60,233 bases of DNA from a virus (taxonomy: Duplodnaviria; Caudoviricetes), in IMG/VR virus record IMGVR_UViG_3300009428_000008, positions 1 to 60,233 of that record; one strand, 5' to 3'. Shown here piece after piece: positions 1 through 60,233 of this stretch (the stretch's first letter is position 1; each line of letters begins with the position of its first letter). The notes beneath the pieces were generated by a model. It searched no databases and was not told where the DNA came from. It worked only from the letters and a program-made list of their open reading frames with translations. Made by a program: the position numbers and the translations under genes.

Positions 1-13
1 AAAAATAAGAGTT

Positions 14-346
14 ATGTTAAATAAACAAAAAGTACAAGAATTTAGAACGGAATTTGAAAAAGCAGTTAAACAATTAGAGGAAGATTTTGGTGTAGCTATT
101 TCATTAGGTACAATTTCATTTAACGCCGATGAATTAAGAACTAAAATGACAGCTAGAGTAGGAAAAACGCAACCTCGATTATCAGCGGCAGATTTTTCAG
201 TTGGTGATGTAGTATTTATTAATCATAAAAAAATTGCTAATACTAGAACATTTGAAATCTTAAAGATTAATAATAAAAATGTTAAGGTTAGAGATAGAAA
301 TGATAATTCATTACTTACAGTTTCACCTTCATTATTAAGTAAATAA
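14..346 (+). CDS. hypothetical protein with C-terminal SH3/KOW-like barrel
   Basis: 110-aa ORF; FSVGDVVFI...FEILKINNKNVKV pattern typical of SH3-like folds; GAGTTATG start context. Confidence 0.6.
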   Translation: MLNKQKVQEFRTEFEKAVKQLEEDFGVAISLGTISFNADELRTKMTARVGKTQPRLSAADFSVGDVVFINHKKIANTRTFEILKINNKNVKVRDRNDNSLLTVSPSLLSK

Positions 347-366
347 AAAGGCTTCCGGTAAATCGC

Positions 367-395
367 TTGGAGGAGCCAAGAAGCATTCGTATATT
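367..395 (+). promoter_or_regulatory. Bacteroidota-type (-33/-7) early promoter
   Basis: TTGG(367-370)-N17-CGTATATT(388-395); same spacing recurs at many sites. Confidence 0.7.
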
Positions 396-440
396 GACGG
401 TGCAATAAGAAAGTAATATTAATTAAAATAAATAAAAGTT

Positions 441-1274
441 ATGAGTCAAGATTTAATAGTAAACCCGTTAGAATTATCGCAAACAGCAAAATATCTAACA
501 AAAGAAATGATTAGGAATATGGCACCATCAGTATTTGCAATGAAGCCTTCAAGTGAAGTTTCAGAAAAATACACACACATTCCAACAGAAAGAGTAATTG
601 ATGATATGGAGTTATTAGGTTGGAAGCCAATTGAAGCTAAGCAGGTTCAAGCTCGTAAAGACTCTACAAAAGGATTTCAAAAACATTTACTAGTATTTAG
701 AAATAATGATGTTGTTATTAATGGTGAAGATGGTGATGTAGTTTACCCACAAATTATGCTTACAAATTCTCATGATGGGAAGAATTCATTTCAATTTCAA
801 GCAGGATTATATAGAATGATTTGCTCTAATGGATTAGTTATTGCAGATGAGTGCTTTGAAGATGTTAAAATGCGCCATATGGGTTATACATTTGAAGATT
901 TACAAATATTAATTAAAGATATGGTTGAAAAGCTACCACTAACGGTTGAATCTATGAATAAGATGAAAGCTATGGAGATGGAGCAAGAGCAAATATTATC
1001 ATTTGCTAAAGCAGCATTAAATACAAGATTTACGAAGAAGGAAATGAAGCGCATTGAGGTGGATTTAGATGAGTTAGTTTCTCCGGTTAGAAAAGAAGAC
1101 ACAGGAAAAGATCTTTGGTCGGTGTTTAATGTAGTTCAAGAAAAACTAATTGAAGGTGATTTTCAATATAGAGCAGGTGGAAAAGTTAGACAAGCTCGTG
1201 TTATAAAAAACTTCAAGCAAGATATGATTATCAATAAAAAATTGTTTAATGTAGCTTTGGAATATGCCTCATAA
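441..1274 (+). CDS. DUF932 family protein
   Basis: Motif LTNSHDG..SFQFQAGLYRMICSNGL and C-terminal LWSVFNVVQE. Confidence 0.85.
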   Translation: MSQDLIVNPLELSQTAKYLTKEMIRNMAPSVFAMKPSSEVSEKYTHIPTERVIDDMELLGWKPIEAKQVQARKDSTKGFQKHLLVFRNNDVVINGEDGDVVYPQIMLTNSHDGKNSFQFQAGLYRMICSNGLVIADECFEDVKMRHMGYTFEDLQILIKDMVEKLPLTVESMNKMKAMEMEQEQILSFAKAALNTRFTKKEMKRIEVDLDELVSPVRKEDTGKDLWSVFNVVQEKLIEGDFQYRAGGKVRQARVIKNFKQDMIINKKLFNVALEYAS

Positions 1275-1665
1275 AAATATAGTTTGGATGAATGGATCGT
1301 TTGATGTGCTTCATATTGGGCACATCAAACTTCTTCAAAGAGCAAGACAGATGGGCTTGCCGGTAATGATTGGAATTGGAACGGATGATTACTATCAGTC
1401 GGGTGAGAATGCTAATTCTAATCCACCCATAACTCCCCTAAAGGACAGGATTGAATTCCTAAAATCAATTAAATATATTGATGCAGTAGCAGCTTACGCT
1501 ACGGATGATGAGCTACTTACCGTAATTGCTGCTCACTCTCCTCGATATATGATGATTGCAGATGATTTGGGTGTTGGCTTTGAAGGACTTAAGGATGAAA
1601 TAATTGCTTCAAAAGGAGTTAAGGAAATAATTTATACTAAAGTTAATGGAACCCACAAAACGTGA
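1264..1665 (+). CDS. cytidylyltransferase-like (HIGH) nucleotidyltransferase, TagD/RfaE-C type
   Basis: NGSFDVLHIGHIKLL, IGIGTD, DRIEFLKSIKYID. Confidence 0.85.
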   Translation: MPHKNIVWMNGSFDVLHIGHIKLLQRARQMGLPVMIGIGTDDYYQSGENANSNPPITPLKDRIEFLKSIKYIDAVAAYATDDELLTVIAAHSPRYMMIADDLGVGFEGLKDEIIASKGVKEIIYTKVNGTHKT

Positions 1666-1674
1666 TATTTATAA
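1665..1674 (+). promoter_or_regulatory. putative late promoter ATATTTATAA
   Basis: Exact 10-mer 15 nt upstream of the ATG at 1690; recurs before many structural genes. Confidence 0.6.
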
Positions 1675-1689
1675 CTAAATCATAATACA

Positions 1690-2055
1690 ATGCCAACATA
1701 TCCCAGCTCATCATTAAATGGAAGTGGATCCATAGGTACGTCAGCAATGACGGCCGGAGTAACCTACACGTTTGAATTAGAAAATACACCGACGACAATT
1801 GGCTCGGTTGCTTACTTCACACTGGAGGCTAACTCAACTGCAAATCAAAATCTCACCGTACAAACCCCAATTGAGGGTGCCTTTGGCTCATTTCCTTCTT
1901 TCATTCGACCACATTCATTGGTAACTTCTTCATTTAATTTTTCCCTTTCTGTTAGTGAAACGGGAGGTGCATTTGAATTTACCCCAACACAAACAATTCC
2001 GGCAAATACTTACTATATTAAAACAACTGGGCGAATAGGATTGCAACTGTCATAA
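1690..2055 (+). CDS. hypothetical S/T/G-rich beta protein, probably virion-associated
   Basis: 121-aa ORF, late motif upstream, SGS/TSS/SSS motifs as in the tail proteins. Confidence 0.5.
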   Translation: MPTYPSSSLNGSGSIGTSAMTAGVTYTFELENTPTTIGSVAYFTLEANSTANQNLTVQTPIEGAFGSFPSFIRPHSLVTSSFNFSLSVSETGGAFEFTPTQTIPANTYYIKTTGRIGLQLS

Positions 2056-2125
2056 TATATACGTATGTATAGATGCTATAATGTTAAAAGGAGAAGTTTC
2101 GAGATCCCTCTATTAAATAAAAATT

Positions 2126-2545
2126 ATGAAATACTTTAAAAAAATACAAGAAACTCTACTATATTATGATTTTCAACCTCTGTTGTTTTTTTGGATTTTT
2201 AGTGATATTTTAAATAATCAAGTTCTATGGACTAGTTTATCTTATTGGGAAGTTGCGGGTCAACCTTATACTTATTGGTTGTATTTTACTTATCTTATTG
2301 TTAGTATATCTATGATGGTATTTATACATAACATTAAATGGTTATCACGATTTGTTTCCGTTTATCTTACGCTTTATTTATTTTCAACAATAAGGTATTT
2401 AGTAAACATTTTTAATAATGATGAAATTTTTGATGTTACGGATTTTAAAAACATTTTAATAACTTGTTTTTATGCTTTTATGTGGGGTTGGATACTATTT
2501 AAGCTTAAAAAAGAATTATTACATAAGACATTAAACAATGAATGA
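2126..2545 (+). CDS. integral membrane protein (about 4 TM helices)
   Basis: Several long hydrophobic/aromatic segments. Confidence 0.65.
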   Translation: MKYFKKIQETLLYYDFQPLLFFWIFSDILNNQVLWTSLSYWEVAGQPYTYWLYFTYLIVSISMMVFIHNIKWLSRFVSVYLTLYLFSTIRYLVNIFNNDEIFDVTDFKNILITCFYAFMWGWILFKLKKELLHKTLNNE

Positions 2546-2846
2546 AAACTTAACAACTATAATAATTACCTTTTTAACAGTTGTCACAGGAGCAGGTGCT
2601 TGGAAGTTTTATGAATTTATGGTACGTAATAGACGTGAAAAAGAAAAAGAAGTATTAACAGAGCAAACCGTCTATAGAGATGATCTTAAAAAAAGAGTTG
2701 AAATACTAGAAAGGGATAAAGATGATTATCAAAGAACAATATTAGACATGAGTACCCAGCTAGCAGCAATTAATGTTAAAGTTGAGTTTTTACAAAAAGA
2801 AAATGAACGTTTGAATTGGACTGTTAAAAACGGAAAAGGTTACTAA
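2538..2846 (+). CDS. N-terminally anchored coiled-coil protein (possible holin/lysis accessory)
   Basis: TM segment TTIIITFLTVVTGAGAW followed by a heptad-rich charged region; overlaps the upstream membrane gene. Confidence 0.5.
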   Translation: MNENLTTIIITFLTVVTGAGAWKFYEFMVRNRREKEKEVLTEQTVYRDDLKKRVEILERDKDDYQRTILDMSTQLAAINVKVEFLQKENERLNWTVKNGKGY

Positions 2847-2847
2847 T

Positions 2848-3039
2848 ATGGGACATAAGGTATTTATTCGTCACACATATATTTATAAATGCTCAGATAA
2901 AAAATGTGAGGGAGAATGGAAAATAAATGAAGCCGATAAGATTGAAAAATTAAGATGTCCACACTGTGGAAAACAAGATGTTGTAGAATATGTTTTTGTT
3001 GATCAGAGAGAAAAGTACATTAAAAAATGGGGTAATTAA
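2848..3039 (+). CDS. small zinc-ribbon protein
   Basis: CSDKKC...CPHCG. Confidence 0.6.
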   Translation: MGHKVFIRHTYIYKCSDKKCEGEWKINEADKIEKLRCPHCGKQDVVEYVFVDQREKYIKKWGN

Positions 3040-3057
3040 AAATACCCACAAAAATGG

Positions 3058-3086
3058 TTGGTTTCCCAAATAATTATTCGTATATT
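3058..3086 (+). promoter_or_regulatory. early promoter
   Basis: TTGG(3058)-N17-CGTATATT(3079). Confidence 0.7.
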
Positions 3087-3126
3087 TATCGAGTAAATAA
3101 GATTGTTTAATTAAAAAATAAAGGTT

Positions 3127-4023
3127 ATGAATTTAGGATACGCTTGCATCAACACTGCACTAAGTGCCAACAAAATTATGACAAATCGTACAATGCGTCG
3201 AAAAACATTCGATGCCCAAGGTATTGATTATGTCTCGGATCTAGCATTACTTAATGTTAAAGATCTTAAAACTATTGTTCAATGGAACAATGAAATGAAA
3301 ATTAAATTATTTAGATTATCTAGTCAAATATTTCCATGGTCTGATGAGTATGATGTTAAAACTCTTAAAGATTATAAGGAAATATCTAAAATAATGTTAG
3401 AGGTAGGTAGAATTGCTAAAGATGGAGGTCAACGTCTTACCATGCACCCAGGTCCTTATAATTGCTTAGCATCACCAACACAGAAGGTAGTCGATAAAAC
3501 TGTTCGTGAATTAAATTTCCATAGCGAACAATTCAATATGATGGGATATGATCCTTCCCCTTACAATAAAATTAACATTCATGTTGGAGGCGCATATGGT
3601 GATAAAAAATTAACATTGGCGCGTTTTGTGCGGAATTTTAGTTTATTGAGTAACGACGCTAAAAAACGCTTAGTTATTGAAAATGATGACAGTCCCAACG
3701 AATATTCTGTTAAAGATTTATTTGATGGTATTTTCCAAAATATAGGTATTCCAATTACATTTGATTATTTCCACCATAAATTTAATACTGGTGATCTTAC
3801 TGAAGAGCAAGCTTTAAAAATGGCATCTATTACATGGCCTGAGGGAATTGCTCAATGTTGTCATTATTCTGAAAGTAGAAGGAAAGAAATGTTAGATGAA
3901 TCCATAAGACCTCAAGCCCACTCAGATTTAATTTATGAAAAGATTCAAACTTATGGACTTGAACCTGATATTGTTATTGAAGCTAAAATGAAAGAACAAG
4001 CAATTTTCAAAAGACCAATATAA
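3127..4023 (+). CDS. uvsE: UV damage repair endonuclease UvsE/UvdE
   Basis: LGYACIN, FRLSS, RLTMHPG, INIHVGG, RLVIENDD, FDYFHH, HYSES, AHSD, IEAKMKE. Confidence 0.95.
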   Translation: MNLGYACINTALSANKIMTNRTMRRKTFDAQGIDYVSDLALLNVKDLKTIVQWNNEMKIKLFRLSSQIFPWSDEYDVKTLKDYKEISKIMLEVGRIAKDGGQRLTMHPGPYNCLASPTQKVVDKTVRELNFHSEQFNMMGYDPSPYNKINIHVGGAYGDKKLTLARFVRNFSLLSNDAKKRLVIENDDSPNEYSVKDLFDGIFQNIGIPITFDYFHHKFNTGDLTEEQALKMASITWPEGIAQCCHYSESRRKEMLDESIRPQAHSDLIYEKIQTYGLEPDIVIEAKMKEQAIFKRPI

Positions 4024-4024
4024 T

Positions 4025-4053
4025 TTGGATTTCTAATAATCTATTCGTATATT
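4025..4053 (+). promoter_or_regulatory. early promoter
   Basis: TTGG(4025)-N17-CGTATATT(4046). Confidence 0.7.
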
Positions 4054-4073
4054 ATAGTAAATAAATAAAAGTT

Positions 4074-4271
4074 ATGAACACAGTTAAAAATGAATTCCTA
4101 TTAAACGCAACAACTAACGATATGTTAGAGTTTGCCCAATTAGTTGGGAAAGTTGAAAATTCAGGGTTATTAGTAGAAATAATCCATACATCCTTAAAAG
4201 AAATTAAAAACAACCCAAAGACCTCTCCTTTACTTGCTTTACAAATTGCAGTTGAGGATTGGGATTTATAA
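4074..4271 (+). CDS. hypothetical protein
   Basis: 65-aa ORF after a promoter, AAAAGTTATG start. Confidence 0.65.
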   Translation: MNTVKNEFLLNATTNDMLEFAQLVGKVENSGLLVEIIHTSLKEIKNNPKTSPLLALQIAVEDWDL

Positions 4272-4281
4272 AAAAAAAGTT

Positions 4282-4455
4282 ATGAATATTACAAAAGAAC
4301 AAGAAGAATCAAGTACACCCATTACTCAAGAAGAAATGACTGCTAATTATGATGGATGGTGGAATAGTTTAACAGATAAAGACAAAGAAAAATTATTTGA
4401 AGAACAAGAACAAGCAGAAAAACACTTTAACAATCTTCCTACCTCTAAAAAATAA
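4282..4455 (+). CDS. hypothetical protein (start revised to ATG 4282)
   Basis: AAAAGTTATG start context; MNITKEQEE...WWNSLTDKDKE. Confidence 0.55.
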   Translation: MNITKEQEESSTPITQEEMTANYDGWWNSLTDKDKEKLFEEQEQAEKHFNNLPTSKK

Positions 4456-4461
4456 ACTAAT

Positions 4462-4550
4462 GCCGCTGTGGTGGAATTGGTAGACACGAGGGACTTAAAA
4501 TCCCTTGGACAGATATGTCCGTGACGGTTCGAGCCCGTCCAGCGGTACCA
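4462..4550 (+). tRNA. tRNA-Leu(UAA), CCA encoded
   Basis: Acceptor GCCGCTG/CAGCGGT, D-loop GGAATTGGTAGAC, anticodon arm AGGGA-CTTAAAA-TCCCT, long variable arm, GGTTCGAGCCC T-arm, 3' ACCA. Confidence 0.95.
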
Positions 4551-4575
4551 ACCCCCAAAATGTTGTTTGACTTAC

Positions 4576-4649
4576 GGACCAATAGCTCAGATGGATAGAG
4601 CATCGCCCTTCTAAGGCGACGGTCAAAGGTTCGAGTCCTTTTTGGTTCA
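4576..4649 (+). tRNA. tRNA-Arg(UCU)
   Basis: Acceptor GGACCAA/TTGGTTC, D-arm GCTC-AGATGGATA-GAGC, anticodon arm TCGCC-CTTCTAA-GGCGA, T-arm AAAGG-TTCGAGT-CCTTT. Confidence 0.93.
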
Positions 4650-4655
4650 CTACAC

Positions 4656-4732
4656 AGGTATGTATCTCCTCAAGCTTATATCTTGTAGAAAGAGTAATTG
4701 GTTACATAAGAGTTCGAGTCTCTTCTTACCTA
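4656..4732 (+). ncRNA. tRNA-like RNA with non-canonical arm order (UAU loop)
   Basis: Acceptor AGGTATG/CTTACCT; perfect T-arm AAGAG-TTCGAGT-CTCTT; hairpin CAAG-CTTATAT-CTTG directly after the acceptor; D-loop-like GTAA-TTGG-TTAC after that hairpin. Confidence 0.6.
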
Positions 4733-4747
4733 CATCTACACACTACA

Positions 4748-4782
4748 TGCGTTTTAAGCGCAATTTTATGCGTTTTAACGCA
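4748..4782. repeat. tandem pair of imperfect palindromes TGCGTTTTAA(G)CGCA
   Basis: Copies at 4748-4762 and 4769-4782, 21 bp apart. Confidence 0.7.
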
Positions 4783-4861
4783 CCAACCCCCCACGATCAC
4801 CACAATCATCCACTATAGTATTTAACAATATTGTACGTGGATTTTTTTATTTATAGATTAT

Positions 4862-4890
4862 TTGGATTATTAGTATTTATAACATATATT
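4862..4890 (+). promoter_or_regulatory. early promoter variant
   Basis: TTGG(4862)-N17-CATATATT(4883). Confidence 0.5.
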
Positions 4891-4920
4891 ACATGGTTTA
4901 AACAATTAATTTTATAATAA

Positions 4921-5103
4921 ATGGGACACTACGAAGATGTTATTTATTTTGTATATGAAGAAGTTGAAAGGTTAGGATTAAAAGATGAATTTTCTAAAGA
5001 AATGAAGAAGATGAATAATCAAACCAAACATAAATATAAAAGCATGAATGAAAAGTATGAGTATGCTCTTCATAAAATTAAATATGGGGAGAAATATAAA
5101 TAA
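4921..5103 (+). CDS. hypothetical protein
   Basis: 60-aa ORF, TAATG coupling to the next gene. Confidence 0.6.
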   Translation: MGHYEDVIYFVYEEVERLGLKDEFSKEMKKMNNQTKHKYKSMNEKYEYALHKIKYGEKYK

Positions 5104-5531
5104 TGATTGATGTTAATGACATATTTAGCTTATTCCCTAATAGTGGGAGTAAAAAAGAAGAAGTAATTGAGGATATTGTTGAAATAACATCCTCCCCAAA
5201 ATACTGGTTAGGTATGCATAAAAAACTAGTACTTAATCATATCAATTTTAAAAAGAAGGCACTTAAATTTTTTAAAGAATCTAATCATGAATTAGATATT
5301 GAAGATGTTAAAAAAGCTGGAGAGTTTGTTGCTTATAACAAAGCTTGGTATTACATTAAAAAAATTGATATGAGTAATGAAAATCATATTTTAAATATAA
5401 TTGAATATGGTGATGATATTCTAGAAACTTCTTTAGAACTATCAATCAAATACTTCCAGGACATTGAGGAGTATGAAAAGTGCGCCCATTTATTAAAAAT
5501 ACTAAAAAAATCTCAAGAATTCCACCTCTAA
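5103..5531 (+). CDS. hypothetical protein with C-terminal UVR-like helical hairpin
   Basis: YFQDIEEYEKCAHLLKI resembles the UvrB/UvrC (UVR) motif. Confidence 0.6.
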   Translation: MIDVNDIFSLFPNSGSKKEEVIEDIVEITSSPKYWLGMHKKLVLNHINFKKKALKFFKESNHELDIEDVKKAGEFVAYNKAWYYIKKIDMSNENHILNIIEYGDDILETSLELSIKYFQDIEEYEKCAHLLKILKKSQEFHL

Positions 5532-5533
5532 AC

Positions 5534-5562
5534 TTGGATATTAAAAAAACTTTGGGTACCTT
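5534..5562 (+). promoter_or_regulatory. early promoter variant upstream of a G-rich leader
   Basis: TTGG(5534)-N17-GGTACCTT(5555). Confidence 0.45.
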
Positions 5563-5683
5563 GGAGGTACAGGTTTTAAAGATATTTAGGAAAATATGAG
5601 GATTAAGAGATTATGATGATAGGTAGGATGGGTGGTGGAGTTATTGTATATTGGGGTAATATATAAAATAAATACAAAACATT

Positions 5684-5878
5684 ATGGCATTTAGAAACAA
5701 AGAATTGGTTGACAGAGGATTTACAAACATTAAATCCCAGGTTAAAACTCTAGATCTTACAGTAGCTCGTGGAGGGGGAAGTATAGAGGATTTTAGAAAA
5801 GAGATAAAAAGATTATATAATAAAATTGAAGATTTAGAAACTCTAGTTGAAAGAGAATCATCACATATTAACGGATAA
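5684..5878 (+). CDS. hypothetical helical protein
   Basis: 64-aa ORF with A-rich leader. Confidence 0.65.
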   Translation: MAFRNKELVDRGFTNIKSQVKTLDLTVARGGGSIEDFRKEIKRLYNKIEDLETLVERESSHING

Positions 5879-5893
5879 TACAAAATAAAAGTT

Positions 5894-6667
5894 ATGAAGC
5901 TAACAGCAGAACAAATCCAAATGAATTGGGTAGAATTTCTATCTAATATTGAAACTTATATAACAGGTAAGCGTAAAAAACAATTACTTGATTTTTATAA
6001 CAAGTATGGAGAGAGAATTATGATGATGCCCGCATCTCATAAAAAAGAATACCATTCTGCATTCCCAGGTGGTTATGTAGATCATGTTAATAGAGTTGTT
6101 AAAGCATCTTTATCTATGTCAGGTCTTTGGGAAGGTTTTGGTTGTGATATGACTACATTTACTACTGAAGAGTTAGTATTTTCAGCAATCAATCATGATT
6201 TAGGTAAAATCGGTGATAATGAACATGAAGCTTATATACCCCAAACAGATAAATGGAGAAAGGATAAGTTAGGTGAAGATTATACATTTAATAAAAAATT
6301 AGCTTTCGCATCAGTTCCAGATCGTGGTTTATTTCTTCTTCAAGAACATGGCATATCATATACATTTAATGAGATGATTGGTATCCAAACACATGATGGT
6401 TTGTACGACTCAGCAAATGATAAATATTTAAAAGGGTGGATGCCAGAGCAAAAACCACGTACTTCTCTTCCATTTATTTTACATCAGGCCGATATGTTAG
6501 CAGCTAGGATTGAATTTGAGGTTGAATGGTTACCTAAATTTAAAAATAATGTGGATACCTCAAACTCAAATTTTACATTGAATAATAATAAAAAATCATC
6601 AGTTAAAAATAAAGCATTAAGTTCTATTCAAAGTGAAGGTTTAAAAAATATATTTGATAAATTATGA
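5894..6667 (+). CDS. HD-domain phosphohydrolase (YhaM-like HD region)
   Basis: PAS...YHSAFPGGYVDH, AINHDLGK, THDG, LHQADM. Confidence 0.9.
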   Translation: MKLTAEQIQMNWVEFLSNIETYITGKRKKQLLDFYNKYGERIMMMPASHKKEYHSAFPGGYVDHVNRVVKASLSMSGLWEGFGCDMTTFTTEELVFSAINHDLGKIGDNEHEAYIPQTDKWRKDKLGEDYTFNKKLAFASVPDRGLFLLQEHGISYTFNEMIGIQTHDGLYDSANDKYLKGWMPEQKPRTSLPFILHQADMLAARIEFEVEWLPKFKNNVDTSNSNFTLNNNKKSSVKNKALSSIQSEGLKNIFDKL

Positions 6668-6951
6668 TTTCATCAACTACAATAGTTATAACATTACTAG
6701 TAATAGCAGTTTTAATATTATTATTCACTACTTGGAATTTACTTAGAAAAAATGAATCTTCCGAAGATATAGTTGTTGGGTATCTTCAGTATTTAGATCA
6801 AATTTCAAGAGTAATAGAAGCATCAGATGAAAAATTAAAAAAAATAGATATTAAAGGTTCATTTTCATCAGATGATGAGGTAGGTTTTTTCTTTAAGCAA
6901 ATCAAACAAATCCAAGATATTCTTAATGAATTTAAATTAAAAAAATTATAG
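6664..6951 (+). CDS. single-TM membrane protein
   Basis: N-terminal hydrophobic helix; ATGA overlap with the HD gene. Confidence 0.7.
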   Translation: MISSTTIVITLLVIAVLILLFTTWNLLRKNESSEDIVVGYLQYLDQISRVIEASDEKLKKIDIKGSFSSDDEVGFFFKQIKQIQDILNEFKLKKL

Positions 6952-6957
6952 AAATTT

Positions 6958-7770
6958 ATGGATGACATAATAAGAAGGCATAAAGCCCAACCCCAAAAGA
7001 AAGTATACTTTTCAAAAGATACAGAAAATGCGATTGTTAGATACAATCGCTCTTCTGATCCCGAAGAAAGAAGTGACTTATATTCTGAATGGATACACTG
7101 GCCTTTTTACAAATTAACAGAAAATATTATCCATACTTTTAAATTTTACCATACTGATGGAGTTGATAATTTAGAAGATTTACAACATGAAATAATAACA
7201 TTTCTACTATCAAAAATTCATTTATTTAATCCTGAGAATGGAGCTAAAGCATACTCATATTTTGGCACTATAGTTAAACGTTGGCTTATTGTATATAATC
7301 AGAAAAACTATGGCAATAAAATAAAAAATATATCAATATCAGATCTAAACCATTATTCTCAATTAGATACAACTGATCCATCATTTATTTTATCATCATC
7401 AAGAATGGAAGATGTTAATAAAATTGAAGAAGAGGAAGAATTTAGTAATAGAGGACTTACAGAAAATAAACATCACAAATATGAGGATCGTTTATCATTA
7501 TTTATTGATCAATATGTTGAGTATTGTACAGATAGAATTTATACCCTCTTTCCAAAAGGTAACGATGCTTCTATTGCAGATGCAATTTTAGAATTATTTA
7601 GAAAAAGAGATAATATTGATGTTTTTAATAAAAAGGCACTTTATATTTACATTCGTGAGATGGTTGATGTTAAAACACCTAAAATTACTAAAATAGCAAA
7701 TAAGTTATATGGCATATTTAAAGAAAAATACTTATTTTATTTAGAACACGGTTATTTTCCTCCAAAATAG
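6958..7770 (+). CDS. phage sigma factor, T4 gp55-like late sigma
   Basis: Sigma region-2-like LEDLQHEIITFLLSKIHLFNPENGAKAYSYFGTIVKRWLI. Confidence 0.7.
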   Translation: MDDIIRRHKAQPQKKVYFSKDTENAIVRYNRSSDPEERSDLYSEWIHWPFYKLTENIIHTFKFYHTDGVDNLEDLQHEIITFLLSKIHLFNPENGAKAYSYFGTIVKRWLIVYNQKNYGNKIKNISISDLNHYSQLDTTDPSFILSSSRMEDVNKIEEEEEFSNRGLTENKHHKYEDRLSLFIDQYVEYCTDRIYTLFPKGNDASIADAILELFRKRDNIDVFNKKALYIYIREMVDVKTPKITKIANKLYGIFKEKYLFYLEHGYFPPK

Positions 7771-7782
7771 TTTTAAATTCAC

Positions 7783-7792
7783 ATATTTATAA
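7783..7792 (+). promoter_or_regulatory. putative late promoter ATATTTATAA
   Basis: Exact 10-mer 11 nt before ATG 7804, at the head of the baseplate block. Confidence 0.65.
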
Positions 7793-7803
7793 TCAAAAAC
7801 AAC

Positions 7804-8142
7804 ATGGGACAATTAGAATCATACGTTTTTGGTGATAAAAAATTTTCGGATTTACTTGAGGAAATTTATAATAACCAAAAAAGACGAGACGCTCAAGTAG
7901 TAGCACTTATATCAGAATTAAAACCTTTAGTTCAAGAAATAGGAGATGCTACTCTTATAGTACCACTTATTAAAGAATATATGGAGATTGGTGTTAAGAA
8001 TGATGATGCTTTAATTAAAATGGCTACAATAGTTCAGAGAGCACTTCAAAACGCAAGTGAGGATGGAGGGCTTGGAATTTCAGATGAAGAAAAAGAACAA
8101 CTTCTAGCAGAAATGGAAAAACTCCAAATAAAGGAAAAATAA
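7804..8142 (+). CDS. helical hypothetical protein (possible terminase small subunit)
   Basis: 112-aa all-helical ORF under a late motif; function inferred only from size and helicity. Confidence 0.35.
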   Translation: MGQLESYVFGDKKFSDLLEEIYNNQKRRDAQVVALISELKPLVQEIGDATLIVPLIKEYMEIGVKNDDALIKMATIVQRALQNASEDGGLGISDEEKEQLLAEMEKLQIKEK

Positions 8143-8143
8143 T

Positions 8144-9382
8144 ATGCCAATCAAACAGAGTGTAGATTCTAAAACTAGCAGTAGTGGAGATATTAGTATA
8201 TTTGGTGCTAGGGTAATATCAATTATACTTGAAGATAAATCCTACCCTCAAGAATTTAAAAAAAATGGAAAGTGGAGTGCTGTAGGTAGTGTTTTTTTCT
8301 CTAAATTAAATGAATCAAATGCTAGTAAATCTGCATTATCTAATAATATTGCAAAACCTTTATTTCCAAATTCTTCAGTAATTCCTTTAAAGAATGAAGT
8401 AATTTATATTATACCCTTACCTAATAATAATGTTCAATCTGATGTAAATGATGTATCTTATTATTATTTTCAACCTATAAACATATGGAATAGCGTACAT
8501 CATAATGCTATACCAGATCCAGTACATGGCCCATCAACCGTTCCTGCATCACAAACCCAAAATAATCAACAAACTGCTGCAGGGAATCCTCGAGTAGTTA
8601 ATGATTCAAATATTAATATAGATTTAGGTCATACATTTAATGAAAAAATAGAAGGATCAGATTCAATTAGAAATTTACAACCCTATGCTGGGGATGTAAT
8701 ACATCAAGGGAGATGGGGACAATCACTTAGGTTTGGATCAACTGTTAAAAATTCAAACCCACCAAACCCTTGGTCTAAAGATGGAGAAGATGGTGATCCT
8801 ATAACTATTATTAAAAATGGTCAATATGAAGAAAGTAATGATCCTTGGATTCCACAAGTAGAAGACATAAATCTTGATCCTTCAAGTGTATATTTAACAA
8901 CTACCCAAAAAATACCAATTGAAGTAGCAAGTAAAAGTTATAAATCATACCAAAGTGCTCCTGAGTCTACTAATTTATATGTAGGTGATCAAATAATTTT
9001 AAATTCTGGCCGTTTACTATTTAATTCAAAAGTAGATTCAATATTATTAAGTGCTAATACCACTATTAATTTAAATTCAGTTGATAGTGTTAACATAGAT
9101 TCACCATTAACAGTAATCCAATCCCCTGAAATATATTTAGGTGATAAAAATGCAACTGAACCCGTAATATTAGGTGATATATTTTTAACGGATTTTAGTA
9201 AATTAGCACAAAATCTTGTTAGTTTAGCTACGGGTTTAGTAACGGGTTTAGGTGGAAATATAGGAGGAACATTAGGACCTAATGGAGCAGTATTAGCGGC
9301 TGCATCACAATTACAAGTTAATGCTAATCAAATGGTAACTAAGATTGAAAAATATAAATCAAAAGTAAGCAAGTCTAAATAA
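8144..9382 (+). CDS. baseplate hub/central spike (gp5/GpV-like)
   Basis: N-terminal OB-like AKPLFP..VIPLKNEVI; GDVIHQGRWGQSLRFGS; C-terminal beta-helix-like strands; ATEPVILGD. Confidence 0.65.
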   Translation: MPIKQSVDSKTSSSGDISIFGARVISIILEDKSYPQEFKKNGKWSAVGSVFFSKLNESNASKSALSNNIAKPLFPNSSVIPLKNEVIYIIPLPNNNVQSDVNDVSYYYFQPINIWNSVHHNAIPDPVHGPSTVPASQTQNNQQTAAGNPRVVNDSNINIDLGHTFNEKIEGSDSIRNLQPYAGDVIHQGRWGQSLRFGSTVKNSNPPNPWSKDGEDGDPITIIKNGQYEESNDPWIPQVEDINLDPSSVYLTTTQKIPIEVASKSYKSYQSAPESTNLYVGDQIILNSGRLLFNSKVDSILLSANTTINLNSVDSVNIDSPLTVIQSPEIYLGDKNATEPVILGDIFLTDFSKLAQNLVSLATGLVTGLGGNIGGTLGPNGAVLAAASQLQVNANQMVTKIEKYKSKVSKSK

Positions 9383-11046
9383 TGCAATTTCTAAATAAAT
9401 TAATAGGCAAAGCAGTATATAAAGTAATATCTAATGTTACTAAGATGGATATTGTAATTGATTTTTTAAAAGATAAATTTAAAGATCAATGTCCTCCTAG
9501 AGCAGAATTACTTGCTATTGTTAAGCAAAAAAACCAAATCCAATCAGGGTTAGAAGCTTGTTTAGTAGTTTTTAATCCTATTAATACAGCAGCAGCAACC
9601 GTTGATGGTATAGTAACAACTGTAGGTATAGCAGTAAAAATAATTAAACTAATTCCAATTCCAACTTCATTCCCCCCTGGTGTTGGTATTCCTATTAATG
9701 TTATAACAATTTTATCAGATTCCTTAGATCAACTAGATAAATTATTAACATCAGCTAAAATAACAGTATCAATAGTAGCTCCATTATCAAAAATTATATC
9801 GGATGCAATTACTAAAACAATTGCAAGACTCCAAGAATTAGATATTCTTTTTAATGAGTGTATGGGAGAAATAGTTAAGGGTACTAATGAAGGTGGTACT
9901 GGTGTTCCTTTAACACCCCAAGAACAAGACGAATTAGCTTTAGAAATAGTTAACATTGCAGCTACCTCCGGAGACTTTGATAATCCTGCGTTAAATGCAA
10001 ATACTGATGCTGATCTTTTAGATAGATTATCCCCAAATTCAGCAAATCCACTTGCATATAAAGGTTTTGTATTTATGGTTGAATATGAAACTGTAGAAGT
10101 AATTTCTGATACAGGAGTTATTACTCAAGAACAAGAATATTCTTTCCCTTCAAGAAGAATTAAAGCAACAAATAAAGATACATCTGCGGGTAATGTATAT
10201 TTAGGTTTAGAAGTTTATAATTTAGTGGGTGGTAGATATTCATTTAGTGCATCCACCCAAGTCTTAATAAATGAAGCAAAGTTTAGAATTGATAATTTAA
10301 ACTATACAAAATATTGGAAGGAATGGATAAAATCTAATAATACACAAACATTAGCACCAGGTAAAATTACAATAGCAGGCCCTGTTAATAATAATACAAT
10401 AGGTCCTAATCCCCTACCACCAAGCAATACAGGAGGATCATTTCCATCACCAATTGAAGTAATACAGGAAAGTTGGACAAATTGGAATCAATTAAGTGGA
10501 ATGAAATCAAATATGCAGCAGCAAATGTACGGTTCAAACCCATATAAAAATATTCCATATAGTATTGATATTGGCCAATCATTATTTTTAAATTCTACTA
10601 GAAATTCTAGTGGTACTTTAACATCAGCAACTAAAGGTTTACCTACAAAAAGTGCTATAAGGTTAAAAGCAAAAGTTAATTCACCAGGTGCTAAAATAAC
10701 ATTTACAGTTGATACTGGAGGGTTTACACCACAATCCCCTTGGGGTTATGGTAACCCAGGTGTTGGAAATTATAATGATGGAGTTAAACAACCTTATAGA
10801 AGAGGAGAGGTGGAAATTAAAATTAATGCTGCTTCTGGATCTCAATATCAAAATATAAAACTTCTTAAAGTAAATAAAGGAGTAGGGATTTATACCTTTA
10901 CTTATCCTAAAATAGGTACATATTATATTGAGGCTATAATTTGGAATGGGGGACGATATGGTACAAATTTTAATAATCAAACAGCTGAATATATTAATTC
11001 CAACCAATCATCATCTTTAATCGTAACATATGATTCTCAACAATAA
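9382..11046 (+). CDS. hypothetical structural protein
   Basis: 554 aa, coupled to the gp5-like gene; helical hydrophobic N-half, N/G/S-rich beta C-half. Confidence 0.55.
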   Translation: MQFLNKLIGKAVYKVISNVTKMDIVIDFLKDKFKDQCPPRAELLAIVKQKNQIQSGLEACLVVFNPINTAAATVDGIVTTVGIAVKIIKLIPIPTSFPPGVGIPINVITILSDSLDQLDKLLTSAKITVSIVAPLSKIISDAITKTIARLQELDILFNECMGEIVKGTNEGGTGVPLTPQEQDELALEIVNIAATSGDFDNPALNANTDADLLDRLSPNSANPLAYKGFVFMVEYETVEVISDTGVITQEQEYSFPSRRIKATNKDTSAGNVYLGLEVYNLVGGRYSFSASTQVLINEAKFRIDNLNYTKYWKEWIKSNNTQTLAPGKITIAGPVNNNTIGPNPLPPSNTGGSFPSPIEVIQESWTNWNQLSGMKSNMQQQMYGSNPYKNIPYSIDIGQSLFLNSTRNSSGTLTSATKGLPTKSAIRLKAKVNSPGAKITFTVDTGGFTPQSPWGYGNPGVGNYNDGVKQPYRRGEVEIKINAASGSQYQNIKLLKVNKGVGIYTFTYPKIGTYYIEAIIWNGGRYGTNFNNQTAEYINSNQSSSLIVTYDSQQ

Positions 11047-11086
11047 ACATAATGAAAAATAAACATGCAAAAAATTAACTAACTTA

Positions 11087-11096
11087 ATATTTATAA
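11087..11096 (+). promoter_or_regulatory. putative late promoter ATATTTATAA
   Basis: Exact 10-mer before ATG 11102. Confidence 0.6.
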
Positions 11097-11101
11097 TAAA
11101 A

Positions 11102-11464
11102 ATGAAGTCATCAGAATTAAAAAACCTAATAAAAACAGCAGTAAGAGAAGCAATTCAAGAAGAATTAAAAGATATCTTATTGGAAGCTGTTAAGACTCCT
11201 ACAGTTATCGCACAACAACCACAAACTTATTCTCCTCCAGCAATTGTAGAGAACCAAAATTCTCTCCCACCTCAACAGCCTATGATGTCTGCTGAGGATA
11301 AAAGAGCAGCATATAAAAATATTTTAGGAGATACAGCCTCAACATTAACATCAAATAATGTTCCTCAAACTTTCAACCCTCAACAAGGATTTGATTCATC
11401 AAATGGAACTTTACCACAAGGTGAAGTAGATATGTCTCAAATATCAGGATTAATGAATCGTTAA
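11102..11464 (+). CDS. hypothetical protein with MKxSELK..IK N-terminal tag
   Basis: N-terminus shared with the ORFs at 34441 and 46070. Confidence 0.7.
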   Translation: MKSSELKNLIKTAVREAIQEELKDILLEAVKTPTVIAQQPQTYSPPAIVENQNSLPPQQPMMSAEDKRAAYKNILGDTASTLTSNNVPQTFNPQQGFDSSNGTLPQGEVDMSQISGLMNR

Positions 11465-11465
11465 A

Positions 11466-11873
11466 ATGGCAAGAATAATAAATAATAGATTTCCAATTGA
11501 CTCAGTTGCTCGAAAGGCAGTTGGGTTTGGTTTTCCTATAAACGGTCCTGCTGTTTTTGTACCAACTTATACAGTTCGGGAACAAACAAAGGCAAATTTA
11601 ATTAATTATTTATTAACCAATAAAGGTGAAAGAGTATTTAATCCTATGTTTGGGGCTGATTTAAGAAGTTTATTATTTGAAAATGTTTTAGATCGTACAA
11701 CAGATGAACTACAATCGATAATACAAAATGATATTAATATTTATTTCCCACAAGTTGATATTAAAGAAGTAAAATTTATAAACACACCAGACAACAACAC
11801 AATCAATTTTTCCTTAACATATACAATAGCTAATTTTGGAATAACAGATGATTTAACTATATTACTACAATAA
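11466..11873 (+). CDS. gp25: baseplate wedge subunit, gp25/GpW family
   Basis: NLINYLLTNKGERVFNPMFGADLRSLLFE. Confidence 0.92.
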   Translation: MARIINNRFPIDSVARKAVGFGFPINGPAVFVPTYTVREQTKANLINYLLTNKGERVFNPMFGADLRSLLFENVLDRTTDELQSIIQNDINIYFPQVDIKEVKFINTPDNNTINFSLTYTIANFGITDDLTILLQ

Positions 11874-13735
11874 TGGCAGATTTAAAAAGAGACATAAGAT
11901 ATGTTGATAAGGATTTTAATCAGTTTAGAAATTCCTTAATACAATATTCTAAAACATATTTTCCAGATACCTATAATGATTTTACAGATACATCTACAGG
12001 TATGTTATTTATGGAGATGGCATCCTATGTGGGTGATGTTTTATCATTTTATTTAGATAACCAAATTCAAGAAACCTTTATACAAAAGGCAAGACAACAG
12101 GAAAATTTATATCAGATGGCCTATTTATTAGGTTATGAGCCAAAAGTAACAACAGCAGCTTCTGTAAATATTGATTTTTACCAACAACTACCTGCATCCC
12201 AATCAGCAGGAGAATATTTTCCAGATTTTGATTATGCTATGATAATTCCTGAAAATACACAAATAGTATCGGATAATGATGCTTCTCAAAAATTTATAAT
12301 TGAAGATATAATTGATTTTTCAGCTTCAGGTTCATTAGATCCTACAGAAGTTACAGTTTACCAAATATCAAATGATAACCCAACATATTATTTAATTAAA
12401 AAAACAAGAAAAGCAATATCAGCTGCAATTAACTCTACTCAATTTACTTTTACAACATCAAAAAAATATGATGTAAGAACTATTTCTACTCCTAATATTA
12501 TAGGCGTATTAGACGTAGTAGATAGCGATGGCAATACTTGGTATGAAGTCCCAAACATGGCGCAGGAAAACGTATTTGATACGATTAGAAACACAAATCA
12601 AAACGACCCAACATACAACCAAGAAGTTGATGCCCCATATTTATTAAAATTAAAACAAGTACAAAGAAGATTTGTAACTAGATTTATAAATTCAGGATCA
12701 TTAGAATTCCAATTTGGAGCCGGTTCAACAAGAAGTAATGATGAAGAAATTGTCCCAAATCCAGATAATGTAGGTTTAGGTTTACCATTTGAAAGAGATC
12801 AATTAACGACAGCATTTTCACCTTTAAATTTTGTATATACTAATACTTATGGTATTGCTCCCTATAATACAACTTTAACCGTAAGATATTTAACAGGAGG
12901 TGGAGTTGCATCTAATGTTGAAGCAAATACCTTAACAGTACTAAATGATAGTAATTTTACATTTATTAACCCAAATCTAGCTGATACAGCTTTAGCAAAT
13001 CAAATATTCTCTTCAGTATCATCAATTAACCCATTAGCAGCTGATGGTGGTCAAGATGGAGATACTACAGAAGAATTAAGATTAAATGCTGTAGGTAACT
13101 TTCAAAATCAGCTACGTACAGTAACAAAAGAAGATTATTTAATTAGAGCATTATCTATGCCTTCTAATTTAGGTACTATAGCAAAAGCATACGCTTCACC
13201 CACTAAGATAGATGGTTATAATCCTGGTGAATTACCTACAATTTTAGATTTATTTGTTTTAACATATAATTCTACTGGTAAATTACGAACTGCATCATCT
13301 TTAATGAAAGCTAATCTAACAACATATTTAGCAGAATATAGAATGATAAATGATTCTGTTAAAATTAAAGATGCTTTTATTATTAATATAGAAGTAATAT
13401 TTGATATAATAGTCCTACCTAATTATAATAATAATAAAACAATTACTGATTGTATTACATCCTTATCCAGTTTCTTTGATATAGATAAATGGCAGATAAA
13501 CCAACCAATTTTATTAAGTGATTTATTTATTCTTTTAGATAAAGTAGAAGGTGTTCAAACTGTTAAAAATGTAAATATTAATAATTTAGTAGGAGAAGCT
13601 TTAGGTTATAGTGATTATGCTTATGATATACAAGGAGCAACAATAAATCAAGTAGTTTACCCATCAATTGATCCTATGATTTTTGAAGTAAAAAATCCTA
13701 ATGTAGATATTAAAGGTAGAGTAGTACCTTTATAA
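11873..13735 (+). CDS. gp6: baseplate wedge subunit gp6-like
   Basis: DFNQFRNSL, MASYVGDVLSFYLD, FQFGAG, VRYLTGGG, GGQDGDT.EELR, QLRTVTKEDY. Confidence 0.9.
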   Translation: MADLKRDIRYVDKDFNQFRNSLIQYSKTYFPDTYNDFTDTSTGMLFMEMASYVGDVLSFYLDNQIQETFIQKARQQENLYQMAYLLGYEPKVTTAASVNIDFYQQLPASQSAGEYFPDFDYAMIIPENTQIVSDNDASQKFIIEDIIDFSASGSLDPTEVTVYQISNDNPTYYLIKKTRKAISAAINSTQFTFTTSKKYDVRTISTPNIIGVLDVVDSDGNTWYEVPNMAQENVFDTIRNTNQNDPTYNQEVDAPYLLKLKQVQRRFVTRFINSGSLEFQFGAGSTRSNDEEIVPNPDNVGLGLPFERDQLTTAFSPLNFVYTNTYGIAPYNTTLTVRYLTGGGVASNVEANTLTVLNDSNFTFINPNLADTALANQIFSSVSSINPLAADGGQDGDTTEELRLNAVGNFQNQLRTVTKEDYLIRALSMPSNLGTIAKAYASPTKIDGYNPGELPTILDLFVLTYNSTGKLRTASSLMKANLTTYLAEYRMINDSVKIKDAFIINIEVIFDIIVLPNYNNNKTITDCITSLSSFFDIDKWQINQPILLSDLFILLDKVEGVQTVKNVNINNLVGEALGYSDYAYDIQGATINQVVYPSIDPMIFEVKNPNVDIKGRVVPL

Positions 13736-13747
13736 AAATAAAATAAT

Positions 13748-14200
13748 ATGGCAGATTCAATAATAGATAGTTTAGGAAAAACAAATTTAGATACTACAGA
13801 TAAAGCACCATTAGGGGGACCTATAAATGCTCCACAGTATAATTTTGAAACTAAATACTCATCAACAGATCCATATTTTATACCAGGTACACAGTTACAA
13901 GAAACAAGACTAAGCCAATCATTAACGATTACAGCTTTAGATGTTGAAAGTGATGAAGCTGGTGTAGCTCAAGGAGTAACTGGAGGACCTAATAGAACAA
14001 ACTCAACAAATATACCAAGTGGTCAATATAAAGCACTTGGCTCATCACCTCTCCCATTAACACCAACACCAGGAGGACCAGCTTTAAAAACTAGAGAAGG
14101 TAAAGATAAAGAATTTACATTAAATGCTTATACTCCCCAAAGCACCTATATGGAGGCAATGGTTAAATTTAGAGATGATGCAAAAAACGACTTAATATAA
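13748..14200 (+). CDS. hypothetical protein in baseplate block
   Basis: 150-aa P/G/T-rich ORF. Confidence 0.6.
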   Translation: MADSIIDSLGKTNLDTTDKAPLGGPINAPQYNFETKYSSTDPYFIPGTQLQETRLSQSLTITALDVESDEAGVAQGVTGGPNRTNSTNIPSGQYKALGSSPLPLTPTPGGPALKTREGKDKEFTLNAYTPQSTYMEAMVKFRDDAKNDLI

Positions 14201-14206
14201 TAAACA

Positions 14207-15355
14207 ATGGCTATATATAAAATATTTCCTGAAAAAGATGCTACACTCTATACTGAATTTCCTTCCCAAAATACAGGATTAGATCAGATTATAGAATCAT
14301 CTATGTATCTTGCTAATTCTGTACCACAAGTTAGTAGATATTTAATTAAATTTCCTACATCTCAAATTACAGAAATGTATGAAAATAAAATTACAAATGG
14401 AGAATATGCCGTTTACTTAAGAAACTTCAATGCTGTTGTAACAGGTTTAAATGCAGATCAAAAACTAGAATTTTATCCAACATGGGGTAATTGGGATATG
14501 GGTACTGGTAGATTTAATGATTTACCTATAGTAACAAATGGTACAAGTTGGACATACTTAAAATACTCAGGATCTACATCCTGGGAAGAAAGTGGTTTTG
14601 ACCCTTATGTAACAGCATCATTTCAATCTACTCTACCAGGTGGTGGTAATTGGTATACAGGTTCAAATTTATCCTCAACTTTAGATCCGATTTCTCAATC
14701 ACAAAACTTTAACTATTCAGATACTAAGGATGTTGTAGTTGATGTAAAAAATACAGTTGAAACTTGGTATAGTTATTCATTAGATAATACTAAGGGATTT
14801 AAAAATGAAGGATTTATTGTTAAAAATCCAGATAATGTTGAGTTTATAAATAGTAAAGCTAATACTACTATATTTAGATTTTTCTCAATAGATACTAATA
14901 CAATCTACCCACCACAATTAGAATTTAGATTTAATGATTATATATTTTCTACAGGTTCATCTACAAATGTAGTTCTACCACAAGTAGAAAGTTTTATATC
15001 AGTTTATAATAATCAAGGAACTTATTATTCACAAAGTATTCCAAGATTAAGATTTGCGGCAATGCCTAAATACCCTGATAGAACATTTCTAACATCTTCC
15101 TTATACTCAACAAATTATTACCTACCAGAATCACAATCTTTATATGCTGTAAAAGATACAGAAACTAATGAATTTGTAATTGATTTTGATAGTGAATATA
15201 CAAGAATTAGTGCTGATGATACTTCAAGTTTCTTTGATTTATATTGTAATGGTTTAGAGCCTGAAAGATATTATACAATTTTAGTAAAAACTTCAATAAA
15301 TGGTGAAGTTAAAGTATTTGATGAAAATATAATGTTTAAAATAGCTAAGGGATAA
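14207..15355 (+). CDS. virion structural protein (baseplate/tail)
   Basis: KDATLY...WDMGTG...GGGNW...FFSIDTNTIYPPQLE; beta-rich; baseplate context. Confidence 0.6.
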   Translation: MAIYKIFPEKDATLYTEFPSQNTGLDQIIESSMYLANSVPQVSRYLIKFPTSQITEMYENKITNGEYAVYLRNFNAVVTGLNADQKLEFYPTWGNWDMGTGRFNDLPIVTNGTSWTYLKYSGSTSWEESGFDPYVTASFQSTLPGGGNWYTGSNLSSTLDPISQSQNFNYSDTKDVVVDVKNTVETWYSYSLDNTKGFKNEGFIVKNPDNVEFINSKANTTIFRFFSIDTNTIYPPQLEFRFNDYIFSTGSSTNVVLPQVESFISVYNNQGTYYSQSIPRLRFAAMPKYPDRTFLTSSLYSTNYYLPESQSLYAVKDTETNEFVIDFDSEYTRISADDTSSFFDLYCNGLEPERYYTILVKTSINGEVKVFDENIMFKIAKG

Positions 15356-15747
15356 TGGATAATAGTAAACAAGTTCAAATAGTAAGACAAGTATTTGATA
15401 GAGAAGCTTTTAATGAAACTGTAAGTACAGAATTCACACAACTTATATCTCCATTAGATCCATCTTTCTTTGATATTAATTTGGCTACCCAAGAAGATTT
15501 TTGGATATTATATAACAAATATTTTTATGAAATCCCAAAATATTCAAATCCGGACTCAAGCTCACCTAGTATGCAAACATCTCACCAATATTTAGTTGAA
15601 ACTAGTGGAGAATTTATTGATTATGATCCAAATAGAGAAGAAATAGAGGCTTTATTACAAGAAATAGCAGATTTAAGAGCAGAAAATTTAGAAGTTAGAC
15701 AAGAAATGGTAGAAGTTATTAATAATTTTGCTGATTCACAACAATAA
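15355..15747 (+). CDS. hypothetical protein with C-terminal coiled coil
   Basis: EEIEALLQEIADLRAENLEVRQE; translationally coupled. Confidence 0.65.
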   Translation: MDNSKQVQIVRQVFDREAFNETVSTEFTQLISPLDPSFFDINLATQEDFWILYNKYFYEIPKYSNPDSSSPSMQTSHQYLVETSGEFIDYDPNREEIEALLQEIADLRAENLEVRQEMVEVINNFADSQQ

Positions 15748-15760
15748 TAATAGTAAATAA

Positions 15761-18700
15761 ATGGAATACGAAAATAATAATTTTCTTAGTGGTGTAGAAA
15801 TTCCTATAAGTGCGTCCATGATGCCTATAGCTCCTCGTGAATTAACTTCTGATAGTTTTATTACACCTGAGGATGAAGCTATTATTCCTAATTCAGGTTT
15901 AACATCTTCTTTTGCCCCTACAGAAAATATAGTAGAATTTTATGCTTATGATGCTCAAAAGAATATCATTAGTAGAAATTACGATTTTAAAGATTGGAAA
16001 ATAACACAAAATTCAGCAAATACTGAAGTTCCTACTGATTTTACTGATGATCAAGGTTTAGAAGTAATAGTTTCATCTACGGGTTCTATTCCTACAGATT
16101 ATATTGAAGTTAACCCACCTGTTGATCTTTATAATTTAGGTTTTGATAATGGTGAAGTTTATGCTTTATATAATTTTATAAACTATGAATTAAGTTCATC
16201 AATAGATAATACATATTATATATCAGAAATATCAGGAGATAGAACTGAGGTTAGAATTAAGTCTAATACAATATCCAATGGAGATATTAGAAGTACTTAT
16301 AAGAAATTCCGCCAACAATTTAATTCACAAGAATATTTTGATGAATTTTATCTTGGATTATTTGATAATAGATATGAAATTTGTACTAATATTTTTCTTG
16401 AACAGGAGGATGAACAAGCATCTATTCTTCTTAAACTATATAATGAATTAGATCCTTCAATATCAACAGGTTCTCAAGTTTATGTTGCTACTAAAGTAGG
16501 TGAAACTGTATCTTATAAAGTAAAATTTGAAGAAGATTTTAGATCTTTTATTGATAATGCTACTTATATTAAAGGACCTAATATTAATATTCCTCTACAG
16601 GATTTAATTAATAACTCAACTACATTAAAAAATAAAGAAGAATTATTAAATTCTCCATCATCAGCCTCGGTTGATAGTGTATTAAATATATTAAATAAAA
16701 CAGGTGTAACTCTTACACCAAATTATTCATATGATACATTTGAAGAATTCATTAATTTTTCATCTGCAAAGGAAAGACTAAATAACTTTGTTGAAAAAGT
16801 AACACAGATTCAATCTCATGAAGCTGATATATCAGCTCTTATAGCTATAACAGGTTCAAACCCAACAGTAACACCAGTATCACAAAGTTTAGCATCAGCA
16901 CAATCTTCAATAACCAATTTAGTTGAAAATTTTGACGGTTATGAAAATTATTTATATTATAATACATCATCAGCTTTTGCTTATCCAAAAACCGGTTCAT
17001 ATTACCCATTCCCACTATTACCAACAACAGATCAAGAAGTAGTAGAATGGATTGGTAGTGATGTAGAAGGATCTCAATATTATGGTGGTTATTTATTATC
17101 TGCTTCTTTGTATGATGAAGATAATCAAAATTATTTATATTATACTATTCCTACTTTTATTACTGAAAATAGTAATAATGATGACTATACTACATTTTCC
17201 AATATGGTTGGTCAATCTTTTGATGAAGTTTGGATGTATACAAAAGCATTAAGTGAAAGATATAATACTACAAATGATCCCGAAAAAGGATTACCTTTAG
17301 ATCTAGCAGCTGATGCCATTAAGGGTCTAGGATTTGAAACATTTGGGAATAATTATGATAATCAAGATAACTTTATAGGTTTAGCAGGTGAAAATAATGG
17401 TACATATACTCCCCCAACAGGTAGTGAATTAATTACTGATTATATTGCAATAAATGGTGGTAGTGTAATGCTTTATTGGGATTACGATTACTCATGGGCT
17501 GATTATGTAGAAGAATTTATAGAATATGGTTGGCCTTATGCTATTGATAAAGTAAGTAAAGAAATTTACAAACGTCTTTATCATAATATGGCTTACCTTA
17601 CAAAAAAGAAAGGTACAATATCAGGTTTAAGACAACTTATCAATGTTTGGGGTATACCAAATACAATTCTTCGTATTAACGAATTTGGAGGTAAGAATAG
17701 AGACAATACTGATGATTATGATTTATGGTATAATAGATATAACTACACATACACACCTGTAGCAGCCCAGAATTTTATGGCAAGTTCATCCGTTAAAATA
17801 CCATGGATGCCTTTACTAAGAAATAAAATAGTTGCAGATAACCCACCAAACCCAATTATTAACCCAACTACAATTGTAAATCAAGGTTATGGTCAGTTTT
17901 TAGGTGGTAGGGTTATGTCTTATGATGGCACCCCAGGAACATCAAATCAATATGAAATAACTGGATCTGGACTTGGAGGACCCAACCTAGGTAGTGGAGG
18001 ACTTTCTACATTACGTACTATTGCTAATAATGGAGCTCCACAAGGATTAATACCTAGTAGCTCTTTAATTAATGATGTTAAAGTATTTTCTCCCGTAACT
18101 ATAACAGGAGCAAACACTCAAACCAACTCAGGAGTTTTAAATGGAATAGATAGTTATTTTACAGTAACTGGTGGAGGAGTTGGTGGTGAAATTGTTGTTT
18201 ACTCCGATTTAAGTGGAGGAATAGATAGGATTTTTATAAATAGTAATGGTACTGGTCAACGGGGGGGTTTAGGATATACAACTTCTTCAATAATAACAAT
18301 TACAGCAGCTCAATTAAATAGTATAAATGGTACTTTAGGTAATTCAATGTCAGGGGCAGATTACCAATATTCAGTAACTAGTGCTGATTTACAAGATGGA
18401 AGTCCAACTCAAATAATTACAGATAATAATTGGACAGTAGGAACAACATCTTCCTTAAGTACAAGAACAGGAACAATAACTGGGGGTGGTAGTGGTTTAT
18501 TTGTTAAATTTGATATTATAGGTAATGTTCTCTATAACTTACAAGTAGCAGATTATGGGGCGGATGGTTCCACTATTCCACTTGATACCAACACATTTGC
18601 AGGTGGTTGGGATTATAATGTGGGTGATATAATTTCACTAGCCTCATCTATTAATCCATTTGGTAATCAAGATGTCCCACAATCATGGTATAGTGGTAAT

Positions 18701-21700
18701 AATATTTTTAGAGCTACAGTACTTAAGGTTAGTGGTTCTAGAGTTCATGAATTAAGCATTGTTCAAGATGGATCTACAGGATGGTCAAGTGCATCTGAAA
18801 TTTGGGCATATTCACAGGCAGTTAATTCTCTTAACGATCCTACCATTGGGGTAGGATTTGCTAATCAATACCCAAACAATTCAGGTCCAACAGTATTTGA
18901 TATAACTACAGTTCCATCATTTGCAGGCTCAGGCTCATCACCTGCATATGTAGTACCTGATGGAGTTGCTCTTAGATTTAAAGCTCCAAAAGGTCCACCT
19001 TCATCAAGTTATGGTGGTTCATTTTATAGTCAATCAATAATAGTTAAAAAATCTAACGGTACTAATGACAGTCAGATGGATTGGGGTATTAGTTTATTTT
19101 ATGAAGATCAACCTACAGGCTCCTACAGTGGTTCAAGTTTTAGTGATTACTACAATTATGGTAAATTAAGATTTTATATGTCTGCCTCACAAGCAGATGG
19201 AGGTGTTCAGGTATCAGATGATATTTATTTACCCTTCTTTGATGGAGGATGGTGGAGTGTTTTACTTCAAAGAGATCAACACGTAAGTATTGCTGATGAT
19301 TCTCTTCCAACTACCTACACTATGTTTGCCGCTAATAAACAAGATAATGGCTGGGATGGTAATTCTTTAGGATTTTCTGGATCTGTAAGTATGAGCTCAG
19401 CACCAATACCTTTTAATAGTGGTTATGGTGGAGGTTTTTATGATGAAGCTATTTATAATACTGATAGTGGTTCAATTAAAACATCACTAAATAATGCTTG
19501 GAATTCCTATGGTGTTACAAATGTTGATGGTGTTTATGTTGGTGGTTATGTATCAGGTTCAGATATAATGACTGAAATATCTAATGAAAATGGTAAAATA
19601 TTCTCAGGATCTTTTCAAGAATTTAGATATTATTCAAATAATATTTCAAAAGAAGTATTCAATGATTTTGTAATGAATCCAGAATCTATTGAGGGAAATA
19701 ATATTACAGGATCAGAAAGCTCATTTGATATAGTAAATTTTAGAGCACCTTTAGGTAATGAATTAGAATATAAATTTATAGCAATTGCTGAAGTTACGGA
19801 AGCAACTAATAGTTATGGTACTGCTCTTTATGATGTAGATCCTTATGGGGGGGTAGGATTTAGCAATGAATTTACCAATAAACAAACATCAGTTCACCCT
19901 GCAATTACAGGCTCAGCTGTTGTAGTAATTACAGGTTCTTTCTATAACCCCGCAACTGGGGGGATAACTTCAAGTTATGATTTTATAGAATATGGAAATT
20001 TAAGTGGATCTGTATATAGTAAAACAAATGTAGAAACTTATTTCTTAGATCAACCTTCAATAGGAATTAGAAATAGAGTATCAAATAAAATACAAGTAGA
20101 AGATGGAGATGCTTATGGTAAGGTTTTATCAAAATACCAAAGTATAGATCAAAACTACTTAATTAGTCAAAGTTATACTGAAGATATTACAAGTTTAGAA
20201 GTTGGTTTTTCACCACAAGATGAAGTAAATGATGATATCATCGCTGCTTTTGGTTATGGTGCCGTTTCTTCAGTCATAGCAGATCCAAGATTCTTCTTTG
20301 ATTCACAGGATGATTATTATCCTAAATTAAGACAAATATCAGAAGAATACTTTAAAAAATATACAACAGGTAATATTCAAGATTATTTAAGATTAATTAA
20401 ATATTTTGACAATTCCTTATTTAAGGCAATTAAGTCATACGTACCAGCTCGTACTAGTGTGACTACCGGCGTTATAATCAAGCAAAATATGTTGGAGCGT
20501 AATCGTGTCCGACCCGTAAGAGTTAACCCAAATACTATAATAGCATACACATCAGAAACAGGATCTATAGCTGGGGATGTATCTCCAACTGAAACTGGAA
20601 TGAACAGTGCAATTTCATATAGAAATATAGAAATAACAGGTAATATTAATATAGGAACATTAAGTGGTTTACATGGTAATGTTCCACCAAATTTAGAGGG
20701 TAAAGTATCATCCAGTGGTGCTGGATTTAACATTGTTCCTGTAACACAAAGTTGGAATGGAGCTCATAAAACTCCAGCAGGATTAATTAATTTTACAGAT
20801 TCATCATCAACTGAGTTTTACAATGGTGAGTATAGTGGTAGTACAATAGTTGTTACTTCACAGTCACTACAAAATAATCCTTATACTGTAGATCCAAATT
20901 TAGATATAAATTATACAGTAGCAATTACTTCAAGTACTGGGCAATATAGTTATACTTATCTTTCTGTAATTGATACTTATCCTTCATTTTCTATGTGTAT
21001 GGAATTTTACACTAGAAACCCATCACAAAAAGGATGGAAAGATCAGTTTGATAGTTGGGCGTCATCCCAAACTACTAATGCTACAGGATCTGTGTGGTTA
21101 AATAGAGACCCAGATATAGAAAATAGATTTTACATAGATGGAATACAATTTTCAAATGTAGCATCTACATTAGGTAGTGGTATTGGATCAAATAATTCAT
21201 TTGAACCTGGAGCTGCGTTTGGTTTATCTCATACATCTAATGGAGGTTATCAAAATAATTGGCAATTGGCTCCAAGAATAGAAATCCCTCTACCCCCAAG
21301 AGAAGGATCAGGCTTAATAGATATTGAAGCTCTACCATCATCCCCTAATTATGTAGCAACAAATACTATAGGTCCATATTTTAAAATGGATATATCAGGC
21401 TCAATTGATAGTATAGGAGCTGCCCCAAATACTGCATTTAAAACTAATAATGGAAAAATGGGAGGTTTAGATGATAATATAATCATTTCTACTATGTTGG
21501 GTGCTAATAATATAATTGAAAAAACAGCAGGTTATATTAATAATGCAGGTCTCACAGAAGGTCTTTGTAAATATTGGTATGCTGATGCTTATCTTCAAAA
21601 TGCTAGATATATAAGCTTAGTTGATGTTAATAGTGGTAATCCAACCCCATTTCCTGATCCCGTTGGTGTTTTTACAGGCTCAATTCAGATGGAAATAAGG

Positions 21701-23920
21701 ATTTCAAATTACGATACTTTTAATAATTTTTCATACTTTGCTTACAATACATCAACACCCCCTTCCCTCCCTGAAATAGGAAGTGCTAGTTTAAATTTAA
21801 TAGGAAGTACATGGACTGGCTCCTTTAGTGATTATGGTGTTTGGTCACCCTTATCTTTAGTAGTTAATGAAAGAAGTATAGATCCAACAACAGGTTTAGA
21901 AATAGATAATACAGATACACTACTAAATGCTCCTGATTTTGATTTTGATATTACAAATTATTCAGGAACACCAGAAAGTTTACCTATAAACTTTAAAGCA
22001 AATAATCAATCAATTAATGGAATCGTAACATATCAATCCCCCGCAGATCGAACATCAGTAGGGTTTAGATATACTCCTCTAACAAGTCAACAATTTACGG
22101 GATCATCTGGACCAAATACTGGGGGTGCTTTAAATGCTTTATTTGTTCCAACAGGATCACAATCTCCACAAACTTTATGGTTTGACCCTACATCCCCATC
22201 TCAAACATTTTATAATTCTAATTTCAACCCATTAATTAATAATGTATCTGAAAGTATAGATAATACATACATACAAGTAGTAGAATATGCTGATGGTCCT
22301 GTTCCTTCAAACTTCGATCTTATAGTTAATAGAACAGCTAAAAAAGCACAAATACCAGATAGTTTCTATACTCAAAAGGCATCAATTCTTCCAAGATATG
22401 TAGGAAGTACTTTAGAAAGTGCTGATTATAATACTTATACACCATCAGGAAGTATTACATTTTTAAATAATATAACAGGAAGCGCAACACAAGTATCAGG
22501 ATCCGGGTGGGATGGTGATGTTAGTTTTGGTAAAACTTCAGTAATTGATAAAAACCCAATTTACTTTGCTCACTATAAATCATCAAAAGAAAATTATGAA
22601 TTATGGGATACTTATACATTTAACATTGATCAGTTAATTTTATGCCCTACAGAAGCTATATTAGGATCAAAAGCACCTGAAAATCCTGTAGTTATTAAAA
22701 TTGATGGGAGTAATGATAACTTATCGGAGGTCAGAAGTACTTTTGAATATGGAAGACAAATATCAGTAGCTTATAATGCAGGTAAAGTTGCAAAATCTGT
22801 ATCCCAATCTATATTTTATTCTACTTTAAAAATAGGAACTCAAGGAATATATCAAGGTGGTTTAGAGTATAATATGGTTATAGGATCTGAACCATCAAGA
22901 ATAACAAACCTAAGGGCAATAAATTTTAATGTGGCTGAGTGGAATCAATTATATTATACTGAAGACCTCGGTCAGGTAAATCGAGAGTTTGTTAATTTAC
23001 AATCCGGTGCACTTCCAAATGGTGGGGTACCATCAGGTTCTAATTATGGTACAGCTAAATGTTGGATGACAACAGGATCAAATACTTTAATATTACAAGG
23101 TGGAGGTATAGCTATATCAGCATCAACTGGGTTAGATAGAGTTTCCTATAACAACCACGTTCAAACATTATATGGTCCTGGATTAGGTGTAATCCATTCT
23201 TTTAATAAATATGCTCAACTTCGCAAAGTATTCATAGATTTTCCTCTTAATAGTACTGATTTTGGTCAACTTGGAATACCTGATGGTTTTAAAATGAATA
23301 CCGGTTCTGTTGATAATTATCACACATTTAATATTTCCGAAACAGCAAATAATGTCAATAATTCAGCATCAATATTAACTCCTTCAGTACCAGGAATAGA
23401 TAATTATGAAGATTTTAACATACCCTTTCTTATTAATAAGGGAGACGAAATAAGAGTTACTTGGAATCCCAATTCAGGCTCTGGAGACCCACAATTTTTC
23501 AGAACAGAAGATTTTACAGTAATAGATACCCCAACATCTCCTATAGAAGATCAAGATTATTTTGTCCGTTTAAAGAAAACTTTATTCCAATTTGATTATT
23601 ATTTTGCACCATCATCTTCATTATATAATCAATTAACTGTTTATCCTGATCCTTCTAATTATGATATTGTAAATGGGGAAATTTATGGTTTTACAGTTAG
23701 AAGAAGAGTAAATGCTGATGATAGGGTAATAGTATATCAAACCCCACCAACAGGATCTGCAGGTATTAATACATTATCCCCATCAGGATATTTAATACCA
23801 AATGATTTTTCAGCAGTACAAAAAAGAAATGTACAAACTATAATAAATCAATTAAAAGCTAAAAATGCCTTTTCTTCAGATGAAGCAAATGATAATAGCA
23901 ACAGTAACATGCAGTCTTAA
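15761..23920 (+). CDS. giant baseplate/tail protein (gp7-like wedge region plus LamG-like domain and variable inserts)
   Basis: 2719 aa; KKKGTISGLRQLINVWGIP..LRINEFGG (wedge/P2-I-like motif); FFDGGWWSVLL...FSGSFQEFRYY (LamG-like); IKSYVPART. Confidence 0.7.
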   Translation: MEYENNNFLSGVEIPISASMMPIAPRELTSDSFITPEDEAIIPNSGLTSSFAPTENIVEFYAYDAQKNIISRNYDFKDWKITQNSANTEVPTDFTDDQGLEVIVSSTGSIPTDYIEVNPPVDLYNLGFDNGEVYALYNFINYELSSSIDNTYYISEISGDRTEVRIKSNTISNGDIRSTYKKFRQQFNSQEYFDEFYLGLFDNRYEICTNIFLEQEDEQASILLKLYNELDPSISTGSQVYVATKVGETVSYKVKFEEDFRSFIDNATYIKGPNINIPLQDLINNSTTLKNKEELLNSPSSASVDSVLNILNKTGVTLTPNYSYDTFEEFINFSSAKERLNNFVEKVTQIQSHEADISALIAITGSNPTVTPVSQSLASAQSSITNLVENFDGYENYLYYNTSSAFAYPKTGSYYPFPLLPTTDQEVVEWIGSDVEGSQYYGGYLLSASLYDEDNQNYLYYTIPTFITENSNNDDYTTFSNMVGQSFDEVWMYTKALSERYNTTNDPEKGLPLDLAADAIKGLGFETFGNNYDNQDNFIGLAGENNGTYTPPTGSELITDYIAINGGSVMLYWDYDYSWADYVEEFIEYGWPYAIDKVSKEIYKRLYHNMAYLTKKKGTISGLRQLINVWGIPNTILRINEFGGKNRDNTDDYDLWYNRYNYTYTPVAAQNFMASSSVKIPWMPLLRNKIVADNPPNPIINPTTIVNQGYGQFLGGRVMSYDGTPGTSNQYEITGSGLGGPNLGSGGLSTLRTIANNGAPQGLIPSSSLINDVKVFSPVTITGANTQTNSGVLNGIDSYFTVTGGGVGGEIVVYSDLSGGIDRIFINSNGTGQRGGLGYTTSSIITITAAQLNSINGTLGNSMSGADYQYSVTSADLQDGSPTQIITDNNWTVGTTSSLSTRTGTITGGGSGLFVKFDIIGNVLYNLQVADYGADGSTIPLDTNTFAGGWDYNVGDIISLASSINPFGNQDVPQSWYSGNNIFRATVLKVSGSRVHELSIVQDGSTGWSSASEIWAYSQAVNSLNDPTIGVGFANQYPNNSGPTVFDITTVPSFAGSGSSPAYVVPDGVALRFKAPKGPPSSSYGGSFYSQSIIVKKSNGTNDSQMDWGISLFYEDQPTGSYSGSSFSDYYNYGKLRFYMSASQADGGVQVSDDIYLPFFDGGWWSVLLQRDQHVSIADDSLPTTYTMFAANKQDNGWDGNSLGFSGSVSMSSAPIPFNSGYGGGFYDEAIYNTDSGSIKTSLNNAWNSYGVTNVDGVYVGGYVSGSDIMTEISNENGKIFSGSFQEFRYYSNNISKEVFNDFVMNPESIEGNNITGSESSFDIVNFRAPLGNELEYKFIAIAEVTEATNSYGTALYDVDPYGGVGFSNEFTNKQTSVHPAITGSAVVVITGSFYNPATGGITSSYDFIEYGNLSGSVYSKTNVETYFLDQPSIGIRNRVSNKIQVEDGDAYGKVLSKYQSIDQNYLISQSYTEDITSLEVGFSPQDEVNDDIIAAFGYGAVSSVIADPRFFFDSQDDYYPKLRQISEEYFKKYTTGNIQDYLRLIKYFDNSLFKAIKSYVPARTSVTTGVIIKQNMLERNRVRPVRVNPNTIIAYTSETGSIAGDVSPTETGMNSAISYRNIEITGNINIGTLSGLHGNVPPNLEGKVSSSGAGFNIVPVTQSWNGAHKTPAGLINFTDSSSTEFYNGEYSGSTIVVTSQSLQNNPYTVDPNLDINYTVAITSSTGQYSYTYLSVIDTYPSFSMCMEFYTRNPSQKGWKDQFDSWASSQTTNATGSVWLNRDPDIENRFYIDGIQFSNVASTLGSGIGSNNSFEPGAAFGLSHTSNGGYQNNWQLAPRIEIPLPPREGSGLIDIEALPSSPNYVATNTIGPYFKMDISGSIDSIGAAPNTAFKTNNGKMGGLDDNIIISTMLGANNIIEKTAGYINNAGLTEGLCKYWYADAYLQNARYISLVDVNSGNPTPFPDPVGVFTGSIQMEIRISNYDTFNNFSYFAYNTSTPPSLPEIGSASLNLIGSTWTGSFSDYGVWSPLSLVVNERSIDPTTGLEIDNTDTLLNAPDFDFDITNYSGTPESLPINFKANNQSINGIVTYQSPADRTSVGFRYTPLTSQQFTGSSGPNTGGALNALFVPTGSQSPQTLWFDPTSPSQTFYNSNFNPLINNVSESIDNTYIQVVEYADGPVPSNFDLIVNRTAKKAQIPDSFYTQKASILPRYVGSTLESADYNTYTPSGSITFLNNITGSATQVSGSGWDGDVSFGKTSVIDKNPIYFAHYKSSKENYELWDTYTFNIDQLILCPTEAILGSKAPENPVVIKIDGSNDNLSEVRSTFEYGRQISVAYNAGKVAKSVSQSIFYSTLKIGTQGIYQGGLEYNMVIGSEPSRITNLRAINFNVAEWNQLYYTEDLGQVNREFVNLQSGALPNGGVPSGSNYGTAKCWMTTGSNTLILQGGGIAISASTGLDRVSYNNHVQTLYGPGLGVIHSFNKYAQLRKVFIDFPLNSTDFGQLGIPDGFKMNTGSVDNYHTFNISETANNVNNSASILTPSVPGIDNYEDFNIPFLINKGDEIRVTWNPNSGSGDPQFFRTEDFTVIDTPTSPIEDQDYFVRLKKTLFQFDYYFAPSSSLYNQLTVYPDPSNYDIVNGEIYGFTVRRRVNADDRVIVYQTPPTGSAGINTLSPSGYLIPNDFSAVQKRNVQTIINQLKAKNAFSSDEANDNSNSNMQS

Positions 23921-23926
23921 TATAGC

Positions 23927-23960
23927 TTGGATTAAAAACAAAATTAACGTATATTTATAA
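23927..23960 (+). promoter_or_regulatory. fused early+late promoter
   Basis: TTGG(23927)-N17-CGTATATT overlapping ATATTTATAA(23951). Confidence 0.65.
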
Positions 23961-23976
23961 TTAAAACAATATAATA

Positions 23977-24660
23977 ATGGGATATTTAAATAATCAGGTA
24001 GTAACAGTCGATGCTATCTTAACAACAAAAGGAAGAGAGCTCTTAGCTAGAGGTGATGGTTCTTTCAACATAAGAGCATTCGCTTTGTCAGATGATGAAA
24101 TTGATTATACTTTGTATAATCCAACAAACCCATCAGGCTCTGCTTATTATGGTGAAGCAATTCAAAATATGCCTCTATTAGAAGCATTTCCGGATGAAAC
24201 TCAAATGATGAAGTATAAGCTAGTAACTCTTCCAAGAGACACAGCTAAAATGCCAGTTGTTACAGCCGGTGGAGTATCAGTAGTTACTTTAAAACAAACA
24301 GGACAAATTACAATTACACCTCAAACATTAAATTACTTAGGTAACAATTCAGTTCAAGAATCTTCAGGATATTCATTTACAGTAAGTGATGTAAGACAAT
24401 TTGCTAGTCAAAATGGTGTAATGGGTCAAGGTATTACAACTGATGCTTCTGTTGCTTTAAACGCAGTATCAATGCAAACTAATGGTACTAATGTATCAAG
24501 AACAGTAATTGGTATGCAGTGTGTATTAACAGCAACTGGTGTTAGTACATTATTTGGTGCAGCCGGTAACACAACAGCAACACTATACAGTTTACTATCA
24601 ATTATAGGTTTAGACTCAGGAGCAAGAATACAAATTCCAATCCAAATCACTAGAACATAA
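23977..24660 (+). CDS. tail/baseplate structural protein
   Basis: DAILTTKGRELLA...FALSDDEIDY resembles the tail-collar fibre N-terminal motif. Confidence 0.6.
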   Translation: MGYLNNQVVTVDAILTTKGRELLARGDGSFNIRAFALSDDEIDYTLYNPTNPSGSAYYGEAIQNMPLLEAFPDETQMMKYKLVTLPRDTAKMPVVTAGGVSVVTLKQTGQITITPQTLNYLGNNSVQESSGYSFTVSDVRQFASQNGVMGQGITTDASVALNAVSMQTNGTNVSRTVIGMQCVLTATGVSTLFGAAGNTTATLYSLLSIIGLDSGARIQIPIQITRT

Positions 24661-24672
24661 ACAAAAAAAAAT

Positions 24673-25791
24673 ATGGCAGCCCAAGACAATAAAAACCCAG
24701 CAAGACGAAATAACCAAACAGGTGAATCACCAGTTATTCCTGCTTTTTCAACTGCAGTACCTCAAAATACAATTGCAACTTTTTCAACATTTGAATCTCA
24801 AGATTTATTAATTAGTACTGAGAATGTAACAAGTACAGTGTGGGAGGGTAACCAACCAACATTAACTAATTATTATACTTCTTCAACCCAAGTAGGTAGT
24901 TCAACAGGTCAGTTTTATTATAATGTATGGGCATCTGTAGAAGCTACAGGATCTATACAATTTGCAATGGCTTACTGTGACGCTGATGGAAGTGGAAGTT
25001 TATTATATAACCCAAATGTTCCTCAATTATCCCCAACAAGAACTAATTATGGTCAATATAGAAATTTAGTATTAGGAGATGAAAACGCAAATTTTGTATT
25101 TGGTAATCAATCATCATCTTACTTCTATGCTTTACCTATAGAAAGATCCGGATATAAAGAAGAATTACTTCCAGGAGTTTGGACAATGACTCTTGGTGCT
25201 TTACGTCTTACAGATGATAGTAAAGTTAACCAAGCAGCTATATTTTCAGATGCTGGTAGAGTATATAATATAGTTTCAGGATCAGCAGGTACTGTTAATA
25301 CTACAGTAAATACTCAAGGTTGGTCAGAAGGTTCGGGATCGTATGGTTGGTTCTTACCGGACATTGCAACCTTACTTTTAAGTGGTGAAGCTTTAGATAG
25401 TTTAGTAGCTGATGGTGGTACAAATTTAACTACTGTTAGGGGTAGTAATACTGAAGATAATAATCCTGAATTATTATACCAAAAATTAGAAACAGGAGGA
25501 CAAGCTGCTAATGGTGGGTGGACATTAAATTCATCTGAGCAACTATCATCTGATTTTATTTTCTGTAGAGCAAGAAGTCAAAACTTTAACTACTCAACCA
25601 ACCCATCATTTATTTCAGGATCAGATGGATCTGTTTTATATAATTCATTTATTAACGATCCTCAAGTATACATTACAACTGTAGGTTTATATAGTGATGA
25701 TCAAGAATTAGTAGCAGTAGCTAAACTATCAAGACCACTATTAAAGGATTTTACTAAAGAATTACTTGTAAGAATAAAATTAGACTTTTAA
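24673..25791 (+). CDS. tail/baseplate structural protein
   Basis: C-terminal YITTVGLYSDDQELVAVAKLSRP; paralogue of the next gene. Confidence 0.65.
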   Translation: MAAQDNKNPARRNNQTGESPVIPAFSTAVPQNTIATFSTFESQDLLISTENVTSTVWEGNQPTLTNYYTSSTQVGSSTGQFYYNVWASVEATGSIQFAMAYCDADGSGSLLYNPNVPQLSPTRTNYGQYRNLVLGDENANFVFGNQSSSYFYALPIERSGYKEELLPGVWTMTLGALRLTDDSKVNQAAIFSDAGRVYNIVSGSAGTVNTTVNTQGWSEGSGSYGWFLPDIATLLLSGEALDSLVADGGTNLTTVRGSNTEDNNPELLYQKLETGGQAANGGWTLNSSEQLSSDFIFCRARSQNFNYSTNPSFISGSDGSVLYNSFINDPQVYITTVGLYSDDQELVAVAKLSRPLLKDFTKELLVRIKLDF

Positions 25792-25794
25792 TGA

Positions 25795-26757
25795 ATGGGT
25801 GCATGGAAACAATTCACAACTAAGGACGTTACACAAACTCCTTTTACAGCAGATAAAGGTTGGAACCTAACAGGATCAGTAATGACTGGCTCTGACTATG
25901 GTGTTAACTTTTTTCAAGGAGAAGATGTTGATTATTTAGCTTACAATAATTATTCTACAGGATTTGTATTTACATCTTCTTACAATTCTGTTTATAATAG
26001 TGCTAAGCAGTTATACTATACAAATTATAGAACTTCAAGTACTGGAGATTATCTTACCACAGCTAGTGTAATAAGAGGTGTAACAAGAGAAGACGATAGA
26101 TTAACAGGTCCCATTCAATCTCCTTTATATGATAATTATTTACAATCTTCATTAACTCAACAAAGAAACCTTAGAAGTAGATGTTCAATTATTTCAATAC
26201 CAACAAAACTTTTTGGTGAAAAAATAATGCCTTATACCTTTGAACTAAACTATACAGGATCATATGGAATATCAGGAATACGACAATTAGTTGATGATGG
26301 TGAGGGTAATGTTATAGATCCAACTATAACCCCTATCCCAGGTAAAGTAACTAATATTATGGGACAAATATTTTACTCCCAAGGAATGGTAGTATTAACA
26401 GACTCAGATTGGGATACTTTTTCAACTATTGTAGCTGAGTCTGAAAGTGGGTTTAAAGAATTAATAAATGTAGGTATTAATTTCTCCTCATCACTTACAA
26501 TTCACGAAAATCAATATAAGTGTACTATATTAGAAAATGAGTTTGGGGTTTCAACTAATCCATCTCTACTTTCTTCATCATTTGAAGGTGATTTAAATTA
26601 TTACTCATGGGCAACAGCTTCATATTTTGAACCTTACGTAACTTGTGTAGGTTTATATAATGAAGCACAACAGTTAGTAGCTGTAGGAAAATTATCATTT
26701 CCACTACCAGTATCAAAATTTACAGATACTACAGTTATTGTAAACTACGATATATGA
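25795..26757 (+). CDS. tail/baseplate structural protein
   Basis: C-terminal YVTCVGLYNEAQQLVAVGKLSFP; LVDDGEGN motif. Confidence 0.65.
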   Translation: MGAWKQFTTKDVTQTPFTADKGWNLTGSVMTGSDYGVNFFQGEDVDYLAYNNYSTGFVFTSSYNSVYNSAKQLYYTNYRTSSTGDYLTTASVIRGVTREDDRLTGPIQSPLYDNYLQSSLTQQRNLRSRCSIISIPTKLFGEKIMPYTFELNYTGSYGISGIRQLVDDGEGNVIDPTITPIPGKVTNIMGQIFYSQGMVVLTDSDWDTFSTIVAESESGFKELINVGINFSSSLTIHENQYKCTILENEFGVSTNPSLLSSSFEGDLNYYSWATASYFEPYVTCVGLYNEAQQLVAVGKLSFPLPVSKFTDTTVIVNYDI

Positions 26758-27203
26758 TAAATTGGACATATCTTAAAGAAGAAATAACTGACATAAAACA
26801 ATTAGATAAACATATAATGGGATTTGTTTATAGAATTGATCATATTCCATCTAATAAATCTTATATTGGTAAAAAATTTCTTGTATTTACTCGTAAGCAA
26901 AAATTAGGTAAAAAAGAATTAAAAGTATTTGAAGGTCAAAAAGGTAGACCACCTAAATTTAAAATAGTATCTAAAGAATCAGATTGGAAAACATATTGGA
27001 GTTCAAATAAACATTTAGTAAAATTAGTAAAAGGCGAACCTGAAGAAAACTTTAAACGTACTATTATTAGATTTTGTACTAGTAAAAAGGAACTAACATA
27101 TTTTGAAACTAAGTATCAATTTCTACATGAAGTTTTAGAAAATCCAAAAGAATACTTCAATGACAATATTCTCGGAAAATTCTTTACTAAAGATTTCATT
27201 TAA
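26754..27203 (+). CDS. GIY-YIG family protein (Seg-like)
   Basis: GFVYRI...SYIGKK, ESDWKTYWSS, YFE, YFNDNI. Confidence 0.75.
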   Translation: MINWTYLKEEITDIKQLDKHIMGFVYRIDHIPSNKSYIGKKFLVFTRKQKLGKKELKVFEGQKGRPPKFKIVSKESDWKTYWSSNKHLVKLVKGEPEENFKRTIIRFCTSKKELTYFETKYQFLHEVLENPKEYFNDNILGKFFTKDFI

Positions 27204-27241
27204 GCGTTGATGCACCAAATATGTTTCGTATATTACGATTC

Positions 27242-28174
27242 ATGATAAATGAACTATTAGTAAATCTAGTTAATTCTGTTATAGGAACAGGCAAGCGGAC
27301 AGCTAGGGGCAATCAAGCTCACTCATGTCCCTATTGCAATCATGTAAAACCTAAATTAGAAATAAATTTTTCCGAAAATAAAAAAGGTTATAATCCTTGG
27401 CATTGTTGGGTGTGTGATAAAAAAGGAACTCGAATTACATCTTTATTTAAACAAGTAAAAGCAGCTCCCGAAAAATTTGATGAATTATTTAAATTAATTG
27501 GTAATGAACAAGAACATAAAAAAGTTGTATCTGTTACAGATTTAAAATTACCCGAAGAATTTAAATTATTTGAAAATATTACAACCTCAAATATTGCAGG
27601 TAGGAAGGCAGTAGCATATTTAAAAAATAGAGGCATTACAAAAGATGATGTAGATAAATATAATATGGGGTATTGCACATCAGGTAGATATACTAATATG
27701 GTTATAATTCCATCCTATGATGAAACTGGTAAATTAAACTACTTTACAGGCCGTTCATTTGAAAAAGACCCTTATATAAAATATAGAAACCCAGAAACAT
27801 CTCGTGATATTATACCATTTGAGTTGTTTATAAACTGGAAATTACCGTTAATACTGTGTGAGGGACCATTTGACGCCATAGCCATTAAAAGAAACGCAAT
27901 ACCGCTATTAGGCAACAATATACAACAAAATTTAATGAAGCGAATTGTAACATCCACAGTTGAAAAAATTTACATAGCATTAGATAATGATGCTTTAAAA
28001 AAGGCAATATATTTTGCTGAGCAGTTTATAAATGAAGGAAAAGAAGTTCATCTAATTGAACTTAAAGGGAAAGACCCTAGTGAAATGGGATTTACTCAAT
28101 TTACAAATTTAATACAAAAATCAACTCCCCTTACAGAATATAATTTAATGGAGAAAAAATTATCATTAGTATGA
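27242..28174 (+). CDS. DNA primase (zinc finger + TOPRIM); start revised to 27242
   Basis: CPYCNH...WHCWVC; LCEGPFDA; IALDND; KDP; promoter-like GTTG...CGTATATT at 27206-27234 lies inside the longer ORF. Confidence 0.9.
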   Translation: MINELLVNLVNSVIGTGKRTARGNQAHSCPYCNHVKPKLEINFSENKKGYNPWHCWVCDKKGTRITSLFKQVKAAPEKFDELFKLIGNEQEHKKVVSVTDLKLPEEFKLFENITTSNIAGRKAVAYLKNRGITKDDVDKYNMGYCTSGRYTNMVIIPSYDETGKLNYFTGRSFEKDPYIKYRNPETSRDIIPFELFINWKLPLILCEGPFDAIAIKRNAIPLLGNNIQQNLMKRIVTSTVEKIYIALDNDALKKAIYFAEQFINEGKEVHLIELKGKDPSEMGFTQFTNLIQKSTPLTEYNLMEKKLSLV

Positions 28175-28959
28175 AAAAGAAAACAATTAAAAAATCTTAT
28201 AATAGGATTTTAGAAATTTCGGAAGATGCAAAGCAAATTACCTTACCAGATGCACGATATTATAGAAGAAACGGTAAATATTACCCATCTATAACTTATG
28301 TATTAAGTTGTTACCCTAAAGGAAAACACTTCCAAGATTGGTTAAAAAAAGTAGGATATAGTGCTGATTGGATTGTTAAAAAAGCAGCTGAGGAAGGTAC
28401 TCAAGTACATGAAATGATTGAGGATTATCTTAATGGTAAAGAATTAAATTTCTTACAACATGGTATCCCAATGTACAATCCAGATGTTTGGCAGATGTTC
28501 CTAAAATTTGTTGATTTTTGGGAAGAATACACCCCAACACTAATTGAAGCTGAAGTACACCTATTTTCAGATGAAATTAAGGTAGCAGGTACTTGTGATT
28601 TAGTATGTGAGATTGAAGTAGAAGGTAAGACAGAAATGTGGATTATTGATTTTAAAACATCAAATAACTTACAAGTAACTCATGATTTACAAGGGGCTAT
28701 TTATGCTAAATGTTATGAAGAATGTTATGGTAAAACTGTAGATAGAGTAGGAGTATTATGGTTAAAATCAAAATCTAGGGGTAAAGATAAAGAAGGTAAA
28801 CGCCTAAAAGGTAAAGGATGGGAAATGCATGAGTCAAAACGCACACAAGATGAAAATATAGATATATTTGAAACTGTAAAAAAATTATTTGATTTAGAAT
28901 TTCCTAGACATTCTCCAATATTTACTGAATTTAAAACGCAAGCTAAACGAATTTTGTGA
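28171..28959 (+). CDS. PD-(D/E)XK exonuclease (Cas4/RecB-like)
   Basis: YPSIT, GTQVHEMIE, AGTCDL, IIDFKTS, QGAIYA. Confidence 0.9.
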   Translation: MKKKTIKKSYNRILEISEDAKQITLPDARYYRRNGKYYPSITYVLSCYPKGKHFQDWLKKVGYSADWIVKKAAEEGTQVHEMIEDYLNGKELNFLQHGIPMYNPDVWQMFLKFVDFWEEYTPTLIEAEVHLFSDEIKVAGTCDLVCEIEVEGKTEMWIIDFKTSNNLQVTHDLQGAIYAKCYEECYGKTVDRVGVLWLKSKSRGKDKEGKRLKGKGWEMHESKRTQDENIDIFETVKKLFDLEFPRHSPIFTEFKTQAKRIL

Positions 28960-28968
28960 TATTTATAA
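28959..28968 (+). promoter_or_regulatory. putative late promoter ATATTTATAA
   Basis: Exact 10-mer before ATG 28981, at the start of the mosaic block. Confidence 0.65.
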
Positions 28969-28980
28969 CAAAATATTCAA

Positions 28981-29802
28981 ATGGACAATTTTAACTTAAA
29001 AAAATATTTAACTGAAGGTAGTTTACTTAAAGAAGCTCAAGATAACCCAAAGGCAATTATATTAGCAGGAGCACCTGGAGCTGGTAAAGGTTATATCTTA
29101 CGAGGTTTAGATTTAGGAGGTTTAAAGATATTAAATGTAGATGATATTTACATGGAACTTCTTAAGAAAGGAAATATTTCCCTTAATCTAAAAAAAGCAA
29201 CTCCTGAAGAAAGAAGCCAACAAGCTTCTGCTATGGCAGTTGCAAATAAAGAATTTAAGGGTGATGTTGCTAACACAATTGAAGGTAAAGAATCATTTAT
29301 ACTAGATGGTACAGGTGCTTCATATAACCAAGCTGTTAAATTAAAAGGTGAATTAGAAGAAGCGGGATATAGTGTATTTATGCTTTATGTTTATACTGAT
29401 TTAGAACGTGCATTATACCAGAATCAGGACAGATATGAAAAATCTGATGGTAAGGATAGAAGTTTAGCACCTGCTATAGTAATGAAAACTTGGAAAAATG
29501 TAACAAAAAATTATACACCATATCAAGAATTATTTGGTGATAATTTTATATCAGTAGCTAATACTTTAGAGGATCAAGAAATAGGTGACTTGGATAGCAT
29601 TGTAAAAAAATATCTTGAGCCTTATAAGCCTGAGGGAACAATACCAAAAACACCAAAACAACAAGCTCGTAGAGATAAAGAAAAAGCACAAGATGCTGAA
29701 GAGTTAAGATCTATGCTCAATGATAAATTTGTACAAAATATTGTAGATTCATCAATATCCAAAGATGAGGCACAAACAAGATTAAAAAACTTTTTAAAAT
29801 GA
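28981..29802 (+). CDS. zeta-toxin-like/AAA_33 P-loop kinase with MDNFNLKK leader
   Basis: AIILAGAPGAGKG, LNVDD, FILDGTG, GYSVFMLYV.TDLE.AL.QN..R. Confidence 0.85.
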   Translation: MDNFNLKKYLTEGSLLKEAQDNPKAIILAGAPGAGKGYILRGLDLGGLKILNVDDIYMELLKKGNISLNLKKATPEERSQQASAMAVANKEFKGDVANTIEGKESFILDGTGASYNQAVKLKGELEEAGYSVFMLYVYTDLERALYQNQDRYEKSDGKDRSLAPAIVMKTWKNVTKNYTPYQELFGDNFISVANTLEDQEIGDLDSIVKKYLEPYKPEGTIPKTPKQQARRDKEKAQDAEELRSMLNDKFVQNIVDSSISKDEAQTRLKNFLK

Positions 29803-31508
29803 GTAAAATAATAGCAGCCTATGGTGGTGGGTTTAAACCCCCAACAGCAGGCCACTTTGAAGTAGTTAAAACGGCACTAGAAAACAACCCGGAAATAGAT
29901 GAATTTATAATTTATGTTGGTAGTGGTGAACGAGATGGTATATCACAAGATGAATCAATTTTAATTTGGGATACCTTTGCTAATTATCTCCCTATGAAAG
30001 TTAAAATTGAACCCTCAACAGCACCTATTGGTGATATTATTCGTTTAGGTAAAAATAATCCTGAAGACGAGGTTTATTTTGTAATTGGGGGTCGTGATGA
30101 TAATGCAGGTGATATGAAAGATATTTCTTCTAGAACTAAAAATATTGAAGCTGCATACCCAAATATGAAAGTAAAAGTAATAATAACACCCGATAAAGGA
30201 ATGAGTGGTACTAATGCTCGAAAAGCAGCTAAAAAATCCGAAGAAGAATTATCAAAATTTTTACCAAATGGTTTAACACCAGAAGAAAAATTAGAAGTGT
30301 TTAATATTATACGTCCTGTAGTTAAAGAGCAATTAAATGAAAATGCTACATATACTAAAAAAATAAATCTTATACATAAATTAGCTACTCTAACTCAACA
30401 TATGTTAGATAAAGGTATGAATATTGAACCTTTACCTAAGTTAGAATTTATAGAAGATGACAGAGAAAATGCCAGTAAATTTTTAGGTAAAACTGCGTAT
30501 TATGATCCAAACACTCAAACCATAGTGCTATATACAGAAGGTAGACATCCTAAAGATATAACGCGTAGTTACGCGCATGAAATGATACACCACATACAAA
30601 ATTTAGAGGGTAGATTAGGCGATATTCAAACTACAAACACTCAAGAAGATGATCATTTAAATGATATTGAAGCAGAAGCTAATTTAAAAGGTACAATGAC
30701 ATTCAGAAATTGGACTGATAGTTTAAATGAAGCTATTGTAGGTGATAAAATCGAATGCGATAGTTGTGATTGGAGTTGGGATATAAAAGATGGAGGAGAT
30801 GATTTATATATTTGCCATGAATGTGGGCATGATAATACCCCATTAAATGAAGATGAAGATCCATGTTGGGATGATTATAAAATAGGAAGTCCAAAAACTA
30901 AAATATCTCCAAAAACCGGTAAACGAGTTAATAATTGTATACCTAAAAACGAGAGTCAAGATTATTTTGGTTTAACAAAAATGGTTAAAGAAATTTTGAT
31001 ATATGAAGAAGAGGTCGTATCTTCCCCACCTATGAAATATAAGATATACTCAGATATGGATGGTGTGTTAACAGATTTTGACAAATCATTCGAAAAATAC
31101 TCAAAAGGAATACCACCTAGAGAATATGAAGAAAAATTTGGTAAGGATGGTTTTTGGAAATTAATTGATGGTGAAGGTAAAGTTGGATTTTGGGTAGGAA
31201 TGCCTTGGATGGGAGATGCTAAACAGTATTGGGATTATATTAAAGACTTTGATGTAGAACTATTATCATCACCTTCTAGATCTGAAACCTCAAGATTAGG
31301 TAAAAGATTATGGGTTAGAAATAACCTACCAGGTGTGAAATTAACACTAGCACAAGCTTTCAATAAGAAAAATTATGCTGAACCTAATCATATATTAATT
31401 GATGATAGAAAGTCAAACATAGATCAATGGGTAGCAGCTGGAGGGGTAGGTATACTACATACATCAGCAGTAGATACAATCCAACAACTTAAAAAATTAG
31501 GATTATGA
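29799..31508 (+). CDS. mosaic protein: HIGH-type nucleotidyltransferase + HExxH metallopeptidase-like + Zn ribbon + HAD 5'(3')-nucleotidase
   Basis: GGFKPPTAGH...SGTNAR; SYAHEMIHHIQ; CDSCDW...CHECGH; DMDGVLTDF...LLSSP...LIDDR. Confidence 0.85.
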   Translation: MSKIIAAYGGGFKPPTAGHFEVVKTALENNPEIDEFIIYVGSGERDGISQDESILIWDTFANYLPMKVKIEPSTAPIGDIIRLGKNNPEDEVYFVIGGRDDNAGDMKDISSRTKNIEAAYPNMKVKVIITPDKGMSGTNARKAAKKSEEELSKFLPNGLTPEEKLEVFNIIRPVVKEQLNENATYTKKINLIHKLATLTQHMLDKGMNIEPLPKLEFIEDDRENASKFLGKTAYYDPNTQTIVLYTEGRHPKDITRSYAHEMIHHIQNLEGRLGDIQTTNTQEDDHLNDIEAEANLKGTMTFRNWTDSLNEAIVGDKIECDSCDWSWDIKDGGDDLYICHECGHDNTPLNEDEDPCWDDYKIGSPKTKISPKTGKRVNNCIPKNESQDYFGLTKMVKEILIYEEEVVSSPPMKYKIYSDMDGVLTDFDKSFEKYSKGIPPREYEEKFGKDGFWKLIDGEGKVGFWVGMPWMGDAKQYWDYIKDFDVELLSSPSRSETSRLGKRLWVRNNLPGVKLTLAQAFNKKNYAEPNHILIDDRKSNIDQWVAAGGVGILHTSAVDTIQQLKKLGL

Positions 31509-31717
31509 GTAAATTAGGTTCAATAAATGGGGGGTATGAGGGAGGATCTCCTAGAATTAAAAGTGATAATCCCTTAGTACCTTATAACGGTGCAATCCCA
31601 AAACAAGTACCACCATTAGATATAATAAATAGACTAAAAACACTTCATTCTGGTGGTAATCTATCAGATGAAGGTATAAGGATAATAATAGATCAGTTAA
31701 AACAATTAGTTTCATGA
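31505..31717 (+). CDS. hypothetical protein
   Basis: 70-aa ORF with ATGA overlaps on both sides. Confidence 0.6.
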   Translation: MSKLGSINGGYEGGSPRIKSDNPLVPYNGAIPKQVPPLDIINRLKTLHSGGNLSDEGIRIIIDQLKQLVS

Positions 31718-32292
31718 GTAAAGTCCAAGGGTTAAATAAACAATTTTCAGAAAAAGATGTAAATCGTATGCGTAACCTTATTCAAGGTAAGCATGGAGAA
31801 AAAGTAGGTCAAAGTGTAGGTTATGCTAAACATGATCAAGATTATAAAGAAGGAGATATTTGGGAGGCAGATGACCGAAAGTGGACTATCAAAGACGGAA
31901 TAAAACAAAATATAACAAAATTAGATGCTGCTAAGAAAGCATATTTGCTACCTATTTTTTGTCCTAGTTGCAATTCAAAAATGCATTCTGATTTAGATAA
32001 ACCATACTATAATATTCATAAAAAATGTCTTAATTGTGTTATTGATTTTGAAGCAGATTTAAGATCAGCAGGATTATTTGAAGCCTATGAATCAAAAATA
32101 ATAAATTCTGAATTAGATGGGTTTATTGAAAGTTTTAAATCTTATGTAGAGTCTGAATTATCTAATCAATCAAATCAAGGATTTATTTCAGAACAAGGTG
32201 ATGTAGAAAAATGGTCAGGTTCTATAAATAAAGATAGAGTATTAGAAGGATTAGAAAAAACCATAAAACATTTAAATAAGCTTAAAAGATAA
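31714..32292 (+). CDS. hypothetical protein with zinc finger
   Basis: CPSC...CLNC; YKEGDIWE..RKWTIKDG. Confidence 0.7.
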   Translation: MSKVQGLNKQFSEKDVNRMRNLIQGKHGEKVGQSVGYAKHDQDYKEGDIWEADDRKWTIKDGIKQNITKLDAAKKAYLLPIFCPSCNSKMHSDLDKPYYNIHKKCLNCVIDFEADLRSAGLFEAYESKIINSELDGFIESFKSYVESELSNQSNQGFISEQGDVEKWSGSINKDRVLEGLEKTIKHLNKLKR

Positions 32293-32303
32293 CATATTTT
32301 TAT

Positions 32304-32313
32304 ATATTTATAA
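32304..32313 (+). promoter_or_regulatory. putative late promoter ATATTTATAA
   Basis: Exact 10-mer before ATG 32322. Confidence 0.6.
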
Positions 32314-32321
32314 TTAAAACA

Positions 32322-32852
32322 ATGTCAGAATTCAACATTACAGGGTGGCTTAAAAATCATTATTTAGCAGAAGCCGGTGAACCTAGCTCTAAAGTAACAT
32401 CTTTAGTCCCATTAATAGTAGATGCTATTAATCAAGTTGATGAAAACCTTTCATACAAAGACTTAGCTGAAGCTATTGGTATAATCCTTATTGAACAATA
32501 TGGCTCCCATAATTTTCAACCTTTTATAGGTGTACTTCATTCTAAAATAGGAATGGATGAAAATATACTAAAAGAATCACTTGATCTTAATGACATAGCA
32601 ATAACCCACACTGCAGAGTTAGAGAAGATATTTGATAGTAGACCTTATGTTAGTATGGGTCCTTATGGAGAGGGTAGTTTAACATTTAATATAAAAGATG
32701 AATTATCTGATGAAGATTGGAAGAAAGCACTTACATGGGTTAAAGATCAGGGTTATCAAATAGAAACTCAGTCTAATTACTATGAAGTTGACATTGATGA
32801 TGATAGATCTTGGTTTCCAAAAATCAACTTTAGTTTTCCAACTCCAAATTAA
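32322..32852 (+). CDS. mosaic hypothetical protein (putative internal head protein)
   Basis: [18 protein letters not shown] leader; two modules split by ILKES. Confidence 0.65.
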
Positions 32853-32862
32853 AAAATATATA

Positions 32863-34395
32863 ATGAAAGATATAAAAAATATACAGGAATTCTTTTCTAA
32901 AACCATAGAAGAAATGATGGATTTAAATGATCCTGTTTTAGTAAAATCAAGAGCACAAAAATCCAAACCAGAATCTTCTCGTGGGATTGATTATGATGAA
33001 GCTTTAACTCTTAGAGGTATGAAAGCAGATATAGAAAAAAGAATTAAACAACTATATATTGATATGGAGCAAGAAGCTGAGCCAGAAGGTGGTGAAGTAG
33101 CTGATAGATATGGTAGTGAATTAAATAAATTAGAAGATCGTTTATATAAAATTGAAAAACAATTGAGAGATTATGATATGAATGAATCATTAGAAGAAAA
33201 AGAAGGTGTAAAACATTATACAAAAGATGGTAAAGAATGGAAGGGTACAACACATAAAATGCCAAACGGTAAACTTATGACCCAAAATCCTCATAATAAA
33301 GATAGTGAAAAATTATTCCATAAAGAAGATTTAACTGAATCAATAGATGAAGTTAAAGAATATACAAGGGTATCAAAACCTAGATTTATAAAAGATAAAA
33401 GAAATCCTAACTTTTTAAATGTGTATATGGATTATGATATTGGACCTGGAGGTGCATCAATAGCATTAGGCAAAGAAACAATGACAGGTCAAATTAGAAG
33501 ATTAAGCTCAGCTGAAGCTGTAAGACAAATGAATAACGTAGCTAAAAAGCTTAACGATAATTTTGATGTAGAAGATATTGAAGTAACAGATTTAGAAAAT
33601 GGTAAAGTAAGAATATTCGCTGTATCTGATGATTTTATTAATATGGATCCAAACATGTTAAGTGAAATTAAAGAATCACTTAACCCAGAAGTACACAGAT
33701 TAGTAAATGGGTTTATTAGAAAAATGGCTGATAGATATGATTATTCTCTTCAAGATGCAGTTAATGCTACGATGCAAGTTTTAAGAAATCAAAATTATGA
33801 TGGTATTAATGAATTATTAAATGAATTAGATCTTCCTCAATCTTTATTAGCAAAAGCAAATAATCAGGTAAAATCTCCCTCAACTATGGCTAGTTTATTA
33901 TTAAACTTATATGATGCTATTCAAGCTAAAGAACAGATTGATTATTCAAAAAATTCAAAATTTAAAAGAGCATTAGATTTATTTAAAGATTTAGCAGATG
34001 ACAAAGTAGAAGGTACAAATGGTGAAGATGTAGAATCTGTTACTGAAGCAACTAATATATCAATTCAAAACTATTGGGATAAAGAAAATCAATCCGGGGG
34101 TAGTATGGATACAAGTAGAGAATTAGAAAAAAATGATGTTAAACAATTTTCTATAAATGTTGACAATAAAGTCGCATATTTAACAAAATTAAGAGATGAT
34201 GGTAAGTTTAAAAGTACAAAAGTAACTGACGACAAAATAGAAAGTTGGTCAATTAAACCTAAAATGCCAGGATCTAAAATAGCATCTATGTTAATAGACG
34301 AAAATGTTGTAAGGGTAAATAAAGTCATACAATCAATAAAAGAATCTAAAACATATAAATTATCAACAAAATATGGCAAGAATATTAATAAGTAA
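32863..34395 (+). CDS. mosaic acidic protein (putative internal head polyprotein); start revised to 32863
   Basis: ATG after an A-rich leader 10 nt past the previous stop; short modules separated by MNESLEE, LTESIDE, LSEIKES, INELLNE, VTEA, IDEN. Confidence 0.7.
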
Positions 34396-34405
34396 TATTC
34401 TCAAT

Positions 34406-34415
34406 ATATTTATAA
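34406..34415 (+). promoter_or_regulatory. putative late promoter ATATTTATAA
   Basis: Exact 10-mer before ATG 34441. Confidence 0.6.
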
Positions 34416-34440
34416 TCAAAACAACTAAAATATTTTCATA

Positions 34441-35106
34441 ATGAAAAAATCAGAATTAAAAGAAATCATCAAAACAGCTATGTTAGCTGAAGCTAATGAT
34501 TCCAAAAAAGGAAACAGCGAAGAGCAAAAACGCATGGAAGGTGCTATCAAAGATGATAGAGATCATATTAAAAATCTTGAAAAAGATATTAAAGATAATG
34601 AAGATAAATTATCTAAACTTAAAGACGACTACAAAGAAGACGTTAGTGAAGGTGGTAAATACTATGAAGACGATACAGTTGAAGAAGCTGAAGAAGTAGA
34701 TGTTGAAGATAATGAAGATATTAATGTTGATATTGAAGACGAAGTTGATATTGATGATGAATCTTCAAAATCAGAAATTGAAGTAGATTCAGAATTAGCA
34801 GGTGAAGATTCTGACGTAGCAGCTATATTGGGTCTATTAACTAAGGCACAATCTGAAGCAAAGAACTTAGGTGATGAAAAATTGATGGATCAAATTGGAA
34901 ACACAATTACATATTATACTAGAGCACACGTTGTAGCTGAGGAAGAAGGAATGGATCCTGAAAGATTTATGGGATCAGGAGGTGATGAAGTAGATTCAGA
35001 TAGTATAGTTAATGTAACAAAAGACAACCCAGCAGAAGACGCTGAAATTGGCTTCGCATTAGATGAGTCAACAAACAGATTTAAAAAATTAGCAGGTATT
35101 ATTTAA
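34441..35106 (+). CDS. acidic scaffold-like protein with MKKSELK N-tag and RFKKLAGI C-tag
   Basis: C-terminus NRFKKLAGII matches the scaffold C-terminus LRFKKLAGIIS. Confidence 0.7.
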   Translation: MKKSELKEIIKTAMLAEANDSKKGNSEEQKRMEGAIKDDRDHIKNLEKDIKDNEDKLSKLKDDYKEDVSEGGKYYEDDTVEEAEEVDVEDNEDINVDIEDEVDIDDESSKSEIEVDSELAGEDSDVAAILGLLTKAQSEAKNLGDEKLMDQIGNTITYYTRAHVVAEEEGMDPERFMGSGGDEVDSDSIVNVTKDNPAEDAEIGFALDESTNRFKKLAGII

Positions 35107-35142
35107 TAGTTATTAACAATAAAATTTATAAAAAAAACAATT

Positions 35143-35316
35143 ATGACAACAGTAGAATTAAAAGAACAGTTTGATGGAATTTACGAAAAATTTACAACTG
35201 AGCATTTAGGAAAATCAAAGGCAGCACATGGACGTGCTAGAAAAGCTTTAGGTGAAATTAAAAAACTTATAAGTGAATATCGTAAGGCTTCAATTGCTGA
35301 GGATAAAGCAAAATAA
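35143..35316 (+). CDS. histone H1-like nucleoid protein, Hc1 family (missed by the ORF track)
   Basis: 57 aa: MTTVELKEQFDGIYEKFTTEHLGKSKAAHGRARKALGEIKKLISEYRKASIAEDKAK; GxKAAxxRARK...L..YRKAS is the Hc1 signature. Confidence 0.8.
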   Translation: MTTVELKEQFDGIYEKFTTEHLGKSKAAHGRARKALGEIKKLISEYRKASIAEDKAK

Positions 35317-36963
35317 ATGAACGAACGCAAACTAACCAAATCCGAACTTGCAAAGAGAGAGGATATTATTTTAAATATGAAGGGTAACAAACGTGACCTT
35401 GTAAAAAAATATGGGGCGGATGCGGAAAAAGTAATGTATGGTCGAGCTACTAATATGGCCAAAAAACAATCAGAATCAATGACTCAAACAAACGTGAAGC
35501 TAAAAGAGATGGTTAAGGATGCTCTTAAAAATCCTAAAAAGGCCGATTTAAATAAGGATGGTAAATTGTCTGATTACGAAAAAACAAGAGGTAAAGCCGT
35601 TGAAAAAAATCTATCTGAGGATTTTGATGAAGAAAACTTAAAACCTCTACCACCAAGAGCCAAATTAGATAATAGGGAGGATTTTGGATATGAAGAAGAA
35701 GACTTAGACAATCCAGATGAAGACTTAGTTATAATAGGATCAGGATATTTAGAAGGTTTTAATAGGCCTCATTCTTTAAATAATGGAGAATTAGAAATGT
35801 TGGGTAAAAAAATCGTTAAACAATTATATAAAGGTGATAAAAATGCTGCCTTTAAAGACATTGTTGATAGATTAAATGAAGATCTAGATTTAGGTCATGA
35901 AGACAACGAACCCCACATGCTTAAAGCAGATTTATATCGTATTGGAAAATATGCTATGGAATTATACAATATAGTAGACGGGTTTGAAGGTGAAGGAGAA
36001 GTTGATTTTCCTTCTTGGTGGCAAGCTAAAATAACAAATGCTAAAACAGCAATTGTTGGGGCTAAACATTATCTTGATTTTGAAATTAATGAACCTAAAA
36101 TTGATGCTGTAGTTGACACTATAGATGATATAACACCAGACGATGATGTTGTAGATACCGATGTTTTAGACGTAGATATCGATGAATCTCAATTAGGCAC
36201 AGACGATGACACAGGTTTTACTAAAACGTTATATACACCTAATGAAATGGGAGATGTATCAGTTGCAGGTGAATATGCTTCAGGAGCTTTTGAGGAAAGT
36301 TTAAAAAAAACAGTAGCAGAAAAATTAGCTAAAAAATTAAAAGAATCTATATCTGACGAAGATAAAAAACATCTAGATATGATAGCATATTATGAATTTG
36401 GTGCAGATTCTACTAGTGGTGGATTTGATAAGTTAGGAGATGCCGAAAAAGAAGAAGCTAGAAAATTTATGGTGTATGCCAATGTTGATAAAACATTTGA
36501 TGACAAACCAGTAAAAGAAGGTTTACCTAAAGGCTATTGGGATAAAAAAATCGATGCCAAAGATGAAGATCAAGATGGTAAAATAGATGAAGATCTTAGT
36601 GGTGTAGAAGCAGGTAAAACCTATGCTAATATGAATAGAGAAGAAAGAAAACAATATGGTAATTATATTGATCATGTAGACATAGGTCATTTTGTAACTC
36701 CTAGTAGTGAGTGGAAAGACAATGATAATGATTACTTTTACAAATTAGGTTTAAGAGTAGTTAAACAAAGGTATAAAGGTAATATAGGTGCCGCTTATGA
36801 TTATTTAAAAAATAATCAAAAAGTTGATGAGTCATATAATACTTTAGTTAATAAAATCGAAAAATCAGGTAAATCTAAAAAGGCAGCTAAAGCCATTGCT
36901 GGAGCAGTAGCATCATATAAAGCAAAAGGTGGAGGTAAAGGCCCAACAGCAAAACAGAAATAA
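35317..36963 (+). CDS. mosaic acidic protein (putative internal head polyprotein)
   Basis: Modules KKYG.DAEKVMYGRAT, ADLNKDGKLSDYE, GHEDNEPHM...FPSWWQAKIT, separated by LSE/LNE/IDE/LKE/VKE/VDE. Confidence 0.7.
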   Translation: MNERKLTKSELAKREDIILNMKGNKRDLVKKYGADAEKVMYGRATNMAKKQSESMTQTNVKLKEMVKDALKNPKKADLNKDGKLSDYEKTRGKAVEKNLSEDFDEENLKPLPPRAKLDNREDFGYEEEDLDNPDEDLVIIGSGYLEGFNRPHSLNNGELEMLGKKIVKQLYKGDKNAAFKDIVDRLNEDLDLGHEDNEPHMLKADLYRIGKYAMELYNIVDGFEGEGEVDFPSWWQAKITNAKTAIVGAKHYLDFEINEPKIDAVVDTIDDITPDDDVVDTDVLDVDIDESQLGTDDDTGFTKTLYTPNEMGDVSVAGEYASGAFEESLKKTVAEKLAKKLKESISDEDKKHLDMIAYYEFGADSTSGGFDKLGDAEKEEARKFMVYANVDKTFDDKPVKEGLPKGYWDKKIDAKDEDQDGKIDEDLSGVEAGKTYANMNREERKQYGNYIDHVDIGHFVTPSSEWKDNDNDYFYKLGLRVVKQRYKGNIGAAYDYLKNNQKVDESYNTLVNKIEKSGKSKKAAKAIAGAVASYKAKGGGKGPTAKQK

Positions 36964-36965
36964 TA

Positions 36966-37400
36966 ATGACAGCAGCAGAATTAAGAGAAAAAATCAGAGT
37001 ATTAATTCCTCAAGTCTATGCTAATGTTAAACAAGGTGAGGCAGCAGCTGTAGAATTTGATGAGTTAACTAAATTTCCAGAATTAAAATCCGTAATTACA
37101 GATTTATTATCACATGAATTTGATAATTTTCTATCATCTATTGATTGGGTTGCACCTAAACCCTCAACATTTAGAATTAATTTAAAAAATAATCAAGAAT
37201 TTTACTTAACATACTCTAGAAGGAGTTGGATTGCTCAAGTTGAAGGTAAAAAATATTATTTATTAAACTTACCCGAAGAAGAAAGAGCAACAGAAGCTAT
37301 AGCACGTATTTTAAGATATGGGGTTAAAGTAGATGCTGATGCTGTGGAAGGAAATGATGTAGATGTAGATGTAGAAGTTGATGACACTGTAGAAATATAA
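36966..37400 (+). CDS. hypothetical protein
   Basis: 144-aa ORF; acidic DV-repeat tail encoded by GATGTA x3. Confidence 0.7.
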   Translation: MTAAELREKIRVLIPQVYANVKQGEAAAVEFDELTKFPELKSVITDLLSHEFDNFLSSIDWVAPKPSTFRINLKNNQEFYLTYSRRSWIAQVEGKKYYLLNLPEEERATEAIARILRYGVKVDADAVEGNDVDVDVEVDDTVEI

Positions 37401-37417
37401 AATAAAATAAAGTATTA

Positions 37418-38401
37418 ATGGACCCAATTACTAAATATTTAAATAGTGTAGCATATAAATTCCCAAAAGGATATCCTGACATGAATAATGATCAGGATGT
37501 AAAACTTTTAATGTCTTTAGTAGAAAATTTAGTAGATAAAAATATAATTTTAAAAGAATCTTCTGAAGATTATGATAATACTATTAAAAGAGCTTTAAAC
37601 GTTGAAGAAATTCCAAGATCAAAAAATAAATACCCATTCCCTGGTAAAGGAGGATCTACCTTTAATATAACGGTAAAATCTGATGATATGCTTACATTTA
37701 AAGCTCTTTATGGAGTGGCCCCACCTAAAAAAGGAGAAACTGAAGGTCAAACTAAAGGTGTAGGTAATGGAGAAATAGCATTATATTGGTTATATAATTT
37801 CTCAGATAGTAGTGTTGAAGTATCTGAAGGTAGAGCAGGAGATGATCCAGATTTATATTTTAATGGAATTGGGGTTGAAGTAAAAGCATATGGTAAACCC
37901 GTTATAGGTTTAGGTCGTTTTGGAGCTGATAAAGAAAATTTAGGTCTTTTAAGTGTAATTTTTGGCATTAATGCTTTAAGTAAAGCTTTAGGAGGTGAAG
38001 GTACTAAAAGAACTGTTAACCCAACAAATTTTAAAGGAAGTGATTTAGTCCCTGCTTTACAGCAAGTATTAGATTTAGAAGATATAGATGATCTACCAGG
38101 TTTAGCCCGTAGATATCCAATTTTCAAAACCATACTGGATAATATTAAAGTTGTAAACAGTTCTTTAAACGATCCAACCAATGCAGTAGATGCAGCTGTA
38201 GCTATGTCATTTGAGTTATTAGATTCTAAACTTGGGAGAAAACCAGGAGATGGTGGATTTTTAGCAGATGTAGAAGGAAATGGTGATGTTAAATTTTATG
38301 GTATAGATTTAAAAAAACTAAGAACTTCTGATAATTTACTAGACAATTTTGGATCTAAACAAAGTAGTTTATATCTTAATTTTGGAGCATTATTTGGATA
38401 A
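37418..38401 (+). CDS. PD-(D/E)XK restriction-endonuclease-like protein with N-terminal leader
   Basis: GVGNGEIALY, DPDLYF..IGVEVKAY; leader ends at ILKES. Confidence 0.65.
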   Translation: MDPITKYLNSVAYKFPKGYPDMNNDQDVKLLMSLVENLVDKNIILKESSEDYDNTIKRALNVEEIPRSKNKYPFPGKGGSTFNITVKSDDMLTFKALYGVAPPKKGETEGQTKGVGNGEIALYWLYNFSDSSVEVSEGRAGDDPDLYFNGIGVEVKAYGKPVIGLGRFGADKENLGLLSVIFGINALSKALGGEGTKRTVNPTNFKGSDLVPALQQVLDLEDIDDLPGLARRYPIFKTILDNIKVVNSSLNDPTNAVDAAVAMSFELLDSKLGRKPGDGGFLADVEGNGDVKFYGIDLKKLRTSDNLLDNFGSKQSSLYLNFGALFG

Positions 38402-38425
38402 TCTTTAAAATAAAATAAAATAATT

Positions 38426-39691
38426 ATGTGTAAAAAATGTGGATGTAATAAGTGTGAAACTGAAAGTACTGCGTTAGTACTTAATGAGAGCAAAGCTCCG
38501 GCAAGTATACTGTCTGAAGGGTTAAAACGTCATATTGACACTAACAAACCACTTACTACTCCAATATATCGTAAGGGTTCACAATCATATTTTAATTTAA
38601 TAGCAGAAGCAAGATCATTATATAGTAGAGGTATTTTAAATTTTACTAATAAGAGAGACATAGAGCTACTTACTGAAACCGATCAAGGTTATTTTGGCAT
38701 ATATGAAGGTAAAAAAGTGCCTTTAGATTTTCCTATGTTAGAAGCTGAAATAGACTATGAAAAAGAAAAGACTTGGAGAATACAAGATAAATTTCCCATT
38801 GAAGTAACTGTAAAAAAAGGATGGACAGGAAACTATTATACAATTGAACCTAAACCAATGGACATCAGTTATGATACTTTTATAGATTTGGGTAGTGGTG
38901 GAAATGTAGATTACACATCTTACGATTATACCACAGGTAAAGCTAGATGGACTTCTAATTCATTAGAACAAATTAAACAATGGGAAGAAGATAACCAAGA
39001 TAAAATTAAAGTAGTATATTCGAACAGTCTAAATGAATCATACGATTACGATGAAGTAGCACAATCTGAATTTGGTATGGATTACGATCAATTAGGCCCA
39101 GGTGAAAAAGAATGGGTGCGTGATGAAATAGACAATATGTCTATGGAAGAATCATTAAACGAGTCTAAAATTCCTACTCAAGACCAAGTAGATAAATTCT
39201 TTACATTGACTCAAAACGAAACACATTATCTAAATTCCAAACCAGTAGCAGGTCAAGAAGGCACATTTAACTTAATGAAAGTTGAACCTTGGGATGAGTA
39301 TGATTTATCAAATTTCAATTCATTAGTTAGAAAAGCAAAAGATAAAAAATCTAAATTCAAAAAACATGGAGAAATGTCAGGTTTCGATATGAGAGGTATA
39401 GACGAAGCTAAATTTAAAGGTAAAACCGTTGAATTAAATAAACCAACAAGAGGCGACAGTAAGAAATTTAAAGTTTACGTTAACTCAGGTAAGAAAAATG
39501 CTGATGGATCAATTAAGGTAAAAAAAGTAAATTTTGGGCATGGTGGAACTACTGCTAAAAAAGCAGGACAAAAAACCATGTCAATAAGAAAATCAAACCC
39601 TAAAGCAAGAAGCGCATTTAGAGCAAGACATAATTGCTCTTCCCCAGGACCTAAAACTATGGCAAGATATTGGTCTTGTAAAAAATGGTAA
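38426..39691 (+). CDS. mosaic protein with basic C-terminal domain
   Basis: CKKCGCNKC N-terminus; LNE/LSE/LTE/IDE junctions; C-terminal VELNKP...KKVNFG...ARSAFRARHNC...ARYWSCKKW. Confidence 0.7.
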   Translation: MCKKCGCNKCETESTALVLNESKAPASILSEGLKRHIDTNKPLTTPIYRKGSQSYFNLIAEARSLYSRGILNFTNKRDIELLTETDQGYFGIYEGKKVPLDFPMLEAEIDYEKEKTWRIQDKFPIEVTVKKGWTGNYYTIEPKPMDISYDTFIDLGSGGNVDYTSYDYTTGKARWTSNSLEQIKQWEEDNQDKIKVVYSNSLNESYDYDEVAQSEFGMDYDQLGPGEKEWVRDEIDNMSMEESLNESKIPTQDQVDKFFTLTQNETHYLNSKPVAGQEGTFNLMKVEPWDEYDLSNFNSLVRKAKDKKSKFKKHGEMSGFDMRGIDEAKFKGKTVELNKPTRGDSKKFKVYVNSGKKNADGSIKVKKVNFGHGGTTAKKAGQKTMSIRKSNPKARSAFRARHNCSSPGPKTMARYWSCKKW

Positions 39692-39696
39692 AATAA

Positions 39697-41364
39697 ATGC
39701 CAAATCCTTTAAAATACACAACATCAATACCTGCTGGAGCATTAAGACATGCTACTCTTGGGATAGGTGTAGAAAATGTTCAATATGATAGTACTTGGAA
39801 GAATGGAATATCTCCAAATACTCTTACCTCATACTATCTTGTATATGAACCTGTTAGTGGAGCAGCCGTAAGAATTTATGCACCTGCTGATGCAGCAGAA
39901 TTAATACAATTAGCACAATCTAAAGGATCACCTGAAACTACAGAAGCAGGAGCTTTAGCATGGTTCCCATCTAATGGCTTCTACCCAGCAAATAAAGTAT
40001 TAAATAACATTGTTACTGATGAGTTAGTATTAGCTTTAAATGCTGGTACTATTACTTCATACCCTACATCAGGTACAAATTGGTTAGATTTAAGTGGTGA
40101 AGCAAATGATGGTACATTAGTTAATAATCCTACATTTAACCCAAATGGGTATTTAGATTTAAATGATGGGGGGAGTGGTAATGAAAGATTAGAAATCTCA
40201 AAACCATCACAGTTAGCTACAAATCAATATTTAACTATTCAAATATTATTTAAATTAAATACTTTACCTACAGTAGCTTATGGTGATAACAGTCCTATAT
40301 TAGGAGCAAGAATAGGAAGTGATTATATGATATTTGCTTATCCTGCAAGTAATAATAAAAGTCATTTAGGAGTAAGTTATGATGATTCAAGATACCAATC
40401 AGGCCATGAAAGTGTTTTTGAAACAGAAGCAGGAAGGTGGGTTCAGTTTACTCATGTAGGAATACCTTATGAATCCGGGGGTTATCAAAGGGGTAAACTT
40501 ATGTATTACATAAATGGTGTTTTAGATAGAGATGAATTTATATCAGGAGATTCTAATGGTTGGGCAATCCCAAACCCCTTTTATGGAGGGTATGATGCTA
40601 GATGGTTTAAGTATTCTGATATTAGTATATCTAAGATTAAAATGTATAATAAACAACTTACAGCTGAAGAAATTTCACAAAACTATTACCAAGCACCAAT
40701 CGTTACAGACGGTTTAGTATTTGCTATAGATGCTAGTAATTTAGTCTCATATGAAAGTGGCTCAACTACTACTTATTCACTAACAGGTTCTGATACAGGT
40801 ACATTATCTGGAGTTATCCATAGTAATTCTGCTAACGGTAGTTGGAGTTTTGGTAGTAATCGAAACACATATTTAAAAGCTGGTGGAAATCCCGGCCCTT
40901 TTGATCTTCCTGCATGGGATGGATACACGATAAATATTTGGGTTAAAAGAACAGCATTTGGTACATGGCAATCAGGAACTACAAATTATGATGGTATTTG
41001 GAATTATTATTGGAATCATAATTTAAGTTTTACAGGAGCACATACAGAAGTTAACGCAATCCAAGGAACAGGTTTATCAGCCTACACAATTCAAATGGAT
41101 AGATGGTATAATGTTATTATGACCCACGATAATACTTCAAGTTCTGGTAATCATAAAGTTTATATAGATGGTAATTTAATCCAAACAAGCAATATACCTA
41201 ATCCAACTTATTCAAGTGGTAACATAAGACAATTTTTTATAGGAAATTGGGACTCAGGTTGGTCTATGGTGGGAGAAATAGGAACACTTCAAGTTTATGA
41301 TAAACAGCTTACAGATAGTGAGGTTTTACAAAATTTTAATGCTTGTACACAAAAATATAACTAA
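39697..41364 (+). CDS. tandem LamG/concanavalin A-like virion protein
   Basis: Two repeats IVTD(E/G)LV.A(L/I).A...SY..SG...YI(N/D)G...Y(N/D)KQLT..E..QN. Confidence 0.85.
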   Translation: MPNPLKYTTSIPAGALRHATLGIGVENVQYDSTWKNGISPNTLTSYYLVYEPVSGAAVRIYAPADAAELIQLAQSKGSPETTEAGALAWFPSNGFYPANKVLNNIVTDELVLALNAGTITSYPTSGTNWLDLSGEANDGTLVNNPTFNPNGYLDLNDGGSGNERLEISKPSQLATNQYLTIQILFKLNTLPTVAYGDNSPILGARIGSDYMIFAYPASNNKSHLGVSYDDSRYQSGHESVFETEAGRWVQFTHVGIPYESGGYQRGKLMYYINGVLDRDEFISGDSNGWAIPNPFYGGYDARWFKYSDISISKIKMYNKQLTAEEISQNYYQAPIVTDGLVFAIDASNLVSYESGSTTTYSLTGSDTGTLSGVIHSNSANGSWSFGSNRNTYLKAGGNPGPFDLPAWDGYTINIWVKRTAFGTWQSGTTNYDGIWNYYWNHNLSFTGAHTEVNAIQGTGLSAYTIQMDRWYNVIMTHDNTSSSGNHKVYIDGNLIQTSNIPNPTYSSGNIRQFFIGNWDSGWSMVGEIGTLQVYDKQLTDSEVLQNFNACTQKYN

Positions 41365-41531
41365 TGAAATATTTAATACAAATGGAAAATATTATCCAAG
41401 GATGGGAAGTAAAATATTTTGAAAATGGTATAGAATATTCACAAATTTTTCCTACTCAAGAAGAAGCTATGGATTTAATTGATGAGTGTGATTTAACAGG
41501 ACTTTACCTTCCCCAAAATACACTTAGTTAA
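41364..41531 (+). CDS. small hypothetical protein (missed by the ORF track)
   Basis: 55-aa ORF MKYLIQMENIIQGWEVKYF...; TAATG coupling to the LamG gene. Confidence 0.55.
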   Translation: MKYLIQMENIIQGWEVKYFENGIEYSQIFPTQEEAMDLIDECDLTGLYLPQNTLS

Positions 41532-41551
41532 TAAACTAAATAGATTATTAT

Positions 41552-41585
41552 TTGTGAATCTAAATAATTTTTCGTATATTTATAA
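41552..41585 (+). promoter_or_regulatory. fused early+late promoter
   Basis: TTGT(41552)-N17-CGTATATT overlapping ATATTTATAA(41576). Confidence 0.6.
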
Positions 41586-41601
41586 TAAAAAATAACAAAC
41601 A

Positions 41602-42117
41602 ATGGATAATTTTAATTTAAAAAAATTTATTGGTGAAAAATCACTATTAAATGAAAGTTCACCTGGATACGATACAAGAAAATTCGGTGGAGCTCTACCA
41701 ACACTAGAAAGCGTTAAAGCAGCTTATGAAGCTAAAGAATGCAAATGTGGTAAAGGAGAAACATGCAAGTGTAATGACATTAAAGAAGATGCAAGTAATA
41801 ATTTAGTTGAAGATATAATAGAAAGACTTAAAGGTGCAGATTTAGATGGAGAAACAATGCAATATATTTTGGAAAAAATAGGTATGGACTATCAAATGTA
41901 TAAACAACTAAATGTAAAATATGATGATGAAGTTGATGCTGATGAAGATGCAATGGCTTCTATTATGATGGATGCACCTGATAGATTTGAAGAAGGAGAA
42001 AAAATAGTTCCACCCCAACCTTCTGATGAAAGAGTTATAGATATAATTAAAAAAATGGCTCCTAAAACTAAAATAAAATTCTTAGAAAAATTAGCTAAAA
42101 TGAAAAATCAAAAATAA
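41602..42117 (+). CDS. mosaic hypothetical protein with MDNFNLKK leader
   Basis: MDNFNLKKFIGEKSLLNES versus MDNFNLKKYLTEGSLLKEA at 28981. Confidence 0.7.
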   Translation: MDNFNLKKFIGEKSLLNESSPGYDTRKFGGALPTLESVKAAYEAKECKCGKGETCKCNDIKEDASNNLVEDIIERLKGADLDGETMQYILEKIGMDYQMYKQLNVKYDDEVDADEDAMASIMMDAPDRFEEGEKIVPPQPSDERVIDIIKKMAPKTKIKFLEKLAKMKNQK

Positions 42118-42123
42118 AACAAT

Positions 42124-42861
42124 ATGGCATTTTTAATATACTCAGGATTAACAGAAACATTAGCCCCTAAAATAACAGGAATATGGAATTGGTGCTGTTA
42201 TAATAACCAAAATCCCGGAGATCCTTATTTTACAGATTCAACTGTATTAACAATTGATACACCAAACTTTCCTACTCTTTCTAATGGATTAACTGTTAAT
42301 GGAGCAAATTGCGGTGTAGGGATGACAGATGCTGGTCAAGTTGCACAGGGGCAAAATGTAATAGGAAAAGGACCATGTGGTAACTTTGGATTCGTTGGTA
42401 GCCAAGCTTGGCCTGCAACTGCACAACAATTCTATATGGGGGGTGTAGATTGGGATGTTTATACTGGTTCAGGTAAAACTAAAGAAGATTTTCGAACTGA
42501 TATGGGTAATGGTATGTTTGTTTATGGAAAGGCTGCGGGTACAGCTCCAACCCAACACCAGTACCCAGGACAATTAGACGAAGAATTTATTAATGTAATT
42601 TTACCATCATCATATTTTGTAGGTGCTGATCAAGCATCTCCTGATGATGATGCTGCAAGAATACACTACTCAGTTTCTCGTGGTGGTAATTTTTTAGCAA
42701 TTTTACTAACTAAGATATGGTCTGGATATAAATTTCCAAAAATAGATAATACAATTGGGATTAATGCCGCAATGTCCAATGAGGAAGCTGCTGCTAATTG
42801 GTTAGCTAATGGATATGGTTTAGAAGATTTAGGTGAACCATTATTCGCTTCAAAGATTTAA
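42124..42861 (+). CDS. hypothetical G/aromatic-rich protein, probably virion-associated
   Basis: 245-aa ORF; its C-terminal EAAANWLANGY resembles EAGALAWFPSNGF in the LamG protein N-terminus. Confidence 0.55.
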   Translation: MAFLIYSGLTETLAPKITGIWNWCCYNNQNPGDPYFTDSTVLTIDTPNFPTLSNGLTVNGANCGVGMTDAGQVAQGQNVIGKGPCGNFGFVGSQAWPATAQQFYMGGVDWDVYTGSGKTKEDFRTDMGNGMFVYGKAAGTAPTQHQYPGQLDEEFINVILPSSYFVGADQASPDDDAARIHYSVSRGGNFLAILLTKIWSGYKFPKIDNTIGINAAMSNEEAAANWLANGYGLEDLGEPLFASKI

Positions 42862-42922
42862 TAAAGAAAACATTTAGACTGATTCATAGCCAGTCGATTG
42901 AAAAAGAAAAACAAGACATCTG

Positions 42923-42951
42923 TGGCGTCTCCCTTGGAGACGCCATTTTTT
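42923..42951 (+). terminator. Rho-independent terminator
   Basis: TGGCGTCTCC-CTT-GGAGACGCCA followed by T6. Confidence 0.85.
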
Positions 42952-42962
42952 GTTTGTATATT
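42934..42962 (+). promoter_or_regulatory. early promoter overlapping the terminator
   Basis: TTGG(42934)-N17-TGTATATT(42955). Confidence 0.6.
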
Positions 42963-42984
42963 AACATATAAATAAGGATACAAT

Positions 42985-44328
42985 ATGAGTAAGAACATAG
43001 TAATGATTGGAGCTGGAGTAGCAAATGTAAATGCTGCTACCAAATTAATCGATGGGGAGTATAAGGGTAAAATTACTATTATTGATATGGGTAAAAACCC
43101 ATACGATAGAAAATATAGTGAAGTAATGGAAGGTTTTTTAGGAGCTGGAGGTTGGTCTGATGGTAAATTAACCTATCATACTTCAATTGGAGGTCAATTA
43201 AGTAAATATTGTGGTGAAGAAAAAGCAATGGAACTATTCGACCAGGTTATAGCTAACTTCAAACGTTTCCATCCTAACCCATCAGAAGTACAATGTTCTG
43301 ATCCTAAATCGGAACCTGAATTTATTAAACCATATTTTGGATTAAGATTATTCCCAGTATGGCACGTTGGTACTGATTATTTACATGAAATTGGTAAAAA
43401 TTGGTATGACTTTTTAGTTGAGGGTGGTGTTGAATTTTATTGGGAATCTAAAGTTACAGACATTAATTTTAAAAATAATAAATTAGAAATAGGAAAGAAA
43501 ATGGATGGTCATTTCTTATATTATGACACCCTTATCTTTGGTGTAGGTAAATCCGGTATTGATTTTGGTAAAAAATTAGCGGAACAATATGACTTACCAA
43601 CAGAACCCAAACCAGTACAAATAGGTGTTCGATTTGAAGCACCACAAAAACACTTCCAGAAATTAATTGATGTATCTTATGATTTTAAATTATATAGAAA
43701 ATTCGAAGACAAGGGAGTATCATTACGTTCTTTCTGTACAAACAACAATGCAGCATATGTTGCCGTTGAAGAAACGTATGGAGACCATTCGTATAATGGA
43801 CACGCTAAAAAAGATGAAGCCTTCCGAAATAATATGACTAACTTTGGTATCCTAATGGAAGTACAAGGCATAGATAATCCATTTGAATGGTCTAGAGAAT
43901 TAGTAGGTAAAGTACAAGAAGAAGGTACAGGTTTATTTTATAGTCCTACCCGTAAACCTACAACAACCTCTGAAGGAATTGAGGTAAGTACTATTCAAAT
44001 TGATTCATTAAATAGAATTAGAGAAGCATTTAAGGGTTATTATACTTATATTGATGATTTTATTGAAGATATGAAAAAAGTATTCCCAACATTAGGAGAT
44101 GATTGGGGAGTATATATACCAGAAATTAAATATCTATCCCCTGAACCTTTAGTTAATTATAAAGATTTAAGTTTAACAAAATATCCAAATGTACACTTTG
44201 TAGGTGATGCATTAAGTGCTAGAGGTATTACAGTATCGGGAGCACAAGGAATATATGTTGTTGAATCATTATTAGGAGATATAAAAGAAGATGATTACAT
44301 TGAAACAGGAGATATAATAAGTTTTTAA
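42985..44328 (+). CDS. NAD(P)/FAD-dependent oxidoreductase (COG2509-like)
   Basis: IGAGVAN dinucleotide fold, GFLGAGGWSDGKL, IGVRFE, RSFCTN, HFVGD..ARGIT. Confidence 0.88.
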   Translation: MSKNIVMIGAGVANVNAATKLIDGEYKGKITIIDMGKNPYDRKYSEVMEGFLGAGGWSDGKLTYHTSIGGQLSKYCGEEKAMELFDQVIANFKRFHPNPSEVQCSDPKSEPEFIKPYFGLRLFPVWHVGTDYLHEIGKNWYDFLVEGGVEFYWESKVTDINFKNNKLEIGKKMDGHFLYYDTLIFGVGKSGIDFGKKLAEQYDLPTEPKPVQIGVRFEAPQKHFQKLIDVSYDFKLYRKFEDKGVSLRSFCTNNNAAYVAVEETYGDHSYNGHAKKDEAFRNNMTNFGILMEVQGIDNPFEWSRELVGKVQEEGTGLFYSPTRKPTTTSEGIEVSTIQIDSLNRIREAFKGYYTYIDDFIEDMKKVFPTLGDDWGVYIPEIKYLSPEPLVNYKDLSLTKYPNVHFVGDALSARGITVSGAQGIYVVESLLGDIKEDDYIETGDIISF

Positions 44329-44339
44329 AAAAAATAAAC

Positions 44340-44612
44340 ATGGCTAAAAAAGTAAAGTTATTTGAAGAAAAAGTAATTAAATATAAAGGTGCAAGACACT
44401 ATTTAATAAGAACAGAAGGAGAAGAACATTTTAAACATCATAGATATGACCATCCAGCTATAGTACCCATTACCAAAGACTCAGAATTTAAAAAAGGTTA
44501 TTTTTTAAATGGTATTGAATACACAGTGGATAGTTTTAACGAAATAATGCAAGAAAGAGAAGGTTTACCTTGGTATAAAACTACAGCTGGAAAAGGAACA
44601 TCAAGACATTAG
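44340..44612 (+). CDS. hypothetical protein
   Basis: HRYDHPAI...YFLNGIEY, a pattern common in small phage proteins. Confidence 0.65.
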   Translation: MAKKVKLFEEKVIKYKGARHYLIRTEGEEHFKHHRYDHPAIVPITKDSEFKKGYFLNGIEYTVDSFNEIMQEREGLPWYKTTAGKGTSRH

Positions 44613-44613
44613 T

Positions 44614-45507
44614 ATGATAGAAATAAAATATAACCATAAATTGAATAGGGTTTCCCATAAAAATCTAACGGATACCCAATCAACTTTTGATTTAATTGCT
44701 ATTGATTTAGATACAAATCTTCCATTTATAAAATGGTATGTTATGTTACCCCCAAATGAGTCTGCTCATTTTGATTTAGAAAAATCATTTATGTCTAACA
44801 TATCAGGAATAGAAATAAATGCTTATCATAATGGAGATTTAATACATACTGAAAGGTTTCAATGGGCTAAATTAGATAATAGATTTACATTTATTTGCCC
44901 CAAAACAGAATTAGCATATGCTTCTTGGCATAGTTTAGTTTATGATGATGAATATAAGTCAAAATTTAAAAATGATGATGTTATATATGATTTAGGAGCT
45001 AATTTTGGGGTTTATACAATGTTGGCTGTAAATAATGGTGTAAAACAAGATTACGCCTTTGAACCAACCCCAAATAATGTAGATTGTTTAAAGAAAACTT
45101 TTAAATTTGATAGTAATGTAACTATCTTCGATAAAGCAATAGGTGGTAAAGATGAAAAATTAATATTTTACCTACAACAACATTCAGTAGCAAATAGTAT
45201 ACATAATACTAATGGCACTCCCCTAGAAGTAGATTGTATTAATTTAGAAAATTTTATAAATACAAATCAATTATTAAAACCAACCATTATTAAATGTGAT
45301 ATTGAAGGTTCAGAATATGATTTTATAGAATCATGTACTGATGAATTCTTTAAGGGCATACATACAATTATATTTGAGTTCCATAATAATAATAACAATC
45401 AAATTTGGAATCCAACAAAAAAGTTATTAAATTTAGGTTATAATATAAAAATGAACAAAGATAATTATATAGATTCTTCTATGTCTACCTTTGTTGCTAG
45501 AAAATAA
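44614..45507 (+). CDS. FkbM family SAM-dependent methyltransferase
   Basis: YDLGANFGVYT, AFEP, IKCDIEGSEY, FEFH. Confidence 0.9.
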   Translation: MIEIKYNHKLNRVSHKNLTDTQSTFDLIAIDLDTNLPFIKWYVMLPPNESAHFDLEKSFMSNISGIEINAYHNGDLIHTERFQWAKLDNRFTFICPKTELAYASWHSLVYDDEYKSKFKNDDVIYDLGANFGVYTMLAVNNGVKQDYAFEPTPNNVDCLKKTFKFDSNVTIFDKAIGGKDEKLIFYLQQHSVANSIHNTNGTPLEVDCINLENFINTNQLLKPTIIKCDIEGSEYDFIESCTDEFFKGIHTIIFEFHNNNNNQIWNPTKKLLNLGYNIKMNKDNYIDSSMSTFVARK

Positions 45508-45513
45508 AAAGTT

Positions 45514-46044
45514 ATGAAAATAGGATTTTGTGGTACAATGTCAGTAGGTAAAACAACTTTAGTTAATGCTTTAGAAGAACTACCAGAATTTAAAGGTTAT
45601 AAATTTACAACAGAGCGTTCTAAATATCTTATGGAGATGGGTATTCCATTAAATACTGACTCAACAGTTAAGGGGCAATCAGTATTTTTAGCTGAAAGAG
45701 CTAGTGAATTAATGTATGATAACATTATAACAGACAGAACTATCATTGATGTTATGGCATTTGCTAAATGTTCAAAATCAATGAATTATTTAGAAGCTAA
45801 TGATTTTTGTGGTTTTGCAAATAATATGTTAAGTGAATATGATCATATATTTTATGTATCAGCTGAAGGAGTTAACATTGAAAATAATGGAATAAGAGAA
45901 ACTGATGCTGATTATAGAAAATTAATCGATCAAAATATTCAACTTTTAATCATTAAATATAGACATAAAATTAAAAATTTAACTGAAATTAAAGGTTCAA
46001 CTGAAGAACGTATTAAATCTGTTAAACAGGCAATTTCTTCGTGA
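45514..46044 (+). CDS. AAA_28 (NadR/Ttd14-like) P-loop kinase
   Basis: GFCGTMSVGKTTL, ITDRTIIDV, ENNGIR, GSTEERI. Confidence 0.85.
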   Translation: MKIGFCGTMSVGKTTLVNALEELPEFKGYKFTTERSKYLMEMGIPLNTDSTVKGQSVFLAERASELMYDNIITDRTIIDVMAFAKCSKSMNYLEANDFCGFANNMLSEYDHIFYVSAEGVNIENNGIRETDADYRKLIDQNIQLLIIKYRHKIKNLTEIKGSTEERIKSVKQAISS

Positions 46045-46053
46045 TATTTATAA
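46044..46053 (+). promoter_or_regulatory. putative late promoter ATATTTATAA
   Basis: Exact 10-mer before ATG 46070. Confidence 0.6.
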
Positions 46054-46069
46054 CGAAATATACCATACA

Positions 46070-46417
46070 ATGAAAAAATCAGAATTAGCAAAAGCTATAA
46101 AAGAAACAATTATAGATGTTCTTCAAGAAGCTACAATTGAAACATCAGCAAAAGACTTAAGACAAGTTAAGGCATCAGCTGATAAAGATGATGTGATAAA
46201 AGTAACAGAAGAAGAAGATGAAGATAAGGAACCTACAAAGTCCCAACTAAAAAACGAACCACTATCTAAAATAGGATATAAACTAGCTGATACTCAAAAA
46301 GAAATGAAGCAAGTAGTTAAAAAGTGGAAAACTGCTGAGGGCGCTGAAAAGGAAAGATTAACTAATCGATTAAGAGATTTAACTAAAATTAAAAAAGAAC
46401 TTGAAGGACTTCTTTAA
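46070..46417 (+). CDS. hypothetical coiled-coil protein with MKKSEL N-tag
   Basis: MKKSELAKAIKETIIDVLQEA. Confidence 0.7.
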   Translation: MKKSELAKAIKETIIDVLQEATIETSAKDLRQVKASADKDDVIKVTEEEDEDKEPTKSQLKNEPLSKIGYKLADTQKEMKQVVKKWKTAEGAEKERLTNRLRDLTKIKKELEGLL

Positions 46418-46994
46418 AAATATAAAAAATTTACTTATTGTAGTTCTAGTAGTATTTCTTTTATTTCAAAGGGGATGTTCCTCTAACTCCGATGGGGTTG
46501 AACCTAAAATAATAACTAAGATTGAAACTAAGTGGGATACAATTACTATTAATAAAGTAGAATATATTCCTAAATGGGTTGAAAAAATTGTAACTATATA
46601 TGAAAATGATACTATAGTAATTAATACTCCAATAGATACATTAGAAGTATTAAAAGAATATTACGCTAAAAATGTTTATGTTGATAAAATTGTATTAGAT
46701 TCTTTGGGAATAGTAACAATAACAGATACAATATCTCAAAATAAAATATTTTCAAGAAGTATTATATCTGATATACTGATTCCAACTACAACTATTACAA
46801 GTGATATTTATATTAATGAAAGAGAGTTTTATTGGGGTTTAAATGTAGCAGGTAGATCAAGTCAAATTAATTATTTAGGTGGTGGATTATTATATAAATC
46901 AAAGCGTAAAAATGTATATGGTTTGGGGATTGGAATTAATGAAGGCTTCCAACCTATTATATCAGCTAGTTACTATATGAAAATTGGAAAATAA
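46401..46994 (+). CDS. membrane/lipoprotein, candidate spanin-like
   Basis: TTG start; hydrophobic signal ending QRGC; repeated DT(I/L) motifs; amphipathic beta-strand C-terminus. Confidence 0.5.
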   Translation: MKDFFKNIKNLLIVVLVVFLLFQRGCSSNSDGVEPKIITKIETKWDTITINKVEYIPKWVEKIVTIYENDTIVINTPIDTLEVLKEYYAKNVYVDKIVLDSLGIVTITDTISQNKIFSRSIISDILIPTTTITSDIYINEREFYWGLNVAGRSSQINYLGGGLLYKSKRKNVYGLGIGINEGFQPIISASYYMKIGK

Positions 46995-48565
46995 TGGCTG
47001 AAGATTTAAAAAAAATAATAAGACAAGAATATTTAAAATGTGCTAAAGATCCTGCACATTTTATGAAAAAATATTGTTTTATTCAACACCCACAGAGAGG
47101 TAGAATACAATTTAATCTTTACCCATTTCAAGAAAAAGCATTACATTTAGTTAGAGATAATCCTTATTCAATTATATTGAAATCTCGTCAGTTAGGTATA
47201 TCAACCTTATCTGCAGGTTACTCATTATGGTTAATGTTGTTTCATAAGGATAAAAACGTGTTATGTATCGCGACCAAACAGGAGACAGCACGTAACATGG
47301 TTACTAAGGTTAAATTCATGTATGACAACTTACCATCGTGGCTTTCAATACCAGCTCCTGAAAATAATAAATTATCACTTAGATTAAATAATGGATCTAT
47401 AATTAAAGCAACTTCAGCCTCTAGTGATGCTGGTAGATCAGAAGCAGTATCTTTACTATTAATTGATGAGGCAGCTTTTATTGATAATATTGGAGAAATA
47501 TGGGCATCAGCTCAACAAACCCTAGCTACAGGTGGTGGTGCTATTGTATTATCAACTCCTTACGGTACTGGTAATTGGTTCCATAAAACATGGGTTAATG
47601 CTGAATCAAATGACAATCAATTTTTACCAATTAAATTACCATGGTGGGTACATCCCGAGAGAAATCAAGAATGGAGAGATGCACAAGATGGTTTATTAGG
47701 TGATCCTAGACTAGCAGCACAGGAGTGTGATTGTGATTTTAGTACATCGGGTGATATTGTTTTTCATAGTGAATGGATTCAATTTCTAACAGAATCAACT
47801 ATTAAAGAACCAACAGAAAGAAGGGGTGTGGATCAAAATCTATGGATTTGGGAAGCAGCTGATTATTCTAGAGAATATATGGTAGTAGCAGATGTTGCTC
47901 GAGGTGATGGTAAAGATTTTTCGGCCTGCCATATTATGGATATTGCAACAAATACACAAGTAGCAGAATATAAAGGTCAAATGCCACCAAAAGAATTTGG
48001 TTTTTTCCTTACAGGATTAGCTACAGAATATAATAACGCAATGTTAGTAGTAGAAAATGCTAATATAGGATGGGCAACATTAGATGCAATTATTGAACGA
48101 GGGTATAGAAATTTATACCAATCTCCCAAGTCTGATGCTTTAACGGCCGAATCTTATTTAAGAGTATATGAAAGAAATAGCGAAATGGTTCCAGGATTTA
48201 CAATGTCAATGAGAACAAGACCTTTATGTATTAATAAATTTAGAGAATTTGTTGGCGATAATTCAGTAACTATTCGTTCAAAACGTTTGGTTGAAGAGAT
48301 GAAAGTGTTTATTTGGAAAAATGGAAGACCAGAAGCTCAAACAGGCTACAACGATGACTTGGTTATGTCATTTGGGATTGGTATGTTCCTACGAGACACC
48401 TCGATGAAATTTCAACAACAAAGTCTAGATATGACAAGAGCAACATTAGGAGCAGTAAAAGCAAATAAAGTATCATATAGTGGGGGCCATGCAGGTAATA
48501 CTGTTGATAACCCATATGAAATGAAAATCGGAGATCAGTCTCATAATTTAGATTGGTTACTATAA
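46994..48565 (+). CDS. gp17: terminase large subunit (T4 gp17-like)
   Basis: LYPFQ, KSRQLGIST, LLIDEAAF, LSTPYG, QECDC, ADVARG, VVENAN, DDLVM. Confidence 0.97.
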   Translation: MAEDLKKIIRQEYLKCAKDPAHFMKKYCFIQHPQRGRIQFNLYPFQEKALHLVRDNPYSIILKSRQLGISTLSAGYSLWLMLFHKDKNVLCIATKQETARNMVTKVKFMYDNLPSWLSIPAPENNKLSLRLNNGSIIKATSASSDAGRSEAVSLLLIDEAAFIDNIGEIWASAQQTLATGGGAIVLSTPYGTGNWFHKTWVNAESNDNQFLPIKLPWWVHPERNQEWRDAQDGLLGDPRLAAQECDCDFSTSGDIVFHSEWIQFLTESTIKEPTERRGVDQNLWIWEAADYSREYMVVADVARGDGKDFSACHIMDIATNTQVAEYKGQMPPKEFGFFLTGLATEYNNAMLVVENANIGWATLDAIIERGYRNLYQSPKSDALTAESYLRVYERNSEMVPGFTMSMRTRPLCINKFREFVGDNSVTIRSKRLVEEMKVFIWKNGRPEAQTGYNDDLVMSFGIGMFLRDTSMKFQQQSLDMTRATLGAVKANKVSYSGGHAGNTVDNPYEMKIGDQSHNLDWLL

Positions 48566-48574
48566 TATTTATAA
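48565..48574 (+). promoter_or_regulatory. putative late promoter ATATTTATAA
   Basis: Exact 10-mer before the portal ATG; overlaps a TATAAATA at 48570-48577. Confidence 0.65.
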
Positions 48575-48584
48575 ATAAAACAAA

Positions 48585-50492
48585 ATGGCAGATAAAGGTT
48601 TATTCCCAAGATTAAAAAGATTATTTTCTACAGACGTAATTATACGTAATGTAGGTGGTAATCAACTTAAGGTTTTTGATGTTAATAAAATCCAACAATC
48701 CGGAGAAATTGAAAGTAATTCTCTAGTTGATAGATTTAATAAAATTTACACAAATTCATCAACTTCACTATATGGTCAACAAGCTGGATTTAACTATCAG
48801 TATTTAAGACCTATGCTCTATTCAGAGTATGATGCTATGGATACAGATGCAATTATTGCTTCTGCTTTAGATATTATAGCTGATGAGTCTACTCTTAAAA
48901 GTGATATGGGTGAAGTATTATCTATCAAATCATCAGATGAAGATATTCAAAAAATTCTATATAATTTATTTTATGATGTTTTAAACATTGAATTTAATCT
49001 TTGGCCTTGGGTTAGAAATTTAGCTAAGTATGGTGATTTTTTCTTAAAGTTAGAAATTGCAGAGAAGTATGGTGTTTATAATGTTATACCTTATACAGCA
49101 TTTCATATTGAAAGATTAGAAGGAGAAATGGGTCACGGAAGTAAAGACAATCCATCAGAAATTAGATTCCGTTTTGATCCTGAAGGAATACAAGCATCAG
49201 ATACAGGATATTATAATGTACCTGGACAGACTCAAGATCGCCCAGGTTCAATTATATTTGATAATTATGAAATGGCTCATTTCCGTTTATTAACGGATAT
49301 GAATTTCTTACCTTATGGTAGATCATATATTGAACCAGCTCGTAAATTATTTAAGCAATATGTTTTAATGGAGGATGCTATGTTAATTCATAGAATTGTT
49401 CGTGCTCCTGAAAAACGTATCTTCTACATGAATGTAGGTTCTATACCTCCAAATGAAGTAGATGCATTTATGGAAAAAACATTAAGTAAACTTAAGCGTA
49501 CACCTCATGTTGATGAAAAAACAGGTGAGTATAACTTAAGATATAACATGCAAAATCTACTTGAAGATTACTACATACCAGTAAGAGGTAATGATGCAAG
49601 TACTAAAATTGAAAGTGCAAACGGTTTACAGTGGGATGGTATTGCTGATGTTGAGTATTTAAGAGATAAATTATTTGCTGCACTTAAAGTACCTAAAGCC
49701 TTCATGGGTTATGATGAGAACACAGATGGTAAAGCTACTTTAGCAGCCCAAGATATTAGATTTGCACGTACTATTGAACGTATTCAAAGAATTGTAGTTT
49801 CAGAGTTATACAAAATTGCATTAGTTCATTTATATACCCAAGGTTATAGAGATGAACAATTAGCAAATTTTGAATTATCATTAACAACACCTTCAATAAT
49901 ATATGATCAAGAAAGAGTAGCATTAATGAAGGAAAAAATGGATTTAGCATCTCAAATGACTGAAACCAATTTATTCCCATCAGACTTTATATATGATCAT
50001 TTATTCCATTTAAGTGAAGACCAATATGATGACTTTAGAGATTTAATTAGAGAAGATGCTAAACGTAAATTTAGAATTGATCAAATTGTAGCAGAAGGCA
50101 ACGATCCAGTAGAAACTGGTCAATCATATGGTACCCCTCATGATTTAGCTTCACTATATGGTAAAGGAAGAATGTATTCAAATCCAGGAGATGTACCTAA
50201 ACCCGATAAGTATGCCGCAGATGATAAAAATACAAAGGGTAGACCTAAAGAAAAAGCATCTAAAAGAAATACTCAAGATGATAATTTTGGTAAAGATAGA
50301 TTAGGAGCTAAAGGTATGAAGAAAGATTATAATGATACTAACAAAAGTCCTCTAGCATTAGAGAATAATTCACAGTATTTAAAACATCAATCTATGTTAG
50401 ATAATATCCCAACAAATGGAAAAAAATTAGTATTTGAACAGAAAGACGCAGAAGGCTCGCTTCTTGACGAATCAAATATTAAGGAACAATAA
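48585..50492 (+). CDS. gp20: portal protein (T4 gp20-like)
   Basis: LMEDAMLIHRIVRAPEKRIFY, EDYYIPVRG, LFAALKVP, DIRFARTIERIQ. Confidence 0.96.
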   Translation: MADKGLFPRLKRLFSTDVIIRNVGGNQLKVFDVNKIQQSGEIESNSLVDRFNKIYTNSSTSLYGQQAGFNYQYLRPMLYSEYDAMDTDAIIASALDIIADESTLKSDMGEVLSIKSSDEDIQKILYNLFYDVLNIEFNLWPWVRNLAKYGDFFLKLEIAEKYGVYNVIPYTAFHIERLEGEMGHGSKDNPSEIRFRFDPEGIQASDTGYYNVPGQTQDRPGSIIFDNYEMAHFRLLTDMNFLPYGRSYIEPARKLFKQYVLMEDAMLIHRIVRAPEKRIFYMNVGSIPPNEVDAFMEKTLSKLKRTPHVDEKTGEYNLRYNMQNLLEDYYIPVRGNDASTKIESANGLQWDGIADVEYLRDKLFAALKVPKAFMGYDENTDGKATLAAQDIRFARTIERIQRIVVSELYKIALVHLYTQGYRDEQLANFELSLTTPSIIYDQERVALMKEKMDLASQMTETNLFPSDFIYDHLFHLSEDQYDDFRDLIREDAKRKFRIDQIVAEGNDPVETGQSYGTPHDLASLYGKGRMYSNPGDVPKPDKYAADDKNTKGRPKEKASKRNTQDDNFGKDRLGAKGMKKDYNDTNKSPLALENNSQYLKHQSMLDNIPTNGKKLVFEQKDAEGSLLDESNIKEQ

Positions 50493-50499
50493 TTTTAGT

Positions 50500-50509
50500 A
50501 TATTTATAA
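50500..50509 (+). promoter_or_regulatory. putative late promoter ATATTTATAA
   Basis: Exact 10-mer before ATG 50524. Confidence 0.6.
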
Positions 50510-50523
50510 ATAAATAAGTATTG

Positions 50524-51381
50524 ATGTATATAAAACATTCGAAGTTTAGGAACACAGGGATTTTATTTGAAGTAATAGTAAGAAAAATTACTTCAGAAAC
50601 CCTGTCAGGAAAAGATTCACCAGCTATAGAAATATTAAAATCTTATTTTGTTAATACAGAATTAGGAAAAGAATATAAATTGTATGAAACTATATTCAAA
50701 TCTAAAAACTCAGATTATTTTAGAGCAAGTACAACCTTAGATACAATATTAGAATCATCTAAAAAATTAAATAGATCATCTATTAGAAAAGAAAAATATA
50801 ACTTAATTAAAGCTTTAAAAGAACACTATGATGTAGAAGGTTTATTTAAAACTAAACTTCATGATTATAAAGCACAAGCTTCTTTATATACTTTATTAGA
50901 GGTATACAATACCGATAAATTAATAAATCCTAATCAAATTATAGATAACAAGGTAACCTTATTAGAATATTTAACTTCAAATGAGGTAGCTAGTGATAAG
51001 GTTAAAGAAGATGTAATTTCAGAATTTAAATCTCAAGATAAAGATATTCGTACACTAACATATTATGTGTTATTAGAAAAATTTAATGATAAGTATTCTA
51101 CATTAAATGAAAGACAGAAGAATATACTTAAAGAATTTATTGAATCTGTAGATAATACACCTTCACTTAAAGAATTTTATAATAAAGAAGTTACTTTTAT
51201 TACTGAAACAATTCAAAAAGAAATAATTAAAACTAAAAGTGAAGTTATTAAAATTAAATTAACAGAAGTTTCTTCTTTAATTAAAGAATTAGATAAAAGA
51301 ACTACTATTAAAAGTGATCATTTAGTTGATTTATTACAATACCATTCATTAATTGAAGAATTAACAAAATCAAATGGGTAA
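50524..51381 (+). CDS. helical head-module protein (possible prohead core component)
   Basis: IKHSKFRNTGILFE; located between portal and protease. Confidence 0.65.
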   Translation: MYIKHSKFRNTGILFEVIVRKITSETLSGKDSPAIEILKSYFVNTELGKEYKLYETIFKSKNSDYFRASTTLDTILESSKKLNRSSIRKEKYNLIKALKEHYDVEGLFKTKLHDYKAQASLYTLLEVYNTDKLINPNQIIDNKVTLLEYLTSNEVASDKVKEDVISEFKSQDKDIRTLTYYVLLEKFNDKYSTLNERQKNILKEFIESVDNTPSLKEFYNKEVTFITETIQKEIIKTKSEVIKIKLTEVSSLIKELDKRTTIKSDHLVDLLQYHSLIEELTKSNG

Positions 51382-52255
51382 TATAATAGATAAAATATAC
51401 GAACGTATAACAGAAGCTAAAAAGGATGTAACACCAGAATTAAAATCCTGGATTTCTGATAGATATGGTCCTTGGAATGATAAAGACTTTATTTCTGATG
51501 ATGGTGATACTTATTTTAAATATGAAAAAACTTCTGAAGGTGGGGGGGATTCACATACTATAATCAAATTACCATCTTTTACAGAATTAGTAAAACAACT
51601 TAAAGCAACTAAAGATGCAGCTAATAATTTAGTTAGAGGTGAATCTGTAAGAGATGATGAGGTGTTAAGAAGTATAGCAGATGAATTAAGGTTAGAATTT
51701 AATAAGTTTAGAACTCATTTAAGAAAAGAATACCCAGCATTTTATTCTCAATTAAAAGGACAACTTACAGAAGAAGAAGTTGAAGAAATTTCATCATCTG
51801 GTGGTGCTGGTAGTTATTTAACACCATACGCTTTTAGACTATCAGGATCTAAACCAAATGATAAAGCTTATACTGAATTAGGGTACAAACCTGTTAAAGA
51901 AGATATAGGTGCTACATTAGGTCCAGGTCCTAAAGCAAGTGATAATGGTGTCAGAGATAATTCATATGTAAAAGATTATGGATATAAATTAGTACCCTCA
52001 AAAATTAAAGGATCTGGATTAGAAGTTAAACAATTATTTGAGGATTCAAATGTTGATGATTTTCAAAAAGAAAGAATAGCATCCTTTGATTTAATTGAAC
52101 AGGAAATGAATGATATTTATAAGATATTGAGCAACGCTAAAAACGAAACAGCTGATTATTATAGTGAAAACCCAGCATCATATTCTGTGGTTAAACCTAC
52201 TGATCTAGTTCTAGACTATATAAAAGATATAAAAGACTTACTAAAAGGAAATTAA
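51374..52255 (+). CDS. mosaic hypothetical head protein
   Basis: ITEA, LTEEEVEE, VKED, LFED junctions; GAGSYLTPYAF motif. Confidence 0.65.
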   Translation: MGNIIDKIYERITEAKKDVTPELKSWISDRYGPWNDKDFISDDGDTYFKYEKTSEGGGDSHTIIKLPSFTELVKQLKATKDAANNLVRGESVRDDEVLRSIADELRLEFNKFRTHLRKEYPAFYSQLKGQLTEEEVEEISSSGGAGSYLTPYAFRLSGSKPNDKAYTELGYKPVKEDIGATLGPGPKASDNGVRDNSYVKDYGYKLVPSKIKGSGLEVKQLFEDSNVDDFQKERIASFDLIEQEMNDIYKILSNAKNETADYYSENPASYSVVKPTDLVLDYIKDIKDLLKGN

Positions 52256-53479
52256 ATGAAAACATTACAAGAACAATATAACCAAATTAAAAAAGGAAAA
52301 GGTAGTAAAGAAATTTTCCTTAAAGAAGTTAAATTAAAATATCCAAATTTAATTCGTAACTCTGCTAAATTTGAAGAAGCAAAATCAACCTTAATAGGGC
52401 GAAGCATCATATCCGAAGGATTATATGTTGCTAATGCTTCAAAGGAAAATCCAGATTGGTTTAAACTATTCGATGAGAATATGAACCTTATTTCTGAAGA
52501 AGCAGCAAAGGCACTTGAGAAAAAAACAACTAAAGAAGTAACAAACCTACAAGCTCCAGATACTGGGTATGATTATAAAGATGATAAAAATATCAACAAT
52601 GTATCAGGTGAGCAATTTCGTCAAGGATACTTTACAGAACTTACAGATGTAACTAATGCCGATAAAACTAAACAACAATTAATTGATTTAGTTATTAATA
52701 ATATGTCTAAAAACCCACAATATTATACTGAGGAAGCTCAATTTGGTATTAAAGGAATTGGATATACTGAAGATGCCCCAGCGTTAGGTGCTGGTACCGA
52801 AATTAAATATAAAGATGGTTCGGGGTATGGTACTGAAACAAAGAAAAAAATTAAAAAGAAAGATTCATCAGCTTATGCTGACAAAATGTCAGCCAAGGTA
52901 TTCTCAACAGGATACACTGATTTAGCACCAAAACAACCTTTAGAAGAAAACAAAATGATATCATTAATAGATTTAATGGAACAACTTCCATTAGGAGAAA
53001 AACCATCTCCAAAACGTAAAAAAGCAACAGTTAAAAAAGAAACAACAGATTCAAAATTAGCTGAAATTGAAAAAAATGGAAGAATAGCTACATTAGAATT
53101 ACAAATTGAAGCTATAGAAGAAATTATTTCTAGTAAAAATGAAAGAATTTCAATGGTTACTGAGGATGATAGTTTATCAGAATTAGTAGATGCAAAGAAA
53201 ATGAAATTAATGCAACGTGAAGTTAAGGATTTAGAACGAAGAAAAGTGAAATTGGAAAAGTTATACGAGAAAATGTGTGGTAGTGCTTATAAAAAAGTCG
53301 TTAATGAGTTGGATGCCGAAGCTTGGAAAAAACAAAATGGTCAAGATGCTGATTGGAGTCCAAAAATGGAAGAAGGTAGTAATGATAATTCAAATTTAAA
53401 TTCTAACGATAATAGTAACGATAATAGTAACGATAATCCTGAGTCATATTCAGGTCAAACTAAGTTCAGATCTAAATAA
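52256..53479 (+). CDS. mosaic hypothetical head protein with coiled coil
   Basis: ISEG, ISEE, LEEN, VNEL junctions; SNDN repeat near the C-terminus. Confidence 0.65.
   Translation: MKTLQEQYNQIKKGKGSKEIFLKEVKLKYPNLIRNSAKFEEAKSTLIGRSIISEGLYVANASKENPDWFKLFDENMNLISEEAAKALEKKTTKEVTNLQAPDTGYDYKDDKNINNVSGEQFRQGYFTELTDVTNADKTKQQLIDLVINNMSKNPQYYTEEAQFGIKGIGYTEDAPALGAGTEIKYKDGSGYGTETKKKIKKKDSSAYADKMSAKVFSTGYTDLAPKQPLEENKMISLIDLMEQLPLGEKPSPKRKKATVKKETTDSKLAEIEKNGRIATLELQIEAIEEIISSKNERISMVTEDDSLSELVDAKKMKLMQREVKDLERRKVKLEKLYEKMCGSAYKKVVNELDAEAWKKQNGQDADWSPKMEEGSNDNSNLNSNDNSNDNSNDNPESYSGQTKFRSK
53405..53437 (+). repeat. 12-bp tandem repeat AACGATAATAGT (about 2.75 copies)
   Basis: Encodes NDNS repeats. 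Confidence 0.8.
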
Positions 53480-53487
53480 AATTTACC

Positions 53488-54090
53488 ATGAGCCAAATTT
53501 TAGTAGAAACTCATATTTTCAAACCTGTTAGATCAAAGCTAGATGAAAATAAATCCAACAGAGGTCTTCCTCTAGTTGAAGGTATTTTAGCAACGGCTGA
53601 AATCAAGAACGGAAATGGTAGATACTATTCAAGAGAATTATGGGAAAGAGAAATAGCAAAATATCTTCCACTAGTTAAAGAGCATAGAGCTATGGGAGAA
53701 TTAGATCACCCCGAATCATCAGTAATCAATCTAAAAAACGTATCACATAATATTGCTGATATGTGGTGGGATGGAGATAATGTAATGGGAAAAATAGAAA
53801 TACTACCTACCCCAAACGGAAATATACTTAAATCGTTAGTTGAAAGCGGTATTACTGTTGGTGTGTCATCTCGAGGGATGGGTTCACTTAAAGATGTAGG
53901 TGGGTTAATGGAAGTACAAGATGATTTTGAATTGCTATGTTGGGATTTTGTTTCAACACCTTCTAATCCAGATTCATTTATGAATTTAGTAAGAGAAAGC
54001 AAGGAATTCAAATCTCAAGATCAATACCAAAAAGTAAATACAATATTAGGTGAAATATTATGTTCACATGGAGCATGCCCTATTATATAA
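53488..54090 (+). CDS. gp21: prohead protease (T4 gp21-like)
   Basis: NGNGRYY, AMGELDHP, VSH, GVSSRGMGS, DFVSTPS. Confidence 0.96.
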   Translation: MSQILVETHIFKPVRSKLDENKSNRGLPLVEGILATAEIKNGNGRYYSRELWEREIAKYLPLVKEHRAMGELDHPESSVINLKNVSHNIADMWWDGDNVMGKIEILPTPNGNILKSLVESGITVGVSSRGMGSLKDVGGLMEVQDDFELLCWDFVSTPSNPDSFMNLVRESKEFKSQDQYQKVNTILGEILCSHGACPII

Positions 54091-54110
54091 AATAACAACC
54101 CCTGATTCCA

Positions 54111-54152
54111 GAAGAGGCGTTATCATTAATATGGTGCGCCTTTTCGCTTTTT
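54111..54152 (+). terminator. probable intrinsic terminator after gp21
   Basis: GAAGAGGCG...CGCCTTTTC hairpin followed by a T-rich tract. Confidence 0.55.
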
Positions 54153-54164
54153 ATATCTCCCCAT

Positions 54165-54174
54165 ATACGTATAA
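54165..54174 (+). promoter_or_regulatory. late promoter variant ATACGTATAA for scaffold-MCP
   Basis: 8/10 match to ATATTTATAA, just after the terminator. Confidence 0.5.
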
Positions 54175-54275
54175 TGGTAATATGTCATTTCTTATATGAC
54201 ATCAATATTTATTATTAAATAACCCCCTATTACGTTTCTTAATAAGCGTAGTTTCCCAACAAAAAATTTAGGAAA

Positions 54276-55337
54276 ATGAACAGAAACTTTTTAAAAGAAG
54301 CAATCGCTGATGCTAAAGCAGTCAAAGAATCTGCAATAGCAAATGCTAAAGTTGCTCTCGAAGAAGCATTCACACCTCAAGTTCAAGCCATGTTCGCCCA
54401 AAAGGTAAATGAAATGGACATTGAAGAAGAGGAAGAAAGCAACGACGAAGTAACAGAAGCGAAAGCTAAAAAAGAGTACAAAGACGACGATCGTAAAGAC
54501 GGTGGTGAAAGTAAAGAAACTAAACGTACAGAAAAAATGAAGTACGGAAAAGACTTAGCTGAATCCGAAGTAGACGAAGATCTAGACTTGGACGAAATTT
54601 TAGCAGAATTAGAAAAAGATGATACCTCATCTAAAAATCTTAAAGAAGCAGAATCTGATGAAGATGCTGAAGAAGAAGGATATGAAGATGGTATGGAAGA
54701 TGAAAAAGAAGACATGGACGACGAGGAAGATATCGATCTCGAAGATATGTCAGAAGATGATCTTAAATCATTTATCGAAGACGTAATTGAAGACATGGTT
54801 ACAGCTGGTGAATTAGAAGCAGGTGAAGAATTTGAAGTTGAAGGTGAAGAACCTGAAGATGAAGAAATCGACATCGATGTTGAAGATGAAGTAGAAGTAA
54901 CAATGGATGAAAATGAACGTACAGATACAGAAGAAGAAGGATATTTAGATGGTGAAAAAGATGCAAGGGAAGATTTAGAAGAAGCAATGAAAACAGTTGC
55001 AGTTTTAAAATTAGAACTTAATGAAATCAACCTTTTAAACGCTAAACTTCTCTACACGAACAAAGTGTTTCGTGGTAAAAACTTAACTGAAGCACAAAAG
55101 GTTAAAGTATTAGGAGCTTTTGATAAAGCTGAAACGGTTAAAGAAGCAAAACTTGTATTTGAAACTATCAACGGTAGTATTAAATCTAAATCTACTAAAT
55201 CTATAAGTGAAAACTTTAAGTCAAAAGGTAGTGCTTCAAACTTAACTTCAACTCCAAAAGTAAGTAAGAAAAAACCAATTGTTGAATCAAATGAGATGGT
55301 ACTACGATTCAAAAAGTTAGCTGGTATTATCAGTTAA
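54276..55337 (+). CDS. prohead scaffold/core protein (gp22-like role)
   Basis: Extremely acidic, located between protease and MCP; EAIADAKAVKE.AIANAK, LNEINLLNAKLLY. Confidence 0.8.
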   Translation: MNRNFLKEAIADAKAVKESAIANAKVALEEAFTPQVQAMFAQKVNEMDIEEEEESNDEVTEAKAKKEYKDDDRKDGGESKETKRTEKMKYGKDLAESEVDEDLDLDEILAELEKDDTSSKNLKEAESDEDAEEEGYEDGMEDEKEDMDDEEDIDLEDMSEDDLKSFIEDVIEDMVTAGELEAGEEFEVEGEEPEDEEIDIDVEDEVEVTMDENERTDTEEEGYLDGEKDAREDLEEAMKTVAVLKLELNEINLLNAKLLYTNKVFRGKNLTEAQKVKVLGAFDKAETVKEAKLVFETINGSIKSKSTKSISENFKSKGSASNLTSTPKVSKKKPIVESNEMVLRFKKLAGIIS

Positions 55338-55378
55338 TAGGTAAAAATTTAAAAATAATTAAAAACACAAATTAAAAA

Positions 55379-57022
55379 ATGAGTCAATTAAACTCCCTTT
55401 TAGAAAGTGCTAATCCTTACAAGTCATTACAAAGTGATGCTGCAAGATTAGCCAACAAATGGAACAAGACTGGATTATTAGAAGGTGCCGGAAACGAAAC
55501 TGAGAAAAATAATATGTCTATGATCCTAGAAAACCAAGCTAAGCAATTAGTTATGGAAGAATCAAACACTGGTGGTGGTGCAAATGCTGGTACATTTACA
55601 CCTGGAACAGGTGCACAGTGGGCTGGTGTAGCTTTACCTTTAGTAAGAAAAGTATTTGGTCAAATTGCAGCGAAAGAATTCGTTTCAGTTCAACCAATGA
55701 ATCTTCCTTCTGGTTTAGTATTTTATCTAGATTTCCAATACGGAACTACAAAATCTCCATTTACAGCAACTGAGTCACTTTATGGTGATACTGATGGTAA
55801 TCTTCCATTCGGTAACGGCGCAACAGGTGGATTATATGGTGCTGGTAGATTTGGATATTCAATCAACAATACTCAATCTGCTGCTTATACTCCGGTATCA
55901 GCTTCTGTAGATTGGTACTCAGAATTAAATGCTGATTCTTCAGTTTCTGCATCTGCAGCAGCCGGAGACATTGTAAAATTAGTTGTCCCAGTTGCATCAT
56001 TTCCTAATTTTGATACAAGAGCAGTAAGAGCTTTTTATCCATCAGGATCTTTAACTGAAATACCATTAAATAATACATTTTATCCTCAATTTACTAAACT
56101 AAGTGCTGATGGTACAGACATCAACTTCTACATAGAAAATGGTATAGATGGTTCGGCAGCAGCTGCTGCAATTAAATTTGAGTATTTACTTCAAACAAAT
56201 GACGCCGAAAGAGGTGATTTTGAAGATAGAAATCCTAATTTAAATGCTGATAACTCTCCAGCAATTACAATTCCAGAAATCAATATTCAAATGCAGTCAG
56301 AAGCAATTGTTGCTAAGACTCGTAAATTGAAAGCTGTTTGGACGCCAGAATTTGCACAAGATTTAAATGCTTACCATTCACTAGATGCTGAAGCTGAATT
56401 AACTTCAATTATGAGTGAGTACATCTCGTTAGAGATTGACTTAGAAATTCTTGATATGTTGATCGAATCTGCTTCTGCAGGTACTGAATACTGGTCAGCA
56501 CAAAATAATTTAGCATTAGCTTCAACAGGTATTGTAAATAGTGATTTAGGTTTCTATAACTCACAAGGACAATGGTTCCAAACATTAGGAACTAAAATCC
56601 AGAAGTTAAGTAACATTATTCACCAGAAAACACTTAGAGGTGGTGCAAATTTCTTAGTATGTTCTCCAACAGTAGCTACAATTTTGGAATCAATTCCAGG
56701 ATTTGCTAGTACTTCTGATGGTGATGCAGCTAAAATGAGCTACGCTTTTGGTGTACAAAAAGCAGGTACTATCAATTCAAGATATACTGTTTATAAGAAT
56801 CCATACATGACTGAAAATACCATTTTAATGGGCTTTAGAGGTGGACAATTCTTAGAAGCAGGTGCTGTATTTGCTCCATATATTCCGCTAATTATGACTC
56901 CATTAGTATACGATCCAGAAACTTTCACTCCAAGAAAAGGTTTACTTACTCGTTATGCTAAGAAAGTAGTAAGACCAGAATTTTATGGTAAGATCTTCGT
57001 TGAAGGTTTGAATACTCTATAA
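55379..57022 (+). CDS. gp23: major capsid protein (T4 gp23-like)
   Basis: LPLVRKVF, VSVQPMNLPSGLVF, KTRKLKAVWTPEFAQDLNAYH, FAPYIPL, TRYAK. Confidence 0.97.
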   Translation: MSQLNSLLESANPYKSLQSDAARLANKWNKTGLLEGAGNETEKNNMSMILENQAKQLVMEESNTGGGANAGTFTPGTGAQWAGVALPLVRKVFGQIAAKEFVSVQPMNLPSGLVFYLDFQYGTTKSPFTATESLYGDTDGNLPFGNGATGGLYGAGRFGYSINNTQSAAYTPVSASVDWYSELNADSSVSASAAAGDIVKLVVPVASFPNFDTRAVRAFYPSGSLTEIPLNNTFYPQFTKLSADGTDINFYIENGIDGSAAAAAIKFEYLLQTNDAERGDFEDRNPNLNADNSPAITIPEINIQMQSEAIVAKTRKLKAVWTPEFAQDLNAYHSLDAEAELTSIMSEYISLEIDLEILDMLIESASAGTEYWSAQNNLALASTGIVNSDLGFYNSQGQWFQTLGTKIQKLSNIIHQKTLRGGANFLVCSPTVATILESIPGFASTSDGDAAKMSYAFGVQKAGTINSRYTVYKNPYMTENTILMGFRGGQFLEAGAVFAPYIPLIMTPLVYDPETFTPRKGLLTRYAKKVVRPEFYGKIFVEGLNTL

Positions 57023-57046
57023 TCTAAGATTATATAAATAATAAGG

Positions 57047-57075
57047 AAGCCCCGCATTAGCGGGGCTTTTTTTTT
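57047..57075 (+). terminator. Rho-independent terminator after MCP
   Basis: AAGCCCCGC-ATTA-GCGGGGCTT followed by a poly-T tract. Confidence 0.92.
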
Positions 57076-57080
57076 CCTAC

Positions 57081-57114
57081 TTGGTTACCCAATAAATAGT
57101 TAGTATATTTATAA
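57081..57114 (+). promoter_or_regulatory. fused early+late promoter
   Basis: TTGG(57081)-N17-AGTATATT overlapping ATATTTATAA(57105). Confidence 0.65.
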
Positions 57115-57145
57115 TCGATATAAAAATTCAACTAAAAGTTTTAAA

Positions 57146-58060
57146 ATGAAAGAAACACCATCACAGTTACCTATTCAAAGTTATGTAATGAATTTTCCCT
57201 TTACATTTTCAACAGATGATCCTAATAATGTTTGGATGAAAGAAATGTCAGGGAAAGAATTATCAATAAATAGACCTAAAGCTTATAAACAGTTTATGGA
57301 TCTCTATAATTTTATGGCTGGACAATCTTTAGTTCATTTACTACCAGCAGAGGGCAATTTTCAAGATTTAGTATATGTTGCTAATCTTGGCTTACAACTA
57401 CCCCATATTAAAGATGAAAATCATATCTTACTATCAAATTATACTTCACCACCTAGACAAGGTGAAGAATATGTAGGTGAAAAATTCTTCAATCAGATGG
57501 GTTATAAAACTCATATATCCCCCCATAAATGGGAAGGAGAAGCAGATATAAAATATTTAAATGGTAACACTTATATTGGTGGTTTTGATATTAGATCAGA
57601 TATTCAAGCATACCATTGGATGGAGGAAAATTTTGATATGAATATTATCAAAGTAAAAATGGTTGATGAATATATGTACCATTTAGATTGTAGTATATTT
57701 CCGTTAAATACGCGCTCAACTATGGTTTGTACGGAATTATATGATAAAACCGAGTTAGCGCAAATAAGCAAATATACTAACGTAATAGACGTAAATGTTG
57801 ACGACTCTATGTATGGAATGGCCAATTCTGTTAGATTAGGAAATATGATTTTATGTGCCTCAAACATATCAGAAATGAAGCGAGGTGATGAATTTTATGA
57901 TGGTGAAAAACACAAAATAGAATCACTTGAAAAAATATGCTCTGATGAAGGAATGGAACCAATAATATTTAACTTATCAGAATATATGAAATCTGGAGCA
58001 ATGTTAAGTTGTATGGTAATGCATTTAAATAGAGTTGATCATTTTAAAACTTTATTATAA
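57146..58060 (+). CDS. amidinotransferase/guanidino-group-modifying enzyme (DDAH/arginine dihydrolase-like)
   Basis: NNVWM, DLVYVAN, RQGEE, WEGEAD, YHLDC, SEYMKSGAMLSC (catalytic His/Asp/Cys positions present). Confidence 0.88.
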   Translation: MKETPSQLPIQSYVMNFPFTFSTDDPNNVWMKEMSGKELSINRPKAYKQFMDLYNFMAGQSLVHLLPAEGNFQDLVYVANLGLQLPHIKDENHILLSNYTSPPRQGEEYVGEKFFNQMGYKTHISPHKWEGEADIKYLNGNTYIGGFDIRSDIQAYHWMEENFDMNIIKVKMVDEYMYHLDCSIFPLNTRSTMVCTELYDKTELAQISKYTNVIDVNVDDSMYGMANSVRLGNMILCASNISEMKRGDEFYDGEKHKIESLEKICSDEGMEPIIFNLSEYMKSGAMLSCMVMHLNRVDHFKTLL

Positions 58061-58795
58061 ATGGCAGAAAAGTTAGAGGATTGGCTTAATGGTGAAGTCG
58101 CTGAATTATCTAAATTATCTGTTGGTGAATTAAGTAACACATTCTTTTTTAGAGATCCCTTAAGATCAACATTAATAGATTATAAACACTTCTATAGTCC
58201 TGCAGATGGAACCATATTATATCAAAAAATAGTTCAACCCGGAGAGCAAGTACTTGAAATAAAAGGTATAGATTATACAATTCAAGATGTAATGGGTGAT
58301 AAAGATTATAACCAACCCTCTTTAGTTATTGGGATATTTATGTCATTTTATGATGTTCATATTAATAGAATTCCTTATGGTGGTGTACTTAAATATAAAC
58401 GTTTGGAACCCATAGAATCAACAAACAAACCAATGTTGGCGGTTGAAAAAGATATATTAAATAAAGTAATTAATCCTAATAATATGGATTATTTGAAATA
58501 CAATGAAAGAATGTCTAACCAGGTATATGTCCCTTCTTTAGATTACACATACCATATAATACAAATAGCCGATGAAGATGTAAACGTTATAGCTCCCTTC
58601 AAACAACAACGAGATCTTTGTACTCAAAATGAAAGATTTAGTTTAATTAGATGGGGATCACAGGTAGATTTAGTTCTACCCCTAGATTCTAGATATGAAT
58701 TTGAGACTATTCTAGACGATACAATGCATATTAATGCAGGTCTTGATAAATTAATTAAAATTAAAGAAGTTAAAAATGACCTCAAATCATCATGA
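58061..58795 (+). CDS. phosphatidylserine decarboxylase-family pyruvoyl enzyme
   Basis: FFFRDP, YSPADG, IGIFMSFYDVHINRIP, NER, IRWGSQVDL (GS autocleavage site). Confidence 0.85.
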   Translation: MAEKLEDWLNGEVAELSKLSVGELSNTFFFRDPLRSTLIDYKHFYSPADGTILYQKIVQPGEQVLEIKGIDYTIQDVMGDKDYNQPSLVIGIFMSFYDVHINRIPYGGVLKYKRLEPIESTNKPMLAVEKDILNKVINPNNMDYLKYNERMSNQVYVPSLDYTYHIIQIADEDVNVIAPFKQQRDLCTQNERFSLIRWGSQVDLVLPLDSRYEFETILDDTMHINAGLDKLIKIKEVKNDLKSS

Positions 58796-59510
58796 AGATG
58801 AAGTCTTCAGACCAAAAAGAATAGTGAAAAATCCAATTAAATTTAAATTAGCTCTAAATGAAGAGCAAAAGTTAGCTAAAGATGAAATATTAAATAATAC
58901 CTTAACATTATTAGCAGGTAGAGCAGGTTCAGGTAAAACATTATTAGCATGTCAAGTAGCTTTAGATGGTCTTTTAAGAAGACACTATTCAAAAATTATT
59001 ATAACTAGACCAACTGTGTCTAAAGAAGAAATTGGTTTCCTACCTGGAGATTTAAGAGAAAAAATGGATCCTTGGATTCAACCAATTTATCAAAATATGT
59101 ATGCTTTATTTGATAAAGTAAAAGTAGAAAAACTTATTGAAGATGGTAAAATAGAAATTGTACCTTTAGCATTTATGAGAGGTAGAACGTTTTTGGATGC
59201 ATGTATTATAGTAGATGAAGCTCAGAATGTTACTCATGAACAAATGGAAATGATTTCAACTCGTATTGGTTTAAGATCAAAAATGATTATCTGTGGTGAC
59301 GATCATCAAGTAGATTTAAAGTCTCGACGTGATTCTGGATTTAGATTTTTATATAAAGAAGCTCGTAGGGTAAAAAATATGTGTTCTATAACTTTATTAA
59401 AAAATCATAGAGATCCTATTGTAGATAGTTTAATTGAGATTTATGAAGAAGCTGAAAGAAAAGGAATAACTAAATCCTCCTCGGGTACTAGCGGAAGAGG
59501 AAAAAAGTAA
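58776..59510 (+). CDS. phoH: PhoH family ATPase
   Basis: GRAGSGKT, ITRP, GFLPG, AFMRGRTF, DEAQN, GDDHQVDL, HRDP. Confidence 0.96.
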   Translation: MTSNHHEDEVFRPKRIVKNPIKFKLALNEEQKLAKDEILNNTLTLLAGRAGSGKTLLACQVALDGLLRRHYSKIIITRPTVSKEEIGFLPGDLREKMDPWIQPIYQNMYALFDKVKVEKLIEDGKIEIVPLAFMRGRTFLDACIIVDEAQNVTHEQMEMISTRIGLRSKMIICGDDHQVDLKSRRDSGFRFLYKEARRVKNMCSITLLKNHRDPIVDSLIEIYEEAERKGITKSSSGTSGRGKK

Positions 59511-59555
59511 ACCATCAATTTAGGGAAGACTTAGCAATTGAGTCACCCCCTTTGT

Positions 59556-59565
59556 ATATTTATAA
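59556..59565 (+). promoter_or_regulatory. putative late promoter ATATTTATAA
   Basis: Exact 10-mer 11 nt before ATG 59577. Confidence 0.6.
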
Positions 59566-59576
59566 CAAAAACGAAT

Positions 59577-60038
59577 ATGGCATCGATATTATCTCCAACA
59601 ACCTTTCAAATTAAAATCAAGGAGGAACACGTAGTTAAAGGTATAAAAACTTTAAACGAAACTTACTTCACTCTATCTAATATTACTAATGTAGATAGAA
59701 GAATTGTTACCATACCGCAAACCACATCTATAGATTTAATAAATGTGAATGGTATTAATCCTGGTGCTGGTACTTTCCCATCTAGCAGTATGAAGTATGT
59801 AAGAATTACAAATTTAGATTTATCATCATCTCTATCTGTAAACTTTACATCATCGGATGCTGGTGATGGTCCTTCTTATTGGAGTATGAAATGTCTTCCA
59901 ACTTCGTCTTTAATGTTTTCAAGTCCTCAAGTAACCGGAAGTATTTTTAATGGTTCCTTTGGTCAAGATATAGAATTCATCTCAGTTTATGCTATTAGTG
60001 AAAGTATAGATGTTGAGTATGTAGTAGTTAACGGATAA
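59577..60038 (+). CDS. hypothetical beta-rich virion protein; start revised to 59577
   Basis: The late motif lies inside the longer ORF call; KYVRITNLD motif. Confidence 0.6.
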   Translation: MASILSPTTFQIKIKEEHVVKGIKTLNETYFTLSNITNVDRRIVTIPQTTSIDLINVNGINPGAGTFPSSSMKYVRITNLDLSSSLSVNFTSSDAGDGPSYWSMKCLPTSSLMFSSPQVTGSIFNGSFGQDIEFISVYAISESIDVEYVVVNG

Positions 60039-60047
60039 AAATAAAAT

Positions 60048-60233
60048 ATGGCAAATATACCAATATGGCCCGGATCTAGTTCATTCGCCCCAGGAGATAC
60101 ACCTTTTGGGTGGTACGATAATGATTTAGAATTCCAGGTAGATGCAGATAAATTTTCAGTCTTCTCAGCTCGAAGATTAGGATACCCAATTGTTGATGTA
60201 GAATTACAAAATTTAAACTTTTACGCAGCTTTA
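60048..60233 (+). CDS. neck protein gp13-like (5' part, truncated by window end)
   Basis: MANIPIWPGSSSF...ARRLGYPIVDVELQ resembles the gp13 N-terminal LRRLG.P...V motif. Confidence 0.7.
   Translation, partial: MANIPIWPGSSSFAPGDTPFGWYDNDLEFQVDADKFSVFSARRLGYPIVDVELQNLNFYAAL

Follow-up and report, generated by a model that had tools for sequence, protein, structure and literature searches.

In canonical bacterial and phage tRNA-Ile (Rfam RF00005; isoacceptors GAU, CAU-lysidine and the rare UAU), a 7-bp acceptor stem with A73, a 5-bp T stem with G53-C61 and a TTCRA T loop, and a 7-nt anticodon loop with U33, A37 and an NAU anticodon are found together with U8, A14, R15-Y48, G18-G19 and A21, and the D arm forms a hairpin between position 9 and the anticodon stem. 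Departures from this plan are known. In D-armless mitochondrial tRNAs (for example, mammalian mt-tRNA-Ser(AGY) and nematode mt-tRNAs), the D stem and D loop are lost, a short connector joins the acceptor and anticodon stems, and the molecules are described as flexible (PMC7609411). In tRNA-Sec and in the allo-tRNAs found in bacteria and their phages by metagenome mining, with 8/4 or 9/3 acceptor/T branches, the stem lengths change but the cloverleaf order is kept, and UAU is one of the predominant allo-tRNA anticodons (PMC5389517). In class II tRNAs, a long variable arm leads into the T stem. In the permuted tRNA genes of the red alga Cyanidioschyzon merolae, the 3′ half appears to precede the 5′ half, with processing restoring a normal cloverleaf.

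The element described here lies at positions 4656-4732 (+) of a 60,233-nt stretch of phage DNA (hereafter the window; IMG/VR record IMGVR_UViG_3300009428_000008, positions 1 to 60,233). It is a real, conserved phage gene for a tRNA-like RNA with an isoleucine anticodon, in which a D-stem-like helix wraps around the anticodon arm instead of closing the D loop, so that standard tRNA finders miss it. The features are as follows.

4462..4650 (+), neighboring canonical tRNA-Leu(UAA) (4462-4550) and tRNA-Arg(UCU) (4576-4650); the element starts 5 nt after tRNA-Arg
4656..4662 (+), acceptor stem, 5′ strand (AGGUAUG), pairing with 4725-4731, with U4661.U4726 mismatched
4663..4664 (+), U-A, equivalent to U8 and A9 of canonical tRNA
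4665..4668 (+), S1 (UCUC), first strand of the D-stem-like helix; 4666-4668 pair with 4692-4694, and U4665.U4695 is a conserved non-standard pair
4669..4670 (+), C and U between S1 and the anticodon stem; by inference, C is equivalent to position 26, and U4670 faces U4686 (27.43 equivalent)
4671..4685 (+), anticodon arm, stem CAAG/CUUG and loop CUUAUAU, with U33 at 4676, anticodon UAU at 4677-4679 and A37 at 4680
4686..4691 (+), linker U-A-GAAA between the anticodon stem and S2, equivalent to the variable region
4692..4695 (+), S2 (GAGU), second strand of the D-stem-like helix
4696..4704 (+), D-loop-like single strand AAUUGGUUA, read as A14, R15, two variable positions, G18, G19, U, one variable position, A21
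4705..4707 (+), C-A-U joining the D-loop-like strand to the T stem; U4707 is the position-48 equivalent and partners A4697
4708..4724 (+), T arm, stem AAGAG/CUCUU (perfect) and loop UUCGAGU
4725..4733 (+), acceptor stem, 3′ strand (4725-4731), discriminator A4732 and a conserved C4733; CCA is not encoded (ACAU follows the stem)
4748..4849 (+), hairpins after the cluster: TGCGTTTTAAGCGCA (4748-4762), found in a consensus scan and terminator-like, with a near-repeat at about 4770-4783, and ATCCAC...GTGGAT plus T7 at 4808-4849, these latter read from the sequence; a role as terminators is inferred

Every feature listed in the original prediction is present in the sequence, including the absence of a hairpin between 4664 and the anticodon-like arm and the presence of GTAA-TTGG-TTAC (4694-4705). 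With ARAGORN, only tRNA-Leu(taa) and tRNA-Arg(tct) are found (Rfam scores of 56.1 and 68.7 bits). The relaxed, intron and mitochondrial modes give no call in register with the element; a tRNA-Ser(cga) call at the 80% threshold (4684-4771) uses the T loop as anticodon loop and is treated as spurious. Rfam gives no tRNA hit there, even at E<=10 on 421 nt, but only a chance snoRNA match (E=1.2). In the family at large, ARAGORN overlaps 4 of 345 instances, and 7 of 21 other members tested pass the RF00005 gathering threshold (29 bits), all marginally (29.5-35.4 bits, against 36-74 bits for canonical tRNAs in the same loci).

Homologs are numerous. The family comprises 207 distinct 78-nt sequences, with 346 instances in 333 loci plus the window, in IMG/VR contigs, metagenomes, a few MAG contigs and cultured Streptomyces phages. 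It is conserved across phages of Streptomyces and Microbacterium, a crAss-like virus, marine phages and gut metagenomes; in one Erysipelotrichaceae MAG locus, a PHROG scan gave a single endolysin-like hit, inconclusive as to a prophage. No indels occur, although the collecting pattern fixed the spacing. Likewise, because members were collected with sequence patterns, conservation of the fixed columns (33-36, 40-42, 45-47, 49-52, 57-62) is partly by construction. An exact 24-nt T-arm/acceptor pattern gave 0 hits in IMG/VR, since the stems vary too much. In a blastn search, the element of the window alone gave no match, but other family members did match Streptomyces phages. A covariance model separates family members (85.9-106.7 bits) from ordinary tRNAs (28.4 bits or less) with nothing in between.

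Compensatory changes in 150 representative sequences support four helices: the acceptor stem (double changes in 7 of 7 pairs), the T stem (4 of 5, with G53-C61, alignment pair 57-65, invariant in 150 of 150), the anticodon stem (4 of 4, 99.2% paired) and the D-stem-like helix 4666-4668/4692-4694, which was not seen in the original prediction. In the last, the three pairs each show 28-64 double changes and are 99% paired (11-39: CG 102, AU 37, UA 8, GC 2, other 1; 12-38: CG 83, UA 39, GC 23, AU 2, UG 2, other 1; 13-37: CG 121, GC 24, AU 2, UA 2, UG 1). Scans that required S2 to differ from GAG returned members whose S1 had changed to match (for example, TCCC/GGGT 52, TACC/GGTT 31, TCGG/CCGT 17, TTCC/GGAT 7); these scans fixed only the S2 side, so the matching changes in S1 are a free observation. 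Overall, 93.3% of 3150 cells are paired and 1063 carry double changes, whereas partners slid by 1-3 columns give 38-48% paired, and 0 of 500 shuffles reach the observed covariation score (0.883 against 0.213). RNAalifold, given no structure, returns the same four helices. The U.U at the sixth acceptor pair of the window is shared by 25 of 150 sequences.

On the other hand, the thermodynamics of the single sequence do not favor the fold: for the window, the proposed structure is at -9.0 kcal/mol against an MFE of -11.8, the MFE breaks the T arm, and the z-score of 0.42 is no better than shuffles. This, and the failure of tRNA finders, would fit a decayed pseudogene or a chance resemblance, but that reading is refuted by the homologs with compensatory changes and the clear separation of model scores.

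Two details of the original prediction are not supported. The GTAA/TTAC hairpin, which had been placed in the variable-arm position, has pairs broken in 48 and 61 of 150 sequences with no double changes, and the alternative ATGTATC/GTTACAT pairing has only 59.9% of cells paired. The D-loop-like segment is instead a single strand that follows the D-stem-like helix. Its variable columns (43, 44 and 48) match the variable D-loop positions 16, 17 and 20a. The purine at 4697 covaries with the pyrimidine at 4707, like the canonical 15-48 pair (pair 42-52: AU 109, GC 32, GU 3, other 6 of 150; in the 207 distinct sequences, AT 161, GC 36, AC 6, GT 4). T8 and A9 are invariant in an alignment that includes members found with patterns that left these columns free. 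In another alignment, C14 (column 14) is invariant and T15 (column 15) nearly so. Columns 15/31 are U/U in 200 of the 207 distinct sequences.

The anticodons are TAT in 143, GAT in 44 and CAT in 18 of the 207 distinct members, with 2 others. Two IMG/VR scans for members with position 35 not A, or position 36 not U, found 0; the two odd members, CCU and UAC, fall outside that pattern. U33 is present in 206 of 207, A37 in 207 of 207, A73 in 207 of 207 and C74 in 206 of 207 (the columns of A73 and C74 were not fixed by any scan pattern). The NAU anticodon, A37 and A73, which probably act as IleRS determinants, are present in the window. The pair C4-G69, probably an element for E. coli IleRS, is not: the window has U4-A69, and the family CG 74, GC 52, AU 17, UA 4 and UG 3 of 150. 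CCA is encoded in 26 of 206 distinct members and not in the other 180. In Streptomyces phages Mildred21 and EGole, the member lies directly after a tRNA nucleotidyltransferase gene.

A tRNA-like RNA with another role (a regulator, a primer, or a handle for processing enzymes or RNA-binding proteins, with the acceptor/T minihelix only recruiting RNase P and the CCA-adding enzyme) could be suggested by this location, by a Ro-like RNA-binding protein encoded in Mildred21, and by the linker GAAA and the C-A before position 48, which have no assigned role. GAAA was present in every family hit of the scan that left it free, although a second subfamily has 8-22 extra bases in this segment (with a possible extra UGCR/UGCA pairing). 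However, that role seems unlikely. The loop keeps C32, U33, A37 and almost only NAU triplets while its stem changes freely, which is the pattern that an anticodon read by IleRS and the ribosome would show; the Ro-like gene lies about 7 kb away in Mildred21, and Pfam/PHROG scans of 15 window ORFs gave no Ro match.

The genomic context is that of rare-codon tRNAs. The phage has 30.9% G+C, and TTA makes up 68% of Leu codons, AGA 68% of Arg codons and ATA 43% of Ile codons (550 of 1289 in 54 ORFs), which confirms the heavy use of ATA claimed originally. tRNA-Arg(tct) is the nearest neighbor in 88 of 161 loci (within 300 nt upstream in 63 and downstream in 25). In 62 loci with at least 10 canonical tRNAs, family members and canonical tRNA-Ile genes tend to carry complementary anticodons. 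With a UAU member, canonical tRNA-Ile(tat) occurs in 1 of 34 loci and Ile(gat) in 18 of 34; with a GAU member, canonical tat occurs in 6 of 29 and gat in 5 of 29 (Fisher p = 0.042 and 0.0042). The loci are pieces of at most 15 kb from related phages, so these tests overstate independence. In 30 of the 62 loci there is no canonical Ile(gat/tat) at all.

Some phages are redundant, however: Mildred21 carries canonical tRNA-Ile(tat) and tRNA-Ile(gat) as well as a GAU member, and 6 of 62 loci have a canonical tRNA with the same anticodon. This could point to a mimic not used in decoding, either a decoy or sponge for host tRNA-targeting defenses (anticodon nucleases or other tRNA-cleaving or tRNA-modifying effectors), or a nuclease-resistant stand-in whose odd core escapes recognition. 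Mildred21 also encodes an RNA ligase and a polynucleotide kinase, a gene pair that in T4 probably acts in tRNA repair, and the strict conservation of the unusual core could reflect selection for being different from host tRNA. But a pure decoy would not need A73, a 12-bp acceptor/T stack, G53-C61, the T loop, U8, A14, G18-G19 and the 15-48-like covariation all together, and both the complementarity with canonical isoacceptors and the clustering with rare-codon tRNAs in an A+T-rich phage fit decoding. In the absence of RNA or charging data, the decoy is not excluded but is unlikely; a nuclease-resistant and still functional tRNA would be compatible with the reading preferred below.

The original proposal of a topologically rearranged AUA-reading tRNA, or a decoy, is thus supported, although the rearrangement differs from the one drawn. 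The best reading (probability about 0.7, with no sequencing run listed for the stretch on record as RNA, and thus expression, ends, CCA and charging untested) is a gene for a working isoleucine tRNA, with anticodon UAU reading AUA, and with non-canonical strand connectivity. The order along the chain is acceptor 5′ strand, U8-A9, one strand of a 3-4 bp D-stem-like helix, the complete anticodon arm, a short variable-region-like linker, the other D-stem strand, the D-loop-like strand, C-A-Y48, the T arm, and the acceptor 3′ strand with A73 and C74. The secondary structure is therefore a three-way junction, not a cloverleaf, and the D-stem-like helix and the anticodon stem form one long arm of about the canonical length. 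By inference, the D-loop-like GG docks on the T loop, R15 pairs with Y48 and U8 with A14, so that the usual L-shape is rebuilt; the three new backbone joins (9 to 22, variable region to 10, 21 to 48) connect residues that are neighbors in canonical tRNA. It is also inferred that the RNA is transcribed with tRNA-Leu(UAA) and tRNA-Arg(UCU), trimmed at both ends, given CCA by a nucleotidyltransferase, charged by host IleRS through the anticodon, A37 and A73, and that it supplies AUA decoding to an A+T-rich phage.

Compared with canonical tRNA-Ile, the core residues are present but in a different order: only 6 nt (UCUCCU) separate A9 from the anticodon stem, the D-stem strands flank the anticodon arm, and the D-loop residues come just before the T arm. 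Compared with D-armless mitochondrial tRNAs, a covarying D-stem-like helix and a full D-loop-like strand (A-R-N-N-G-G-U-N-A) are kept, placed elsewhere in the chain. Compared with allo-tRNAs, the 7/5 branch is kept and the connectivity changes. As in class II tRNAs, the segment after the anticodon stem can be expanded (in the second subfamily), but in this family it leads into a D-stem strand. Compared with the permuted genes of C. merolae, the termini are normal and an internal block is displaced. A precursor rearranged by cutting and rejoining into a canonical cloverleaf, for which the RNA ligase of some carrier phages might be invoked, is very unlikely: both acceptor strands are already at the ends, two cuts and two ligations would be needed to move an internal block, no splice-like motif is conserved, and the covariation of the helix enclosing the anticodon arm shows selection on the unrearranged fold. 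No description of this architecture was found in the literature (including PMC7609411, PMC5389517 and PMC13092985), as far as could be searched without subscription journals and supplementary files, among which the supplementary figures of PMC5389517 on phage tRNA clusters may be relevant.

It is somewhat more likely than not that the element is a natural topological isomer of tRNA, fully functional, charged by IleRS and active on the ribosome, which has spread among phages of at least Actinomycetota, Bacteroidota-associated and marine hosts while staying mostly invisible to tRNA annotation. Its persistence may be due to escape from host factors that recognize the normal D-arm/anticodon-arm geometry. 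Members occur in cultured Streptomyces BE-cluster phages; in GenBank records of Streptomyces phages the member can be unannotated, and one record labels it tRNA-Leu. Studies of phage tRNA sets and codon use therefore undercount isoleucine tRNAs. If the RNA works as a tRNA, cloverleaf connectivity is not required for tRNA function; the same tertiary core could then be wired in a second way, and evolution has done so and kept it in hundreds of phages, which bears on how tRNA structure evolved and on the design of orthogonal tRNA scaffolds.

The element at 4656-4732 (+) of the window reads, from 5′ to 3′, AGGUAUG UA UCUC CU CAAG CUUAUAU CUUG UAGAAA GAGU AAUUGGUUA CAU AAGAG UUCGAGU CUCUU CUUACCU A. 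The acceptor pairing (with one U.U), the perfect T arm, the hairpin with the loop CUUAUAU, and the GTAA-TTGG-TTAC segment are all present at the coordinates of the original prediction. The window is a whole IMG/VR virus record with an estimated completeness of 37% and a G+C content of 30.9%. The features of the window that concern us are the following:

441-1274, ORF with a DUF932 match (5.5e-33)
1264-1665, cytidylyltransferase-like ORF (2.7e-14), overlapping the preceding ORF by 11 nt on the same strand
3127-4023, ORF of a UvdE-type UV-damage endonuclease (Pfam UvdE, 2.7e-56), upstream of the tRNA cluster
4462-4550, tRNA-Leu(taa)
4576-4650, tRNA-Arg(tct)
4656-4732 (+), the tRNA-like element
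4748-4762, small hairpin TGCGTTTTAAGCGCA, flagged terminator-like
about 4770-4783, small hairpin TGCGTTTTAACGCA, near-identical to the preceding one
4808-4849, longer hairpin ATCCAC...GTGGAT plus T7

In the 60,233-nt window, ARAGORN reports only tRNA-Leu(taa) and tRNA-Arg(tct), and its relaxed, intron, and mitochondrial modes give no call in register with the element. Rfam finds the same two tRNAs at the gathering threshold, and nothing tRNA-like on the element even at E<=10 in a 421-nt search. The single-sequence fold (-11.8 kcal/mol, z=0.42) is no better than shuffles, 129 of 200 of which fold at least as well. The hairpins that follow the element directly occur in the same arrangement in the locus L010.

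The UvdE-like ORF has relatives in 167 of 173 candidate IMG/VR stretches (at 44-96% identity), of which 80 loci were kept. Nine of these loci hold the element next to Leu(taa)-Arg(tct). In some relatives of the window's phage, however, the slot after Leu(taa)-Arg(tct) holds a canonical tRNA with the anticodon CAT (loci L030, at 4851-4926, and L045, at 6703-6778), and in others (L016, L018, L020, L046) it is empty. The third position of the cluster is a variable slot. In the copies of the element, the acceptor and T stems already show compensatory changes, whereas the interior is almost invariant. This yielded 78 distinct 78-nt members without indels. A covariance model built on them scores members at 85.9-106.7 bits and ordinary tRNAs at 28.4 bits or less, with nothing in between.

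In that first set, the segments UCUC (columns 10-13, strand S1) and GAGU (columns 37-40, strand S2) never varied, but the search motifs had fixed them. We therefore scanned with patterns anchored on the D-loop-like and T-loop residues that required column 38 not to be A, or column 39 not to be G. In the hits, the unconstrained segment at columns 10-13 had changed to match, and types other than those tabulated also occur.

Table. Combinations of S1 and S2 and the number of distinct members carrying each.
S1/S2: distinct members
TCTC/GAGT: 73
TCCC/GGGT: 52
TACC/GGTT: 31
TCGG/CCGT: 17
TTCC/GGAT: 7
TAGG/CCTT: 4
TCCG/CGGT: 4
AACC/GGTT: 3

The pairs were then counted in 150 representatives chosen to differ at 3 or more positions (150 of 160 such representatives, from 207 distinct sequences).

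Table. Pair types between S1 and S2 in 150 representatives.
Columns: pair types
11-39: CG 102, AU 37, UA 8, GC 2, other 1
12-38: CG 83, UA 39, GC 23, AU 2, UG 2, other 1
13-37: CG 121, GC 24, AU 2, UA 2, UG 1
10-40: U.U in 147, A-U in 3

For the whole structure, 93.3% of 3150 cells are paired, compared with 59.0% in shuffles and 38-48% when partners are slid by 1-3 columns. The covariation score is 0.883 (against 0.213), and 0 of 500 shuffles reach it. RNAalifold, given no structure, predicts the same four helices and leaves columns 40-52 unpaired. A D-stem-like helix (4666-4668 with 4692-4694 in the window) thus encloses the anticodon arm. A pseudogene is excluded, and a rearrangement at the RNA level into a cloverleaf is unlikely, because the rearranged fold itself is under selection.

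On the other hand, two pairings put forward in the original prediction are rejected. The GUAA/UUAC hairpin (columns 39-42 with 47-50) is broken in 48 of 150 sequences at pair 39-50 and in 61 of 150 at pair 41-48, without any double change. In the alternative AUGUAUC/GUUACAU pairing, only 59.9% of cells are paired, with pair 10-47 broken in 146 of 150. Instead, the segment AAUUGGUUA behaves like a D loop. The positions that vary are columns 43, 44, and 48, which match the D-loop positions 16, 17, and 20a that vary in canonical tRNAs, while A14, G18, G19, and A/G21 are kept (these columns were fixed by the later patterns, but they were free in an earlier scan and conserved in its family hits). 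Interestingly, column 42 (R) covaries with column 52 (Y), the base just before the T stem (AU 109, GC 32, GU 3, other 6 of 150), which is the signature of the canonical 15-48 pair.

At the anticodon position, the 207 distinct members carry TAT (143), GAT (44), CAT (18), CCT (1), and TAC (1). Two members (L450:1355-1432 and L317:4-81, locus and position) thus have non-Ile triplets, CCU (Arg AGG) and UAC (Val GUA), and they may be anticodon-shifted or decaying copies. Two scans of IMG/VR for members with position 35 not A, or position 36 not U, found nothing. Among the columns free of pattern constraint, C32 and U33 are each kept in 206 of 207, A37 and A73 in 207 of 207, and C74 in 206 of 207. 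CCA is encoded in only 26 of 206 distinct members. This is the pattern expected of isoleucine tRNAs, with CAU being either the lysidine-type Ile2 or Met.

Members are also found in cultured phages. With three members from other loci (not the window's own copy), blastn matched 80-83 records each, namely 77-79 Streptomyces phages of about 130 kb, 2 Microbacterium phages, 1 Kehishuvirus, and 1 rodent-faeces virus, plus uncultured records. Cultured Streptomyces BE-cluster phages carry a GAU member directly after a tRNA nucleotidyltransferase gene, as in Mildred21 (73703-73780; L456:9001-9078) and EGole (L458:595-671), and some of these phages have a second copy near 91 kb. In the records inspected, the match is unannotated everywhere except in phage EGole, where it is labeled tRNA-Leu (UUA). 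In one genome per prokaryote species, 6 of 37 pattern hits are true members, all on MAG contigs. MAG contigs of 400 kb (Erysipelotrichaceae; L263:2617-2693 and 3550-3626) and 217 kb (Saprospiraceae; L260:4943-5019) hold members inside tRNA arrays, with a CAU and a GAU member 0.9 kb apart in L263. Phage tRNA arrays that also hold family members gave Rfam hits to a group I intron (96 bits; L310:176-404), a tRNA-Sec-like gene (54.2 bits; L386:12285-12374), and a tmRNA (57.9 bits; L321:1455-1816).

A metagenome scan with a variable gap found a second subfamily of 82-96 nt (L459:266-347, L460:1847-1930, L461:10075-10160, L478:1250-1345). It has the same order of parts and a 5-bp anticodon stem, but 8-22 extra bases between the anticodon stem and S2 replace the GAAA linker of the main family, so that the linker behaves as a variable region. 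In one group these bases form a GCG-UUU-CGC mini-hairpin, and a UGCR/UGCA pairing across the D-loop-like strand is possible. Standard tools seldom detect the family: ARAGORN overlaps 4 of 345 instances, three of them called as long tRNA-Ile(tat), and the tRNA model of Rfam passes 7 of 21 members in 15 loci at 29.5-35.4 bits, just above its threshold of 29. A tRNA with this connectivity was found neither in full-text searches, which did not reach non-open journals or supplementary files, nor in a review of non-canonical tRNAs (PMC7609411), the allo-tRNA paper (PMC5389517), and a 2026 survey of 4-bp anticodon stems (PMC13092985). What we consider new is the connectivity, in a molecule of an otherwise known kind.

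The three-gene cluster of the window reads UUA, AGA, and (by inference) AUA. In 54 ORFs (18,256 codons), TTA makes up 68% of Leu codons, AGA 68% of Arg codons, and ATA 43% of Ile codons, or about 30 per 1000 codons. Across 161 loci of the first set, tRNA-Arg(tct) lies within 300 nt upstream in 63 and downstream in 25. Among the loci with at least 10 canonical tRNAs (n=62), 30 have no canonical Ile(gat/tat), 21 have only the other Ile anticodon, 6 have the same anticodon, and 5 hold only CAT or other members. Canonical tat accompanies a UAU member in 1 of 34 loci but a GAU member in 6 of 29, whereas canonical gat accompanies a UAU member in 18 of 34 loci but a GAU member in 5 of 29 (Fisher p = 0.042 and 0.0042). 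These loci are partial and phylogenetically related, and the p-values are indicative only. Some phages are redundant: Mildred21 also has canonical tRNA-Ile(tat) and tRNA-Ile(gat), together with an RNA ligase, a polynucleotide kinase, and a Ro-like protein. Such redundancy suggests a decoy or nuclease-evading mimic, which cannot be excluded without RNA data. That reading does not explain, however, why every element needed for charging and for binding of the elongation factor is kept.

The family thus presents a three-way junction (acceptor, long D-stem-plus-anticodon arm, and T arm), a D-loop-like joining strand, and a 15-48-like pair. From what is established on tRNA structure, we infer that S2 followed by A14...A21 corresponds to the canonical positions 10-21, and that S1 corresponds to positions 22-25 and leads, as usual, through position 26 into the anticodon stem. 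The invariant GAAA and C-A are not accounted for in this scheme. The three changed backbone joins (9 to 22, variable region to 10, and 21 to 48) would link residues that lie next to each other in the canonical L-shape. The long arm has 3-4 pairs, an internal loop, and then 4-5 pairs, which is close to the canonical length of D stem plus anticodon stem. The RNA could therefore present the anticodon and the CCA end at the normal distance, with processing, CCA addition, charging by IleRS, and AUA decoding all inferred.
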